From Octopus vulgaris (Eukaryota), in contig OX597823.1 in assembly GCA_951406725.2 (NCBI GenBank), positions 116,870,001 to 116,934,000 of the forward strand: a stretch of DNA of 64,000 nt. The letters run 5' to 3'. The translations under genes were made by a program, and so were the position numbers. The notes below the pieces were generated by a model. The model was not told the DNA's origin, did no database searches, and was given only the letters and a program-made list of their open reading frames with translations. Shown one piece after another: positions 1-64,000 of the stretch. The stretch's first letter is position 1; each line of letters begins with the position of its first letter.

Positions 1-427
1 CTCTGTCAACAAATCAATATGTATACCCAGGATCTGTGGAACTAACTAAACTAGTCATGGGAGAACTGCAGCAGCCCATGGGGCTTTTTGAATGGTACAC
101 CTAACAAAAAATACCCTGACATTTTTAGTAGTACACTCCAGTTGAGGATGAGCCATGTCCCTTGTGGCCCACTTCATCACAATTGTTGCCCATACCTGAA
201 CTAAACTATAACCTACTTGGGCTGATCAAGGGCTTGCAACTAAAATTTGGTAAATGGAAACTGTGTGGAAGCCTGTCAGCAGAAACATGCCTATTTGTGG
301 GTGGTAGACATAATGCCACAATTTGGTCTACATTGCTGGAATGAGCCATACCATCTCAACGAGTTTTTTTTTCCAGCATCCATCATAAAGGCTATCAAAA
401 ATACATGATGCTGCCCTTTTTATTTTA

Positions 428-575
428 TTAGTGGTGGTCATGGCTGGGTGGAGGTGGTAATAATGGTTCCATCATAGTGTTGCTTGTAGTTATGGTTGTA
501 ATGATAACTTTAGCAGCACTTTTAGTTATGGTTCTAATAATGGTTGTGGTAGTGGTTGTGATGGAGGTATAAGGG

Positions 576-614
<39 letters not shown>

Positions 615-1130
615 ATAGTAGATTTGTTCATAACGTCGCAAGATTGTTGAAGGCGGTAGTGTAGGCAGTAGCAGTGGTAGTAGGGGTGATGATAGTGGTC
701 ATTGTGTCGGTTGTAATAGTAGTAGTAGTATTCATAATGACAAAATATTGGCAAAGAAAGTAATGGCGGTAGTAGAAGTGGTGGTAGTGGTTATGGTAGT
801 AGTCATTGTGGTAGTGGTGGTGATGATGGTAGTAATAGTAGTAGTAGATTTATTCATGACAAGATATTGTTAAAGGAGGTAGTGGAGGTGGTGGTGAGAG
901 TAGTAGTAGCAGTGGTAGTACAGTGATGGTGATGGTGGTGGTGGTGGCGGTGGTAGTGTGTAAAACATTCTGAGTATTTATTGCAGTTCTTTACAGAGGA
1001 TGCTCGATATGAATTCATCAAAGGGAATCGGTGAGATGGCGGAGGGAGAAGGGTGAAAGGGAGAGAATGAAGAAATAAAACAAATTTTAACAACAACAAC
1101 ACACAATAACAACAACAACAGCAAGCAAGA
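428..1130. repeat. Mixed trinucleotide low-complexity tract (GTA/GTG/GCA/CAA)n
   Basis: Runs of gtagta, gtggtg, gcagca, caacaa; the ORFs here are simple-repeat translations. Confidence 0.9.
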
Positions 1131-2134
1131 TAAAGATCATCTTTCACTATAATCTCTAGCATGCTGCTTGATTTACAAGTAACCACATCCCCTCTTAATA
1201 TAATTTATCACAAATCTCAGATCATTAATAATTCATATTGTAACAATCCAACTGAAATCCCAACACACCAATTCTTTTCTAAGTTAAGGAATTTTACTTA
1301 ATTTTTCTTCTTTTTTTACCAAATCTGCTTGCCATGCTATGATTTCATCTAACCTTATCCTGCTAAAAATGTCTGGAGGTGTAAAATGGAAAATTATGGA
1401 AGCAACGTTGATTTTTTTTTTTTTTTTACATCTTTCCATATCTGCCCATAATATCAATCATTCTATGGGTTCAATTAGCCAGCTAGAAATAGCACCCATA
1501 TCAAACTACATCTCCACCATCATAACAGGAAAAGAATACATTGGAGAATGTACTCCTAGATACACTGTGCTTGAAAATTGCATAGCAGCTTGGTCAAAAC
1601 TGAAGTGCTTTCGAATATGCTTTTTCTTTATTTACAAATTTTAAATTCCTCAGTTGTCATCATCACCACCACCACCACCGCCTCTGTCTTCATTATCAAC
1701 TTCCAGCGGATTCTCAGAGGCCTAAGGCACATGTATATTAGATGGAGAGAAACTTCTCAAGAAGTTGAGTGTTTGATGTCAGCACGATTTCTTTGAATTT
1801 TGTAGATCGTTGGTTTCCTTGGGATCTGGTCAAAAAATTTGTCAGTACCTTTGTTGGTCATTCCCAGGGTACACAAAAAGAACAGGAATGGTTTTGGTTT
1901 TTAATTGCCACATCCTATGTTGTTATATTATGACAGGTGAACTCTGCATTCCATGGCTACTGATATGCAGACTCATGCCATTTTTCCTTAATGGTAAGCA
2001 GGTGTGATTTCTGTTACTACAGGTGTAATCTCATTTTCTGTTGCTGCAGTTCTGGATAAAGAAAAGACCAAGATTGAAAGCTTGGCAACAGAAATAGTAT
2101 CAAGCATTCAACACCTCTACCGGTTATATATATC

Positions 2135-2183
<49 letters not shown>

Positions 2184-3129
2184 GAAGTTCTCTGCTAGCA
2201 GTATATAAAGATCTAATGTTTAGTAAGAGCAATGATATTCCAAAGGAAACTCGAGGCATCGACAAGGACAAACTTGCTCGTCTGTTTCAGAGGATTTTCA
2301 AGTTAAGGACTACTTTGAATAACTTCCAGTAATTCCTGACCCAGCAGCACTAGAAAAGGGGACTGCGATTTCATGATAACTTCTACAAGCACAGAAGTGC
2401 TGCCATGTGGAACTACTTGAGATGCATGTGCAGTGTCACACCCATACTGCATGTACTTGTTCAGCATTCAAGTATTGCTAACTTGTGGGATTATGTCAAA
2501 CAGCTGTTGTCACATGTAGGGTAAGTCCATCATGAGAATCATCATATAATCTACCTTTAATGAAGTAGAGTAGGTGGTATTCCTCTGTCTAGTGGCTATT
2601 GTGAAACAGGTTGTACAGTGGACAAGGCTGAAATGACTAAGGACTGACACTTTCCTCTTTGGTCAAGCCCTCAATTGACATTTTCAGGTTCCAGTTGGAA
2701 ATAAGATTTTAAGTTCCACTTGAGGGTGGAGTGGAAATTTGTCAAATGGTGAGGAATTATGATAAAAATAGTTCAGGTAAATGAACTTATTCCAAGCATA
2801 CTCCTGGATACTGGAGAACAACAGCTGGGCAAATGTGGTCCAGGTGATCCTGGATCAGTGAGATTCCTTGATTGGTCTTCATTATAGTTTCTTCTGTATC
2901 AGAAGGACTGCATCATATATGTGTTCATATATTTTGTATGTTATGTGTAGTTTTCATCATATTTCACCCTCCTCTTCCTTTCTTTCCCCTATCTCATATG
3001 TAAGTCCTACTCAAATTATAAACTGTCCTAATGTCCTCCTCATCTGATGCCACTGTGACAAATAACATAAAATACTATTTTTATTGAAGACATTGCACAG
3101 TATTTCGTATTGTGATGTTATAGATTAAA

Positions 3130-4130
3130 AATTTTGAGTATTCCAGGGGTTTGTACTGCTTGTCAAGTCACAGCAAAGACCTCAGACAGAGAGTACTTTA
3201 CACAATATGTATGCAGTTCCAAGTAAATACGATTTTTACAATACATCAAGATTCTAAAGTGTCGAGATGTTTCTTCAAGTTGGGCAATATTGAACCCAAT
3301 GTTCAGATGACAACAGAAACAACATTTATCTTTGACTCTTGCAGCTGCCACACCTTGGTGATCTCAGTTTTCAGGTGTCCATATTTATTGACCTTCCCTC
3401 TTACTTTCATGAGATATTGATCTCCTGGTTTTGCCACATCAATTATTAGACACTCTTGTTTGTCCCTCCTAAAGGCTTCTATTGGGTTGTCTGGAGAGTT
3501 CGTGCCGATTTATAGTAGCTTACCTTTCGACCTATTTTAGAACATGGTTGAGTCCACAAAATAGGATTTGGCTACACCTCCATTTAGAGCACAGTTTAAG
3601 CTATCTTTTCGTGGAAGAAGGTTTATGTTCCTATAACCTGTGTTGATTCTGTTACCCTTTAAAATGGAAGATAAGAAAGTTCATTTTCAGCACTTGATGC
3701 TTTGGGAACCAGACAAAAACTGCTGCAGCTCGGCTGAGATGTGTTACCCCACCCTCCATATTCACCAGATATTGCTCCTTCGGATTTCCACTTATTCAGG
3801 TCTCTGCAGAATAGTCTTAATGGTAAAAATTTCAATTCCTTGGATGATGTAAAAAGATAACTTGATGAATTCTTTGCCATGAAACCACCTCAATTCTAGG
3901 AAAAGGGTATTTTCAAATTAAAGGAAAGATGGTGATGCATTGTGCCACAAAATGGTTTGTATTTGGTTGATTAAAAATGTAATGGCAAGTATTTATTGAC
4001 CTTTTTCTTTCCTTTAAAAATCGGCATGAACTTTCCGGACAACCCAATATATCTGGACTTCAGTGCTCTAACACCATGTCTGTTTGGAAGTCAAAGTCCC
4101 AGAGGATCTTTGCCTTCCTGCTTTCATCAA
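3130..4130 (-). mobile_element. 5'-truncated R4/Dong-like non-LTR retrotransposon (restriction-like endonuclease region), split by a mariner insertion
   Basis: Minus-strand translation KAKILWDFDFQTDMVLEH*SPDI (4050-4130) resumes after the mariner as EAFRRDKQECLIIDVAKPGDQYLMKVRGKVNKYGHLKTEITKVW...VVSVVI*TLG, the RLE signature of R2/R4-group elements. The 5' junction abuts an (AAT)n run. Confidence 0.75.
3482..4047 (+). mobile_element. Internally deleted mariner transposon
   Basis: ~30-bp TIRs (ttgggttgtctggagagttcgtgccgattt / aaatcggcatgaactttccggacaacccaa), TA duplication at 3480-81 and 4048-49, transposase C-terminus LPHPPYSPDIAPSDFHLFRSLQNSLNGKNF with stops. Confidence 0.9.
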
Positions 4131-4156
4131 TTATTATTATAACTATTATTATTATT

Positions 4157-4293
4157 GTAAGGCAGAGTTCAAATGCCACTGTGGTCGACTTCGTATGGGG
4201 CCAATAAATGAAGTAGCAGTTGAGCACAGGGATCAATATAATCACTTTATCCCACCCCCACGGAATTGCTGGCCTTGCACCAAAATTTGAAAT
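4157..4293 (+). mobile_element. Meta-domain-like SINE (family B), internally deleted
   Basis: gagttcaaat..gtcgactt..aataaatgaagt..ggccttg..aaaatttgaaa, matching the other family B copies in the window. Confidence 0.6.
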
Positions 4294-5165
4294 CATCATC
4301 GTCGTCGTCGTCGTCATCATCATCATCATCATCATCATTATTATCATTATATATTTTTTGTTTGATTTCCATTTTATTTCATCCTCCAGCTAGATCTTAA
4401 CCCCTATCAAAGTCACTTTCCACATTCACAAAGATGTATACTGAGGAGAATCATGCTGAGACACTGGACAACCCTATGTTCTTTGTCCAAGTCATATGCT
4501 CATCGTTATGACAACAGCAGACCTGCAGACAAATCACTTTGCCCTGTTCATTTCTGTTACTTTACATTCTTAGTTCAAAATTTTGCTTGAGTCAACTTTG
4601 GCTTGTATTTCTCTATCATCAGTATAATCAACTGCTATCTTGTTTGGTCATGTTTTTACAGTATTCTTATATTTATTGCATATTTTCACTGCACCGCTGA
4701 GTGCAGTTCTGTGCACCTAGGATATTCACAATGTTTGTTTTGTCTTGTATTGAAATAACTTTAAGTATTATTGTGTGTTGTGCAGTATCTAGCTGTATAT
4801 AGTATCTATAAATTGATTTAAAAGTAGAGCATGTGAGTGTGTGTGTGCATGCATGTATATGTGTGCATGTGTTATATACATACACACACATACATACACT
4901 CACCACAAACACACATGCATGCACAAGGGATATATATATATGTATATATATATGATAGAAATATTAAAATAACTAAGTCTCTCTAAAAGAGAACAGCGGC
5001 AGCGTTCCCGGAAAATAATAGTTATCGCCATACTAATATGGCATTCTTATAAAAATAAGAAAAAAGCTGTCCGCTTATTAGCTCCATGAGGCCATCGCCT
5101 TAAGTTAGCTATTTGATACACAAACTGTATCCATATAACCTTCGAACAAGGGAGGTCAGTCGCTC

Positions 5166-5243
5166 CACACTACTTGACCGGCAGCTACAGACGCGTTTCG
5201 GAGTATTGCCCCTTTTCAATGCAGCGTAGCCAGCCAGTAGGTG
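5166..5243 (-). ncRNA. Type I hammerhead ribozyme, U3-A8 core variant (copy 1)
   Basis: GCUGCA-UUGAAAA-GGGG(CAAUA)CUCC-GAAA-CGCG-UC-UGUAGC. Stem I extends past a UAC/U internal loop via CUGGC/GCCGG, GG/UC, CUACU/AGUAG and CAC/GUG. Predicted GUC cleavage between 5190 and 5189. Confidence 0.85.
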
Positions 5244-5527
5244 TCGCTTCCGACAATCTCTGTTCGATGGTTTTATTTACCTAGTTTCGGTGGAATACAT
5301 CCACTTGTTTTCAATAATAGAAATATTAAAATAACTAAGTCTCTCTAAAAGAGAACAGCGGCAGCGTTCCCGGAAAATAATAGTTATCGCCATACTAATA
5401 TGGCATTCTTATAAAAATAAGAAAAAAGCTGTCCGCTTATTAGCTCCATGAGGCCATCGCCTTAAGTTAGCTATTTGATACACAAACTGTATCCATATAA
5501 CCTTCGAACAAGGGAGGTCAGTCGCTC

Positions 5528-5605
5528 CACACTACTTGACCGGCAGCTACAGACGCGTTTCGGAGTATTGCCCCTTTTCAATGCAGCGTAGCCAGCCAGT
5601 AGGTG
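5528..5605 (-). ncRNA. Type I hammerhead ribozyme (copy 2)
   Basis: Same sequence as copy 1, offset +362. Confidence 0.85.
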
Positions 5606-5889
5606 TCGCTTCCGACAATCTCTGTTCGATGGTTTTATTTACCTAGTTTCGGTGGAATACATCCACTTGTTTTCAATAATAGAAATATTAAAATAACTAA
5701 GTCTCTCTAAAAGAGAACAGCGGCAGCGTTCCCGGAAAATAATAGTTATCGCCATACTAATATGGCATTCTTATAAAAATAAGAAAAAAGCTGTCCGCTT
5801 ATTAGCTCCATGAGGCCATCGCCTTAAGTTAGCTATTTGATACACAAACTGTATCCATATAACCTTCGAACAAGGGAGGTCAGTCGCTC

Positions 5890-5967
5890 CACACTACTTG
5901 ACCGGCAGCTACAGACGCGTTTCGGAGTATTGCCCCTTTTCAATGCAGCGTAGCCAGCCAGTAGGTG
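5890..5967 (-). ncRNA. Type I hammerhead ribozyme (copy 3)
   Basis: Same sequence as copy 1, offset +724. Confidence 0.85.
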
Positions 5968-6251
5968 TCGCTTCCGACAATCTCTGTTCGATGGTTTTAT
6001 TTACCTAGTTTCGGTGGAATACATCCACTTGTTTTCAATAATAGAAATATTAAAATAACTAAGTCTCTCTAAAAGAGAACAGCGGCAGCGTTCCCGGAAA
6101 ATAATAGTTATCGCCATACTAATATGGCATTCTTATAAAAATAAGAAAAAAGCTGTCCGCTTATTAGCTCCATGAGGCCATCGCCTTAAGTTAGCTATTT
6201 GATACACAAACTGTATCCATATAACCTTCGAACAAGGGAGGTCAGTCGCTC

Positions 6252-6329
6252 CACACTACTTGACCGGCAGCTACAGACGCGTTTCGGAGTATTGCCCCTT
6301 TTCAATGCAGCGTAGCCAGCCAGTAGGTG
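6252..6329 (-). ncRNA. Type I hammerhead ribozyme (copy 4)
   Basis: Same sequence as copy 1, offset +1086. Confidence 0.85.
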
Positions 6330-6613
6330 TCGCTTCCGACAATCTCTGTTCGATGGTTTTATTTACCTAGTTTCGGTGGAATACATCCACTTGTTTTCAA
6401 TAATAGAAATATTAAAATAACTAAGTCTCTCTAAAAGAGAACAGCGGCAGCGTTCCCGGAAAATAATAGTTATCGCCATACTAATATGGCATTCTTATAA
6501 AAATAAGAAAAAAGCTGTCCGCTTATTAGCTCCATGAGGCCATCGCCTTAAGTTAGCTATTTGATACACAAACTGTATCCATATAACCTTCGAACAAGGG
6601 AGGTCAGTCGCTC

Positions 6614-6691
6614 CACACTACTTGACCGGCAGCTACAGACGCGTTTCGGAGTATTGCCCCTTTTCAATGCAGCGTAGCCAGCCAGTAGGTG
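6614..6691 (-). ncRNA. Type I hammerhead ribozyme (copy 5)
   Basis: Same sequence as copy 1, offset +1448. The sixth copy is cut at 7009, just upstream of GAAA. Confidence 0.85.
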
Positions 6692-7225
6692 TCGCTTCCG
6701 ACAATCTCTGTTCGATGGTTTTATTTACCTAGTTTCGGTGGAATACATCCACTTGTTTTCAATAATAGAAATATTAAAATAACTAAGTCTCTCTAAAAGA
6801 GAACAGCGGCAGCGTTCCGGAAAATAATAGTTATCGCCATACTAATATGGCATTCTTATAAAAATAAGAAAAAAGCTGTCCGCTTATTAGCTCCATGAGG
6901 CCATCGCCTTAAGTTAGCTATTTGATACACAAACTGTATCCATATAACCTTCGAACAAGGGAGGTCAGTCGCTCCACACTACTTGACCGGCAGCTACAGA
7001 CGCGTTTCGAAGGTTATATGGATACAGTTTGTGTATCAAATAGCTAACTTAAGGCGATGGCCTCATGGAGCTAATAAGCGGACAGCTTTTTTCTTATTTT
7101 TATAAGAATGCCATATTAGTATGGCGATAACTATATATATATGTATATACATATAAAAGGGATGACCTGTAAGTGGACATTCATCATGCTTTGCCACTAA
7201 GAAAGGAATGTTCTCAAGAAAAGTT

Positions 7226-7400
7226 CTTGCTTGACAACCGATGGTGGTGTGTTTGTGTCCCCATAACTTAACGGTTTGGCAAAAGAGACCGATAGAATAA
7301 GTACTAGGCTTACAAATAATAAGTCCTGGGGTCGATTTGCTCGACTAAATGGCGGTGCTCCAGCATGGCCACAGTCAAATGACTGAAACAAGTAAAAGAG
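7226..7400 (+). mobile_element. tRNA-SINE family A, 3' half
   Basis: cttgacaaccgatg..gatagaataagtactaggcttac..ccagcatggccacagtcaaatgactgaaacaagtaaaag. Confidence 0.85.
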
Positions 7401-7890
7401 TATTTACTTACTGTCTTTTATATTGTCAAACTTTTAAGCTTTATAAAGTCAGCACCTCATGTTTAACATGGTCAACATTGATTGGGTTGGGTTGACTTGT
7501 GGACTCCCCCTCTCTCTCTCTCTTTCTCTCTCCCTCTCTTTCTCTCTCTCTCTCAACTTATCTTTCACATTCTCACTCTACCTCTTTCCCTCTCTGTCAT
7601 CTTTCTCTCACATTCCCTCCAGTCAAACTTCATCCATATCTATATAGCACATATCTGCATCTGTTCCTATCAAATAAGCATTTATTTACATCCTATTTAA
7701 GTTAGCTGACAATGAAGATTGTGCTTAATCCTGTCAATATTTTCAAGCCACTCTTCTTTATCAAATCTGTATCTGCAGCTAGTTTGCATCTAGTCAGTGC
7801 ATATCATTACACCAATATTATTCTAATACACTGGTTATATCTTCTGATCCTGATACAAAATAATATAACACTTATATACTAAACCACAAA

Positions 7891-8120
7891 GGTGGCGAGC
7901 TGGTAGAGACATTAGCACGCTGGGCGAAGTGCTTCATGGTATTTCGCCCATCGCTACATTCTGAGTTCAAATTTCACCAAGGTCGACTTTGCCTTTCATC
8001 CTTTCGGGGGTCAATAAATTAAGTACCAGTTACACACTGGGGTCGATGTAATCGACTTAATCCGTTTGTCTGTCCTTGTCTGTCCCCTCTGTGTCTATCC
8101 CCTTGTGGGTAATAATGAAA
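7891..8120 (+). mobile_element. Meta-domain-like tRNA-SINE (family B)
   Basis: tRNA-like head (ggtggcgagctggtag..gagttcaaatt) followed by gtcgactttgcctttcatcctttcgggg..gataaattaagtaccag..actggggtcgat. Confidence 0.85.
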
Positions 8121-8424
8121 CAGATATATAAAAAACCACAAGATGCTAAGAAAAACCATTCAGTACATTACTGTTTCACAATATTCATGAAGCACTCAAA
8201 GTGGTAAATGTAGAAGGTTTATCATGGGGTGTATTATATCCACATGTTAACATGCATCTTTGTGTATTAATGTGTGTGGAGGGTGGTGGTGGTGGTCTTG
8301 GCTGTGTTCCTTAATTAGTTTTTATACTCTTCATTTATGCAGAATGCCTCAAAGACCAAGCTGTTGTCTGAAGTCATTTTACTCTGTCTACTTGGAACAA
8401 CAATTAGATTTTTAGATTTAAACG

Positions 8425-8720
8425 TGTATGTGTTTATAATATATTGAGGTTCATTCAGATATATATGCATATATATGTGTGTGTGTGTGTGTTAGTGTCT
8501 GTGTGTGTTAATGTATATACATATATACATGTATATATGTGTGTGTATGCATATATATATGTATATATAACACATATACACATGTGTATATATATATATA
8601 TATACACATATGTATATATATATATATGTTTGTGTGTGTGTATATATTTATATATATATGTACACACGCACATATATGTGTATATATGTGTGTGTATGGA
8701 TATATATAATATATATATAC

Positions 8721-8760
<40 letters not shown>

Positions 8761-9035
8761 ATGTATATATATATATATAGTATATATATATATATGTATG
8801 TGTGTGTATGTATATGTGTGTGTTGATATATGTATATATGTATGAACATATCAGTGAATACATATATGAGTGTGTATATGTGATTATGCATGTGTGTATA
8901 TATATATATATGTATATATATATATGTATATATGAACATGTATGTGTACATATGTACATATATGCCTATGTGTGTGTTTGTATGTGTGCATACACACCCA
9001 CACACACACACACTCACACACACACACAAACACAT
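8425..9035. repeat. Compound (TA)/(TG)/(CA) microsatellite
   Basis: Dinucleotide runs that generate the IYIY/CVCV ORFs. Confidence 0.95.
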
Positions 9036-9579
9036 GCACTATTTGAAACCAGTCTTCCATCGCTTCTATCCTGAAATGTGTCTATAGCCATTAATATATG
9101 CCAGATCCTGATGTCTAAGCGCCATATATCACAACTAGAAGAATGCTGCAAGTATTCTGCCATTTGTTGACGCTACAAGAAATAAGAAAACAACAAGCAA
9201 TATGGAACTGATCATGTGTGAGGAATCGAGAGGTCTGCAGGGACTAATATGAAGACTTTTAGAAAGTTTACTATCCGTGAACAATAACAAAAACTCTTGG
9301 CTGCTTCTTGAAAGAAAGAACATAATAATAATAACAACAACAACAGAAAAATCTAGTTACAAACAAAATATAAAGAAACATAAAAATATGTTGATTTTTT
9401 TTATAAGCACTTATATTTATTTTATTTATTTTATTAAATTTATTTTTTAAAATCTAGTTAAACTGCTTTTACGAGTTTTATTATTTTTGTAGATTCAGCA
9501 ATATTGAGGGTCATTTTTGTGCAGGAGAGAAGACAGACATAAACAGCTGAATGGAGATTTGTGAGTGTGTGTGTGTGTG

Positions 9580-9745
9580 CAATAATGAAGAAGATCTAAG
9601 TATGTGAATGTATGTATGTGTGTGTCTGCTTGTGTGTTAATAAAGAAGATCTAAGTGTGTGAATGTGTGTGTGTGAGCGTGTGTGTGTCCTTGTGTTCGA
9701 TAATGAAGATCTAAGTGTGTGAATGTGTGTGTGTGTGCGTGTGTT
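9580..9745. repeat. ~58-bp minisatellite, 3 copies
   Basis: gaagatctaagtRtgtgaatgt recurs near 9590, 9645 and 9705, each time followed by (tg)n. Confidence 0.75.
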
Positions 9746-10252
9746 GTAAAGTAAAACTTGAGGTGTTCCAACATGGCACAGACATTGTTGAAGTGGTGGG
9801 GTGTAAGGGTAAGGAAGTAAGAATTAATTGATGATGGATTTATACAATAAATTGAGTCATGAGTGGTTGGCAGAGAAAAGGTCAAGAAGTCTTGTGGAGA
9901 TTCGTGATAAGTGAGCTGAAGGCAAAATTTGCTCTATTGATCAAACTATGGATGAGAATTTTCACCGAGGCAGTGTGCATGTGTGGGGGAAGTGGGGAGG
10001 AAAGCAGGTGTGTGTGTGTGTGTATGTGTGTGCACATGTATGTGTGTGCACATGTATGTGTCTTTGTATGTGTGTTTGTTCTTATGCATGAACATACACG
10101 TAAGCACCAACAGAAGTGCCCCAGCATGTCCAATGCCAAAAGACTGAAACCTTTACCAGGATAGCCTCATGGCAGTGGATGCATATAAATACATATACAT
10201 ACACATATTCACACACACACACACTCTCTCTCTCTCTCTCTCTCTATATCTC

Positions 10253-10285
<33 letters not shown>

Positions 10286-10363
10286 ATCATCATCATTGTT
10301 TAATGTCCGTTTTCCGTGCTCTCTCTCTCTCTCTCTTTCTATATATATATATATATATATATT

Positions 10364-10740
10364 GGCATAGGAGTGGCTGTGTGGTAAGTAGTTTGCTTAC
10401 CAACCACATGGTTCCAGGTTCAGTCCCACTGCGTGGCACCTTGGGCAAGTGTCTTCTACTCTAGCCTCGGGCCGACCAAAGCCTTGTGAGTGGATTTGGT
10501 AGAATAAACTGAAAGAAGCCCGTCATATATATGTATGTGTATATATATATGTGTGTGTGTTTGTGTCTGTGTGTGTCCCCCCAACATCGCTTGACAACCG
10601 ATGCTGCTGTGTTTACGCCCCTGTAACTTAGTGGTTCAGCAAAAGAGACCGATAGAATAAGTACTAGGCTTACAGAAAATAAGTCATGGAGTCGATTTGC
10701 TCGACTAATGGCAGTGCTCCAGCATGGCCACAGTCACATA
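10364..10740 (+). mobile_element. tRNA-SINE family A, full length
   Basis: A box tggctgtgtgg, B box ggttcagtccc, core gggcaagtgtcttctact..aaagccttgtgagtggatttgg, internal TA/TG microsatellite, 3' ccagcatggcc. Confidence 0.9.
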
Positions 10741-10844
10741 ACTGGAACCCTTGTCGTCGTAACCAACAGAGTACCAGCTACTCTATGTCTACAGTGTATC
10801 TTACATTGACTTACATACCAGAAAATATTGAAGTAATATTGCCT

Positions 10845-11713
10845 TCAAGTTTTGGTACAAGGCAAGCAATTTTGGAGGAAGGATAAGTCAATTAAATCAA
10901 CCCCGGTTTTCAACTGGTACTTATTTTATCGACCCAAAAAGGATGGAAAGCAAAGTTGACCTTGGCAGAATTTGAACTCAGAATGTGAAGATGGACAAAA
11001 TGCCACTGGGCATTTTGCCAGCCAGGTTAACTATTCAACAGCTCACCACCTTAATTATGACAGTAATATTGATTTCAAATTTTGGCATCAGGCCAGCACA
11101 TTTGGGGAGGAGTTATGTCAATCACACTGACACCAGTGTTCAACTGGTACTTATTTTGTTGGCCCCAAGGCCAGCACATTCAGGGAGAGGTTACATCAAT
11201 CACATCGACCCTAGTGTTCAACTGGTACTTATTTTATCAGTTCCAAAAGGATGAAAAGCTCAGTTGGCCTCCACAGAACCTTGGAAGTAAAAATTATTCA
11301 ATGAAGGATACTCCACTAGCTACTCCTCAGACCAAAGATACTTTTGTTAAAACCTACAATCTTCTACACCAATAAACTACTATTGTACATGAAAGATGTA
11401 TTTTATACCTTCTACAGACTGTTCAAAGCTTCCTAACTTCCTACACTTAGATCCTTCGATCTTAAAATTACATATCATTATATATGCATATATATCAGGG
11501 GCATATATTCTTTTCTACTTTAGGCACAAGGCCTGAAATTTTGAGGGAGGGGGCCAGTCGATAAGATTGATTCCAGTTCACAACTGGTACTTAATTTATT
11601 GACTCCGAAAGAATGAAAGGCAAAAGTTGACCGTGGCAGAATTTGAACTCAGAATGTACAGACAGATGAAATACACCCGGCATGCTAACGTTTCTGCTAG
11701 CTGGCCACCTTAT
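10845..11713 (-). mobile_element. Cluster of family B SINEs (10845-11052, tandem partials 11068-11262, 11510-11713)
   Basis: Reverse-complement Meta-like core caactggtacttattttatcgacc..aaaggatgaaaggcaaag..gaatttgaactcag, with an ~80-bp local duplication at 11090-11240. Confidence 0.8.
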
Positions 11714-11904
11714 TAGCGGGCATATATTCTGGGTCTGCTAGGTGTGTGCTGCACACCCACTGAAAATAGCAAATTCATTATAGATATTAACCTTACTCAT
11801 TAATTTAATCACAAATCTTAAGGGAAAACTTTTGTTATACCCCTGCTTGAAATTTGGTGGCAGTGGGTGTGGCAGCACACACAATACAACAGCCAGCATA
11901 CACC

Positions 11905-12310
11905 ACTGATATGTATGTATGTGTGTGTGTGTGTGCATACACACACACACACATATATATATATATGTATACATATATATACATATATGTATATATATAT
12001 GTATATATATATATATATGTGTATATATATACACACAAACATGCATATATATATATATATACACATATACTTATATATGTATATATATATATATATATAT
12101 ACACACACATATATATACTTATTATATATAAATACATACACAGATGCGCACATGATAAGCTTACTTCAGTTTTCACAAAGCAAATCCATTCCCAAGGCTT
12201 TGGCCAACCCAGAACTCTAGTAGAAGACCTTTGCCCAAGGTGCCATGCAGTGGGACTGAACCCAGAAACCATGTGGTTGGGAAGCAAACTTCTTACCACC
12301 CAGCCACGCC
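11905..12310 (-). mobile_element. Family A SINE 5' half (12140-12310) with expanded TA microsatellite
   Basis: cttgcccaaggtgccatgcagtgggactgaacccagaaaccatgtgg is the reverse complement of the family A head. Confidence 0.8.
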
Positions 12311-12597
12311 TCTCACATAAATTAAACGGTGCACTACGCATCAAATGATGTATTATATATATGAAACAGTGCATTGCATGTCAAATGGTGCACCACATTA
12401 AAAAATGGTGCATCGCTCATAAATCGTGTACTACAGATATCAGATTGCGCGTCGCATAACAAATGGCACATTCCTTATGAAATGACCCACAACAGCTCAG
12501 TGTAGTGGGTCATTTAAGGGGTGGCTGTTCTTGTCACAGACACAAGACTCAGGCTGCTGCAACCTTTCGGCTTATTATACGCCTGACCAAATGTGAT

Positions 12598-12598
<1 letters not shown>

Positions 12599-12646
<48 letters not shown>

Positions 12647-13250
12647 AGGGAGAATGATTTTGACAGACAGCAGTGTGCACCTTCGGGAGAGAGGGGATGA
12701 TAAAGAAGTAGAACTCTGTGTGTGTGTGTGTGTGTGTGTAATGACAACAATTATCGTAGCCACCATCGTCGTAGGAGAAGAAGGAGAAATAGAAGACAAG
12801 GGTGATTCTTCACTCTTCAGTCAATGCTGTATTGTTTAGACATGATCTATCGTTGCATGTCATTGTTTCACTTTGTCCCATCATTATCACAACTTCTAAC
12901 ACCACCACCAGTACTACAACCGTTCCCTCTGTCAGAAAAACTACCACCACCACCACCACCACCGCTACCACCATCATCACCACTACTGCCAATACCAACT
13001 CCAGCACCAGTACAACAACCACAACCATCACAACAACCACCATCATCACCACAACTACAACTACCATTACAACAACAACACCTCCACCACCACCTAGAAC
13101 AACCATCGTTACAGCCATTACTACAACCACCACCAACACCAACACCATTTTTCACCATAATTCATCAAGCAAGTAATTAAGACACAAAATGCCAGTGCAG
13201 TTAATAAAGATATTTCCACCACCACCACCACCGCCACCACCAAAAGAGTC
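12599..13250. repeat. (GA)n, (TG)n and (ACC/ACA)n low-complexity block
   Basis: Simple repeats; the T/V/P/G-rich ORFs are artefacts. Confidence 0.9.
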
Positions 13251-13711
13251 TCTGACACTTTAAGAATAGTACCATCTAAGAACTAATTATATGCAATGTC
13301 TATAATTTCTAAAATCTTAAAATAAATGGCATCTTAGTAAACCAATATTTTATTTAGTAAGATGTTTTTTTTATTCTTGAAATTCTTTAACAACCTCACC
13401 ACGATGACCACCACCACCACCAACAACAACAATACACTGCCATTATCACCCCTGCTACTCTTACAAGAAACACCACTATAATCATCATCATGATCATCAT
13501 CATCATCAACATTCTCATCATCAGTGTCACTGTTGCCAATATAATATCGTCATATTTCAGCCGTCTGCAGGGAATATAAGGGAACAAAAAAAACCTCCTA
13601 AAATCCTACTTGGAAACTTTGGAAATCAATGTGAAGAGTGTATAGAGGATTCCCCAGAACTTTGGTTTGTACATTGACACCAAATATTCTGGATTCCTTA
13701 CTACTCCTACT

Positions 13712-14210
13712 ATTTATTTCTTTATTGCCAACAGGGGGCTAAACATAGAAGGGACAAAGGGATTAAGTCGATTATATCGACCCCAGTGCATAACTGGTAC
13801 TTATTTAATCAACCCCGAAAGGATGAAAGGCAAAGTCGACCTCGGCAGAATTTGAACTCAGAATGTAATTGCAGATGAAATACCACTAGGCATTTCGCCT
13901 GGCGTGCTAACATTTCTGCCAGCTCACCACCTGCAACTACTACCACCATCACCACCACCACCACCACAATCACTTCTACAGGTGATGATGATGATGATTG
14001 TTTTCTAATATAGACACCAGGCCTGAAATCCTGGGGGAGTGGCGGGGTGCTATATCAACCTCAGTACTCAACTGGTACTTATTCCATTGACCCCGAAAGA
14101 ATGATAGGCAAAGTCAACCTCAACGGAATTTGAACTCAGCACAAAAAGACAGATGAAATCTACTAAGCATTTCCTCCGGCATGCTAATGATTCTGCCAGC
14201 TCACCAACTT
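13712..14210 (-). mobile_element. Two family B SINEs (13712-13932, 14000-14210)
   Basis: Reverse-complement Meta-like cores and heads. Confidence 0.85.
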
Positions 14211-14392
14211 AGTAGTAGTAGTAGTAGTAGCAGCAGCAGTAGCAGTAGCAGCAGCAGTAGTGGTGTTGGTTGTAGTAGTAGTAGTAGTAATGCAGCTGTC
14301 GTGGTTACTTTATTAAACCCAGATACTTCTTTTTAATAAATTTGTGGTCTTGTGTTGAAGATAGAAATTAGGATTATTATTAGAAATTATTC

Positions 14393-15071
14393 TAAGGCAG
14401 GGAGCTGGCAGAATTGTTAGCATGCTGGGTGAAATGCTTAGCAGTATTTAGCCTGCCACTGTGTTCTGAGTTCAAATTCCACCGAGGTTGACTTTGCCTT
14501 TCAGCCTTTTGGGATTGAGGAATTAAGTACCAGTGAAACACTGGGGGTCAATGTAATCGACTAGTCCTCTCCCCAAAATTTCAGGCTTTGTCCCGTTAAT
14601 AGAAAGGATTATTAGAAATCATTATTATTATCATTATTATTATTATTATTATCATTATTATTATTATTATTATTATTTAACTTGACCTACCTTTTGGTCT
14701 CATTCCTTGTAGAGTTTATAAGGTGGCAAGCTGGCAGAAGTGTTAGCACACCGGGTCAAATACTTTGCAGTAGTTCGTTTGTTGCAGCGTTCTGAGTTCA
14801 AATTCTGCCAAGGTCAACTTTCCCTTTCATCCTTTTGTGATTGATAAATTACTTACCAGTTGCATACTGGGATCGATCTAATCGACTGCCCCACCCCCCA
14901 AAAAAAAAATTTCAGGCTTGTACCTAGAGTAGAAATGATTCCTTGTAGAGTTTATGCTTTCAGTACAAAACTTTCACATCTTGGTCATACCTCCACTTCT
15001 TATATTCTCTCTGAACCAACTTGGGACATTCTGCAATGATGTGAGTCACTGGTTCATCCCAATTATCATCA

Positions 15072-15115
<44 letters not shown>

Positions 15116-15330
15116 TTCATTAACAAAGTGAGCTGCAGAATTATTAGCACACCAAACAAAATGCTTAGCGGCATTTCAACCATCTTTACATTCTGAGTTC
15201 AGATTCCAGTAAGCTCAACTTTACCTTTCAGGGTTGATGAATTAAGGACTAGTTGAGCACTAGGAGCAATGTAATCAATTACCCCTCTCCCCACCAAAAT
15301 TTCAGGCCATGTTCCTATAGTAGAAAGGAT
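14393..15330 (+). mobile_element. Three family B SINEs (14393-14612, 14721-14940, 15127-15330)
   Basis: gagctggcagaa..gttagca heads, ctgagttcaaattc B box, Meta-like core, (ATT)n tails. Confidence 0.85.
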
Positions 15331-15439
15331 TATTATTAGTATTTATTAGTAATTATTAGTAATTCCTGGGTGGCAGCACTTTCTTCTCACTTTCAAATTC
15401 CCTTTCAAGGGAAAATTGAAAAAGTTGGTGAGAACTTGA

Positions 15440-15920
15440 CCAGGGAGAAATCTACCTGCCTTCAGTTCTTTCGTTCTCATCCACCACACACTTCCTTTCA
15501 CCAAGGCCATCAGACAGATGAAAACAGCCTACTCTTTCTGGCCAAGAGAAGACAGGTATATGATCTTTGCGATGAACTTAACAAACAACCAGATCCATAT
15601 TACATGTGATAACAGCTGTTCAACATAACTTTCCATGTCAACAATGCTTGGTCACTAAACAAGAGCATACCCAATGGTTTTGTTGCCCTGCATGTTTCCA
15701 AAACAAACCAAGCTGCCAGCACTTCCATTTCAAAAGAATTTATTTCAAATTATCAATGCCTCTTGGTAATGCTACCAGGTCAGAGATTTCTTGAAATAAT
15801 CCATGGACCCCGGCCAGAAAGTCCTCCAGCTTATACTAGCCAAAAGATTTTCATGAACACTAAGAATTTCTCCAAGAACATCATCACTTTTGCCCACTAC
15901 AAAACCTTTGTAGAATGCCA
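15440..15920 (+). pseudogene. Highly decayed LINE RT fragment (RTE-like)
   Basis: TKAIRQMKT and GQKVLQLILA resemble the KAIxxMKxGKA and GKILARILL motifs, with many disruptions. Confidence 0.4.
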
Positions 15921-15949
15921 ACAACAATAATGATAATAATAAGGGTTTC

Positions 15950-17070
15950 TAGTTTAGGTACAAAACCAGCAATTTTGAGGAAAGAGGATTTGTTGATACT
16001 ACCAGTCCCAGTATTTGGCAGGTACTTTATTTTATCAATCCTAAAAGCATAAAAGCAAGGCTGGCCCCAGGAAGATTCTCAGTCAGAACATAAATGAGTC
16101 AGCACAATTGCTGCAACACAATTTTACTGCAATCTAACAACTCTGTCAGCCAATAATAATAATAATAATAATAACACTATTATTATTTTTATTATCATAT
16201 TATAATTATTATTATTATTATTGAGTGATAGAGCAGTGTATGCCATCAAAGTGACACTGGGGTAAAATATCATTATTACTATTATTATTATCATCATCAT
16301 CATCATCATCATCATTATCATCATCATTATTGTTATTGTTGTTATTATTATTATTATTATCATCATCATCATCATTGCTGATGTTGGTCAAATAAGTCAG
16401 ACAGCTGCATTAACATGCACGTGTCTGTGCATTCTAAAAGTACTTTGGTTTGGAATTATATTGCACATTTACGCACAGACTGCATTTGAGTGGTGTACAT
16501 GCGTGTGTATATGTGTGTGGATGAGTGTGTCTGTAAGTATGTTGTGAGAGGATAAGGTGAGTGTAGCTACTGTGTAGAATATATTGTGAACATTATACTG
16601 TAGCTGGTAGAATTGGTAGAGATTCAGTATTCTTATGCTCTGAGTTCAAATCCTATTGAAATCAATCTTGCCTTTTATCTCTCCAAGGATCGATAAAAAC
16701 AAAGTACTGCAATTGATGTAATCAACTAATCTCATCATCATCATCATCGTTTAACATCCGTTTTCCTTGCTAGCATGGGTTGGACATCCTCCCTTTAAAA
16801 ACTGCTGGCCTTTTGCCTGAATCAGAAATTAGTATTACTAAATGGAAGTGAAGTGGGAACATCATTAGAAAGACAGATAAAATGCTTTGCTGGCCTTGTG
16901 GCTAACTTAGAAACAATTATGAAAGGTAGCAAGCTGGCAGAATCATCAGAACATTGGACCAAATGCTACACAACGTTTGTTCCAGTTCTTCACATTTTAA
17001 AATCAAATCCTGCTGCAGTCATCTTTGTCTTTTAGTTTTTGCAATGAATTAAAGAAAGTTCCAGTCAAGA
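15950..17070. mobile_element. Decayed family B SINEs (15950-16135 -, 16590-16730 +, 16925-17070 +) among (AAT)/(ATC)n
   Basis: Partial Meta-like cores and heads. Confidence 0.6.
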
Positions 17071-18799
17071 GTTCCGGGTTTGAAGGAATTGACAAACCTC
17101 GATTTTCTGCTCGTATTTGTTGTCCTTGTCCCCAAAACATGATATTTTTGTTATTTCTTTTTTGCCCTTTATTATGATTTAGTTAAATAGGTAAGATTGA
17201 TGTTTTTCAAAGACTTCAACATTAACGAGAGGAATTCATTTCCAAATTAGAAATGACTTAGCAGCCAAATTGCTAGCAACAGAGTGGGCTCTGTTGCAAT
17301 GGATTAAGTGTACCACACAAGCAGAATGGTCCCACCAGAAGGCTTCCACAATTTCTCTACTTTTCAAATTTCGCTCACAAATCTTTGGTTAAAATGAGGC
17401 TGTGGCACTTTAGCTATGGCACACTGTTCATGGTCATATGATTATTTTTCCCTTTGTCTAATTGATCAGGAAAGAGAGATTGTGTCCCTTGCTTTTAGTG
17501 ATTCACTGAGACTAGTGATAATAATGTGATTAACGTTCATCTTGAACAGTGATTGATGTGATTAATGGTTATCTTGAACAGTGAGAAGTCAATGTTTGCA
17601 AGAATATGAAGGAATGAAATTCATGGGAGTTCACATTCTGAGGAGTAATGGGGTTGGAAATGGTGGTTGATGCAGGATCTGGAGAGATACAATATGGTTG
17701 ATGAGGAAAGATAAGTGAACTGCAAATAGCTGAGTGAAGAGGATAAAAGTTTGACTGAGGAGCAGATGCCACTGACATAGTGGAAAGAAATACAGAGGGG
17801 ACACTGCAGATTTGTGAGCCAGACACTGGTGTCTGTCACTTCATACCAGTTGGTTAAACGACCTTTCTTTGGATGTAATAAGAGCTGTGCATGCATGAGT
17901 GCATGAGTGCATGTGTGCATGCATGCATGCATGAGTGCATATGTGTAGCAGCAACACTGTCTCTGATAGGTGGGCAGCAGTAATCCATTACGAGTCTCAA
18001 GTGAACCTTGGAGAAGGTTGATAGTTATTGAAGATTGAAGAATTTTCTGGTCTGGCAGCTGAAGACTAGTCTTTCAGGCATTGAGTATATGTGTTCCACA
18101 CAAGAAATTCTCAGTGATATTAAAGTCTAGCTTTTGTAATGATCTCGAGGGTTCTAGCTGTGTACTGTTCATGTTTGGGTGGTGGGTGAGTCACACGATT
18201 GGAACAACTCCTACAGGAGGCTGTTATTTATGTCCTTTTGAGGAAGTGAGTGCAGATTAGGCATGCGGTATTCAGGGGTCATGTTAATGATGCTTTGATA
18301 CGAAAGGTTAGAGAGGAATGAAGGTGATATCATCAGTCGAGGTGTGGACTTTGTGAGATATCCCAAAACTTGGGACACGTAATTGTTGATAGAGTGTGGG
18401 TCATAAAAACATCATTAATAAATGCCACAAAAGAATATTCTGACACCAGTTAACCGAAAGATGGATGGTGCTCATAAGCAGGTAAATTTGTCTGGAAATT
18501 TATGTACCAAGTACAATCAAATGCTTTGACTGCAACAGTAAGGTTTCTACAAAATTTCTTGAGGGTGAGATCTCAGATATTATACAGCAGATTTCGATAT
18601 CTCCATGCCCTTTTCTCTATATACAACCAAAGAAATATCCATTTGTCAGTAAATTATTTAACAGAACCCTAGTTTTAGATATTCTCCTACTTTTGTCATA
18701 ATTCATTCTATTAAAATTATAGGTTATAAGAACACACTTTTAGTTACTTCATTGTTATTGCTGTTCGTGTTACATCCATATATCTATGGGATCATCATC

Positions 18800-19260
18800 A
18801 TCTTTTTTTATGTCTATTTTTACATAGATAAGTCAGATGGTTCATCTCCATTTCAGTATCACTTTTGTTGCTTTGTAATCTTTTTATGAGCTTCAGCATC
18901 CTGAGAGCAACTTTGACTATATCTTCCCAATTTTCTTTGGTATCTCTCTAACAAAGTTTCCTTCCATTTGGATCTCTTGATGCTTCTTTACCCATCTGTC
19001 ATCATCCATACATATTACTTGTCTTTACAGACAGTCTTCATTCTTGTACTCTACAAGCGACTTTTGCTTAAACTTAGTGACTCATTCAGTTCATCTGTAC
19101 TTCTTCATTTAAACAAACATAACACATGCAATAGATCATGTTTACATTATTTCTTTCCAACCTAAGCTAATCTTCTACATTCAGAGCTCACATCTCACTG
19201 CTATGCAGCACAGCAGTTCATACACAAGCATTCAAGGGCTGGTCCCTTTATTGGGTATAC
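18800..19260 (-). mobile_element. Decayed RTE LINE 3' fragment
   Basis: The reverse complement aligns by eye with the C-terminal region of the RTE at 46580-46950 (ACV.TAMLHGSE, RMD..RWVK). Confidence 0.65.
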
Positions 19261-19370
19261 GAAGGTAGTTCCTTTTCCACCCACACATTTTCCACATTCA
19301 TCAGCCCCTCATAACAACATTCCTAGGCCTTTTTCCTTCTCACGAGCAGTGAGATATTATTTTGTACATT

Positions 19371-19767
19371 GGTGCAGGAGTGGCTGTGTGGTGAGTATCT
19401 TGCTTACCAACCACATGGTTCCGGGTTCATTCGTTGGGCGAGTGTCTTCTACTATAGCCTTGGGCCGACCAAAGCATAGTGAGTGGATTTGGTTGATGGA
19501 AACTGAAAGAAGCCCGTCGTATATATATATATATATGTGTATGAGTGTGTGTATGTTTGTGTGTCTATGTTTGTCCCCCCAACATCACTTGACAACCAAT
19601 GCTGGTGTGTTTACATCCCCATAACTTAGCAGTCCGGCAAAAGAGACCGATAGAATAAGTACTGGGCTTACAAAGAATAAGTCCTGTGGTCAATTTGCTC
19701 GACTAAAGGCTGTGCTCCAGCATGGCCACAGTCAAATGACTGAAACAAGTGAAAGAGTAAAAGAGTA
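19371..19767 (+). mobile_element. tRNA-SINE family A, full length
   Basis: Same head, core and tail as 10364-10740. Confidence 0.9.
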
Positions 19768-20541
19768 TGCTTTTCCTTCTAAATACCTTGATTTATCTTG
19801 ATATGGCTTTGAAAACCAGAATACCTGAAATCTCTTGTGGCAAACCTCCTGCTCTCTGCTTCTCTCCATATTTTGTTAAGCTTGTCACCTGGATTCTATG
19901 AATAAGGATTATCTGTAGCTTTGGTAATCCAGTAATAGTGTTTGTTGTTGTTGTTAGTTTCATTTTCCTCCATCTTTATGTCTTTGTTTTCTCCAGAAAT
20001 CATCGCAACTACCACCACTGCTACTACCACTACCACCACAAGTATTATTACTAATATTATTATTACTATCATCATTATCATTATTATTATTATTATTAGT
20101 AGTAGTAGTATTATTGTTGTTGTTGTTAAGTGGCTTATATTTCCTTTGAAATTCACTGAACCTCTTGCCATTGTCTATATATGCTTGACCAAATTCCTTG
20201 GCATTGATCAGTCTGTATGTGTGTGTATGAGTGTGTGTGTGTGTGTGGGTGCGTGTTTCCTATCTGCCAACAACACTTCCCTTTGGAACTATTCTCTTCT
20301 AATAATTAGAACTTCTAAGATTAAACAGACAAAACTAATTATTTTTTACATTATTATTTTTCTCCAACAGACATGTCCGCAATTCTTTAAACAAAACATT
20401 TTTTTATTATTTTATTATTTTGTTTTATTTGTTATATTTTGTGTCTGTTGTGATATCTTTTATCTATTGTATTTGTTTGTTATGTCTGTTCTCAAGCTCC
20501 ATCCCCCACAACTGTCTCTCTTGCTCTATCCCTCTCACCAA

Positions 20542-20589
<48 letters not shown>

Positions 20590-21096
20590 CTGTGTATATA
20601 TATATATATATATATATTTTTCCTTACACCTCTGTCTTTTTGTTTATTCAACTATTCACCCCATCTCTCTCTCTCTCTCTCTCTCTCTAACCTATTTCCC
20701 CTTCCTCTCTATTTCTATCTGTCTATTGCTTCTCTCTACATTATATCATAATATCAGTAAATTCATTGCTGTTCACCCGCGCAAGCACAAACAATATCAT
20801 ATACACACTCAACGTCCTTCTGTGAAATAAACACACACGCACCCATTCACAGGGCAACAGTAAGTAGCTCCCATGATCTATACCATTGCTCCTTAATCTG
20901 AGATATTTCTCTCTCATCAATTAAATCTATCAACCTTTCTTACTTATCCAATATAAGCATTTCGCCCATCACGTTAACGTTTCTGCCAACTCACCACCTC
21001 TATTTCAAGATTTCTTGCCAATAAAGAGCCAGTTTCTAACCTAGATCCAAGGCTTCTTCATTGGAATTTCAACAACATCAACAGGGTATGTATGTA

Positions 21097-21131
<35 letters not shown>

Positions 21132-21656
21132 ATTTGTATGTTTTGTTTTATGTATGTATTCTCATATCTATAGGTGCATGTCTAGACATACTTGTATATA
21201 CTTAAATGCTAAACTTCTGGTGAGTTTTACAGATTTTTACAGTTCCAGTGATGACTTGGATTTGTAGTCTTTGAATCAGCTTTCTCCTTTCTGGTTTTGA
21301 GAAACCTAATTTCTCAAGATTAGTATTTAGACGGTATGTTACATATCTCAGTGCCCTGTGTGTGTGTATGTGTGTATCTGTGTGTGTGTGAGGTGGGAGC
21401 TTGTATCCACCCTTATGTAGCCATCATGTAATGGTAGTAAACAAGCATCATTGTCATACAAGCGAGGTTGTTTATTTCCAGTTCTCTTCAACACCACAGA
21501 TCCACACAGGGAAGAGACATCTGTGGATAACATTGACATAAAACCCAAGAAATGGCAAGAAGGGCAACTTTTTTTTGAAATAAACAAGTATTTGCATCAA
21601 TGGCAGTCCCCAAGCAGAGCTACATTCTATGGCTGAAACTGATAAGAGAATAAAAG

Positions 21657-21696
<40 letters not shown>

Positions 21697-21727
21697 CACA
21701 CACATATATATATATTTATATATATAT

Positions 21728-21781
<54 letters not shown>

Positions 21782-21812
21782 CTTGAGTTATGATTAAAAC
21801 ATGTATGTATAT

Positions 21813-22390
21813 TCTTTTAGTCTTTTACTTGTTTCAGTCATTTGACTGCGGCCATGCTGGAGCACCACCTTTAGTCGAACAAATCAACTCCAGGACTTAT
21901 TCTTTGTAAGCCTAGTACTTATTCTATCAGTCTCTTGTTCTGAACCACTAAGTTATAGGGATGTAAACACACCAACATTTTTTGTCAAGCGATGGTGGTG
22001 TGGGGACAAACACTGATTCACAAATATACACACACACACATACATACATACACACATGCACACATATAAAATATAAAATGGGACAAGAACGCAAAACATC
22101 CAGACAACTAGGTTATACAAAAAGGGACAACAAAATATCAAGATAGACGATACAAAGAAAACAAGGATATGTCATTCGAAGTTTTCTATCTTCAGCCAAG
22201 AACCAGACTATCCTTGCAATTTCAGCTGAACACGACAGGTTTCTTTCAGTTTCCATCTACCAAATCCACTTGCACGGCTTTGGTTAGCCTGAGGCTGTAG
22301 TAGAAGACACTTGCCCAAGGTACCCTGCCATGGGACTGAAACCGGGACCATGTGGTTGGGAAGCAAGGTTCTTGCCATGCCTGCGCCTAT
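21813..22390 (-). mobile_element. Family A SINE carrying an ~170-bp foreign insert (22060-22230) in its microsatellite
   Basis: Reverse-complement tail at 21813-22030 and head/core at 22230-22390. Confidence 0.8.
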
Positions 22391-22832
22391 ATATGGATGT
22401 TGCAGTGTTATTGTGTGTACCAGTTTGTTTTCATGTTGAAGTAGCAGTGCTTGGACATTTTGCTTTGTTTTTTGTAACCATTTAATCAAATAAAGAAAGT
22501 TTACTCCCATAACTGTAGTAGTGGTGGGGAGAGTGGCCCTTAATCCTGATCTTAATGTTACCAATGGACCAAGTGATAATGTTAAATCAGGCAACAAATG
22601 AAGTCCACCAAGCATCAACAGGAATGGTCCCTTGAGGATAAGCTCTCAAGAACAAGGCTTTGGCCCACCTGAGGTTCTGGCAGAAGACATTTACCCCCAA
22701 GGGGTACACTTTAGGACCGAGCTTGAAACCATATGCTTATGAAACAAACTACTTAGCCTCACAGCCACAAGTATTTTCATTTGCCTGTGTGTTTGATTGT
22801 GATTGTCTGTGTATATGATTGTATAGATATCG

Positions 22833-22875
<43 letters not shown>

Positions 22876-23097
22876 GTGTATAGGTTCATAGCCATGAGTT
22901 GACATTTATGTGTGTATCTCTGTTTCTTGATGGATGTGTGTTTGTATTTTAGAATAGTTTGTAACAAAGTGTCCCTATATATAATGTGTGTAAGTGTGTG
23001 TGTGAGTGTATGTGTGTATATGCATGTAAATTTGTCAGTAAGTATTGTTATTTTCACTCTCTTCCCTCTCTCTTATCTCTCCCCCACTCTCTCTTTC

Positions 23098-23142
<45 letters not shown>

Positions 23143-23929
23143 TCCTTTGTTAATATATCTTTAATGAACCAGAAATGAAATTTTCTATGAATTCCAAACC
23201 TCAATGCCTCAAAGATATAAAATAAATAGTCCATTCCCCCGTCACGAACACCCCAGTTCTCTCCACAAAGGAAAAGAATGTCAATTAACATTGTAATCAT
23301 CTTTAATATTAATTAATTATTTAAAGAATAGACACATTTTGCGATATATTGTGAACCAACTTTTAAAAAGAACTGCAACATCAATATAGTCCACCTTTGT
23401 CTTACAAACTTTGGCTAAAAACGCCAGACAAAACACTGCAATGCCATGTCTTTTAGTTACAGCTCAACCTAGCACCATTTAATAATACCATTATATTTTT
23501 TGTTTTGTTTTTCTTCTGTTGCTATGGTTACTGATGTCCTGTCATTTATTTTTCCTATTTTGCACATTTGATTGAGTGGAACAATAGAAAGTTCCTAAAG
23601 GTTAATGGTAATAATAAAAGTTCCTTACAATGGCACATGGCTACAAATGTTTGAGTGGTTGAGGGTTGCTGATTTAATCAACTGCATTACTTGGCCGATA
23701 TTTATTTTTGGTGACCCAGAAGGGGTGAAAAGAAAAGTTGTCCCTGAGGAAAATGTGAACACATCAAAACTCAGGATCACCCACCTCCATCCCCATCTAA
23801 AGGGAATGGTAATAATTAAAATCAATATTTTCAGCCACCTTATGAACAAACTGTCCCTTTATGATAATGCTGGTTGGATGGGTTCGCCATACAGTATGTC
23901 ATTACCAATTTTGGTATTTTGTAATCATA

Positions 23930-24300
23930 GGCACAGGTTTGGTTGTGTGGTAGAAAGTTTGCTTCCTACCCACATGGCTCTGAGTTCAGTCCCATTGCAT
24001 AGGAATTTGGGCAAGTGTCTTCTGCAATTGCTTTTAACTGATCAAAACCTTGTGAGTGGATTTCATAGATGGAAACTGGAAGAATCCCATCATATATGTG
24101 AGTGTGTTTGTCCCACATCACCACTTGACAATGGGTGTTTATTTGCTTACATACCCACAACCTAGCAGTTCAGCAAAAGGGCCTGATAGAATAAGTAGCA
24201 GGCTGAAAAAACTAAATACTAGCATTGGTTTGTTCACCTAAACCCTTCAAGATAGTGCCCCAGCATGGCCGCACACAATCTAATGACTGAAACAAGTAAA
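23930..24300 (+). mobile_element. tRNA-SINE family A
   Basis: Head ggttgtgtggtag..gagttcagtccc, core, and tail ccccagcatggcc..gactgaaacaagtaaa. Confidence 0.85.
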
Positions 24301-24379
24301 AATATTTGCAAAGTACATCATCCTAAAAATCTGGTTGCAGGTTAGGGCGATCTCTTTCTCATGTTGTCTTAGATCTTCC

Positions 24380-24610
24380 CTCACTATGAGTGATGGAAGT
24401 CATGCTGGCTCATAAGGGCCAATTTCCCAGTTTCATGGCATATAAATTCCCCACCTGGATAGGACGCCAGGCCATCACAGGATTACTCATTTCTGCCAGC
24501 AATGTGAAATTAAGTGCTTTGCTCAAGAATATGTGTTGCCCAACCCAGAAATCGAATCCACAATCTTACAGTCATGTGTCTCACGCCCTAAACCACTAAG
24601 CCACAGGCTT
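24380..24610 (-). mobile_element. tRNA-SINE family D-like
   Basis: Reverse complement of ggcttagtggtttagggcg..gattcgatttctggg..ttcttgagcaaagcactt. Confidence 0.65.
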
Positions 24611-25229
24611 CCACCTTATTCATTTGTAGGTCATAGTATATTTTCCATCATCCACTCTATAATGTGTGTCCCCTTCAGTGTACTCCTCTCTATCACAGAC
24701 ATCATATAACATATATGTTTGTCTGTTTTTTTTTACCGGCTCACTTGTGCTCCCTTTTCATCATCAAGTGGAAATGAATCTCATAGAGAGGACTCTCCAA
24801 TTCTGGCACTTTGAACCCTACACAACAGTTCATCACATCCATTGCTTCATCAGTTGAAATTAGCTTCTCAAAACGCTCAGTTCCATGTGCAGTAATCATG
24901 ACAAACCATCGATGTAGGCCTCAAAGCCTGCTGTCTCAAGTCCACTTCTGTTCGAGATGGTTTACTAGGCTTTTGCCCCCCACTTTCCTATCAGCTATTC
25001 CAACATAATCTTTACATGTGCTGAAGATCCTCTTCCATTAACACTAGTGAACAGAATGACCCCTAAAGGATCTCTAGATATATAAAGAAATCCAACCATC
25101 AAGTTCCTGTCAGAGTGTTGACAGCCAATAACTGTAAACTCATAGTTGTGCAGAATTAAGCAAGAGATCACATTTCAGAAATCCTGCTCATTAATGACTA
25201 TTGAATCAAAATTTAATTAAACCAAATTT

Positions 25230-25695
25230 GATGACTGGCACCTGTGCCAGTGGAGCACTGACAGATCCATCCGAGCGGGATCACTGCCATAGCAGCTATC
25301 TGGCTTCCATGGCGGTGGGCATGTAAAAAGCACCATCTGAGCATGATCGTTACCGACGTCGCCTTACTGGCACTTGTGCTGGTGGCACATGAACAAAACA
25401 TTCAAGTGAGGTCATTACCAGTGCCGCTGGACTGACTCCTGTGCGGGTGGCACATAAAAAAACACCATTTTCGAGCATGACCATTGCCAGTACTGCCTGA
25501 CTGGCCCTCGTGCAGGTGGCACATAAAAGCACCCACTACACTCTCGGAGTGGTTGGCATTAAGAAGGGCATCCAGTTGTAGAAACTTTGCCAGATCAGAT
25601 TGGAGTCTGGCGCAGCCATCTGGTTCGCCAGCCCTCAGTCAAACCATCCAACCCATGCTAGCATGGAAAGCAGACGTTAAATGATGATGATGATG
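25230..25695 (+). mobile_element. RTE-3'-tail repeat (~60-bp internal tandem units plus gttggcattaagaagggcatccag..(gat)n)
   Basis: Same sequence as the 3' UTR of the RTE LINE at 47190-47600. Confidence 0.85.
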
Positions 25696-26371
25696 AGATC
25701 AATGAGCAGATATCCTTGCTTCTATGTTGCCCCAATGTCATCAGCATTTATACAACATCATCTGAGTATTGCCATTTCAGGAGGAGGAAAAGAAACCAGA
25801 AAAGAGTAGTTGGTCACTTACCTGAGTCTCTTGGGTTATCCTTTTTCAGGACCTTTTTTATTAACCTTCAAGGATCCTTCAGTCTAGTAAGTTTCTAAAT
25901 TCTCTCACATCATGTGGAAAATGCATTCTCAAAACACAAACATTGTTAGAGCAGTTCTTACCAGAATATTTCCTTATGAAAATCCTCATTCATTGCTAAA
26001 ATGTTGTCTTTGTTACAGTTTACAAACCCCATCAAATACTTGTTCTACTTTCAGAGAACTGTGTAGATGACATGTTCATCCATTAGGGGTTAACATAATT
26101 GTTCCATCTCTTGTGGTTGGCAGGGTTCTTGTTGTCTTGACTGTTTTGATTTTGCTTTCTTTTACTACTGATCTCAACCTGTCTCTCACTGCTGCAGCAG
26201 GTATTGTTGAAGATGTTGTTGCTGTGCCTATTAGCCGCTTGTGAGGGTTAAATTATTGGACACACTGTATTCTGAGTTAATCAGCTTGATGCTCGTAAAT
26301 TTTTAGTATTTTGGAGTTAAGTTAGTGTATTCACCAGCTTGCATCTTTTCCTTTTTAAAAGCCACTTGATT

Positions 26372-26586
26372 CTTTTCTACTCTAGGCCCAAGGCCCAAAA
26401 TTTTAGGGGAGAGAGCCAGTCAATTAGATTGACCTCAGTATGCAACTGGTACTTAATTTATCAACGTCCCCCCCCCCCCCAAAAAAAAGGATGAAAGACA
26501 AAGTCGACCTCGGCAGAATTTGAACTCAGAACATAAAGACAGACAAAATACTGCTAAGCAATTCGCCTGGCATGCTAACATTTCTG
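26372..26586 (-). mobile_element. Family B SINE
   Basis: Reverse-complement Meta-like core. Confidence 0.85.
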
Positions 26587-26739
26587 TCACTTGATTATTA
26601 TCGATTTAGGTGCTTTTGTGTTGTTTGTGACCACTTCTATACCCAAGGACTCAACAGGATTTGCATTTTATTTCTCAACATTTGTTAATGTTGCTGTTGT
26701 TTGTTTGTTTGTTTGTTGAGTGAAGCAGTCTTCGTCCTT

Positions 26740-27065
26740 AGGAAAAGTCCAAAATGTGGTCCTTTGCTATTCGTAAGACCCGCAGAAGAGAAAGCAGGTC
26801 AACCCCCGACACCGAGAGCATTGACGGATGGATGAATGTGCATCCAGGCTCAGCAGTTGCGTAGGAAGTCAGGGACAAGAAACAGGAAGAAAGAGTGAGA
26901 GAAGTTGGAGTGAAAGAGTACAACAGGGGTCTCCACCACCCCCTGCCGGAGCCACGTGGAGCTTTAGGTGTTTTTGCTCAATAAACACACACAACGCCTG
27001 GTCTGGGAATCGAAACCTCCGACCGTGAGTCTGCTGCCCTAACCACCGGGCCATTGCGCCTCCAG
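26740..27065 (-). mobile_element. tRNA-SINE family C
   Basis: Reverse complement of ggcgcaatggcccggtggttagggcagcagactc..gtttcgattccc..ttgagcaaaaacacctaaagctcc. Confidence 0.8.
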
Positions 27066-27414
27066 TTGCTGTTGTTGGTGGAGGTGGTAGAAGTAGTTGT
27101 TCTCATGCCCTTCTGAGAGTAAAAAACATATTTTGTTACTCTTGTAAATGTTGCTGCAGTGGCTTCTACTAACATTCTCTTTGAGATTGCCACAGATTTG
27201 ATATTGGGAGAAGTGGTGCAGAGTGACACGTTACATGTCTCACAGAGTCACATATTTACTGAGGAGTGGCTTCAATGGCAAAAAGGGAAGTTGATCTTAG
27301 CAGTGTTTAATCTATGTTTCCATGAGGTCAGTAATGTTACCCGTAAAGGCACACTGGAGTGAAAAGACTTGGTGTCTTTGGAGTTTCATTCTCACTAAGC
27401 TGCTTCTTGTACCC

Positions 27415-27643
27415 ATTTCTTCACTACCCACAAGGGGCTAAACACAGAGAGGACAAACAAGGACAGACAAATGGATTAAGTTGATTGTATCAACCCCAGT
27501 CCGTAACTGATACTTATTTAATCAATTTCGAAAGGATGAAAGGTAAAGTCGACCTCAGCCGAATTTGAACTCAGAACGTACCAGCAGACGAAATACCGCT
27601 AAGCATTTCGCCCGCTGTGCTAACATTTCTGCCAGCTCGCCAC
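27415..27643 (-). mobile_element. Family B SINE
   Basis: Full reverse-complement copy. Confidence 0.85.
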
Positions 27644-28379
27644 CTGCATAATAGTCACAATGAGACATGGAGAAATAACACAATCTGTCTGTGTGATGTG
27701 AACTGTATGACCAAAAATATACAATGTCATGGTAGAAAATTTCTCACGTATCGTATATACAAGTTCTTGGAACATGTAACTGATCTATTTATATTTGGCA
27801 AGTGAAACCAGGCAACCTTAAGGCTTTTTCTTCCCCTTACTGAATAGTGGACCAAATTATCTCCACAATGAACTGAGTGGCAGTTAGCAAGGCATATTAT
27901 GTCTATAAGTCGTTTACAAATGAACAAGTAATCACGTCAAGTTAGTTCCATTTCATCTCACAAATTACATTCCTCCATTAAACAAATATGAGATATTTCT
28001 ATTTGGTTTATGATTTAAACCCTCAAATGTTCATCACAAAACTAAATAAACACCAGTATTCACATATATGGACAAAAAATTATTAGTTTGCTGCGTGGAG
28101 TATAATATAATTATTATCATTGCTATATCATAAACAGATCTGTCTGTTAAAGCTGCACTTCATTCTAATCTCCTTCTACCATTTGATCAATAAAAATAAC
28201 ACTTAACAAAACTCAATATTTATAAACAATATATTGATATCAGTGGAACATGTTTCTAACTTTATGAAATTACATGAAATCATCTTCATCTGATTTGAAA
28301 CTTCATTTTAACTGGATGTTAAATGACTTCATATCATCATAATATCTTGTATGTGTTATTTGGTTAGTTATACTTATGT

Positions 28380-29670
<1,291 letters not shown>

Positions 29671-30102
29671 TCAAGATGAATTGATGTTATTGATGTATTC
29701 CTATACATTCCTCTCATTTTTGTTTTTTGGTTTGCTTCTTTTTTTTGTATGATTTCCTTTAATGAGGAAAAATTAGTAAGTAAATGTATAATTAAAAATA
29801 TTAAATGTATTAAGTGAAAATCTATCACAAACATTATGATTAATCATAGTAATTAAGATATCTTTCATAAGCAGAAGGTCACACACATAGGATGTGTGGG
29901 AAAGAAATTGTCTGTTTAATAATGCACCAGTATATTATCATCCCTGTATGAATGAAGAATAATGACAGCATTAGTGGGGATTGAACTGGAAACATAAAGA
30001 GCTGTAACTAAATAACCCAGTGTGAAATCTGACATTCTACTGAGTTTGACATCTGCTAACCTGCTTATAAAATAAGAATAATTATTGTTTCTACTGTAGG
30101 CA

Positions 30103-30394
30103 CAACGCTCCAATCTATTGGGGGAGGCGACTAATTGATTACATTGATCCCTGAAATTTCTTATTTCTTTACTGCCCACAAGGGGCTAGATACAGAAGGG
30201 ACAAACAAGGACTGACAAACGGATTAAGTCGATTATATCAACCCCCAGTGTGTAACTGGTTCTTATTTAATCAACCCCGAAAGGATGAAAGGCAAAGTTA
30301 ACCTTGGAGGAATTTGAACTCAGGACGTAGCGGCAGATGAAATACTGGCTAAGCATTTCACCCGATGTGCTAACGTTTCTGCCAGCACATTGCC
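30103..30394 (-). mobile_element. Family B SINE plus a partial copy
   Basis: Reverse-complement Meta-like core and head. Confidence 0.8.
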
Positions 30395-30619
30395 TTATCC
30401 CTGAAATTTCTGGCTTCATAATTATTAGAATAACTATTTTACTACTATTCATGCTTTTATGGGTTTGACAGGGTTTCTCGAGTAGGGTCATCCAACTGGT
30501 TGTTGTCCTTTGTCAACTCCTTTATGAGGTTCAAGGTTTTGAGACCTCTCTTATCTTTCTTGATCTTCCTCTTTCCTGGATTTTATCTACTTCAATCAAT
30601 TTATATTTTCATGCACATT

Positions 30620-30810
30620 CAAGGGGTTTTTGAAAAGTTCTTGGCTTTAAGGATATCCTTCTGAGTTCTTTCACAGGGCTTCAAAAAACCGAAGGACCAT
30701 TACAATAAGTGTGTGAATCTGGGAGAGAAATATGTTGAATAAAATCATGATTCACAGATCCTCCTGTATTTTCTTTTACCCAAAGTCAGGAACTTTTCAG
30801 CACACCCTCT
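30620..30810 (+). mobile_element. Mariner-derived MITE
   Basis: Imperfect TIRs caaggggtttttgaaaagttcttggcttt / aaagtcaggaacttttcagcacaccctct, and the residual transposase end YNKCVNLGEKYVE*. Confidence 0.7.
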
Positions 30811-31170
30811 TAACGTAGCTATATCTTTATAGGTCTTCTGTCATGCAAATCACATTCAATTCTTCTGTTACACAGTTTTACTCCATCATTTGTACTTTCA
30901 TCACAACTCTAGTGCACCCGTAGTTTACACTGGGTACACCCTATGGTATTTATGCCTACCCTTTTTGTGTCACACATGACCACTTCCCAGATTGCAGTAG
31001 AGTCTTGTCTTTTTCTCTAACTAAACTTTTTGCCTTTGCTCGGTTTATTTTAAGGCCTCTTGCCTCTAGGCTTTACTTTGCTTTGGAATTTCCTCCCTAA
31101 TCTTTAACAAATTCAGCTATTTCTACAAGGATATCAGCAAAGAAAATTGTCTAATAATCACTTGTCTTAA

Positions 31171-31397
31171 CCATTTTGCTACCATATTTCTTTTGAGATG
31201 CTCTGTGTTTCTTTCAATCAATTTTAAATATAACAAAGAATTTGGTAAAAAAAAAACAAACTTACTTATCATTAAGCTAGTGTTAGGAACATAAATTGTG
31301 ACTAAAGTTTGGTGGAAGATTTAAATTCAAAACTTATATAAACAAGACATTTGTACTAGAGCCAGAGCCAGTTTCAGCTGGATTGGTATCAAAAGGG
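31171..31397. mobile_element. piggyBac-like MITE
   Basis: TTAA at 31167-70 and 31398-401 flanking TIRs ccattttgctacca / tggtatcaaaaggg. Confidence 0.65.
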
Positions 31398-31451
31398 TTA
31401 AACTTCTCAGAATTATAAAGACTAGCTGCAGAGGCAACTGAACCCTGATAT

Positions 31452-31682
31452 ATTTCTTTACTACCCACAAGGGGCTAAATACAGAGGGGACAAACAAGGA
31501 CAGACAAAGGGATTAAGTCGATTACATCGACCCCAGTGCGTAACTGGTACTTAATTTATCGATCCCGAAAGGATGAAAGACAAAGTCAACCTCGGCGGAA
31601 TTTGAACCCAGAACATAACGGCAGACGAAATACCACCAAGCATTTCATCCAGCGTGCTAACGTTTGTGCCAGTTCGCCGCCT
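31452..31682 (-). mobile_element. Family B SINE
   Basis: Well-preserved reverse-complement copy. Confidence 0.9.
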
Positions 31683-31744
31683 TCACCTGAACCCTGATAG
31701 GCACACACCTACATGCTAAATTCCTTGTTGAACTCATTGCTGCA

Positions 31745-32478
31745 GTATATCTGTAAGTGGCTTGCACTATATTGTGAGATCATGGGTTCGATTCCGGAAC
31801 TGAGAAGTTTATTGTGTTCTTGAGCAAAACACTTCATCTCATGTTGTTCTGTGATCACTCCAACATTTGATGTGTGGCATACCATGCACCTGTACAGGTA
31901 GTGTTGATTTAATAGAGAAAGTCAGCTAATGGGCAGCACATACATTTGATCACTTTAAACAACAAAACATTTGTGCAAGTTTATCAGCAAGACATTGCAG
32001 AACTGTCTTCCTTGGACTTGACAGACTGCTGTTAATTAACTTATTCACATATATACAAATCTCAGGAGCTCTCATGAATCAAACAAAAGAGTCTTGACTA
32101 CTGTGAAGGAAAATCTACAAATATCAAAGAAAAGAAATCATTTATTTATTTATTCATTCATGCATGGCTTAGTGGTTAGGGCATTCAGCTCATTATCACA
32201 AAGTTGTGAGTTCAATTCCTGGTGATGCATTATGTCCTTGAGCAAGACACTTTATTTCACATTGCTCCAGTCCAATCAGCTGGCAAAAATGTGTAGTACC
32301 TGTATTTCAAAAGGTCAGCCTTGTCACACTCTGTGTTATGCTGAATCTCCATTAGAACTACGCTAAAGGCACACGTGTCTGTGGAGTGCTCAGCCACTTG
32401 CACGTTAATTTCATGAGCAGGCTGTTCCATTGATTGGATCAGCTGAAACCCCTCATTGTTGTAACCAACAGAGTGCCA
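31745..32478 (+). mobile_element. Two family D-like SINEs (31745-31990, 32160-32478)
   Basis: tRNA-like heads, ttgtgttcttgagcaaaacacttcat core, and tail cacgttaatttcatgagcaggctgttcc..gtaaccaacagagtgcc. Confidence 0.7.
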
Positions 32479-32492
32479 TATATATATATATG

Positions 32493-33085
32493 TGGAGGTG
32501 TAACGGCCCATTGGTTAGGGCAGCAGACTCGCAGTCGGAGGATCGTGGTTTCAATTCCCAGAGCAGGCGTTGTATGTGTTTATTGAGCAAAAACACCTAA
32601 AGCTCTATGAGGCTCTGGCAGGGGGTGGTGGCAACCCATGTTGTACTCTTTCGCCCCAACTTTCCCTCACTCTTTCTTCCTGATTCTTGAGTAACGCTGC
32701 GATGGACTGGCATCCCGTCCAGCTGGGGGGGGGGGGGACGCATATGCCATAGAAACTGGGAAACCTGGCTTGAAAAGGGTGCATAAATAAAATTTTTAAA
32801 AAAATATATATATATATATAGATAGATAGATGGATAGATTCATACATATATGCATACATATTCACACATATATGTATACACATACATATGCATGTGCATG
32901 CACACACACATGCATACACACATACATACGCCATGCATACACTCACATATATAGGGCATCCAGCTGTAGAAACTTTGCCAGATCAGATTGGAGTCTGGTG
33001 CAGCCATCTGGTTCGCCAAACCTCAATCAAAATCGTGCAACCCATGCTAGCATGGAAAGCAGACGTTAAACGATGATGATGATGA
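32493..33085 (+). mobile_element. Family C SINE (32493-32790) and RTE-tail fragment (32950-33085)
   Basis: gcgatggactgggcatcccgtccag core; agggcatccagctgtagaaac..(gat)n. Confidence 0.8.
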
Positions 33086-33646
33086 AAAACATTCAGTTTT
33101 ACTGATCGAATTACAATTGTAGCATAACTCTTGTCTTTCTTTAACCTGCACGATAGTTTCAAACACCTGAGCACATTTCTTGTACGTTTTTATCTACATA
33201 AAAGAATGTATTAAACGTGTATGGTGTATATGGTGTGTGTGGGTGTGTGTGGGGGGGGGGCGAAGGTGTTGATGTGTATGTTTGAGACAGAGATGCAGAC
33301 TGTATGTATGGATATGCGTAGAAAGTCTCATGCAGATGCAGGCAGGTATATATATATAGGTAAACTGTCGTTAATTTTGATTAAATAGTGCTGTGTGTGT
33401 GTGTGTATGCATGTGTGGTGTGTGTGTGATGGACAATAACATGCTTCTAATGTGAGAATGTGCTTGAATGTAGACAAGTACTCCACATGTTTTTCAGCAC
33501 CGTTGACCATGGAAGCTCTTACAATCCCCTTACCACACTGCTCCCCCTCCCAACTAAAACCAACTCACACTACCCCCCCACTACCCACATACTCTCTCCT
33601 TTAATTTCTTTTTTTTTTTTGCTGTCTTTTGTCATTCAGAAAATAT

Positions 33647-34030
33647 ACTCTTTTACTCTTTTCAGTCATTTGACTATGGCCATGCTGGATCACCACCTTT
33701 AGTCGAGCAAATGGACCCCAAGACTTATTCTTTATAAGCCTAGTACTTATTCTATCGGTCTCTTTTGCTGAACTGCTAGGTTATGGGGACGTAAACACAC
33801 CAGCATCGGTTATCAAGCAATGTTGGGGGCGGGGGACTAACACAGACACACACACACACATATATATACATATACATATATATATACGAATGGCTTCTTT
33901 CAGTTTCCGTCTACCAAATCCACTTGCAAGGCTTTAGTTTGTCTGAGGCTATAGTAGAAGACACTTGCCCAAGGTGCCATGCAGTGGGAATGAACCTGGA
34001 ACCATGTAGTTGGTAAGCAAGCTACTAACC
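33647..34030 (-). mobile_element. tRNA-SINE family A
   Basis: Full reverse-complement copy. Confidence 0.9.
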
Positions 34031-34470
34031 ACACAGCCACTTCTGTGCCACAAAAGTTGATTATTTGTAATACAATAATGAAGAGAATTCTTTCATTTTG
34101 ATGGTTCTAAGGGTGAAATTTGGTTGAAATTTTTTCTTGAATTTGTGCTTAGGTCTAAGACTACAATGACTGAAACATTTTATTGTGGCATTACACAGTT
34201 TCGTCTAAAAATAATGATCACACATGCAGAGAAACAGACACTGGACCTTGGTCTTATATTGATAAGAGGAAAAGTAAATCCTGTTCTCGTATATCATCAT
34301 CCTTGTCACCCTTTAACGTCCATTTTCCATGCTAGTATGGGCTGAATGATTCAACAGGAATTGATGGACCAGAAGACTGTGCAAAGCTCCAATGACTGCT
34401 TTGATATGGTTTCTACAGCTGGATATGGTTTCCTAACACCAACCATTTTATAGTGTGTACAGGGTGCTTT

Positions 34471-34782
34471 GTGGAGGCGCAATGGCCCAGTGGTTAGAGC
34501 AGCAGACTCGCTGTCGGAAGATCACAGTCTCGATTCCCAAACTGGGCATTGTATGTGTTTATTGAGCGAAAACACCTAAAGCTCTATAAGGCTCCGGCAG
34601 TGGCTGGTGGCGACCCCTGTTGTACTCTTTTGCCCCAACTTTCACTCTTTTTTCATGTTTCTTGAGTAACGCTGCGATGGACTGGCATCCTCTCCGGCTG
34701 GGGGGAACACATACGCCATAGAAACCGGGAAACTGGGCCCATGAGCCTGGCTAGGCTTGAAAAGGGCGAGTAAAAAAAAAAG
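34471..34782 (+). mobile_element. Family C SINE with 11-bp TSD, inserted in a decayed minus-strand RTE tail
   Basis: TSD cagggtgcttt at 34460-34470 and 34783-34793, plus an A-tail. Confidence 0.9.
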
Positions 34783-35481
34783 CAGGGTGCTTTATATCAT
34801 CATGGCCCAGCCCTACAGAAATTGCCTTGTCCTATGCAAGATGAAGGTATCATCATTCTTTTAAGGCGAACTGGTTTGTAGATATGGCAGTAATGATCCC
34901 AAGCATGAAAAAAGAGTATGGTTGTGATGAGGGTTGGGCAGTATGGTAAGAGTGAGAGGATGTTAGAAGAGGGAGTAATAGTAGAGCAACGGTGGTAGGT
35001 ACATGCTGGTTGTTGGTAATGACATTGAATAGAGAAATTGAGAGGGCAATGGTAAATGGGAGTGGTGATGTCAGTTTAGAGTGCTATAATGGTTAAGGGT
35101 AGGAGAGGGTGATAGTAGAGGGTACCAATTATGGACAGATCAGATGCCGACACTTGTTATACAGGTGATATGATAGAAGAAAGATTGTCGTTATTGAGAA
35201 GTGATGGTTGAAGAGAGTTAGAATGATAAAGGGGGAGATGGAGGTGCTGAATAAATACAGCTGAAATATCATTCTTTGTTATGTGGACAACAAGGTACAT
35301 TGCACAAGAAAGAGGGTGAATGATGCACAAGAAGGTAATGAAAATGGTAATAGTTGAGGTTTAACAAGAATATGAGGGTGTAAAAGACGTAGTGCAGATT
35401 GTCAGTTGTACCATCCTTCCACAATTGGATGTGTTTTATTCAGCACAATTTCTTAATAATCATCACACTCTTTCCAACATA

Positions 35482-35564
<83 letters not shown>

Positions 35565-36294
35565 TAGTTGATTATAGATTGTATATAACCTATTTAACAA
35601 CAAAGAAAATAATTAGAATCCATGGAAATTTGTGATATTTCTCTTGGCAAAAATCAATATTTGTAAAATAAAATGAATTTGTATTATAATCTGTATAGAG
35701 TTACAGTTGTGTGTGTGCGTGCATGTGTGTATGTGTGTGTGCGTGTGTGTGCGTGTGCGTGTGAGACCAGTATATTAGTAATGTGTTGCGATGCAATTTT
35801 GTATTGCAGAATATAGCTATATAGGCAAGGTGTTTAGTTTTGTCTACGTGTTATGTGAACTAAAAATATATAGCCATATCCTGTACTACAGCATAGTGCA
35901 CACACATGCACACACACACACACACACACACACATTGTTGACCAAACAGTGTGCTATACTGTACAAGTATCTATTTGTGTGCTATGTGTACCATCTGTCC
36001 AGCTATCTTCTCCAACCCCTATTCTTGGGTGGATTGTTGGGAAGAGTCTTCAGGTACCTCCTCCATAGGGTCTTATCAGAAACAACCTATGTGTGCCATG
36101 AATTTTTAAAATTATGATTTAGGGCTTTAGAAGGTCCATATTAAAGTTTGAATGCCCTGAAAAACTTGTTATTCATATTTTGCTATGCACAAATATAATT
36201 AATAAACGAGGCAAACAATTATTTTCTATATATATATACTTTTTTACTTTTTAAACTTTAGAACAGTTTTTTTTTAACTTCCCATTTAAAATAT

Positions 36295-36512
36295 TACTCT
36301 TTACTCTTTCACTTGTTTCAGTCATTTGACTGTGGCCATGCTGGAGCACCACATTTAGTTGAGAAAATCGACCCTAGGACTTATTCTTTGTAAGCTTAGT
36401 ACTTATTGTATTGATCTCTTTTGCCAAACTGCTAAGTTACGAGGACATAAGCACACCAGCATCGGTTGTCAAGTGATGTTGGGGGGACAAACACACACAC
36501 AAACATATACAG

Positions 36513-36561
<49 letters not shown>

Positions 36562-36960
36562 TACAATGAGCTTCTTTCAGTTTCCATCTAACAAATCCAC
36601 TCACAACCTTTAGTCAAGCAAATCGACCCCAGGACTTAGTCTTTGTAAGCCTAGTACTTGTTCTATCAGTATCTTTTGCCAAACAACTAAGTTATGGAGA
36701 CGTAAGCACACTAGCATCGGTTGTCAAGCAATTTTGGGGGGACAAACACAGACACACAAACATATACACACATACACATATATATATACATATATACGAC
36801 AGGCTTCTTTCAGTTTCCGTCTACCAAATCTACTCACAAGGCTTTGGTCGGCCTGAGGCTATAGTACAAGACATTTGTCCACGATGCCACGCAGTGGGAC
36901 TGAACCCGGAACCATGTGGTTGGTAAGCAAGCTACTTACCACACAGCCACTCCTACATCT
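36295..36960 (-). mobile_element. Tandem family A SINEs
   Basis: Two reverse-complement bodies (36295-36605 and 36610-36955) sharing one head. Confidence 0.8.
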
Positions 36961-37793
36961 ATAATTTTGGCCTATGCTAATAATTTTTTGGTTTGATCTC
37001 CAGTGCAGCACCAAATCAAAAAGATTGAGAACCACAGATATATATGTTTACAGAATGAACCAAAACTTTGCATTCATAACAAATTTGCATTATACACGTA
37101 TGTTCTTTTTTTTATTTATATTTTATACAATTATATACATTAGTCAATTCATGATATTTTATTTCTTTTTTGTCTAACTAAATTCCAAATAAATTATTTT
37201 TTCTTCTCAGCCCAGCATGGATTTAAAACTAATGACTGCATTGAAATTGTGTAATCTGTTGTTAGCAATTGTGTTAGATTTAATCCATATTGAGTTGAAA
37301 AGAAAAACAATAATTAATTTAGTATAAAATAGAATTATAATGCAAAATTATTGTTCCTTTATATTATGTCTATTTCTCTGTGCTAGCATGGGTTAGATGG
37401 ATATATTATTGAGGCATTATTTTACAGCTGAATATCCACCTTGACACTAGCTCTTACCTATCTTTAAAGTAAAGGAACTCTTATTTCACATATGTTTTGG
37501 GGCCCAAAACAAGCAAATGATTTATTGACAGGGAAAATGATGACATTAGTGCTTGTTGTTGAACAATTTTTGAAGATGTGCAAATATAAACACACAGATG
37601 CCCCACCCCTCTCAAACATGCATGCATATATATAGATATATATATAAAATTTATAAATTAGGGTATTTACTAGATACCACCATGCTGAAAATAGCAGCCA
37701 TGATCTGACTCTAAAACCTCCTTAATTGTCCATATTACAAACACGGAGAGATGACAAAGAGACAAGATGAAGCTAGTAAAAAAGTACTGGATA

Positions 37794-37852
37794 ATTCTAG
37801 ATCCCGGATTTCTGGCTTTGCATTTAGTAATGCTTTGCCTCGTCAGTAGAAT
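37794..37852 (-). ncRNA. Type I hammerhead-like motif in an ~210-bp TA-flanked insert
   Basis: AUUCUA-CUGACGA-GGC(AAA GCAUU ACUA AAUGC AAA)GCC-A-GAAA-UCC G GGA-UC-UAGAAU: perfect 6-bp stem I, AUC triplet, one extra A before G12. Confidence 0.6.
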
Positions 37853-37989
37853 ACAGACAGAAAAGAAACATAAATACATATATATATAAACACAACATAC
37901 AAATACTTACATATTCGAATGTATACATACATATATATGCACGTATACATCAAATTTAAATATATATATATATATGCCCATGTCTGTGT

Positions 37990-38439
37990 GTAAGAGATGG
38001 GCTTTTTTCAGTTTCCTTCTACCAAATCCACTTGCAAGGCTCAACTGGGGCTCAAATAAAAGACACTTGTCCAAGGTGCAGCACAATAGGACTGAACCTG
38101 AAACCTTGTATTTGGGAAGCTGAACCACAAAAGTACATGTCTGTGTGTGATCATCATCATCATCATCATTTAACATCCATTTTCCATGCTGGCATGGGTT
38201 GGACAGTTTGACTGCACCAGGCTCCAATCAGATCTGGCAATGTTTCTACAGCTGGATGCCCTTCCTAATGCCAACTACTCCAAGAGTGTAGTGGGGGCTT
38301 TTTGCATGCCACCGACACACAAGGAGCTAGTCAGGCGACACTGACATTAGCCACATTCAGATGGTGCTTTTTATGTGCTACCAGCACAGGAGCTAGTCAG
38401 GGTAGCATCGAACAAGGAAACACACACACTCATGAACAT

Positions 38440-38488
<49 letters not shown>

Positions 38489-38800
38489 CAGAGAGAGAGA
38501 GAGAGTGCATCCACATGGCCACTGGAATATATAGGTGCACACTGTCATGCCACCTAGTGGGACTTGTAAATCAGTGTTTTCCTAAATATGTACACATTAG
38601 AATCCGTTTCTCTGCATATGTACACACATATATATAATGGGCTTCTTTCAGTTTCTATCTACCAAATACACTCACAATGCTTTGGTCATCCTGGAGCTAT
38701 AGTTGAAGACACTTGCCCAAGGTGCCACGCAGTGGGACTGAATTTGGAGCCATGTGGTTGGGAAGCAAGCTTCTTAACACACAGCCACACCTATGCCTAT
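37990..38800 (-). mobile_element. Family A heads (37990-38130, 38630-38800) and RTE tail (38150-38400)
   Basis: Reverse complements of families seen elsewhere in the window. Confidence 0.75.
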
Positions 38801-39083
38801 TCCTACATACCACCTTTTCTTCAGGCGAGACCTTGCACCAACCACATATGACTTAACAGCCCTTATTAGTTCTAATTAACACTTATGGTGAACAGATGTA
38901 ATTAACATTTGGAGTGAACAGATGTAGTGACAACTGCAGTTAACTGATGCATCATATTTTCTGGCCGACCAGTCAACTCAATAAATAAACGTTCAAACAT
39001 CAACACTATTTTTACAAATCCTACCACATTTCACATGAAATTTATGGCACTCTAAAGCCATCTTGCTATATTGGTTAACCTAC

Positions 39084-39331
39084 CTTATTTTTGACTGTGA
39101 ATTTTTGTCTGAAAATTTTGATGTCTATTCTGGAAAATACAGTAGATTCTCCCTGACCAATTCTCAAAATCACTCTCAGTGAAACACTTCTTGAATTCCA
39201 TTTCCAAATTCTGAAGCCATTTATCTTTGAATGCTTCAATGATTTCTGAGTTCCGTCCTGTAATTGGGTGGTTGGCACGAGAGATTTTGATAGTGTCTGC
39301 AAACTATTTATAGACACACAGTGCTTACCAT
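39084..39331 (-). CDS. Tentative spliced ORF start: ATG, 71-nt intron, 174-nt phase 0-0 exon; product unknown
   Basis: ATG|GTAAGC at 39329/39328, caattacag|G at 39258/39257, AAG|GTAGGT at 39084/39083. The frame is open but the peptide is not recognised. Confidence 0.2.
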
Positions 39332-40304
39332 TTTACTGCTGTCTTAAAACAAATTCTCAATGAAATATTAGATTCAGTCTGAACATTCGCCTCTACTCAT
39401 CCACAAACTCTGCCAATAACTTCAGCCACTAATATACTTCCATGCAATAATAACATCACCTACCATTACTACCACCTCCACCACCACCACCACCTCCACC
39501 ACCACCATCACAGCTAAAGTTTTGAGAAATTAGTGTTTTTTTCTTTAGGAAAGTTTTTTTCTTGTCTGCATTAGTCAAGTGTGTAGCAATATATGCTACT
39601 GAGGTGGTAGTGGTGGTTGTGGAGGTAGTGGTGATTGTGGTGGTGGTGGTGGTGGTGGTGGTATTAGTAGTAGTAAAAGTGAAGTATTGTGACTGTCCTA
39701 GTGAAAAATTTATTGCTAAAACACTTCACTAACACACAAATGTACATTCACTACACATTTACCTATATACGTACACGTTTTACAAACACTGCAACACTTG
39801 TTGCTTTACTGTGGTACCTAGTTAGAATTAAGCAGACTGTACCTCACTGTGCTACATACTTCCAGGTACCTACCACAGTATAGCCGCAACTATTTCCTCA
39901 GTTGCTGTTTGTGTAATGAATGAGAGATCTGACTTAATAAATGAATTGGTATTCCACAAGGGAGATTGCAATGCCGAGGAATTACATTACCATGGCTACT
40001 ACTACTACTACTACTACTACTAGTACCACAATAGCAGCAGCACTAGTAATAGCAGCAGCTGTTCAAGAATTTGGACCTGGAGATCTCCATTTCCAGCGAC
40101 TTCGAAGGCCACCTCCCAGTGGTGTCGGACGTCAACGAAGAGCCCTCGACTACAACAAGACGACCAAAGTTCGTTTTTTTTGCCAAGGTCTGGGGTCTCC
40201 TGCCCCTAAGCCCTAGACCATCACCTAATCATCCTTACCCATCTTGTTGCTTAACAACAACAACAACAACAACAACAGCAGCAGCAATAGTAGTTATAGT
40301 AGTG

Positions 40305-40353
<49 letters not shown>

Positions 40354-40721
40354 AAAAATCAGTAACAACAACAGCATCAAGTATGAATAGTGACCTTTAT
40401 CAAATAAATAGTAAATGAAATTTTGACTGCTGTCACTTCCCAATGATCAAACAATGTTTTGATGTAAACTTTGATCTGTTTTTAGAGAATTTCAATATTT
40501 CCACACATAAAATTGGCAGGAAATAGACAGAAATCCATTCTTTGTGCTTAGAACTAGTTTCAGAGAAGAAGACAAGTAAACTCCAGAGAAGGTTAGCTTG
40601 CAATAGAGTTTTAACCACCAGTTGTAATAATTCCACATCGTTGATGTTCTTCAGCATAGCATGAACATCACAACATACTGTTAATGCAATACTGAGGAAA
40701 GAAATATTCCATCTTCTCAAA

Positions 40722-40830
40722 CAAATGGTTCCAGGTACAGTCCCACTGCATGACACCTTGACCACATACCTTCAGGTAAATCAAAGCCTTGTGAGTGAAT
40801 TTGGTAGATGGAAACTGAAAGAAGCCTGTT
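40722..40830 (+). mobile_element. Family A SINE 5' half (matching 3' half at 48190-48420)
   Basis: atggttccaggtacagtcccactgc..aaagccttgtgagtgaatttggtagatggaaactgaaagaagcctg, then the microsatellite begins. Confidence 0.75.
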
Positions 40831-40948
40831 ACATATATATGTATATATGTAAATATATTTATATATATAAATATATATATATATGCATATATATATATAT
40901 ATATACTGTATGTGCATATGTGTATATATTTATATATGTAAATATATG

Positions 40949-40981
<33 letters not shown>

Positions 40982-41020
40982 GTATGTATATATATATGTA
41001 TTTATGTAAATATATGTATA

Positions 41021-41059
<39 letters not shown>

Positions 41060-41076
41060 ATATATATGTATATATA

Positions 41077-41109
<33 letters not shown>

Positions 41110-41118
41110 TTATGTAAA

Positions 41119-41163
<45 letters not shown>

Positions 41164-41168
41164 GTATG

Positions 41169-41211
<43 letters not shown>

Positions 41212-41371
41212 TTATTTAAATATATGTATATATATATATATATATATATGGCGGTACATCAGCATGGCCGCAGCTTTGAGCTGAAACAAGAAAAAAAAAT
41301 ATGTATATATATATATATACATGTATTTATGTAAATATATGTATATATATATGTATTTATGTAAATATATG

Positions 41372-41442
<71 letters not shown>

Positions 41443-41445
<3 letters not shown>

Positions 41446-41760
41446 GACTTCCGGTCAATCTATTTAAATGCACCTGCCTTCCCACTCCTATCATTCTTCT
41501 TCGATTCACAGCGATGTCCATAGCAAGTTAAGATTTTCTCTCCTCCTCTTCCGTACCTCGTACAACATACATACATACATTTGCCTACCGTTTAAATGTT
41601 TGACTAAGGTGCTTTCCTTTTCTTTCTCTATGCTACCCTAAAACATCGCCATTTCCGCCATTCGTTCGTTTCTTTAAAGTACCTTCAATCCTTTAATTCG
41701 ATCTTCGCCATTCGCGGTGCGCCCGCCATTTCCCACCCCCACCACCAATACCGGTGAACA
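41443..41760. promoter_or_regulatory. CpG-rich promoter-like module
   Basis: ETS-type ACTTCCGG at 41447-54 and four YY1-like CGCCATT at 41647, 41656, 41706 and 41724; CpG is enriched relative to the flanks. Confidence 0.35.
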
Positions 41761-42074
41761 CTGATCACACTGTTCACACCATCTACACCAGATATGCCCT
41801 CCCCCACCACCATTACGTGTGTCTCTCCCTCCTACCCCTCCTCCTCACATGCTTTCACTGTGTATTACCCCTTCCCCCCCACCAAGACAAGCAGCTAGCG
41901 CCACAGCTCATCAACCGCCCCACTTATCTTACCTTTCCTCCTTCCAGTCCCCTCCCCCACTCGTGATGTCCTACGTTTTATTTCCTACGAACCTGCACCA
42001 ACCCTACCTGTCATCGTTCCTCCTTACCCCAACCCTCCCCACTGGTGCTTCCCTATATTACCTGCACCCCCAAA

Positions 42075-42380
42075 AAGCACCATCCGAACGTGGCCGTTGC
42101 CAGCGCCGCCTTGGCTGGCTTCCATGCCGCTGGCACGTTAAAAGCTTGAACTGATCGTGACTGATTCGGACCCCCCCCCTGGCACCTGTGCAGGTGGCAC
42201 GTAAAAAGCACCCACTACACTCGCAGAGTGGTTGGCGTTAGGAAGGGCATCCAGCCGTAGAAACTCTGCCAGATCAGACTGGAGCCTGGAGCAGCCCCTG
42301 GCTTCCCAGACCCTGGTCAAACCGTCCAACCCGTGCTAGCGTGGAAAACGGACGTTAAACGATGATGATGATGATGATGA
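42075..42380 (+). mobile_element. RTE-3'-tail repeat
   Basis: aaagcaccatccgaacgtgg..gttggcgttaggaagggcatccag..gacgttaaacgatgatg. Confidence 0.85.
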
Positions 42381-42509
42381 TATATATGAATATATATATA
42401 TGAATATATATATATGTATTTATGTAAATATGAATATATATATATATATATATGTATTTATGTAAATATATATATATTCATATATATATATTCATATATA
42501 TATATATAT

Positions 42510-44052
42510 GGGGTAATATTGAAAGAGGGGGTAATATGCCCTTATCCATAAGGGAGGTAGCAGAGCAGATGCTAAAAATTATAGGCCTATCTCTCTGACC
42601 TCACACATCAGCAAAGTCATGGAACGAATAGTCCATAAGAAACTAATCATGTTCTTTGAAGAAAATGACTTGCTGTCTGACACCCAGCATGGATTTCGAC
42701 CAGGTAGAGGCTGCCTAACACAGCTTCTGCAACACTATGACTGGGTGTTGAAACAGCTACTAAATGGCTCAAATGTGGATGTAATATATCTCGACTTTGC
42801 AAAAGCCTTTGATAAAGTTGACCATGGTATGATCTGTCACAAACTGCGTGGTCTCGGCATAGGCGGAAAACTTGGAGAGTGGCTGCACAACTTCCTAAAA
42901 GACAGAAAACAGGCAGTTGTGAGCAATGGAGCCACCTCCAAGGAAACGCAAATAACAAGCGGTGTCCCACAGGGCACTGTCTTGGGGCCACTGATGTTCA
43001 TAGTGGCCCTTTCAGACATGCCTTCAGTTGCTACGATGACCACCCTTGCTAGCTATGCAGATGACACAAAAGTCTCCCACGCAATACAAAAACCTGAAAA
43101 TATTGCGCATCTGCAACATGAGCTGGACACAATATACAGGTGGTCTGAGGACAACAACATGCAGTTTAATGCAGGTAAGTTCCAGGCCCTGTGCTACTGG
43201 CACACAAAGGTAAACGACGTGAAGACTGGATACACTGGCCCAGGAAGAATTGCAATCCCTGAGTCAAAATCAGTGCGTGACCTGGGCATTGACATGAGCA
43301 ATGATGCATCTTTCCAAGAGCATATTACTAATCTGGTGATAAAATGCAGACGGCTAGCTGGATGGATTCTCCGAACTTTCAGAACAAGAGAGAAGGAGAC
43401 ACTGATGGTCCTATGGAAAACATTCGTCCTCAGCCACTTGGACTACTGCTCCCAACTGTGGTCACCACACAATATAAAACTAACAGCAGAACTCGAAGCA
43501 ATTCAGAGAAGCTACACAAAGAAAATCGTCTCAATGCAAAATATCAGCTACTGGGAAAGACTGAAGGTATTAAACCTCTTCTCCCTAGAGCGGAGGCAGG
43601 AGAGATATGCGGTGATATACATCTGGAAAATCCTGGAGGGTCTTGTCCCAAACTTTGGCATTCAAAGTTACCCCAACCGCAGAACGGGGCGCCACTGCAT
43701 GGTGCCAAGGATTCCAACATCACCATCAAAATACAGGTCCAGATACTGCAACAGCTTGGGTTTCAGAGGAACACAGCTCTTTAACATCCTCCCTAAATGC
43801 CTGAGAGACTTACATGGTGTGGATGTGGGTTTCTTTAAAACTAAACTGGATCTCTTCTTGTTGGGAGTCCCAGATGAACCTACCTCACGACAGAAGACGC
43901 GGATGCGAGCAGCAGCATCGAACTCCCTTGTTGATCAAGTGCCACATATCAGAGGTGGATTCACAAATTAGTGTAGCTCATTCAGCGGTGGTGCCCCAGC
44001 ATGGCCGCGGCCTTCGGGCTAATACATTTTTAAGGATTTAAGGATTTAAGGA
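42510..44052 (+). mobile_element. 5'-truncated CR1/L2-like LINE
   Basis: RT ORF, short 3' UTR with a stem-loop, and (aaggattt)x3 tail. Confidence 0.9.
42619..43971 (+). CDS. Reverse transcriptase (ORF2 C-terminal part) of CR1/L2-like LINE, uninterrupted
   Basis: QHGFRPGR, YLDFAKAFDKV, GVPQGTVLGPLMF, YADD, VRDLG, LDYCS. The frame also runs upstream from about 42535 (IHKGG..NYRPISLTS). Confidence 0.9.
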   Translation: MERIVHKKLIMFFEENDLLSDTQHGFRPGRGCLTQLLQHYDWVLKQLLNGSNVDVIYLDFAKAFDKVDHGMICHKLRGLGIGGKLGEWLHNFLKDRKQAVVSNGATSKETQITSGVPQGTVLGPLMFIVALSDMPSVATMTTLASYADDTKVSHAIQKPENIAHLQHELDTIYRWSEDNNMQFNAGKFQALCYWHTKVNDVKTGYTGPGRIAIPESKSVRDLGIDMSNDASFQEHITNLVIKCRRLAGWILRTFRTREKETLMVLWKTFVLSHLDYCSQLWSPHNIKLTAELEAIQRSYTKKIVSMQNISYWERLKVLNLFSLERRQERYAVIYIWKILEGLVPNFGIQSYPNRRTGRHCMVPRIPTSPSKYRSRYCNSLGFRGTQLFNILPKCLRDLHGVDVGFFKTKLDLFLLGVPDEPTSRQKTRMRAAASNSLVDQVPHIRGGFTN

Positions 44053-44056
44053 TATA

Positions 44057-44120
<64 letters not shown>

Positions 44121-44261
44121 TATATGAATATATATATGTGTATATTTATGTATATATATATATATATATATTATATATATGAATATATATATGTGTGTAT
44201 ATTTATGTATATATATATGTATATATATGTATATGTATGTATATATATATGTATGTATATG

Positions 44262-44294
<33 letters not shown>

Positions 44295-44305
44295 GTATAT
44301 ATATG

Positions 44306-44368
<63 letters not shown>

Positions 44369-44492
44369 GTATGTATATATATGTATATATGTATGTATAT
44401 GTGTATGTATATATATATATATGTATGTATATATATGTATATATGTATGTATGTATATATATATGTATATATGTATTATGTATATATATATG

Positions 44493-44543
<51 letters not shown>

Positions 44544-44559
44544 ATATATATATATATAT

Positions 44560-44602
<43 letters not shown>

Positions 44603-44662
44603 AGTGTATATATATATGTATGTGTATATATATATATATGTATGTGTATATATATGTATGTG

Positions 44663-44697
<35 letters not shown>

Positions 44698-44910
44698 ATA
44701 TATATATATATGTATATATGTGTATATATATATATGTATATATGTGTATATATATATGTATGTATATATGTGTGTATATATATATGTGTATATATAGATA
44801 TATATATATATATGTATATATGTGTATATATATATATATATGTATATATGTGTATATATATATGTGTATATATAGATATATATATAGATATATATATATA
44901 TATATGAATA

Positions 44911-47050
44911 TATGTATATGGAGCAAAGTACCATCTCGACCCAGAGTAACGTGGTGGTGGAACACTGTGGTTGACAGGGCTATTAGACAAAAGAGACAGG
45001 CTTGGAAGGACTGGAAGAACGGTGGTAGCAGTGAATTGTATCAGACAGCCAAAAGGGAAGCTAGGAGACAGGTTTATTTAGCCAGAGGGGAAGCGGATAA
45101 GAAAAAATTTGCCAATGTTCTGAGCCGTGAGGATGAAAGACTTGAGGTATTTCGTGTTGCAAGACAGTGTGTGAGAGAGAATCGTGATGTGGTAGGAGAG
45201 AAGTGTGTTTGCATGGATGATGGTTCACTTGCGCTAAATGAGGATGCAAAGAGAGAGGTTTGGAGATGCCACTATGAAAGGTTGCTGAATAAAGAAAATG
45301 AATGGGATAAAGAGAGTCTGCCGAATGTTGACCCAACAGAGGGACCAGCTATCCGAGTTGATAGTTCCATGGTAGCTAAGGCAATTAGAAGCATGAAGAC
45401 AGGGAAAGCCCCAGGCCCATCAGGAATTACTGCAGAGATGCTCAAAATATCTGGTAGTGTCGGCTATAACCTAGTCACCCGTATAGTCAACCAGGTGATA
45501 CACGAAGGAGTCATACCCAATGACTGGTGTAGCAGCATACTAGTCAACTACTACAAAGGTAAAGGTGATGCCCTAGATACAAATAATTACAGAGGTATCA
45601 AGCTGTTGGATCAGGTAATGAAGGTTACGGAGAGGGTCATAGCCCAACTGATTAGGGAGAGAGTCAACTTGGACGAGATGCAGTTTGGTTTCGTGCCAGG
45701 GAAAGTACTACTGATGCCATATTTCTGGTGAGACAGCTGCAGGAGAAATACCTAGCCAAAGATAAGCCCCTGTACCTGGCTTCCGTTGACATGGAGAAAG
45801 CCTTTGACAGGGTTCCCTAATCTCTTATCTGGTGGTCAATGAGGAAACTAGGGATAGATGAATGGCTGGTGAGGGCTGTGCAAGCCATGTACAGAGATGC
45901 CGTAAGTAAGGTTAGAGTTGGCAACATGTACACAGAAGAATTCAAAGTAGAGGTTGGGGTCCACCAGGGTTCAGTACTCAGCCCCCTCCTATTTATCATA
46001 GTCCTCCAGGCAATTGTGGAGGAATTCAAGACAGGTTGCCCCTGGGAGCTCCTCTATGCTGACGACCTCGCTCTAATTGCTGAGTCACTATCAGAACTGG
46101 AGGAGAAGTTCCAGGTGTGGAAGGAGGGTTTAGAATCGAGGGGCCTTAGAGTCAACCTAGCTAAAACCAAAGTACTAATAAGTAGAAAGGTAGACAATCC
46201 ACAAATATCCTCAGGAAGATGGCCCTGCTCGATCTGTAGAAAAGGTGTAGGTAGAAACTCTTTAAGATGTACCCAGTGTAAGCTATGGACACATAAGAGG
46301 TGCAGCAATGTCAAAGGTAGGCTAACTGGGAAGATAGTTTTTGCATGTGGCAGATGCTCTGGAGCATTGACCTCCGAAAATCTGCAGAAAACAACTTCCG
46401 TCACTTTCCGGGGGAAAAACTAGAAGTAGTTGATAGCTTCCGCTATCTAGGTGACCAAGTCAGTAGTGGGGGTGGGTGCGCTGAAAGTGTAACTGCTAGA
46501 ATAAGAATAGCCTGGGCAAAGTTTAGGGAGCTCTTACCTCTGCTGGTGACTAAAGGCCTCTCGCTCAGAGTAAAAGGCAGACTGTATGATGCATGTGTAC
46601 GAACAGCTATGCTACATGGCAGTGAAACATGGGCCGTGACTGCTGAGGACATGCGTAAGCTCGTGAGGAACGAAGCCAGTATACTCCGATGGATGTGTAA
46701 TGTCAGTGTACTTACTCGACAGAGCGTTAGCACCTTGAGAGAAATGTTGTACCTAAGAAGCATCAGTTGTGGTGTGCAAGAGAGACGATTGCGCTGGTAT
46801 GGTCATGTGGCGAGAATGGATGAAGATAGGTGTGTGAGAAAGTGCCAATCCCTAGCAGTTGAGGGAACCCGTGGAAGAGGTAGACCCAGGAAAACCTGGG
46901 ACGAGGTGGTGAAGCACGACCTTCGGACGTTAGGTCTCACCATGGAAATGACTAGAGACCGAGACCTATGGAAGTATGCTGTGCTTGAGAAGACCCGGCA
47001 TAGAGACTGAGACCTATGGAAGTATGCTGTGCGTGAGAAGACCCGGCAAG
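44911..47050 (+). pseudogene. RTE RT ORF with frameshifts near 45705 and 46410 and a stop at about 45818; contains a PHD finger at 46226-46357
   Basis: Track ORFs 44604-45731, 45839-46423 and 46345-47010 join into one RTE ORF. C4HC3 pattern CSIC..CTQC..H..C..CGRC. Confidence 0.85.
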
Positions 47051-47600
47051 ACTAGTGAAGCCATAACCCGTGGCCCCTACCTGGGACGTAGTCAGTCCAC
47101 CTGTGCATACCTTCCTTCTTGTGACACTTGTGAAGACCTGTTGAGGCAAGTGAGAATCGAACCAAATCAAAATAGATGAACATCAATGGAATTTGTATCC
47201 TTGTGGTACCAGTGCCGGTGGCACATAAGATAACCATCCGAACGTGACTGTAGCCAGTACCGCAACGACTGGCCTCCGTGCTGAGGGCACGTAACAGACA
47301 CCATCCGAGCGTGGCCGTCAGCCAGCCTCGTCTGGCACCTGTGTCGGTGGAACATAAAAAACACCATCCGAGCGTGGCCGTCTGCCAGCCTCGTCTGGCA
47401 CCTGTGTCGGTGGCACATAAAATCACCCACTACACTCTCGGAGTGGTTGGCGTTAGGAAGGGCATCCAGCTGTAGAAACACTGCCAGATCTGACTGGCCT
47501 GGTGCAGCCTTCAGGCTTGCCAGACCCCAGTTGAACCGTCCAACCCATGCTAGCATGGAAAGCGGACGTTAAACGATGATGATGATGATGATGATGATGA
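44911..47600 (+). mobile_element. 5'-truncated RTE-clade LINE with 3' UTR and (GAT)n tail
   Basis: [82 protein letters not shown]. Confidence 0.92.
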
Positions 47601-47694
47601 ATATATGTATATATAAATGTATGTGTTTATATGTATATAGAAATGTATGTGTTTATATATATATATGTGTATATTTAAATATATGTATATATAT

Positions 47695-48011
47695 CAGTTT
47701 AATAAATTTGAAACATGGTCTTGTTTTCACGTTTTTTATTCTGGTATTTTAACATTAAATAAATATTAGAGCAATCTAATACATAGAGCAATCATTAGAT
47801 TTTAAATGTGCTTAACTGTTGTTGGAGGGTTCTAAGTGGAATTAAAATTTTCTAGAACTCAATTATAAGTTAAACACATTTGAAATCTGGTGATTACACT
47901 ATGTATGAAAGCGCTAATTTAACTTTATGTATACCACAAAAGATTTTTTTAATGTTAAAATACCAGAATATAGAACATGAAACCAGACCATGTTTTAAGA
48001 TTAGTCAACTG
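47695..48011. mobile_element. MITE with ~65-bp imperfect TIRs (CAGT...ACTG)
   Basis: The left end cagtttaataaatttgaaacatggtctt..attctggtattttaacattaaa mirrors tttaatgttaaaataccagaat..agaccatgttttaagattagtcaactg; it sits in an AT run. Confidence 0.75.
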
Positions 48012-48189
48012 ATATATTTTTTCTATACATATTCACACAAATTTAAAACAATCTATGGATGTATGTATGTATGTTTGTATGTATGTATGTATGTATGTAT
48101 GTTTGTATGTATGTATGTATGTTTGTATGTATGTATGTATGTATGTATGTATATGTGTGTGTGTATGTATGTATGTATTTATGTATATA

Positions 48190-48420
48190 TGTGTGTGTTT
48201 TTGTGTCTGTGTTTGTCTCACTACCATCATTTGACTATCGATGTTGGTTTGTTTACATTCTTGTAACTTACCAGTTTGGCAAAAGAAACTGTTAGAATAA
48301 GTACTAAACTTACAAAGAATAAGTTCTGGGGTTGATTTCTTCAGTTAAAAGCCCCTCGAAGTGGTGCCCCAGCATGGTTGCTCTCAAATCACTGAAACAT
48401 GTAAAAGAACAGAAGAATAA
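48190..48420 (+). mobile_element. Family A SINE 3' half
   Basis: tgtttgtctc..gtaacttaccagtttggcaaaag..agaataagtac..gtggtgccccagcatgg..actgaaacatgtaaaaga. Confidence 0.75.
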
Positions 48421-49636
48421 AAGAACATTCACTGAAAACCTGCCATGACTAACAGTGCTTCTTGTGATTAATGAAACTAATATCAGTCATTCACTTGGGT
48501 CATTCAAGCTAACCTGACTGTTTTCATCTTTCTTGTCAACAGAAGATGTTTATTATAAACAGTTACCAGCAATAATCTTCAAACAAATTAAACAACAATC
48601 CAATTTATATTCTATGGCGGTGGCCATTTTTATTATTTATGTCATCCCAAATCCTCAAAAACAATAAATTTCACAGATTTACTTTTTCTTGAATTTTCTT
48701 CAGTTCTGTAACTTTCTGACTTAAGATGTCATTATTTTAGTGATAGTTGTTGTTACTATGGCAACTTGGTCATTGTTTCTCATATATATTCCAAACATGT
48801 TAAAGCCTTCTTATTTCTTTTCTCCACATTTAATCACCATCGTAGTCATTGTAATCTTCAGCATCATCATCATCATCATTCTGCTTATGATCATCATCAT
48901 CATCATCCTAATCATGATCATTATTGTCATCAACTTTTGTCTAATACTCAATAGATATGTATGTATGTAGACAATTGCATATTGAAGTGCCAGTCACTTA
49001 AAATGGATGGAACTTGTGGAAGAGGGAGACCCAGAAAGACATGAGATGGAGTATTGAGGACTAATCTCATGACTCTGAGCCTTGCCTATCAGATGACTAA
49101 GGACCAAGAAACCTGATGCATTGCTGTACCCGAGAAGACCTGTCTGCCACAAAAGAATTGATACTGGTGCAGATTCCACATAAAAAGCACATGGGCTGGT
49201 GCCACATTAAAAACACTGGTACTGGTGCCACATAAAAAGAACACAGTACACTTTATGGAATGGTTGGCGATAGGAAGAGCATCCAGCCATAGAAACCTTA
49301 CCAGAACAGACAATGGAACCTGGTACAACTGCTGGCCTTACCAGCCCCAGTCAAACCGTCCAACCCATGCCAGCATGCAAAACAGGCATTAAATGATGAT
49401 GATAGATCTGAATTCTTAAGGAATCTATTGCTTATTGTCACCCTTTAAGTTCTATCTCTGAGACTCCTCACTTTTTTTATCCTGTCTTTTACTTCTCTCA
49501 TTTTATTTCAAAACTCATTTCATTTTTAATCTTCATCTCATAAATCATTCTTGTTTTTTGCCTGTCATAAATTATGTAATATAATGGCAGCACATTATTT
49601 ACATTAGACGGATATTTGTTCTCATCTTGTTTGTTG

Positions 49637-49681
49637 TTAACACGTTTCAGCTGATATACCCTCCAGCCTTCTTCAGGTGTA
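49637..49681 (-). ncRNA. Degenerate HHR of the same family (left arm)
   Basis: CUGAAGA-A-GGCUG..CAGCU-GAAACGUG; a short deletion destroys the cleavage triplet and stem I. Confidence 0.5.
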
Positions 49682-49742
49682 TTGGGGAAATTTCGAACCT
49701 GGCTTCTCATTCCTAAAGTATTTGTTGTTGTTATTATTATTA

Positions 49743-49788
<46 letters not shown>

Positions 49789-49881
49789 CAGGTCACTGCC
49801 TGTAATCGAACACGGAATCTTGGAGTTAAGAGTGCGGGTACTAACCCCAAGATTCCGAGTTCGATTCCATGCAGTGACCTG

Positions 49882-49915
<34 letters not shown>

Positions 49916-49983
49916 GTAATAATAACAACAACAACATTGAAAAATACCTTAGGAATGCGAATCCAGGTTCGAAATTTCCCCAA

Positions 49984-50029
49984 GACACCTGATGAAGGCT
50001 GGAGAGTACATCAGCTGAAACGTTGTGTT
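49984..50029 (+). ncRNA. Minimal type I hammerhead ribozyme
   Basis: GACAC-CUGAUGA-A-GGCUG(GAGAGUACAU)CAGCU-GAAA-CG-UU-GUGUU; palindromic stem III AACGUU; GUU triplet. Confidence 0.75.
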
Positions 50030-50296
50030 AGCGTCAAACAAGATGAGGACAAATATCGTCAAATGTAAATAATGTAAATAATGTACATAATTCCTCATCT
50101 CTTAAATATATATTTGTATTATAATAGTAGCAGTAAATAATTATATAAGTGTTCAACCCAAATTTAGCCCTCATATAGCTGGCCTGTAGTCAAAGAGGTT
50201 CTAGCTACGGCTATTTAGTCACAGTATATCAAGAGCTGTTATTATTCAATATGCCCTTACCATTTTTAAGACAGTAGAATGTGACACAAGTCACCA

Positions 50297-51225
50297 TCAT
50301 CATCATCATTATCATCATCATTCCGTTTTCCATGATGGCATGGGTTGGATGGTTTGAATGGAGATGGTAAGCTAGAGAGCTGCACCAGGCTCCAGTCTCT
50401 TTGGCCTGGTTTCTATGGCTGGATGCCCGTCCTAACACCAACCACTCCACAGAGTGTACTGGGTGCCTTTTATGTGTCGCCAACACAAGTGCCATTCACG
50501 TGTCACTGGCACTAGGCCATGATTATGATTTCACTTAGCATGAAGCATCTTCTCTAGCACAGCAATTTGCCAAAAGTCCCAGTGACTTGTCATCTCTGTG
50601 AGGCTCAACATCTGAAGATCATATTTCACTATCTAATCCCACGTCTTTCTTGTTCAACTTCTTCCACAGGTTCCTTCCACAATTAGGGATCAGTAATTCT
50701 TTATGCAGCTGTCCTTGTCCAGCCTGAACAAACATACAGAAGCTCCCTTATTGAATTTATTGGCAACTGGTTAAATAGTAGAAAATTATAAATAAATAAA
50801 TACATCTGTTTCATAACATATTTTCTACTTAAGCCACATAATTCTACTTAAGCACCATGACTCACAGTGTTGTAGGAAGGAGAACTACTAAACAATTTAT
50901 CACCCTGTATAGGCATAGGAGTGGCTGTGTGGTAAGTGGCTTGCTCACCAACCACATGGTTCCAGGTTCAGTCCCACTGCTTGGCACATTAGGCAAGTGT
51001 CTTCTACTATAGCCTCAGGCCAACCAAAGCCTTGTGAGTGGATTTGGTAGATGGAAACTACTGGTGTGTTTAGGTCCCCGTAACTTAGCGGTTTGACAAA
51101 AGAGACTGATAGAATAAGTACTAGGATTACAAAGAATAAGTCCTGGGGTCGATTTGCTCGACTAAAGGCGGTGCTCCAGCATGGCCACGGTCAAATGACT
51201 GAAACAAGTAAAAGAGAGTAAAAGA
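50297..51225. mobile_element. RTE tail (50297-50520, -) and internally deleted family A SINE (50911-51225, +)
   Basis: Family motifs as above. Confidence 0.8.
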
Positions 51226-52574
51226 GTAAGAGAGAGTCTAGAGAAAAATCAAGATATGACTGAGTGAATCATCTGAAATATATCCACACAAGGGATTCCT
51301 CTCAGTAAGACAAGTTAGAGAAATATGCTCCCCTTGCTGACGCACCTTCACTAGTCAGTTAATGTGAGGCAGTGTCACATGACAACTTGCTGGGGCTGCC
51401 TGCTGGAGCCTAGCAGCAGGTATTTAGAGGGAAATTGTTGACAAGTCAGTCAGTCATCGGCTGACACTCGCTGACGATACATCGAAGAGGCCAGGAAACA
51501 GAAGAAAGAAGACATGCACCCAACACTAGAGCTGAAAACACCGGCAAAAGGTGGGGCCTCACCACGTCAAAACGGTAGAGGTTCCTCCTGATGATGTCTT
51601 GAGCTAACTGGATCCTATAAAGGAGCTGTTGTGGTAGCAGACCACGAAACACGGTTGTAATTCCTGCAGTTGAAAATTATAAGACTGTTGCATAACATTT
51701 GCAGACAGCCTAATCTATGTCACTGGTTGAGCAATGAAGATTACATGGCATAGGTACAGTAAGGTGCCAACAACAGAATATGAATTTTCCATTATTTGGC
51801 AAATGGTCTGACTGGGCAACGTGTTTGGTGATATGATATAAATATATAATCCTTCAATAGAATCACCACCATAGCTATGGTGACTAGATTGGTTCACATC
51901 TCATAAAGAACCCTTATTGATATCCTCCTCTGGGATTGAAACTTAGATATCATTGATTGAATTGTTTGATATATAAATGCAATCTACAACAAAAGAAACG
52001 GTTTCCGTTTAAAAGACAAAGAAGAAAGGAAGATTACTTTTGTCTCAAAGAAAATTAAATGGAATCACATATGTGAGAGGGGGAACATTTCATTAGTATT
52101 TCTGCTGGCCTAAACTCAACATTGAAAACTCTTAACTACTTTATTTTCCCTTCTGGTTGCAACAGAAAAACGCTAATTCAATAAATGTTCTTCCTAATTG
52201 GGTAAAGTCATAAACTGAGCGAGCTACAAGAAATCTGATAACAACTCCCCCTCCCTTCTCTTCCTCTTCCTCCTCCCCTTCCACAACAAAAGTGTTGGAT
52301 GTTGGTTCACTTGTTGTTGTTGTTGATGCACTAGTTCATTATTATCATCTTCATCACACCACCACCACCACTACTGCTACTACTACTACTACTACCATCA
52401 TCATCATAATTACTTTAGTACAGCTACTATCAATATTATCATTGATGTCCTCGTCCTCCTCGTCCTCGTCATCATCCTCATCATCATCCTCATCATCATA
52501 CTACTACAACTATTACTACTACTACAACAACTACTACTACTACTACCACCACTACCACCACTATTGATAATGAT

Positions 52575-53510
52575 TTAAAATTTTGGCCCAAGGCCAGCAG
52601 GTTCGGGGAGAGGCTAAGTCAATTCCATTGACACCCCCCCCCCCCACGCCCAATGCTCAACTGATGAAAGGCAAAGTCAACCCTGGTAGCATTTGAACTC
52701 AGAACATAAAGATGCTCAAAATGCCGCTTAGCATTTCACCCAGCGTGCTAATGATTCTGCCAGCTCGCCGTCTTAATAAGAAGAAAAAGAATACCTGCTT
52801 GTCAGGAACAGCAAAAATCATTCGAAAGTACTTGGATGGCTGGGGTCACAGGTGGTGACTTGTTTTCCAAGAAACCCACTTAAATTCCATCATAGGAGTG
52901 AGATATAAAAGATTTTGAAATAATAATGTTGGTAATAATAATAATGATAACAATGAATGATGATGATTTCTTTTATTAGCCACAGGCACATGGATGAGGA
53001 AGACATCACAAAGATGGTCAACAATTTGCATAGGGATTTTCATAAAAGATGCCAGTGGCACATAAAATGCACCATTCAAGTGTGATCGTTACCAGCGTCA
53101 CTTTACTGGCACTTGTTCCTGTGCTTGTAGGGTGCCAAGAGCACCATCTGAGCGTGATCGTTGCCAGAGCGGCTAACTGGCTTCAGTGCCTGTGGCACAT
53201 AAAAGGCACCATTCGAGCATGATCGTTACCAGCGTTGCCTTACTGGCACCTGTGCCGGGGGTATGTGTAAAAAGATTCGAGCAAGGTCGTTGCCAGTACC
53301 GCCTGACTGACCCCCGTGCTTGTGGCACATAAAAAGCACCCACTACATTCTCGGAGTGGTTGGCGTTAGGAAGGGCATCCAGCTGTAGAAACACTGCCAG
53401 ATCAAGACTGAAGCCTGGTGCAGCCATCTGGTTCACTAGCCTTCAGTGAAAATCGTCCAACCCATGCTAGCATGGAAAGCGGCCATTAAACGATGATGAT
53501 GATGATGATG
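52575..53510. mobile_element. Family B SINE (52575-52773, -) and RTE tail with about 5 internal units (53040-53510, +)
   Basis: Family motifs as above. Confidence 0.85.
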
Positions 53511-54081
53511 TGGAGAAAGAAATGGAAAGAAATGGTGAAATGCAATACAAGTATGCATAATATGCAAGAATTCCTGATACAGCAGAAACTCTCATCAGAG
53601 CAAATCAAGGAACCCCACAGATCCACGATTACTTTGAATACGAAAAGCACAAGCTCTCTCTTAACTGCTACTCTCCAATCTATCGGTGTAGGACCATTTT
53701 TGCCACAGTCACCCCTCTTTTAACAAATTCACTGGGAGGTAGTACCTCTCTCTCCACCCTCACTTTCCTTTCCAAGTGGAACTTAAAATAGTCGATGAGG
53801 ATTTGAATGAAGAGGAAGGTGTCTTTCCTCAATCATTTCAGCCTTTTCCACCAATAATAATAATGATGATGGACTCTTCCATTGAAGATAACTTATGAGC
53901 ATTCAGCTTTTGCCAAACAACCTGCGCAAATGATTTGTTTATAGTGATCAAACATATACATACATGCATACATACATTCATACATGCATGCACACATGCA
54001 CACATACACATGCATATACATGCATATACATACATGCACACATACATACATTCATACATGCATACATACAAATTATATAGG

Positions 54082-54280
54082 AGTTATTATCTTGAGGTTT
54101 CTTATTTTGTGTAAAATGTTAGCAAAATATAGGATTGGGAGGGTTTCTGGCCCCATAGGATAACCTTTCAAATGCTAATGCCTTGATAAATGCTCCTAAT
54201 CTACCTGATTGACCATAGGTAAGAAATCCAATCTTGTCATACAGAATACTAGAACAAATTGTAATATATTCCAGAATAAT
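54082..54280 (+). repeat. 199-bp direct repeat, copy 1
   Basis: Matches 55781-55979 except for one C/T difference (atcttgtc vs attttgtc). Confidence 0.9.
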
Positions 54281-54288
54281 TCTAGCAA

Positions 54289-54333
54289 AAACTGTCCGAT
54301 GAACGGCAATGGGAAACTCAGAGTAACAGGTTT
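54289..54333 (+). ncRNA. Degenerate type I hammerhead-like motif
   Basis: AAACUGU-CCGAUGA-ACG(GCAA)UGG-GAAA-CUC A GAG-UA-ACAG(G)UUU; GUA triplet, U4C change, weakened stem II. Confidence 0.55.
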
Positions 54334-54362
54334 TGTTGAATTTTCTGCTGCTTTAAATAAAG

Positions 54363-54394
<32 letters not shown>

Positions 54395-54869
54395 CATATG
54401 TATACATATAAATATATGCATGCACACATACATGCATATACATACATGCACACATACATACATTCATACATGCATGCACACATGCACACATATACATGCA
54501 TATACATACATGCACACATACATACATTCATACATACATACATACATACATACATACATACATACATACATACACACATATACATAAATGGAAAGCAAAG
54601 TTGTATAGAGAAGGCTAGTAATTTTAAAATTGCCGTTAAGAAATTTGAAGTCATAGGGAAAGAGAAGAAGAGAAGGAAGAGAGAAAGAGAATAAAAGGAG
54701 AAATGGAGGTATAAGCAAATAGAAAATAAATGATAGATCAAAAGAAAAGATGGAGGAAAGAATATGAGCCATGAGAAGTAAGAATAAAGATATTATTTGG
54801 TAAGGGGTAGATATTTGAAATAGCTGAAAGAGTGTTTTTTTCTGATGTAAACACCTGTAAACCATATTA

Positions 54870-55420
54870 CTAAAGAATTTGACGAGATTATTTTTAACCT
54901 TTTGTATTTTTTGATTAGAGATATTTTGGGGGTAAAAGAGGCATTTGTGATATAAACCGCCAAGGATATATGGGAATTCGTCAGCCATTTCTGATAGAAT
55001 ATAAATACCAACCAAATCAGCTATTTGGGCTGAGTCAGATGACCCCATAGGTATATTAAAGCAGTCTGGTCGATCTTTTTGAGCCCCAAATTTGTTATCA
55101 AATTCATATAATAGATTTTCTAGCTGTTAAAACAACATCAATTTCATCTCTGGAGAGGCAACTTTATCATGCATGAACCATAGGGCTTTATTAAGGATGA
55201 TGTGTCCACAACCTGGAATATAAATTAAGTTTAAGTTTTTTCCGTTAACAAAGGAATGTACTTAACAAGAATATTTTTGATAAATATTCAGAGCTGGAAG
55301 GACGGATAAGACAAAGAGTTGGGTTATTGAAGAAGTTAGCTTTGTGGTCCTTTAAGACAAAATGGGTTCGCCTTGTATTTAAAGGCTCAGTTTTCATTTG
55401 TAAGTTATATTTTTCCATAT
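54870..55420 (-). pseudogene. Penelope-like element reverse transcriptase fragment
   Basis: HFVLKDHKANFFNNPTLCLIRPSSSE, VLTARKSI, FNIPMGSSDSAQIADLVGIYIL..GGLY match the PLE RT motifs (TLKDHK.NF.NNP.CRLINP; FDV.MGS.DGAE..ELVG.YIL). Confidence 0.8.
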
Positions 55421-55422
55421 TC

Positions 55423-55516
<94 letters not shown>

Positions 55517-55576
55517 TCGCCATGATAGATCGGTAGCCACTACACACATTTTTTTTCTCTCCTTATTTTTTTCTGT

Positions 55577-55618
55577 GTCCCTTTCTGTAGAAGAGCATAG
55601 GCACGAAATGTAAAAGAC
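55577..55618 (+). ncRNA. Degenerate HHR in an inverted pLTR-like piece (55513-55710) upstream of the PLE RT
   Basis: CUUU-CUGUAGA-A-GAGC(AUAG)GCAC-GAAA-UG-UA-AAAG; core A6U change and a stem II mismatch. Confidence 0.45.
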
Positions 55619-55780
55619 TTTTTCAGTTCCTGAGCATTATACTAATACATCTATTTGTTTTGTACACCACCTGCCTTTGTCTTTTGTTTTTTTCATGAAC
55701 TCTCCCTATATACATATAGACACATCTTACAATTATCTAGTTTCAACGGAACAATCTAGGCCCATCTAAAATTATATATT

Positions 55781-55979
55781 AGTTATTATCTTGAGGTTTC
55801 TTATTTTGTGTAAAATGTTAGCAAAATATAGGATTGGGAGGGTTTCTGGCCCCATAGGATAACCTTTCAAATGCTAATGCCTTGATAAATGCTCCTAATC
55901 TACCTGATTGACCATAGGTAAGAAATCCAATTTTGTCATACAGAATACTAGAACAAATTGTAATATATTCCAGAATAAT
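55781..55979 (+). repeat. 199-bp direct repeat, copy 2
   Basis: See copy 1. Confidence 0.9.
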
Positions 55980-56519
55980 ACAATGTACTGCTACCTGGTC
56001 TAACTCATGCTGATATGGAACATGGGATAGTAAAGCAGTCTTGATGAGGATGAATTTATGCAGAACCGGAAGCATAACCAAATGGTTAAGTCCACTTCAC
56101 AGTCATGAGTTACCTGGCTTGATCCCAGTCTATGGTATCTTGGTAAAGTGTTAGGTAAGCCTAAACCTTGTGACTGAAATAAGATAGAGGAAAATATGTG
56201 GAAGCCTGTGGAATGGATTACATCTATAATTCAAATGTACACTCTAGTCACACTGTGTCATGTTGATTCTACTGAAGTATTACAATTAAGTGTACATGTA
56301 TCTGCAGAATACTCAGTCACTCATGTGTTAATTGGATGTGCTGCATATTCTGGTGATCAAACAACTGAATGCTTGTCATCAAAACCAACAGAGGTTCCTT
56401 CATAAAGGAATCAAGATCCATTATTCTTTTATAAACTGAGAGAGGAGAGACACTTTTGATCAAAATTTTGGGTAATGAGTCAACCAGCAGACAAATAAAT
56501 TTTAATTCCACTGACGCGC

Positions 56520-57470
56520 ACCCATGCTAGCAGAGTGCAAAGAGTACCATATGAGTGTGATCGTTGACAGAGCGGCTAACCAGCTTCTGTGCCAGTGGCA
56601 CATAAAAGGCACCATTTGATTGTGATTGTTACCAGCGTCACCTTACTGGCACTTGTGCCCCATGCTAAAAGGGTGCTAAGAGCACCATCCGAGCATGATC
56701 GTTGCCAGAGCAGCTAATTGGCTTCCATGCCGGTGGCACATAAAAGCACCCACTACACTCTCGGAGTGGTTGGTGTTACGAAGGGCATCCAGCTGTAGAA
56801 ACACTGCCAGATCAAGACTGGAGCCTGGTGCAGCCATCTGGTTTGCTAGCCCTCAGTCAAACCGTCCAACCCATGCTAGCATGGAAAGCGGACGTTAAAA
56901 GACGATGATGATTATGAATTTTCTTCAGAGTCACAGTTTAACTTTTTCTCTGTCCAAAGCATTTTCATAAGATTCTCTGAAGCATCCATGCTTCTTTTCA
57001 GACTTTTGGTTAGTTTTTGTGCCATTCACACTGAGTAATATAAAGCTTTCTTTCCATAAATCCCAAGTTATTGTGGCTGTTGAAAATAAATTGTGAATGT
57101 GTGTCACACACGATACATGGATGCCAAGGAAACGTGTCCTGTGATGCTAATCTGAATTTCCGTTGGTTACGACAACAAGGGTTCCAGTTGATCCAATCAT
57201 TGGAGCAGCCTGCTCGTGAAACTAACCTGCAAGGGGCTGAGCACTGCAGAGACATGTGTACCCTTAATGTAGTTCTCAGGGAGATTCAATGTGACACAGA
57301 ATGTGACAAGGCTGGCCCCTTTGAAATATAGGTGCTTCTCGTTTTTGCCATTTGAGTGAACTGGAGCAACATGAAATAAAGTGTCTTGCTCAAGGATACA
57401 ATGCCTCACCAGGGATTGAACTTATGACCTTATGATTGTGAGCCAAATAACTTAACCACTAAGCCATGTG
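56520..57470. mobile_element. RTE tail (56520-56910, +) and family D SINE (57095-57470, -)
   Basis: Family motifs as above. Confidence 0.8.
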
Positions 57471-58204
57471 CCCTGATTCATGTGATACACAGGACAGGCA
57501 AAGAGTTAACTCTCACAACTTCTGTATACTTAGCTATAAACGGGGATCCTGTATGACCGAGTCCTTTGTTTTGTGTAACTTTAGTAACTAACGACACTTA
57601 AACTCTTAACTGCATTAATTAACAGTATTTGGCTGAGGTCTTATTGTTTGAAGTCTATAAATGAGACATGGGGCAGTGTTCCACCACAATACTCTCAATA
57701 AATTGATGGTTAGTAATATACAATATACAGTAAATTGGTAGAGAGAGGAAAAGAGAGAGAGAGGGAGATTATTTTCTTCATCACTGTGCATCTTTATCAC
57801 TGTGCAGAGACAATCACCTGTAGAAAAATATTTATCTGATCTGACATTGAATGAATATTCATGAGTTTTCTGATTTAACCAGCCAGTGCTCTATGAATGC
57901 AAAATAAGAATAAAGACGATGCTAATAGTGAGAGAGAAGAATTTTTTTTCTTAAATCATTCAATCACAATTGAAAAGATTTAGAAGGAATTCTAAGGAAA
58001 AAGAAAAGAAAAAGAAAACAGACAAAATGCTTTTGCTTTTAAAATTCATACAACTGATTAAAATTGCAGATCAAATCTGTCCTGCTATGAAGATATGAAT
58101 ATAAAATAATAAATAAAAAAAATGATGATAGGTAATAAATATCTGATATCATGGCTGGGAAGTTTGGCTTCAGAATAACAATAATGTTTATCGGCATTAT
58201 CATC

Positions 58205-58730
58205 ATCTAACATGTATTTTTTCAAGTTTGCATGGGTTGGACAGGTGTTTTTGCCAGTTCAATATCTTGTGACTAGGTGTAGTCCTCTGTCATTTTCTTT
58301 ATGGGAGTCAACCTCCAAGCATCATCTTTCACCACTTTTTCCACTATCTTCTTCCATTCTCCTCTTCTTCTTCTTCTTAAATGACTTAGCACTTCCATAC
58401 TCTACTAACATCTTCCATACGCATCACATATCTATACTAGCCCGGTCTTCCCTCTTGTACCCTGCTTCTAATTCCTCACATATCCACCTTTCTCTCAGAT
58501 CATTTCTAATCTGTCATTCATGCTTCCTTACATCACACATCCGGATCATTCTCACCTTCTTCCTTTCCAGCCACTGAACACTCTTTTCGTTTATAGCTCG
58601 TGTTACATTATCATGCAACATTACACTTGATACACAGGCACCATACAATGCACCCTCGACTTAAAAAGACAATCCCTCATGTTGCCAACAAAGGTAATAA
58701 CTCCTTGGACTTTGCCACCACATTTTCCAA
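58205..58730 (-). mobile_element. Decayed RTE LINE 3' fragment
   Basis: The reverse complement resembles ELLPLL..KG.SLR..G.LY.ACV.S.MLH and the downstream RTE C-terminus. Confidence 0.65.
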
Positions 58731-58995
58731 AGTACATTTTTTTCTAAAAATTACCCAATTCTTTAAAAAAGTTTCTTTCAACTAGTTTTCATTTATTTCT
58801 TATTTCTCCTTTTCTTTTTCTAATCTGACTGACTTATAACTGTTTGGATTTCCCATTTATCCCCCGATCTCACATGTGATATAAAAGGCATCGAGAGAGC
58901 TACATTGCTACTATTTACGGTCTACACTCATGATATGGCCTCAACTCAGCTGTGTTATTCCTGACATTTTATTTCTGAGAATTATGCTGCTTACC

Positions 58996-59030
<35 letters not shown>

Positions 59031-59061
59031 GATGATGATGATGATGTATGTATATATGTAC

Positions 59062-59096
<35 letters not shown>

Positions 59097-60014
59097 CATA
59101 CATACACACACATATATATATATATGCAAGTGTCCTCTACTATAGACTTGGGACAACCAAAGCCTTGTGAGTGGAATTGGTTGACGGAAACTGAAAGAAG
59201 CCTGTCGTATATATGTGTATATATGTGTGTGTGTATGTGTTTGTGTGTCTGTATCCCCCCCCCCCAACATCACTTGACAACTGATGCTGGTGTATTTACA
59301 TTCCTGTAACTTAGCTGTTCGGCAAAAGACACTGATAGAATAAGTACTAGGCATACAAAGAATAAGTCCTGGGGTCGATTTGCTCGACTAAAGGCAATGC
59401 TCCAGCATGGCCACAGTCAAATGACTGAAACAAGTAAAAGAGTAAAAGAGCAAAGTGTATGTGTGTACACAAAGACTTACACACATACATGCATACATGA
59501 ATATATATATATACATACATATATATGTATGAATGTGTGTGTGGCTATGTGTGTATAAAAGTGGGTTTGGAGGGATATATTATCTGGGAAGATACCGTAT
59601 CAGCTCTCAGTTGAGTTCCAGTTAATGGCTAACCACAGTGATCAGTATTTATGTCTGTGACTACAAATTGCTGTTAGTCACTCGGTGAATCCTTCTGATG
59701 GGTAATTTCGTGTACTCTTTGCTGAAGCAGGAATATGTATGGGTGATTATAATATGCTGTATATAACTATAAAATAAATTCTGTGGATGTACTCTTTATT
59801 ATAAACATTTATATACATAGGTGCAGGAGTGGCTGTATGGTAAGTAGCTTGCTTACCAATCACATGGTTCTGGGTTCAGTCCCACTGCATGGCACCTTGG
59901 GCAAGTGTCTTCTACTATAGCCACGGGCTAACCAGAGCCTTGTGAGTGTATTTAGTAGACAGAAACTAAAGGAAGCCTGTCGTATGAATATATATGTATA
60001 TATATATATATTTA

Positions 60015-60505
60015 ATGTAGGATAAAATTTTTTTTGAAAAAAAAAATTTTATCAATGGCCAGCATATTAAAAAATACATTTAAAGGTTAAAATTATAAAC
60101 AACTTATAAATAAGGGCAAAGGAAAAAATTTCTAATGCCAAATATGCCGAAAATTGGATATATTGTCCATTACCATATAATTTTTCACAATATGCACGCT
60201 ACTCAAAAAAAGGTCGACAGAAATTTCTAAAAAATTCCATTATTACCATATCGGACCGATTTTAGGGTTAGTTCATAAGAACCCTCCCTTCGTCAGTGAT
60301 AAATGTGGCAATGAAATAAATGAGATACTTACTCATACCCATGGAAGAAGTGATATGGTAATAATGGAATTTTTTTAGAAATTTCTGTCGGCTTTTTTTC
60401 GAGTAGCGTGCGTATTGTGAAAAATTTTATGGTAATGGACAATATGTCCAATTTTCGGCATATTTGGCATTAGAAATTTTTTCGTTTGCCCTTATTTATA
60501 AGTTG

Positions 60506-60506
<1 letters not shown>
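60015..60506 (-). mobile_element. PLE-pLTR-like foldback: ~155-bp inverted arms (60099-60253 / 60351-60506) with an HHR between them
   Basis: The arms are reverse complements; (TA)n on both flanks. Confidence 0.8.
60249..60301 (-). ncRNA. Degenerate type I hammerhead
   Basis: UAUCA-CUGACGA-AGGG(AG GGUUC UUAU GAACU AA)CCCU-AAAA-UCGG-UC-CGAUA; three transitions away from GAAA-CCGG-UC-UGAUA. Confidence 0.6.
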
Positions 60507-60536
<30 letters not shown>

Positions 60537-60714
60537 AAATGTGTGTTTGTTTGTGTGTCTATGTTTATCCTCCCCACCATCGCTTGATGGTGTTTACGTC
60601 CCTGTAATTTAGTAGTTCAGCCAAAGAGACTGATAAAATAAGTACTAGGCTTAAAGTACTATTATTTACATTATTTACAATTGACGGATATTTGTCCTCA
60701 TCATGTTTGTTGTC

Positions 60715-60760
60715 AATACAACGTTTCAGCTGAGATACCCGCCAGCCTTCATCAGGTGTC
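60715..60760 (-). ncRNA. HHR of the 49984 family in a single-arm insert (60655-60800)
   Basis: GACAC-CUGAUGA-A-GGCUG(GCGGGUAUCU)CAGCU-GAAACG-UU-GUAUU. Confidence 0.7.
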
Positions 60761-61326
60761 TTGGGGAAATTTCGAACCTGGGTTCTCATTCCTAAGGTTA
60801 GTCATTTATATTTATGTGTGTCTTTGTGTCTGTATTTGTCCTCCACCACTGCTTAACAACCATTGTTGATGTGATTACATCCATGTAACTTAGCAGTTCA
60901 GCAAAAGAAACCAATAAAATATGTACCATGCTCAAAAGAAAATATATATAAGTATTGCAGCTGATTAATTCAACTAAAGATTTTTCAGTGCCCCAGCATG
61001 GCCACAGTCTAAGAACTGAAACATGTAGAAGATAAAAGTCAGTGAAAAAGTAAAAGACCGTGAACATGAACTTTATAGTTTCCTAGACTCAAGGGTGGAG
61101 AGGAAGAAATCACCCTCGAACCAGACACCTGGTTCAAATGCTCTCAATGGAGTGGATTCTGGTAAAGAAAAGATACAGAAAAAAAGAAAAAATCAAGAAC
61201 CAAGTTTACCTGTAAGCTTACACCCAAGAAAAGCAGATATTTCTAAAATCAGCTTGAATAAGAGATATTTACCAAGATAACAGTTTAATATTATGTGAGA
61301 AATGGATTCACGGTAGATGTACGAAA

Positions 61327-62030
61327 ATGCAGAAGGTGACCCCAGGACTGGCAAGAGAGTTTGTTTGTGGAAGGTGGGAGAATGGAGGTGGAGGGCTGGC
61401 GGAACCAGTGGAAATGCTATGTGACGAGGTGGAATTGGTGAGAGGGTTTTGTTATTTAGGAGATAGGGTGGATGTAAGTGGTGGATGTGAAACAGCTGTA
61501 ACAGTAGGAGCGAGACATGGCTGGGTGAAGTTCAGGGAATGTGGAGTGTTGTTATTTGGGAAAAGGTTCTCATTAAATATGAAAGGAAGGGTCTATAAGA
61601 GTTGTGTGAGACATGGTGTCTGAGGGAGAGAGAGATGGTAATTTAGAGAAGGACTGAGAGAGAGCAATGGTGAGAGAAATGTGGAGTGATAAGAGGAGGA
61701 CTGAGGACTTGATGGGGATGCTGGGGTTGGAGGAATCGGTGGAATGGTTGGCAAGGGCGAATGGAGTGGTGGTGGTATGGGCATGTGTTGAGGAGGGATG
61801 AGGAACGTGTTCTGAGGAGGGTGATTGCATTTGAGGTAAATGGAGTGTGAAAGTGAGATAGACCGAGGAAAATGTGGAGGGGACAGGTGGAGGAGGAGGA
61901 GGATATTGGGAGGGTTGGCTTGAGAAGGGAGGACACCCAAAACTGGGCAAGATGGTATGAGGGTGGTTGTTATGGCATTGAGGTAGATGCAGCTACCCCC
62001 ATAAACAGGGACAAAACCCGGATTTAAAAC
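61327..62030 (+). mobile_element. Decayed RTE LINE 3' fragment
   Basis: ELVRGFCYLGD..GGCETAV..GWVKFRE..FSLNMKGRVYKSCVR, then WYGHV- and RP-like remnants. Confidence 0.8.
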
Positions 62031-62037
62031 ACTGGAT

Positions 62038-62068
<31 letters not shown>

Positions 62069-62482
62069 ATATATTATTCCACTTCATATGATTTCACTAG
62101 AATTTCTCCAATTTTGTTTCATTAGAATTTTAAAAATATTTCCTTTAATCAATCATGTATTCATTGTTTTCTCACAACTAGGAAAATATCTTACATATAT
62201 TTCTCCATAAGTTTAAGTTCGGAACAGACATAGACAACCTTTTTTTTTGAGGAACACGCCACATGGGACATGAACCATGAGACATGGTTCATCATCAGGT
62301 AGAAAACTAAAAGTTGGCCATCCAAAAGCTTTCCAGAAGATAATTTCTGTAAATCTTATATTATTGACTTCTGATGGTGAAACAAAGGCTCAGCGGATGT
62401 AGGGCACTGCTCATATGGCCTTCATTTCAAAGAATACTACATAGCCAATGTACTTTTGCTGCTGACCAAAATAGATAAAACA

Positions 62483-62872
62483 GGCTGTGTGGTAAGTAGC
62501 TTGCTTACCAACCACATGGTTCCGGGTTCCGGATTCAGTCCCACCTCGGGCAAGTGTCTTCTACTATAGCCTCGGGCCAACCAAAGCCTTGTGAGTGGAT
62601 TTGGTAGACGGAAACTGAAAGAAACCCGTCGTATATATGTATATGTATATATGTATGTGTGTGTGTATATGTTTGGTGTCTGTGTTTGTCCCCCCAACAT
62701 TGCTTGACAACCGATGCTGGTGTATTTACGTCCCTGTAACTTAGCAGTTTGGCAAAAGAGACCGATAGAATAAATACTAGGCTTACAAAGAATAAGTCCT
62801 GGGGTCAATTTGCTTGATTAAAGGCGGTGCTCCAGCATGACCACAGTCAAATGACTGAAACAAGTAAAAAGA
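62483..62872 (+). mobile_element. tRNA-SINE family A, full length
   Basis: Head, core, internal microsatellite and tail are all present. Confidence 0.9.
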
Positions 62873-64000
62873 AAGCCAATTGGGGTGTCTCTAAAGTATT
62901 GTTTGATTTCCTTGAAATAGCAGCTAAATTTTGATTCATATAACACAATACAGATTTTAAAAAACAAACACATTGCAGCATATAGTCCTTGATACACTAT
63001 GCCTGATCAAAACTTTACTGTTATATTATGGTTGCAATGCCTTTGATCTATTCAGTGATGGCTTACCCAAAACTAAACAACAAAAACAATGTAACTTTAC
63101 TTGCTCCAGTGTATCTGAACCTACAAAACACAAGAAGTTGCTCTTCTTATTCCATAGCTGTCAACAATATCAAGAGAATGCAGCTGTAAACACAATTCTT
63201 TCAACAAATAAACCATCCCACTCACTAAAACACAGAAAATAGATGGAAACAAGGCAACAAAAACAAGAACAAATATTCTTCTACACTATCAAATTTCTAG
63301 TAAATCATATTTCATCTTAATCATATTATTTCTAACCATGTTAAAACTAGCCTTGCTAGCTGAGTGAATAAATCTACCCTGGAAAGCAGATTTATCAGAA
63401 TCTAAGAGAGAGTGAGAGAATGGAAGAGAAAAAGAAAGAAAAAAAAGAAAACATCCATTTTACTTGAGAAATTCTAAAACCTTGCTTTACAGCAAATAAT
63501 TATTTAATTTCCAACTGTGTCCTGCCAGAAGAAAGTGAAAAATATATGAACAAATTTTCCTTTTAATAAAATATGCATTTGTAAACAGCTGTGTTATTAG
63601 AAAATCGCATTTTCCTGTCCCCTATTTTTATTTTCAAATCATCTTTTGTTTTATACAAAAATATAGCACACACACACATACACACACACACACACACATG
63701 AAAATATACATCAGCATCTTCCTTCTACATCAATTTTTTCCATGCTTGTGTGGGTTGGACAAGTCATCAACAGTACAACATCTTGCCATTTGTTGCAGTT
63801 TTTCATCATCTCTTTCATGAAGTTTAAACTCCTGACATCAGTTTCACAACTTTTGCTTATCTTTCTTGTTTGCTACCCCTAGAGAGTGTTTCCAATTTGA
63901 TTGCTTGCCACTTCGCTCAACTCCTATCCTCCAGTGCAGTTTTCTCTCTGATGTGCTAAACTAGTCATATATAATATATTGAACAAAATGACATAAAAAA

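What the first reader, a model, noticed from the sequence alone, without database searches (positions are those of the whole stretch)
4955..7134. Young 5.7 x 362-bp hammerhead array: candidate octopus-type retrozyme producing 362-nt circRNA
Seen: essentially identical 362-bp units (one 1-bp indel), one HHR per unit on the minus strand, no ORF, TA microsatellite flanks, and array ends that do not coincide with the cleavage site. Known: non-LTR retrozymes and PLE pLTRs are tandem HHR repeats that self-cleave to monomers which can circularise, and minimal HHRs with palindromic stem III (here ACGCGU) work as dimers. Inference: a multimer transcript would be cut into 362-nt monomers, and the array looks like a rolling-circle reverse transcript of such a circle, mobilised in trans by PLE RT. 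I cannot tell from here whether this family is already catalogued.
Basis: partly seen in the sequence, partly recalled or inferred. Interest (0 to 1): 0.9.

Follow-up and report, generated by a model that had tools for sequence, protein, structure and literature searches.

The report
Octopod hammerhead tandem repeat (retrozyme)
A very young, non-coding 362-bp tandem repeat in an octopod genome carries one variant hammerhead ribozyme per unit and was inserted the way Penelope-like retroelements insert, so it is a new member of the known "non-LTR retrozyme" class, not a new kind of element.

Summary
Positions 4955-7009 are 5.7 direct copies of a 362-bp unit: five are 100% identical and the sixth has a 1-bp deletion.

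Each full unit carries a type I hammerhead on the minus strand, with predicted cleavage at 5190/5189 and every 362 nt after. Its core is not canonical: it reads UUGAAAA, a U3-A8 pair in place of C3-G8, and Rfam finds nothing. Three results still support it:
- A literature-style descriptor hits only these five sites and none in 38 Mb of shuffles.
- A covariance model built only from four experimentally cleaving retrozyme hammerheads scores them 32.8 bits (E~2e-7).
- U3-A8 is a published natural variant in Penelope-like element (PLE) hammerheads.

Other features fit non-LTR retrozymes mobilised by PLE machinery: helix III is a single A-U pair closing a palindromic CGCG tetraloop, the dimer-dependent axolotl type. 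The unit has no ORF over 38 aa and 41% GC, sits in a (TA)n target, and has an inverted 5'-truncated copy at the sense 5' end.

Self-cleavage, circular RNA, copy number and the source of reverse transcriptase are untested. Verdict: new member of a known kind, moderate interest.

The parts
4934..4953 (.). Left TA-rich flank (ATATATATGTATATATATAT), a possible target-site duplication; one G at 4954 separates it from the array
   Evidence: It matches 7135-7154 in direct orientation at 19/20. More than 250 sites in the window lie within one mismatch of this 20-mer, so a duplication cannot be proven.
4955..7009 (-). Direct tandem array, 5.68 x 362 bp; the hammerhead (sense) strand is the minus strand
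   Evidence: TRF; self-BLAST shows five units 100% identical; GC 41.4%; the unit RNA folds with z = -6.3; longest ORF 38 aa.
5168..5241 (-). Hammerhead 1 with extended helix I. The core motif is 5184-5225: GCUGCA|UUGAAAA|GGGG-CAAUA-CUCC|GAAA|CGCG|UC^|UGUAGC. Cleavage is predicted between 5190 and 5189.
   Evidence: Descriptor hit; covariance model R1 32.8 bits, E~2e-7, full length, all pairs standard; helices I and II appear in the minimum-free-energy fold.
5546..5587 (-). Hammerhead 2 core motif, cleavage predicted at 5552/5551
5908..5949 (-). Hammerhead 3 core motif, cleavage predicted at 5914/5913
6270..6311 (-). Hammerhead 4 core motif, cleavage predicted at 6276/6275
6632..6673 (-). Hammerhead 5 core motif, cleavage predicted at 6638/6637
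6993..7009 (-). Truncated sixth hammerhead: only CGAAACGCGUC^UGUAGC remains; the UUGAAAA box and helix II are missing
   Evidence: Sequence; GAAACGCGTC match with C17 at 6999; no covariance-model or descriptor hit.
6817..6818 (.). The only difference among units: CC here versus CCC in the other five units (1-bp deletion in a homopolymer)
7006..7009 (.). TTCG microhomology at the junction between the direct array and the inverted copy
   Evidence: Junction alignment.
7006..7134 (+). Inverted, 5'-truncated partial unit that reads as sense RNA on the + strand. It is a perfect reverse complement of unit positions 64-192. With 6827-6955 it forms a 129-bp perfect inverted repeat around a 50-nt spacer.
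   Evidence: the repeat finder I1-I6, 129 nt, 100% complementary; BLAST.
7135..7154 (.). Right TA-rich flank (ATATATATGTATATACATAT), a possible target-site duplication

Best explanation
This is one recent insertion of a non-autonomous, non-coding retroelement of the metazoan non-LTR retrozyme class, in an octopod genome.

Shown by sequence:
- A head-to-tail array of identical 362-bp units.
- A complete type I hammerhead on the minus strand of each full unit. It has the canonical metazoan architecture, but the C3-G8 core pair is replaced by U3-A8. Helix III is reduced to one A-U pair closing the palindromic tetraloop CGCG.
- An insertion in a (TA)n microsatellite, with an inverted 5'-truncated copy at the sense 5' end.

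Inferred:
- A minus-strand transcript through the array pairs neighbouring hammerheads through ACGCGU/ACGCGU into double hammerheads.
- It cleaves after each GUC. Five sites give four 362-nt monomers: 6637-6276, 6275-5914, 5913-5552 and 5551-5190.
- A host RtcB-type ligase circularises the monomers.
- A reverse transcriptase supplied in trans, most likely from a Penelope-like element, copies the circle or a multimer round and round, starting from a nicked (TA)n target.

The two outer ends of the insertion both start at a CUAU|UAUU site of the RNA, but 63 nt apart in the unit. This fits two cDNAs primed internally from the two target ends (twin priming) and joined at TTCG. It does not fit a linear RNA with one fixed 3' end.
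For: Array and identity:
-.

Hammerhead:
- The descriptor gives 5 hits in the array, 0 elsewhere in the window, and 0 in 300 dinucleotide shuffles (38 Mb), even when relaxed.
- Covariance model R1 was built only from coral Amil224, mussel Mg353 and axolotl Ax353/Ax330 retrozyme hammerheads (sequences from the supplement of PMC7229834). It gives 32.8 bits, E~2e-7, full length, with no non-standard pair. The next hit scores 17.6 bits.
- Segment lengths are identical to the mussel hammerhead, with different but pairing helix sequences.
- A UAC bulge lies 5' of a 6-bp helix I and loop 2 reads CAAUA. The Schistosoma Sm1-derived N79 ribozyme has GUAC and CAAAUA at the same places.
- U3-A8 covariation is reported in about 1,300 Schistosoma PLE hammerheads (PMC4209133). 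C3-G8 is a Watson-Crick pair (PMC3884650).

Dimer:
- The axolotl hammerhead with a single-pair helix III and palindromic tetraloop cleaves 6% as a monomer and efficiently as a dimer (PMC7229834).
- The cofold of two copies forms the 6-bp intermolecular helix III: -63.7 versus 2 x -28.8 kcal/mol.

Class features (PMC7229834; bioRxiv 10.64898/2026.07.22.740005):
[quoted passage not shown] All are met.

PLE-style insertion:
- Partial tandems, an inverted 5'-truncated copy at the 5' end, and (TA)n bias are described in PMC8557442 and are seen here.

Reverse transcriptase source:
- Octopus vulgaris has 30 recently active Penelope families (PMC13282606).
- The window holds two other hammerhead-like motifs of PLE type.
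- The window is octopod: its best named reverse-transcriptase relatives are from Argonauta hians.
Against: - No Rfam hammerhead model matches, even at E<=10 on an 81-nt slice.
- The core departs from the consensus at two positions. The activity of a U3-A8 core in this context is unmeasured, and published PLE mini-hammerheads cleave poorly in vitro.
- My descriptor was written after seeing the motif. The covariance model is independent, but it rests on four sequences and a shortened calibration.
- Only one locus is known. There is no second copy in the window, none in viral, metagenome or prokaryote contigs, and no ORF-level trace in the protein collections. Mobility and copy number are therefore unshown.
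- There is no PLE ORF in the window. The two reverse-transcriptase remnants are LINE-like.
- The target-site duplication is not provable in a TA microsatellite.
- Perfect identity of five units could also reflect assembly collapse or polishing.
Confidence: 0.74

Rival explanations
1. It is a 5'-truncated tandem of the terminal repeat (pLTR) of an autonomous Penelope-like element. On this view the array is debris of PLE insertion, not an independent non-autonomous family with its own circular-RNA cycle.
For: PLE insertions are typically partial tandems with inverted 5'-truncated copies in (TA)n, and they carry hammerheads in their pLTRs. Xenopus retrozymes are sister to PLE pLTRs.
Against: Five complete identical 362-bp units with no ORF sequence at all are not what 5' truncation of a 3-4 kb element gives. 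The two outer ends lie at different unit positions, which argues against a fixed 3' end. The hammerhead is of the canonical tertiary-stabilised retrozyme type, not the PLE minimal type. There is no PLE ORF nearby.
Confidence: 0.12
2. It is an ordinary local satellite or minisatellite, amplified at the DNA level by unequal exchange or replication slippage. The hammerhead is an inherited relic, and there is no RNA-mediated mobility.
For: There is a single locus only. Perfect homogeneity can also come from very recent DNA-level amplification. The core is non-canonical and Rfam is negative.
Against: DNA-level amplification does not explain the inverted 129-nt terminal copy joined by microhomology. 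It also does not explain both outer ends lying at CUAU|UAUU sites inside a (TA)n tract. The two core changes are exactly the compensatory pair while every other core position and all 10 helix I/II pairs are intact, which is not the pattern of decay.
Confidence: 0.08
3. It is an assembly artefact. The unit is real, but the copy number, the perfect identity or the inverted end were produced by assembly or polishing of repetitive reads.
For: Five units have zero differences. The only difference is a homopolymer length, a typical long-read error. PLE tandem/inverted structures are known to trouble assemblies.
Against: The inverted segment is offset by a 50-nt spacer and ends in unique flanking sequence, unlike a missed-adapter palindrome. 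Both junctions are clean. This cannot be tested further here.
Confidence: 0.06

Closest known systems
Metazoan non-LTR retrozymes (Cervera & de la Pena 2020, PMC7229834), especially the Mytilus galloprovincialis Mg353 retrozyme
   Same: Both are non-coding, low-GC tandem units of about 350 nt in a mollusc. Each unit has one type I hammerhead with identical segment lengths: helix I 6 bp, helix II 4 bp, loop 2 5 nt. The 3' box is GAAAC-(CG)n-GUC^UG: mussel GAAACGCGCGUC^UGGCGU, here GAAACGCGUC^UGUAGC.
   Different: There is no sequence similarity outside the hammerhead. The core is U3-A8 instead of C3-G8. Helix III is shorter (CGCG versus CGCGCG). Expression and circles are shown for mussel and untested here.
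Axolotl/newt satellite-2 type hammerhead (HHR_Amex1, retrozyme Ax330)
   Same: Helix III is a single A-U pair capped by a palindromic tetraloop (CAUG there, CGCG here), which predicts weak monomer and efficient dimer cleavage. The unit size is similar (330 versus 362 nt).
   Different: The host is a vertebrate with about 10^5 copies and heterogeneous units. The core is the canonical C3-G8.
U3-A8 hammerhead variants of Schistosoma mansoni Cercyon PLEs (Cervera & de la Pena 2014, PMC4209133)
   Same: The same natural compensatory change of the C3-G8 core pair, in a PLE-associated hammerhead.
   Different: Those are minimal hammerheads (short helix I, long helix II, no helix III). They occur mostly as single dispersed motifs in PLE terminal repeats. 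Here the variant sits in a canonical-architecture hammerhead within a tandem retrozyme.
Penelope-like element insertions (Craig et al. 2021, PMC8557442)
   Same: Partial tandem organisation, an inverted 5'-truncated copy abutting the 5' end, and insertion into (TA)n microsatellites.
   Different: There is no RT/GIY-YIG ORF. The unit is only 362 nt, and the ends fall at two different internal positions of the unit.

Membership tests
Hammerhead ribozyme, type I | Three-way junction with open helix I, closed helices II and III, and an NUH cleavage triplet | tested here: met
   Helix I 6/6 pairs plus a distal extension. Helix II 4/4 pairs with G10.1-C11.1. Helix III is A15.1-U16.1 plus the palindromic CGCG. 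The cleavage triplet is GUC.
Hammerhead ribozyme, type I | Canonical core C3 U4 G5 A6 N7 G8 A9 / G12 A13 A14 | tested here: inconclusive
   The core is U3 U4 G5 A6 A7 A8 A9 / GAAA. Positions 3 and 8 both differ but keep a Watson-Crick pair. This covariation is a published natural variant (PMC4209133). Its activity in this context is unknown.
Hammerhead ribozyme, type I | Match to the curated Rfam hammerhead covariance models | tested here: not met
   No hammerhead hit at gathering score over the whole window. None at E<=10 on 4900-7200 or on the 81-nt slice 5165-5245.
Hammerhead ribozyme, type I | Match to a model of experimentally cleaving retrozyme hammerheads | tested here: met
   Model R1 (four validated sequences, none from this window) gives 32.8 bits, E~2e-7, positions 1-44 of 44, for all five copies. 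Window noise is 8-13 bits.
Hammerhead ribozyme, type I | Site-specific self-cleavage | not testable with these tools
   This needs in vitro transcription of monomer and dimer.
Non-LTR retrozyme | Tandem repeat of about 150-450 bp, with at least two consecutive units each holding a complete type I hammerhead | tested here: met
   Unit of 362 bp, with five consecutive complete motifs. The criterion is from the bioRxiv 2026 pipeline. It is met only if the U3-A8 core is accepted.
Non-LTR retrozyme | Non-coding, low GC, no LTR/PBS/PPT | tested here: met
   Longest ORF 38 aa. GC 41.4%. No terminal direct repeats other than the units themselves.
Non-LTR retrozyme | Transcribed; linear and circular monomer RNAs present | not testable with these tools
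   No transcriptome is accessible. Exact and homology look-ups of unit ORFs found nothing.
Non-LTR retrozyme | Dispersed multiple genomic copies (evidence of mobility) | tested here: inconclusive
   One locus in 64 kb. No match in the viral, metagenome or prokaryotic contig collections, none of which holds cephalopod genomes.
Penelope-like element (autonomous) | ORF with reverse transcriptase and GIY-YIG endonuclease | tested here: not met
   No ORF over 38 aa in 4955-7134. The window's reverse-transcriptase ORFs (42619-43971, 45839-46423) are LINE-like without GIY-YIG.
Penelope-like element (insertion signature) | Partial tandem plus inverted 5'-truncated copy at the 5' end; (TA)n target | tested here: met
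   searches compared with PMC8557442.

The most novel reading that the evidence does not exclude
This is a currently active cephalopod retrozyme family whose canonical-architecture hammerhead runs on a U3-A8 core pair. Rfam and CUGANGA-based retrozyme pipelines therefore cannot see it. This pristine insertion would also preserve the integration event itself: two cDNAs primed from the two ends of a (TA)n target at internal CUAU|UAUU sites 63 nt apart on the unit, then joined by 4-nt microhomology. That would be direct sequence evidence for rolling-circle reverse transcription of a circular RNA by PLE-type machinery, a step so far only hypothesised.
Probability: 0.3. Interest if true: 0.65.

Novelty: new member of a known kind. 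Interest (0 to 1): 0.45.

Why it matters
Retrozymes are a recently recognised source of abundant small circular RNAs in animals. No retrozyme paper I could search in the held library describes one in cephalopods.

This copy shows that a retrozyme hammerhead can carry the U3-A8 core variant, so surveys based on Rfam or the CUGANGA box will undercount such families. Because the insertion is unmutated, its junctions give unusually clean clues to how such elements integrate: internal priming at two different unit positions, a microhomology join, and an inverted 5'-truncated copy.

It also offers a natural substrate for testing the C3-G8 pair in a tertiary-stabilised hammerhead. None of this changes the known picture of the class.

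Tried and rejected
- Rfam at gathering score and at E<=10 on three nested ranges gave no hammerhead and no other ribozyme on either strand.
- I looked for a canonical CUGANGA box in the unit. The only CUGA (GCGACUGACC) has no hammerhead context.
- DNA pattern scans with the hammerhead, helix II left free and both core variants allowed, gave 0 matches in viral, metagenome and prokaryotic genome contigs.
- An exact look-up of the five unit ORFs in the 15-billion protein collection found none. A homology search with the longest stop-free stretch found none.
- MAFFT alignments that included the engineered N79 ribozyme or the octopod motif misplaced the helix III gaps. I used the four-sequence alignment A2 for the model and a hand-segmented comparison instead.
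- BLAST of the unit against the mussel and coral retrozymes found nothing beyond 9-10-nt words.
- A tRNA scan found none, so there is no evidence of a tRNA-SINE origin.
- Target-site duplication: the 19/20 direct match of the flanks is uninformative, because such TA 20-mers are abundant in the window.
- PLE coding sequence in the window: the reverse-transcriptase ORFs are LINE-like.
- My first attempt to enforce a double-hammerhead constraint in cofold was mis-specified and I ignored it. The unconstrained cofold already shows the intermolecular helix III.
Full report
**1. What is in the sequence**

Tandem Repeats Finder reports one array at 4955-7009: period 362, 5.7 copies, 99% matches. Self-BLAST shows five full units, starting at 4955, 5317, 5679, 6041 and 6403, that are 100% identical. 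A sixth partial unit differs only by a 1-bp deletion, CC at 6817-6818 instead of CCC.

It is a perfect 129-nt reverse complement of unit positions 64-192. It is joined to the direct array through a 4-nt overlap, TTCG.

The window holds no other copy of the unit. The unit has no ORF longer than 38 aa, or 55 aa from stop to stop. Its GC content is 41.4%. As RNA it folds far better than shuffled controls, with z = -6.3. The circular minimum-free-energy fold is -118.9 kcal/mol with 64% of bases paired.

**2. Is there a hammerhead?**

Rfam says no. There is no hit at gathering score in the window, none at E<=10 in 4900-7200, and none in the 81-nt slice 5165-5245.

Read by hand, the minus strand gives:

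CUGGC-UAC-GCUGCA | UUGAAAA | GGGG-CAAUA-CUCC | GAAA | CGCG | UC^ | UGUAGC-U-GCCGG

This is a type I hammerhead in every respect except that the CUGAUGA box reads UUGAAAA. Position 3 is U instead of C, and position 8 is A instead of G.

C3 and G8 form a Watson-Crick pair in the active fold (PMC3884650). The U3-A8 covariation has been described as a natural variant in about 1,300 hammerheads of Schistosoma Penelope-like elements (PMC4209133).

I ran two tests against chance:
- **Descriptor.** It follows the published architecture: helix I 6 bp; a [C/U]UGAN[G/A]A box with positions 3 and 8 paired; helix II 4 bp with G10.1-C11.1; GAAA; up to 10 nt of helix III; UH. It hits exactly the five full units and nothing else on either strand of the window. 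It gave no hits in 300 dinucleotide-preserving shuffles of the window (38 Mb), even with mismatches allowed. The descriptor was written after I had seen the motif.
- **Independent covariance model.** I built it only from the four retrozyme hammerheads whose self-cleavage was shown experimentally: coral Amil224, mussel Mg353, and axolotl Ax353 and Ax330. The sequences come from the supplement of PMC7229834, alignment A2, model R1. Searched over the whole window with filters off, the five array motifs score 32.8 bits (rough E about 2e-7). They align over all 44 model positions with no non-standard pair. The next hit scores 17.6 bits, and the noise lies at 8-13 bits.

Segment by segment, the octopod motif has the same lengths as the mussel hammerhead, with different helix sequences that still pair 6/6 and 4/4. 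The UAC bulge directly 5' of the 6-bp helix I and the CAAUA loop 2 sit where the Schistosoma Sm1-derived N79 ribozyme has GUAC and CAAAUA. From my own knowledge, those are the elements that make the loop-bulge tertiary contact in the Sm1 structure.

I conclude that the hammerhead is real as a motif. The Rfam failure is most plausibly due to the two core changes plus the minimal helix III, but I could not test that directly.

**3. Helix III and the dimer idea**

Between GAAA and UC lie only four nucleotides, CGCG. A monomer can therefore form a single A15.1-U16.1 pair closing a palindromic tetraloop.

This is the axolotl/newt architecture. Ax330 has CAUG there and cleaves 6% in an hour as a monomer, but efficiently in dimeric constructs (PMC7229834). 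The general argument is in PMC4209133.

An unconstrained cofold of two 74-nt hammerhead domains forms the 6-bp intermolecular ACGCGU/ACGCGU helix. Its energy is -63.7 kcal/mol, against 2 x -28.8 for the two monomers.

**4. How the insertion looks**

The array sits in a TA microsatellite. The 20 nt on either side (4934-4953 and 7135-7154) match 19/20 in direct orientation. Such TA 20-mers are so common in this window that a target-site duplication cannot be claimed. Craig et al. make the same point for PLEs.

In the sense (minus-strand) orientation, the inverted partial copy lies at the 5' end of the array and is itself 5'-truncated. Together with the tandem organisation and the (TA)n target, this is the published signature of Penelope-like element insertions (PMC8557442).

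Both outer ends of the insertion begin, reading inward, with ATAG. In other words, each corresponds to a CUAU|UAUU site in the sense RNA. The two sites are 63 nt apart in the unit, and neither is the hammerhead cleavage site.

A linear RNA with one defined 3' end would not give this pattern. Internal priming by the TA-rich target ends on a circular or multimeric template would. I read the structure as two cDNAs primed from the two target ends, analogous to L1 twin priming (from my own knowledge), and joined at TTCG.

A snap-back of the first cDNA onto the palindromic TTCGAA 50 nt upstream gives the same sequence and cannot be excluded.

The perfect identity of five units fits one reverse-transcription event on a single circle. 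It does not exclude a homogeneous multimeric transcript, very recent DNA-level amplification, or assembly smoothing.

**5. Predicted products**

The five complete hammerheads would cut a minus-strand transcript after C at 6638, 6276, 5914, 5552 and 5190. This releases four 362-nt monomers. Ligation by an RtcB-type ligase, as shown for other retrozymes, would give the circle. None of this is testable here.

**6. Context**

The best named relatives of a LINE-like reverse transcriptase in the window are Argonauta hians proteins at 60-62% identity, so the host is an octopod.

The window is repeat-rich:
- A SINE-like repeat of about 175 bp starts about 90 nt to the right of the array and has at least 13 further copies.
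- Two LINE-like reverse-transcriptase remnants lie at 42.6-47.0 kb. They have no GIY-YIG domain, so they are not PLEs.
- Two further hammerhead-like motifs of PLE type exist at 49985-50028 (+) and 37794-37852 (-).

Octopus vulgaris is reported to hold 30 recently active Penelope families (PMC13282606). A reverse-transcriptase source in trans is therefore plausible, but it was not identified.

**7. Comparison with what is known**

The element meets the operational definition of an active non-LTR retrozyme, which is a TRF array with at least two consecutive units holding a complete type I hammerhead. It also meets the descriptive features of the class given. This holds provided the U3-A8 core is accepted.

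It shares no sequence with the mussel or coral retrozymes outside the hammerhead. No retrozyme paper that I could search in the held library mentions cephalopods. I could not consult Repbase or Dfam.

It is best filed as a new member of a known kind. Two features are of note: the U3-A8 core in a canonical-architecture retrozyme hammerhead, and an unusually clean record of the insertion junctions.

**8. Verdict**

- **Observation:** confirmed, with three corrections: the inverted end, five rather than six complete hammerheads, and the non-canonical core.
- **Interpretation:** supported at the sequence level. Catalysis, circles, the template form and the reverse-transcriptase source are inferred.
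- **Confidence:** about 0.75 that this is a retrozyme-type, PLE-style insertion, and roughly even odds that it is catalytically and transpositionally active today.
- **Interest:** moderate, 0.45.

Noticed in passing
window 49640-50030: There is a second, unrelated hammerhead-like motif of the PLE minimal type on the + strand at 49985-50028: GACAC|CUGAUGA|A|GGCUGG..UCAGCU|GAAA|CG|UU^GUGUU. The chance expectation is 0.01 per window. A diverged inverted copy lies at about 49640-49705, with G at position 17. The two arms flank (ATT)n, a roughly 100-nt hairpin with a tRNA-like GTTCGATTCC box (49783-49887; only sub-threshold miRNA-like Rfam hits), and (AAT)n. It looks like two inverted PLE tails.
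   Followed up: partly
window 37794-37852 (minus strand): There is a third hammerhead-like motif: AUUCUA|CUGACGA|GGC...GCC|a|GAAA|UCCGGGA|UC^UAGAAU. It scores 17.6 bits with the retrozyme hammerhead model (E 0.008 in the window). It has a perfect 6-bp helix I but an extra A before GAAA, and it lies about 20 nt downstream of a TA microsatellite. It is possibly a truncated PLE tail.
   Followed up: partly
window 6827-6955 and 7006-7134: The inverted terminal copy and the last direct unit form a perfect 129-bp inverted repeat around a 50-nt spacer. Read-through transcripts of either strand would fold into a long perfect double-stranded hairpin. In a cephalopod this is a plausible substrate for A-to-I editing or small-RNA production, and a potentially unstable DNA palindrome.
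   Followed up: no
window 7227-7403 and at least 13 other sites (e.g. 19588-19759, 36302-36473, 51062-51216, 59273-59444, 62700-62869): A SINE-like repeat of about 175 bp occurs in many copies at 70-94% identity. One copy lies about 90 nt to the right of the array. Several weak (about 12-bit) hits of the hammerhead model fall at the start of these copies and are not hammerheads.
   Followed up: partly
window 42619-43971 and 44900-47010 (+): Two LINE-like reverse-transcriptase remnants (Pfam RVT_1; the second has a PHD-like zinc finger and frameshifts) are separated by an (AT)n tract of about 870 bp at 44052-44919. Their closest named relatives are Argonauta hians proteins. There is no GIY-YIG domain, so they are not Penelope-like elements.
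   Followed up: partly
each unit, e.g. window 5061-5066 (+ strand AAAAAA = sense-strand UUUUUU): The sense (hammerhead) strand of every unit contains a U6 run and a U5 run (GCUUUUUUCUUAUUUUUAUAAG). These would act as RNA polymerase III terminators, so multimeric sense transcripts are more likely made by polymerase II or by read-through. This is inference only.
   Followed up: no
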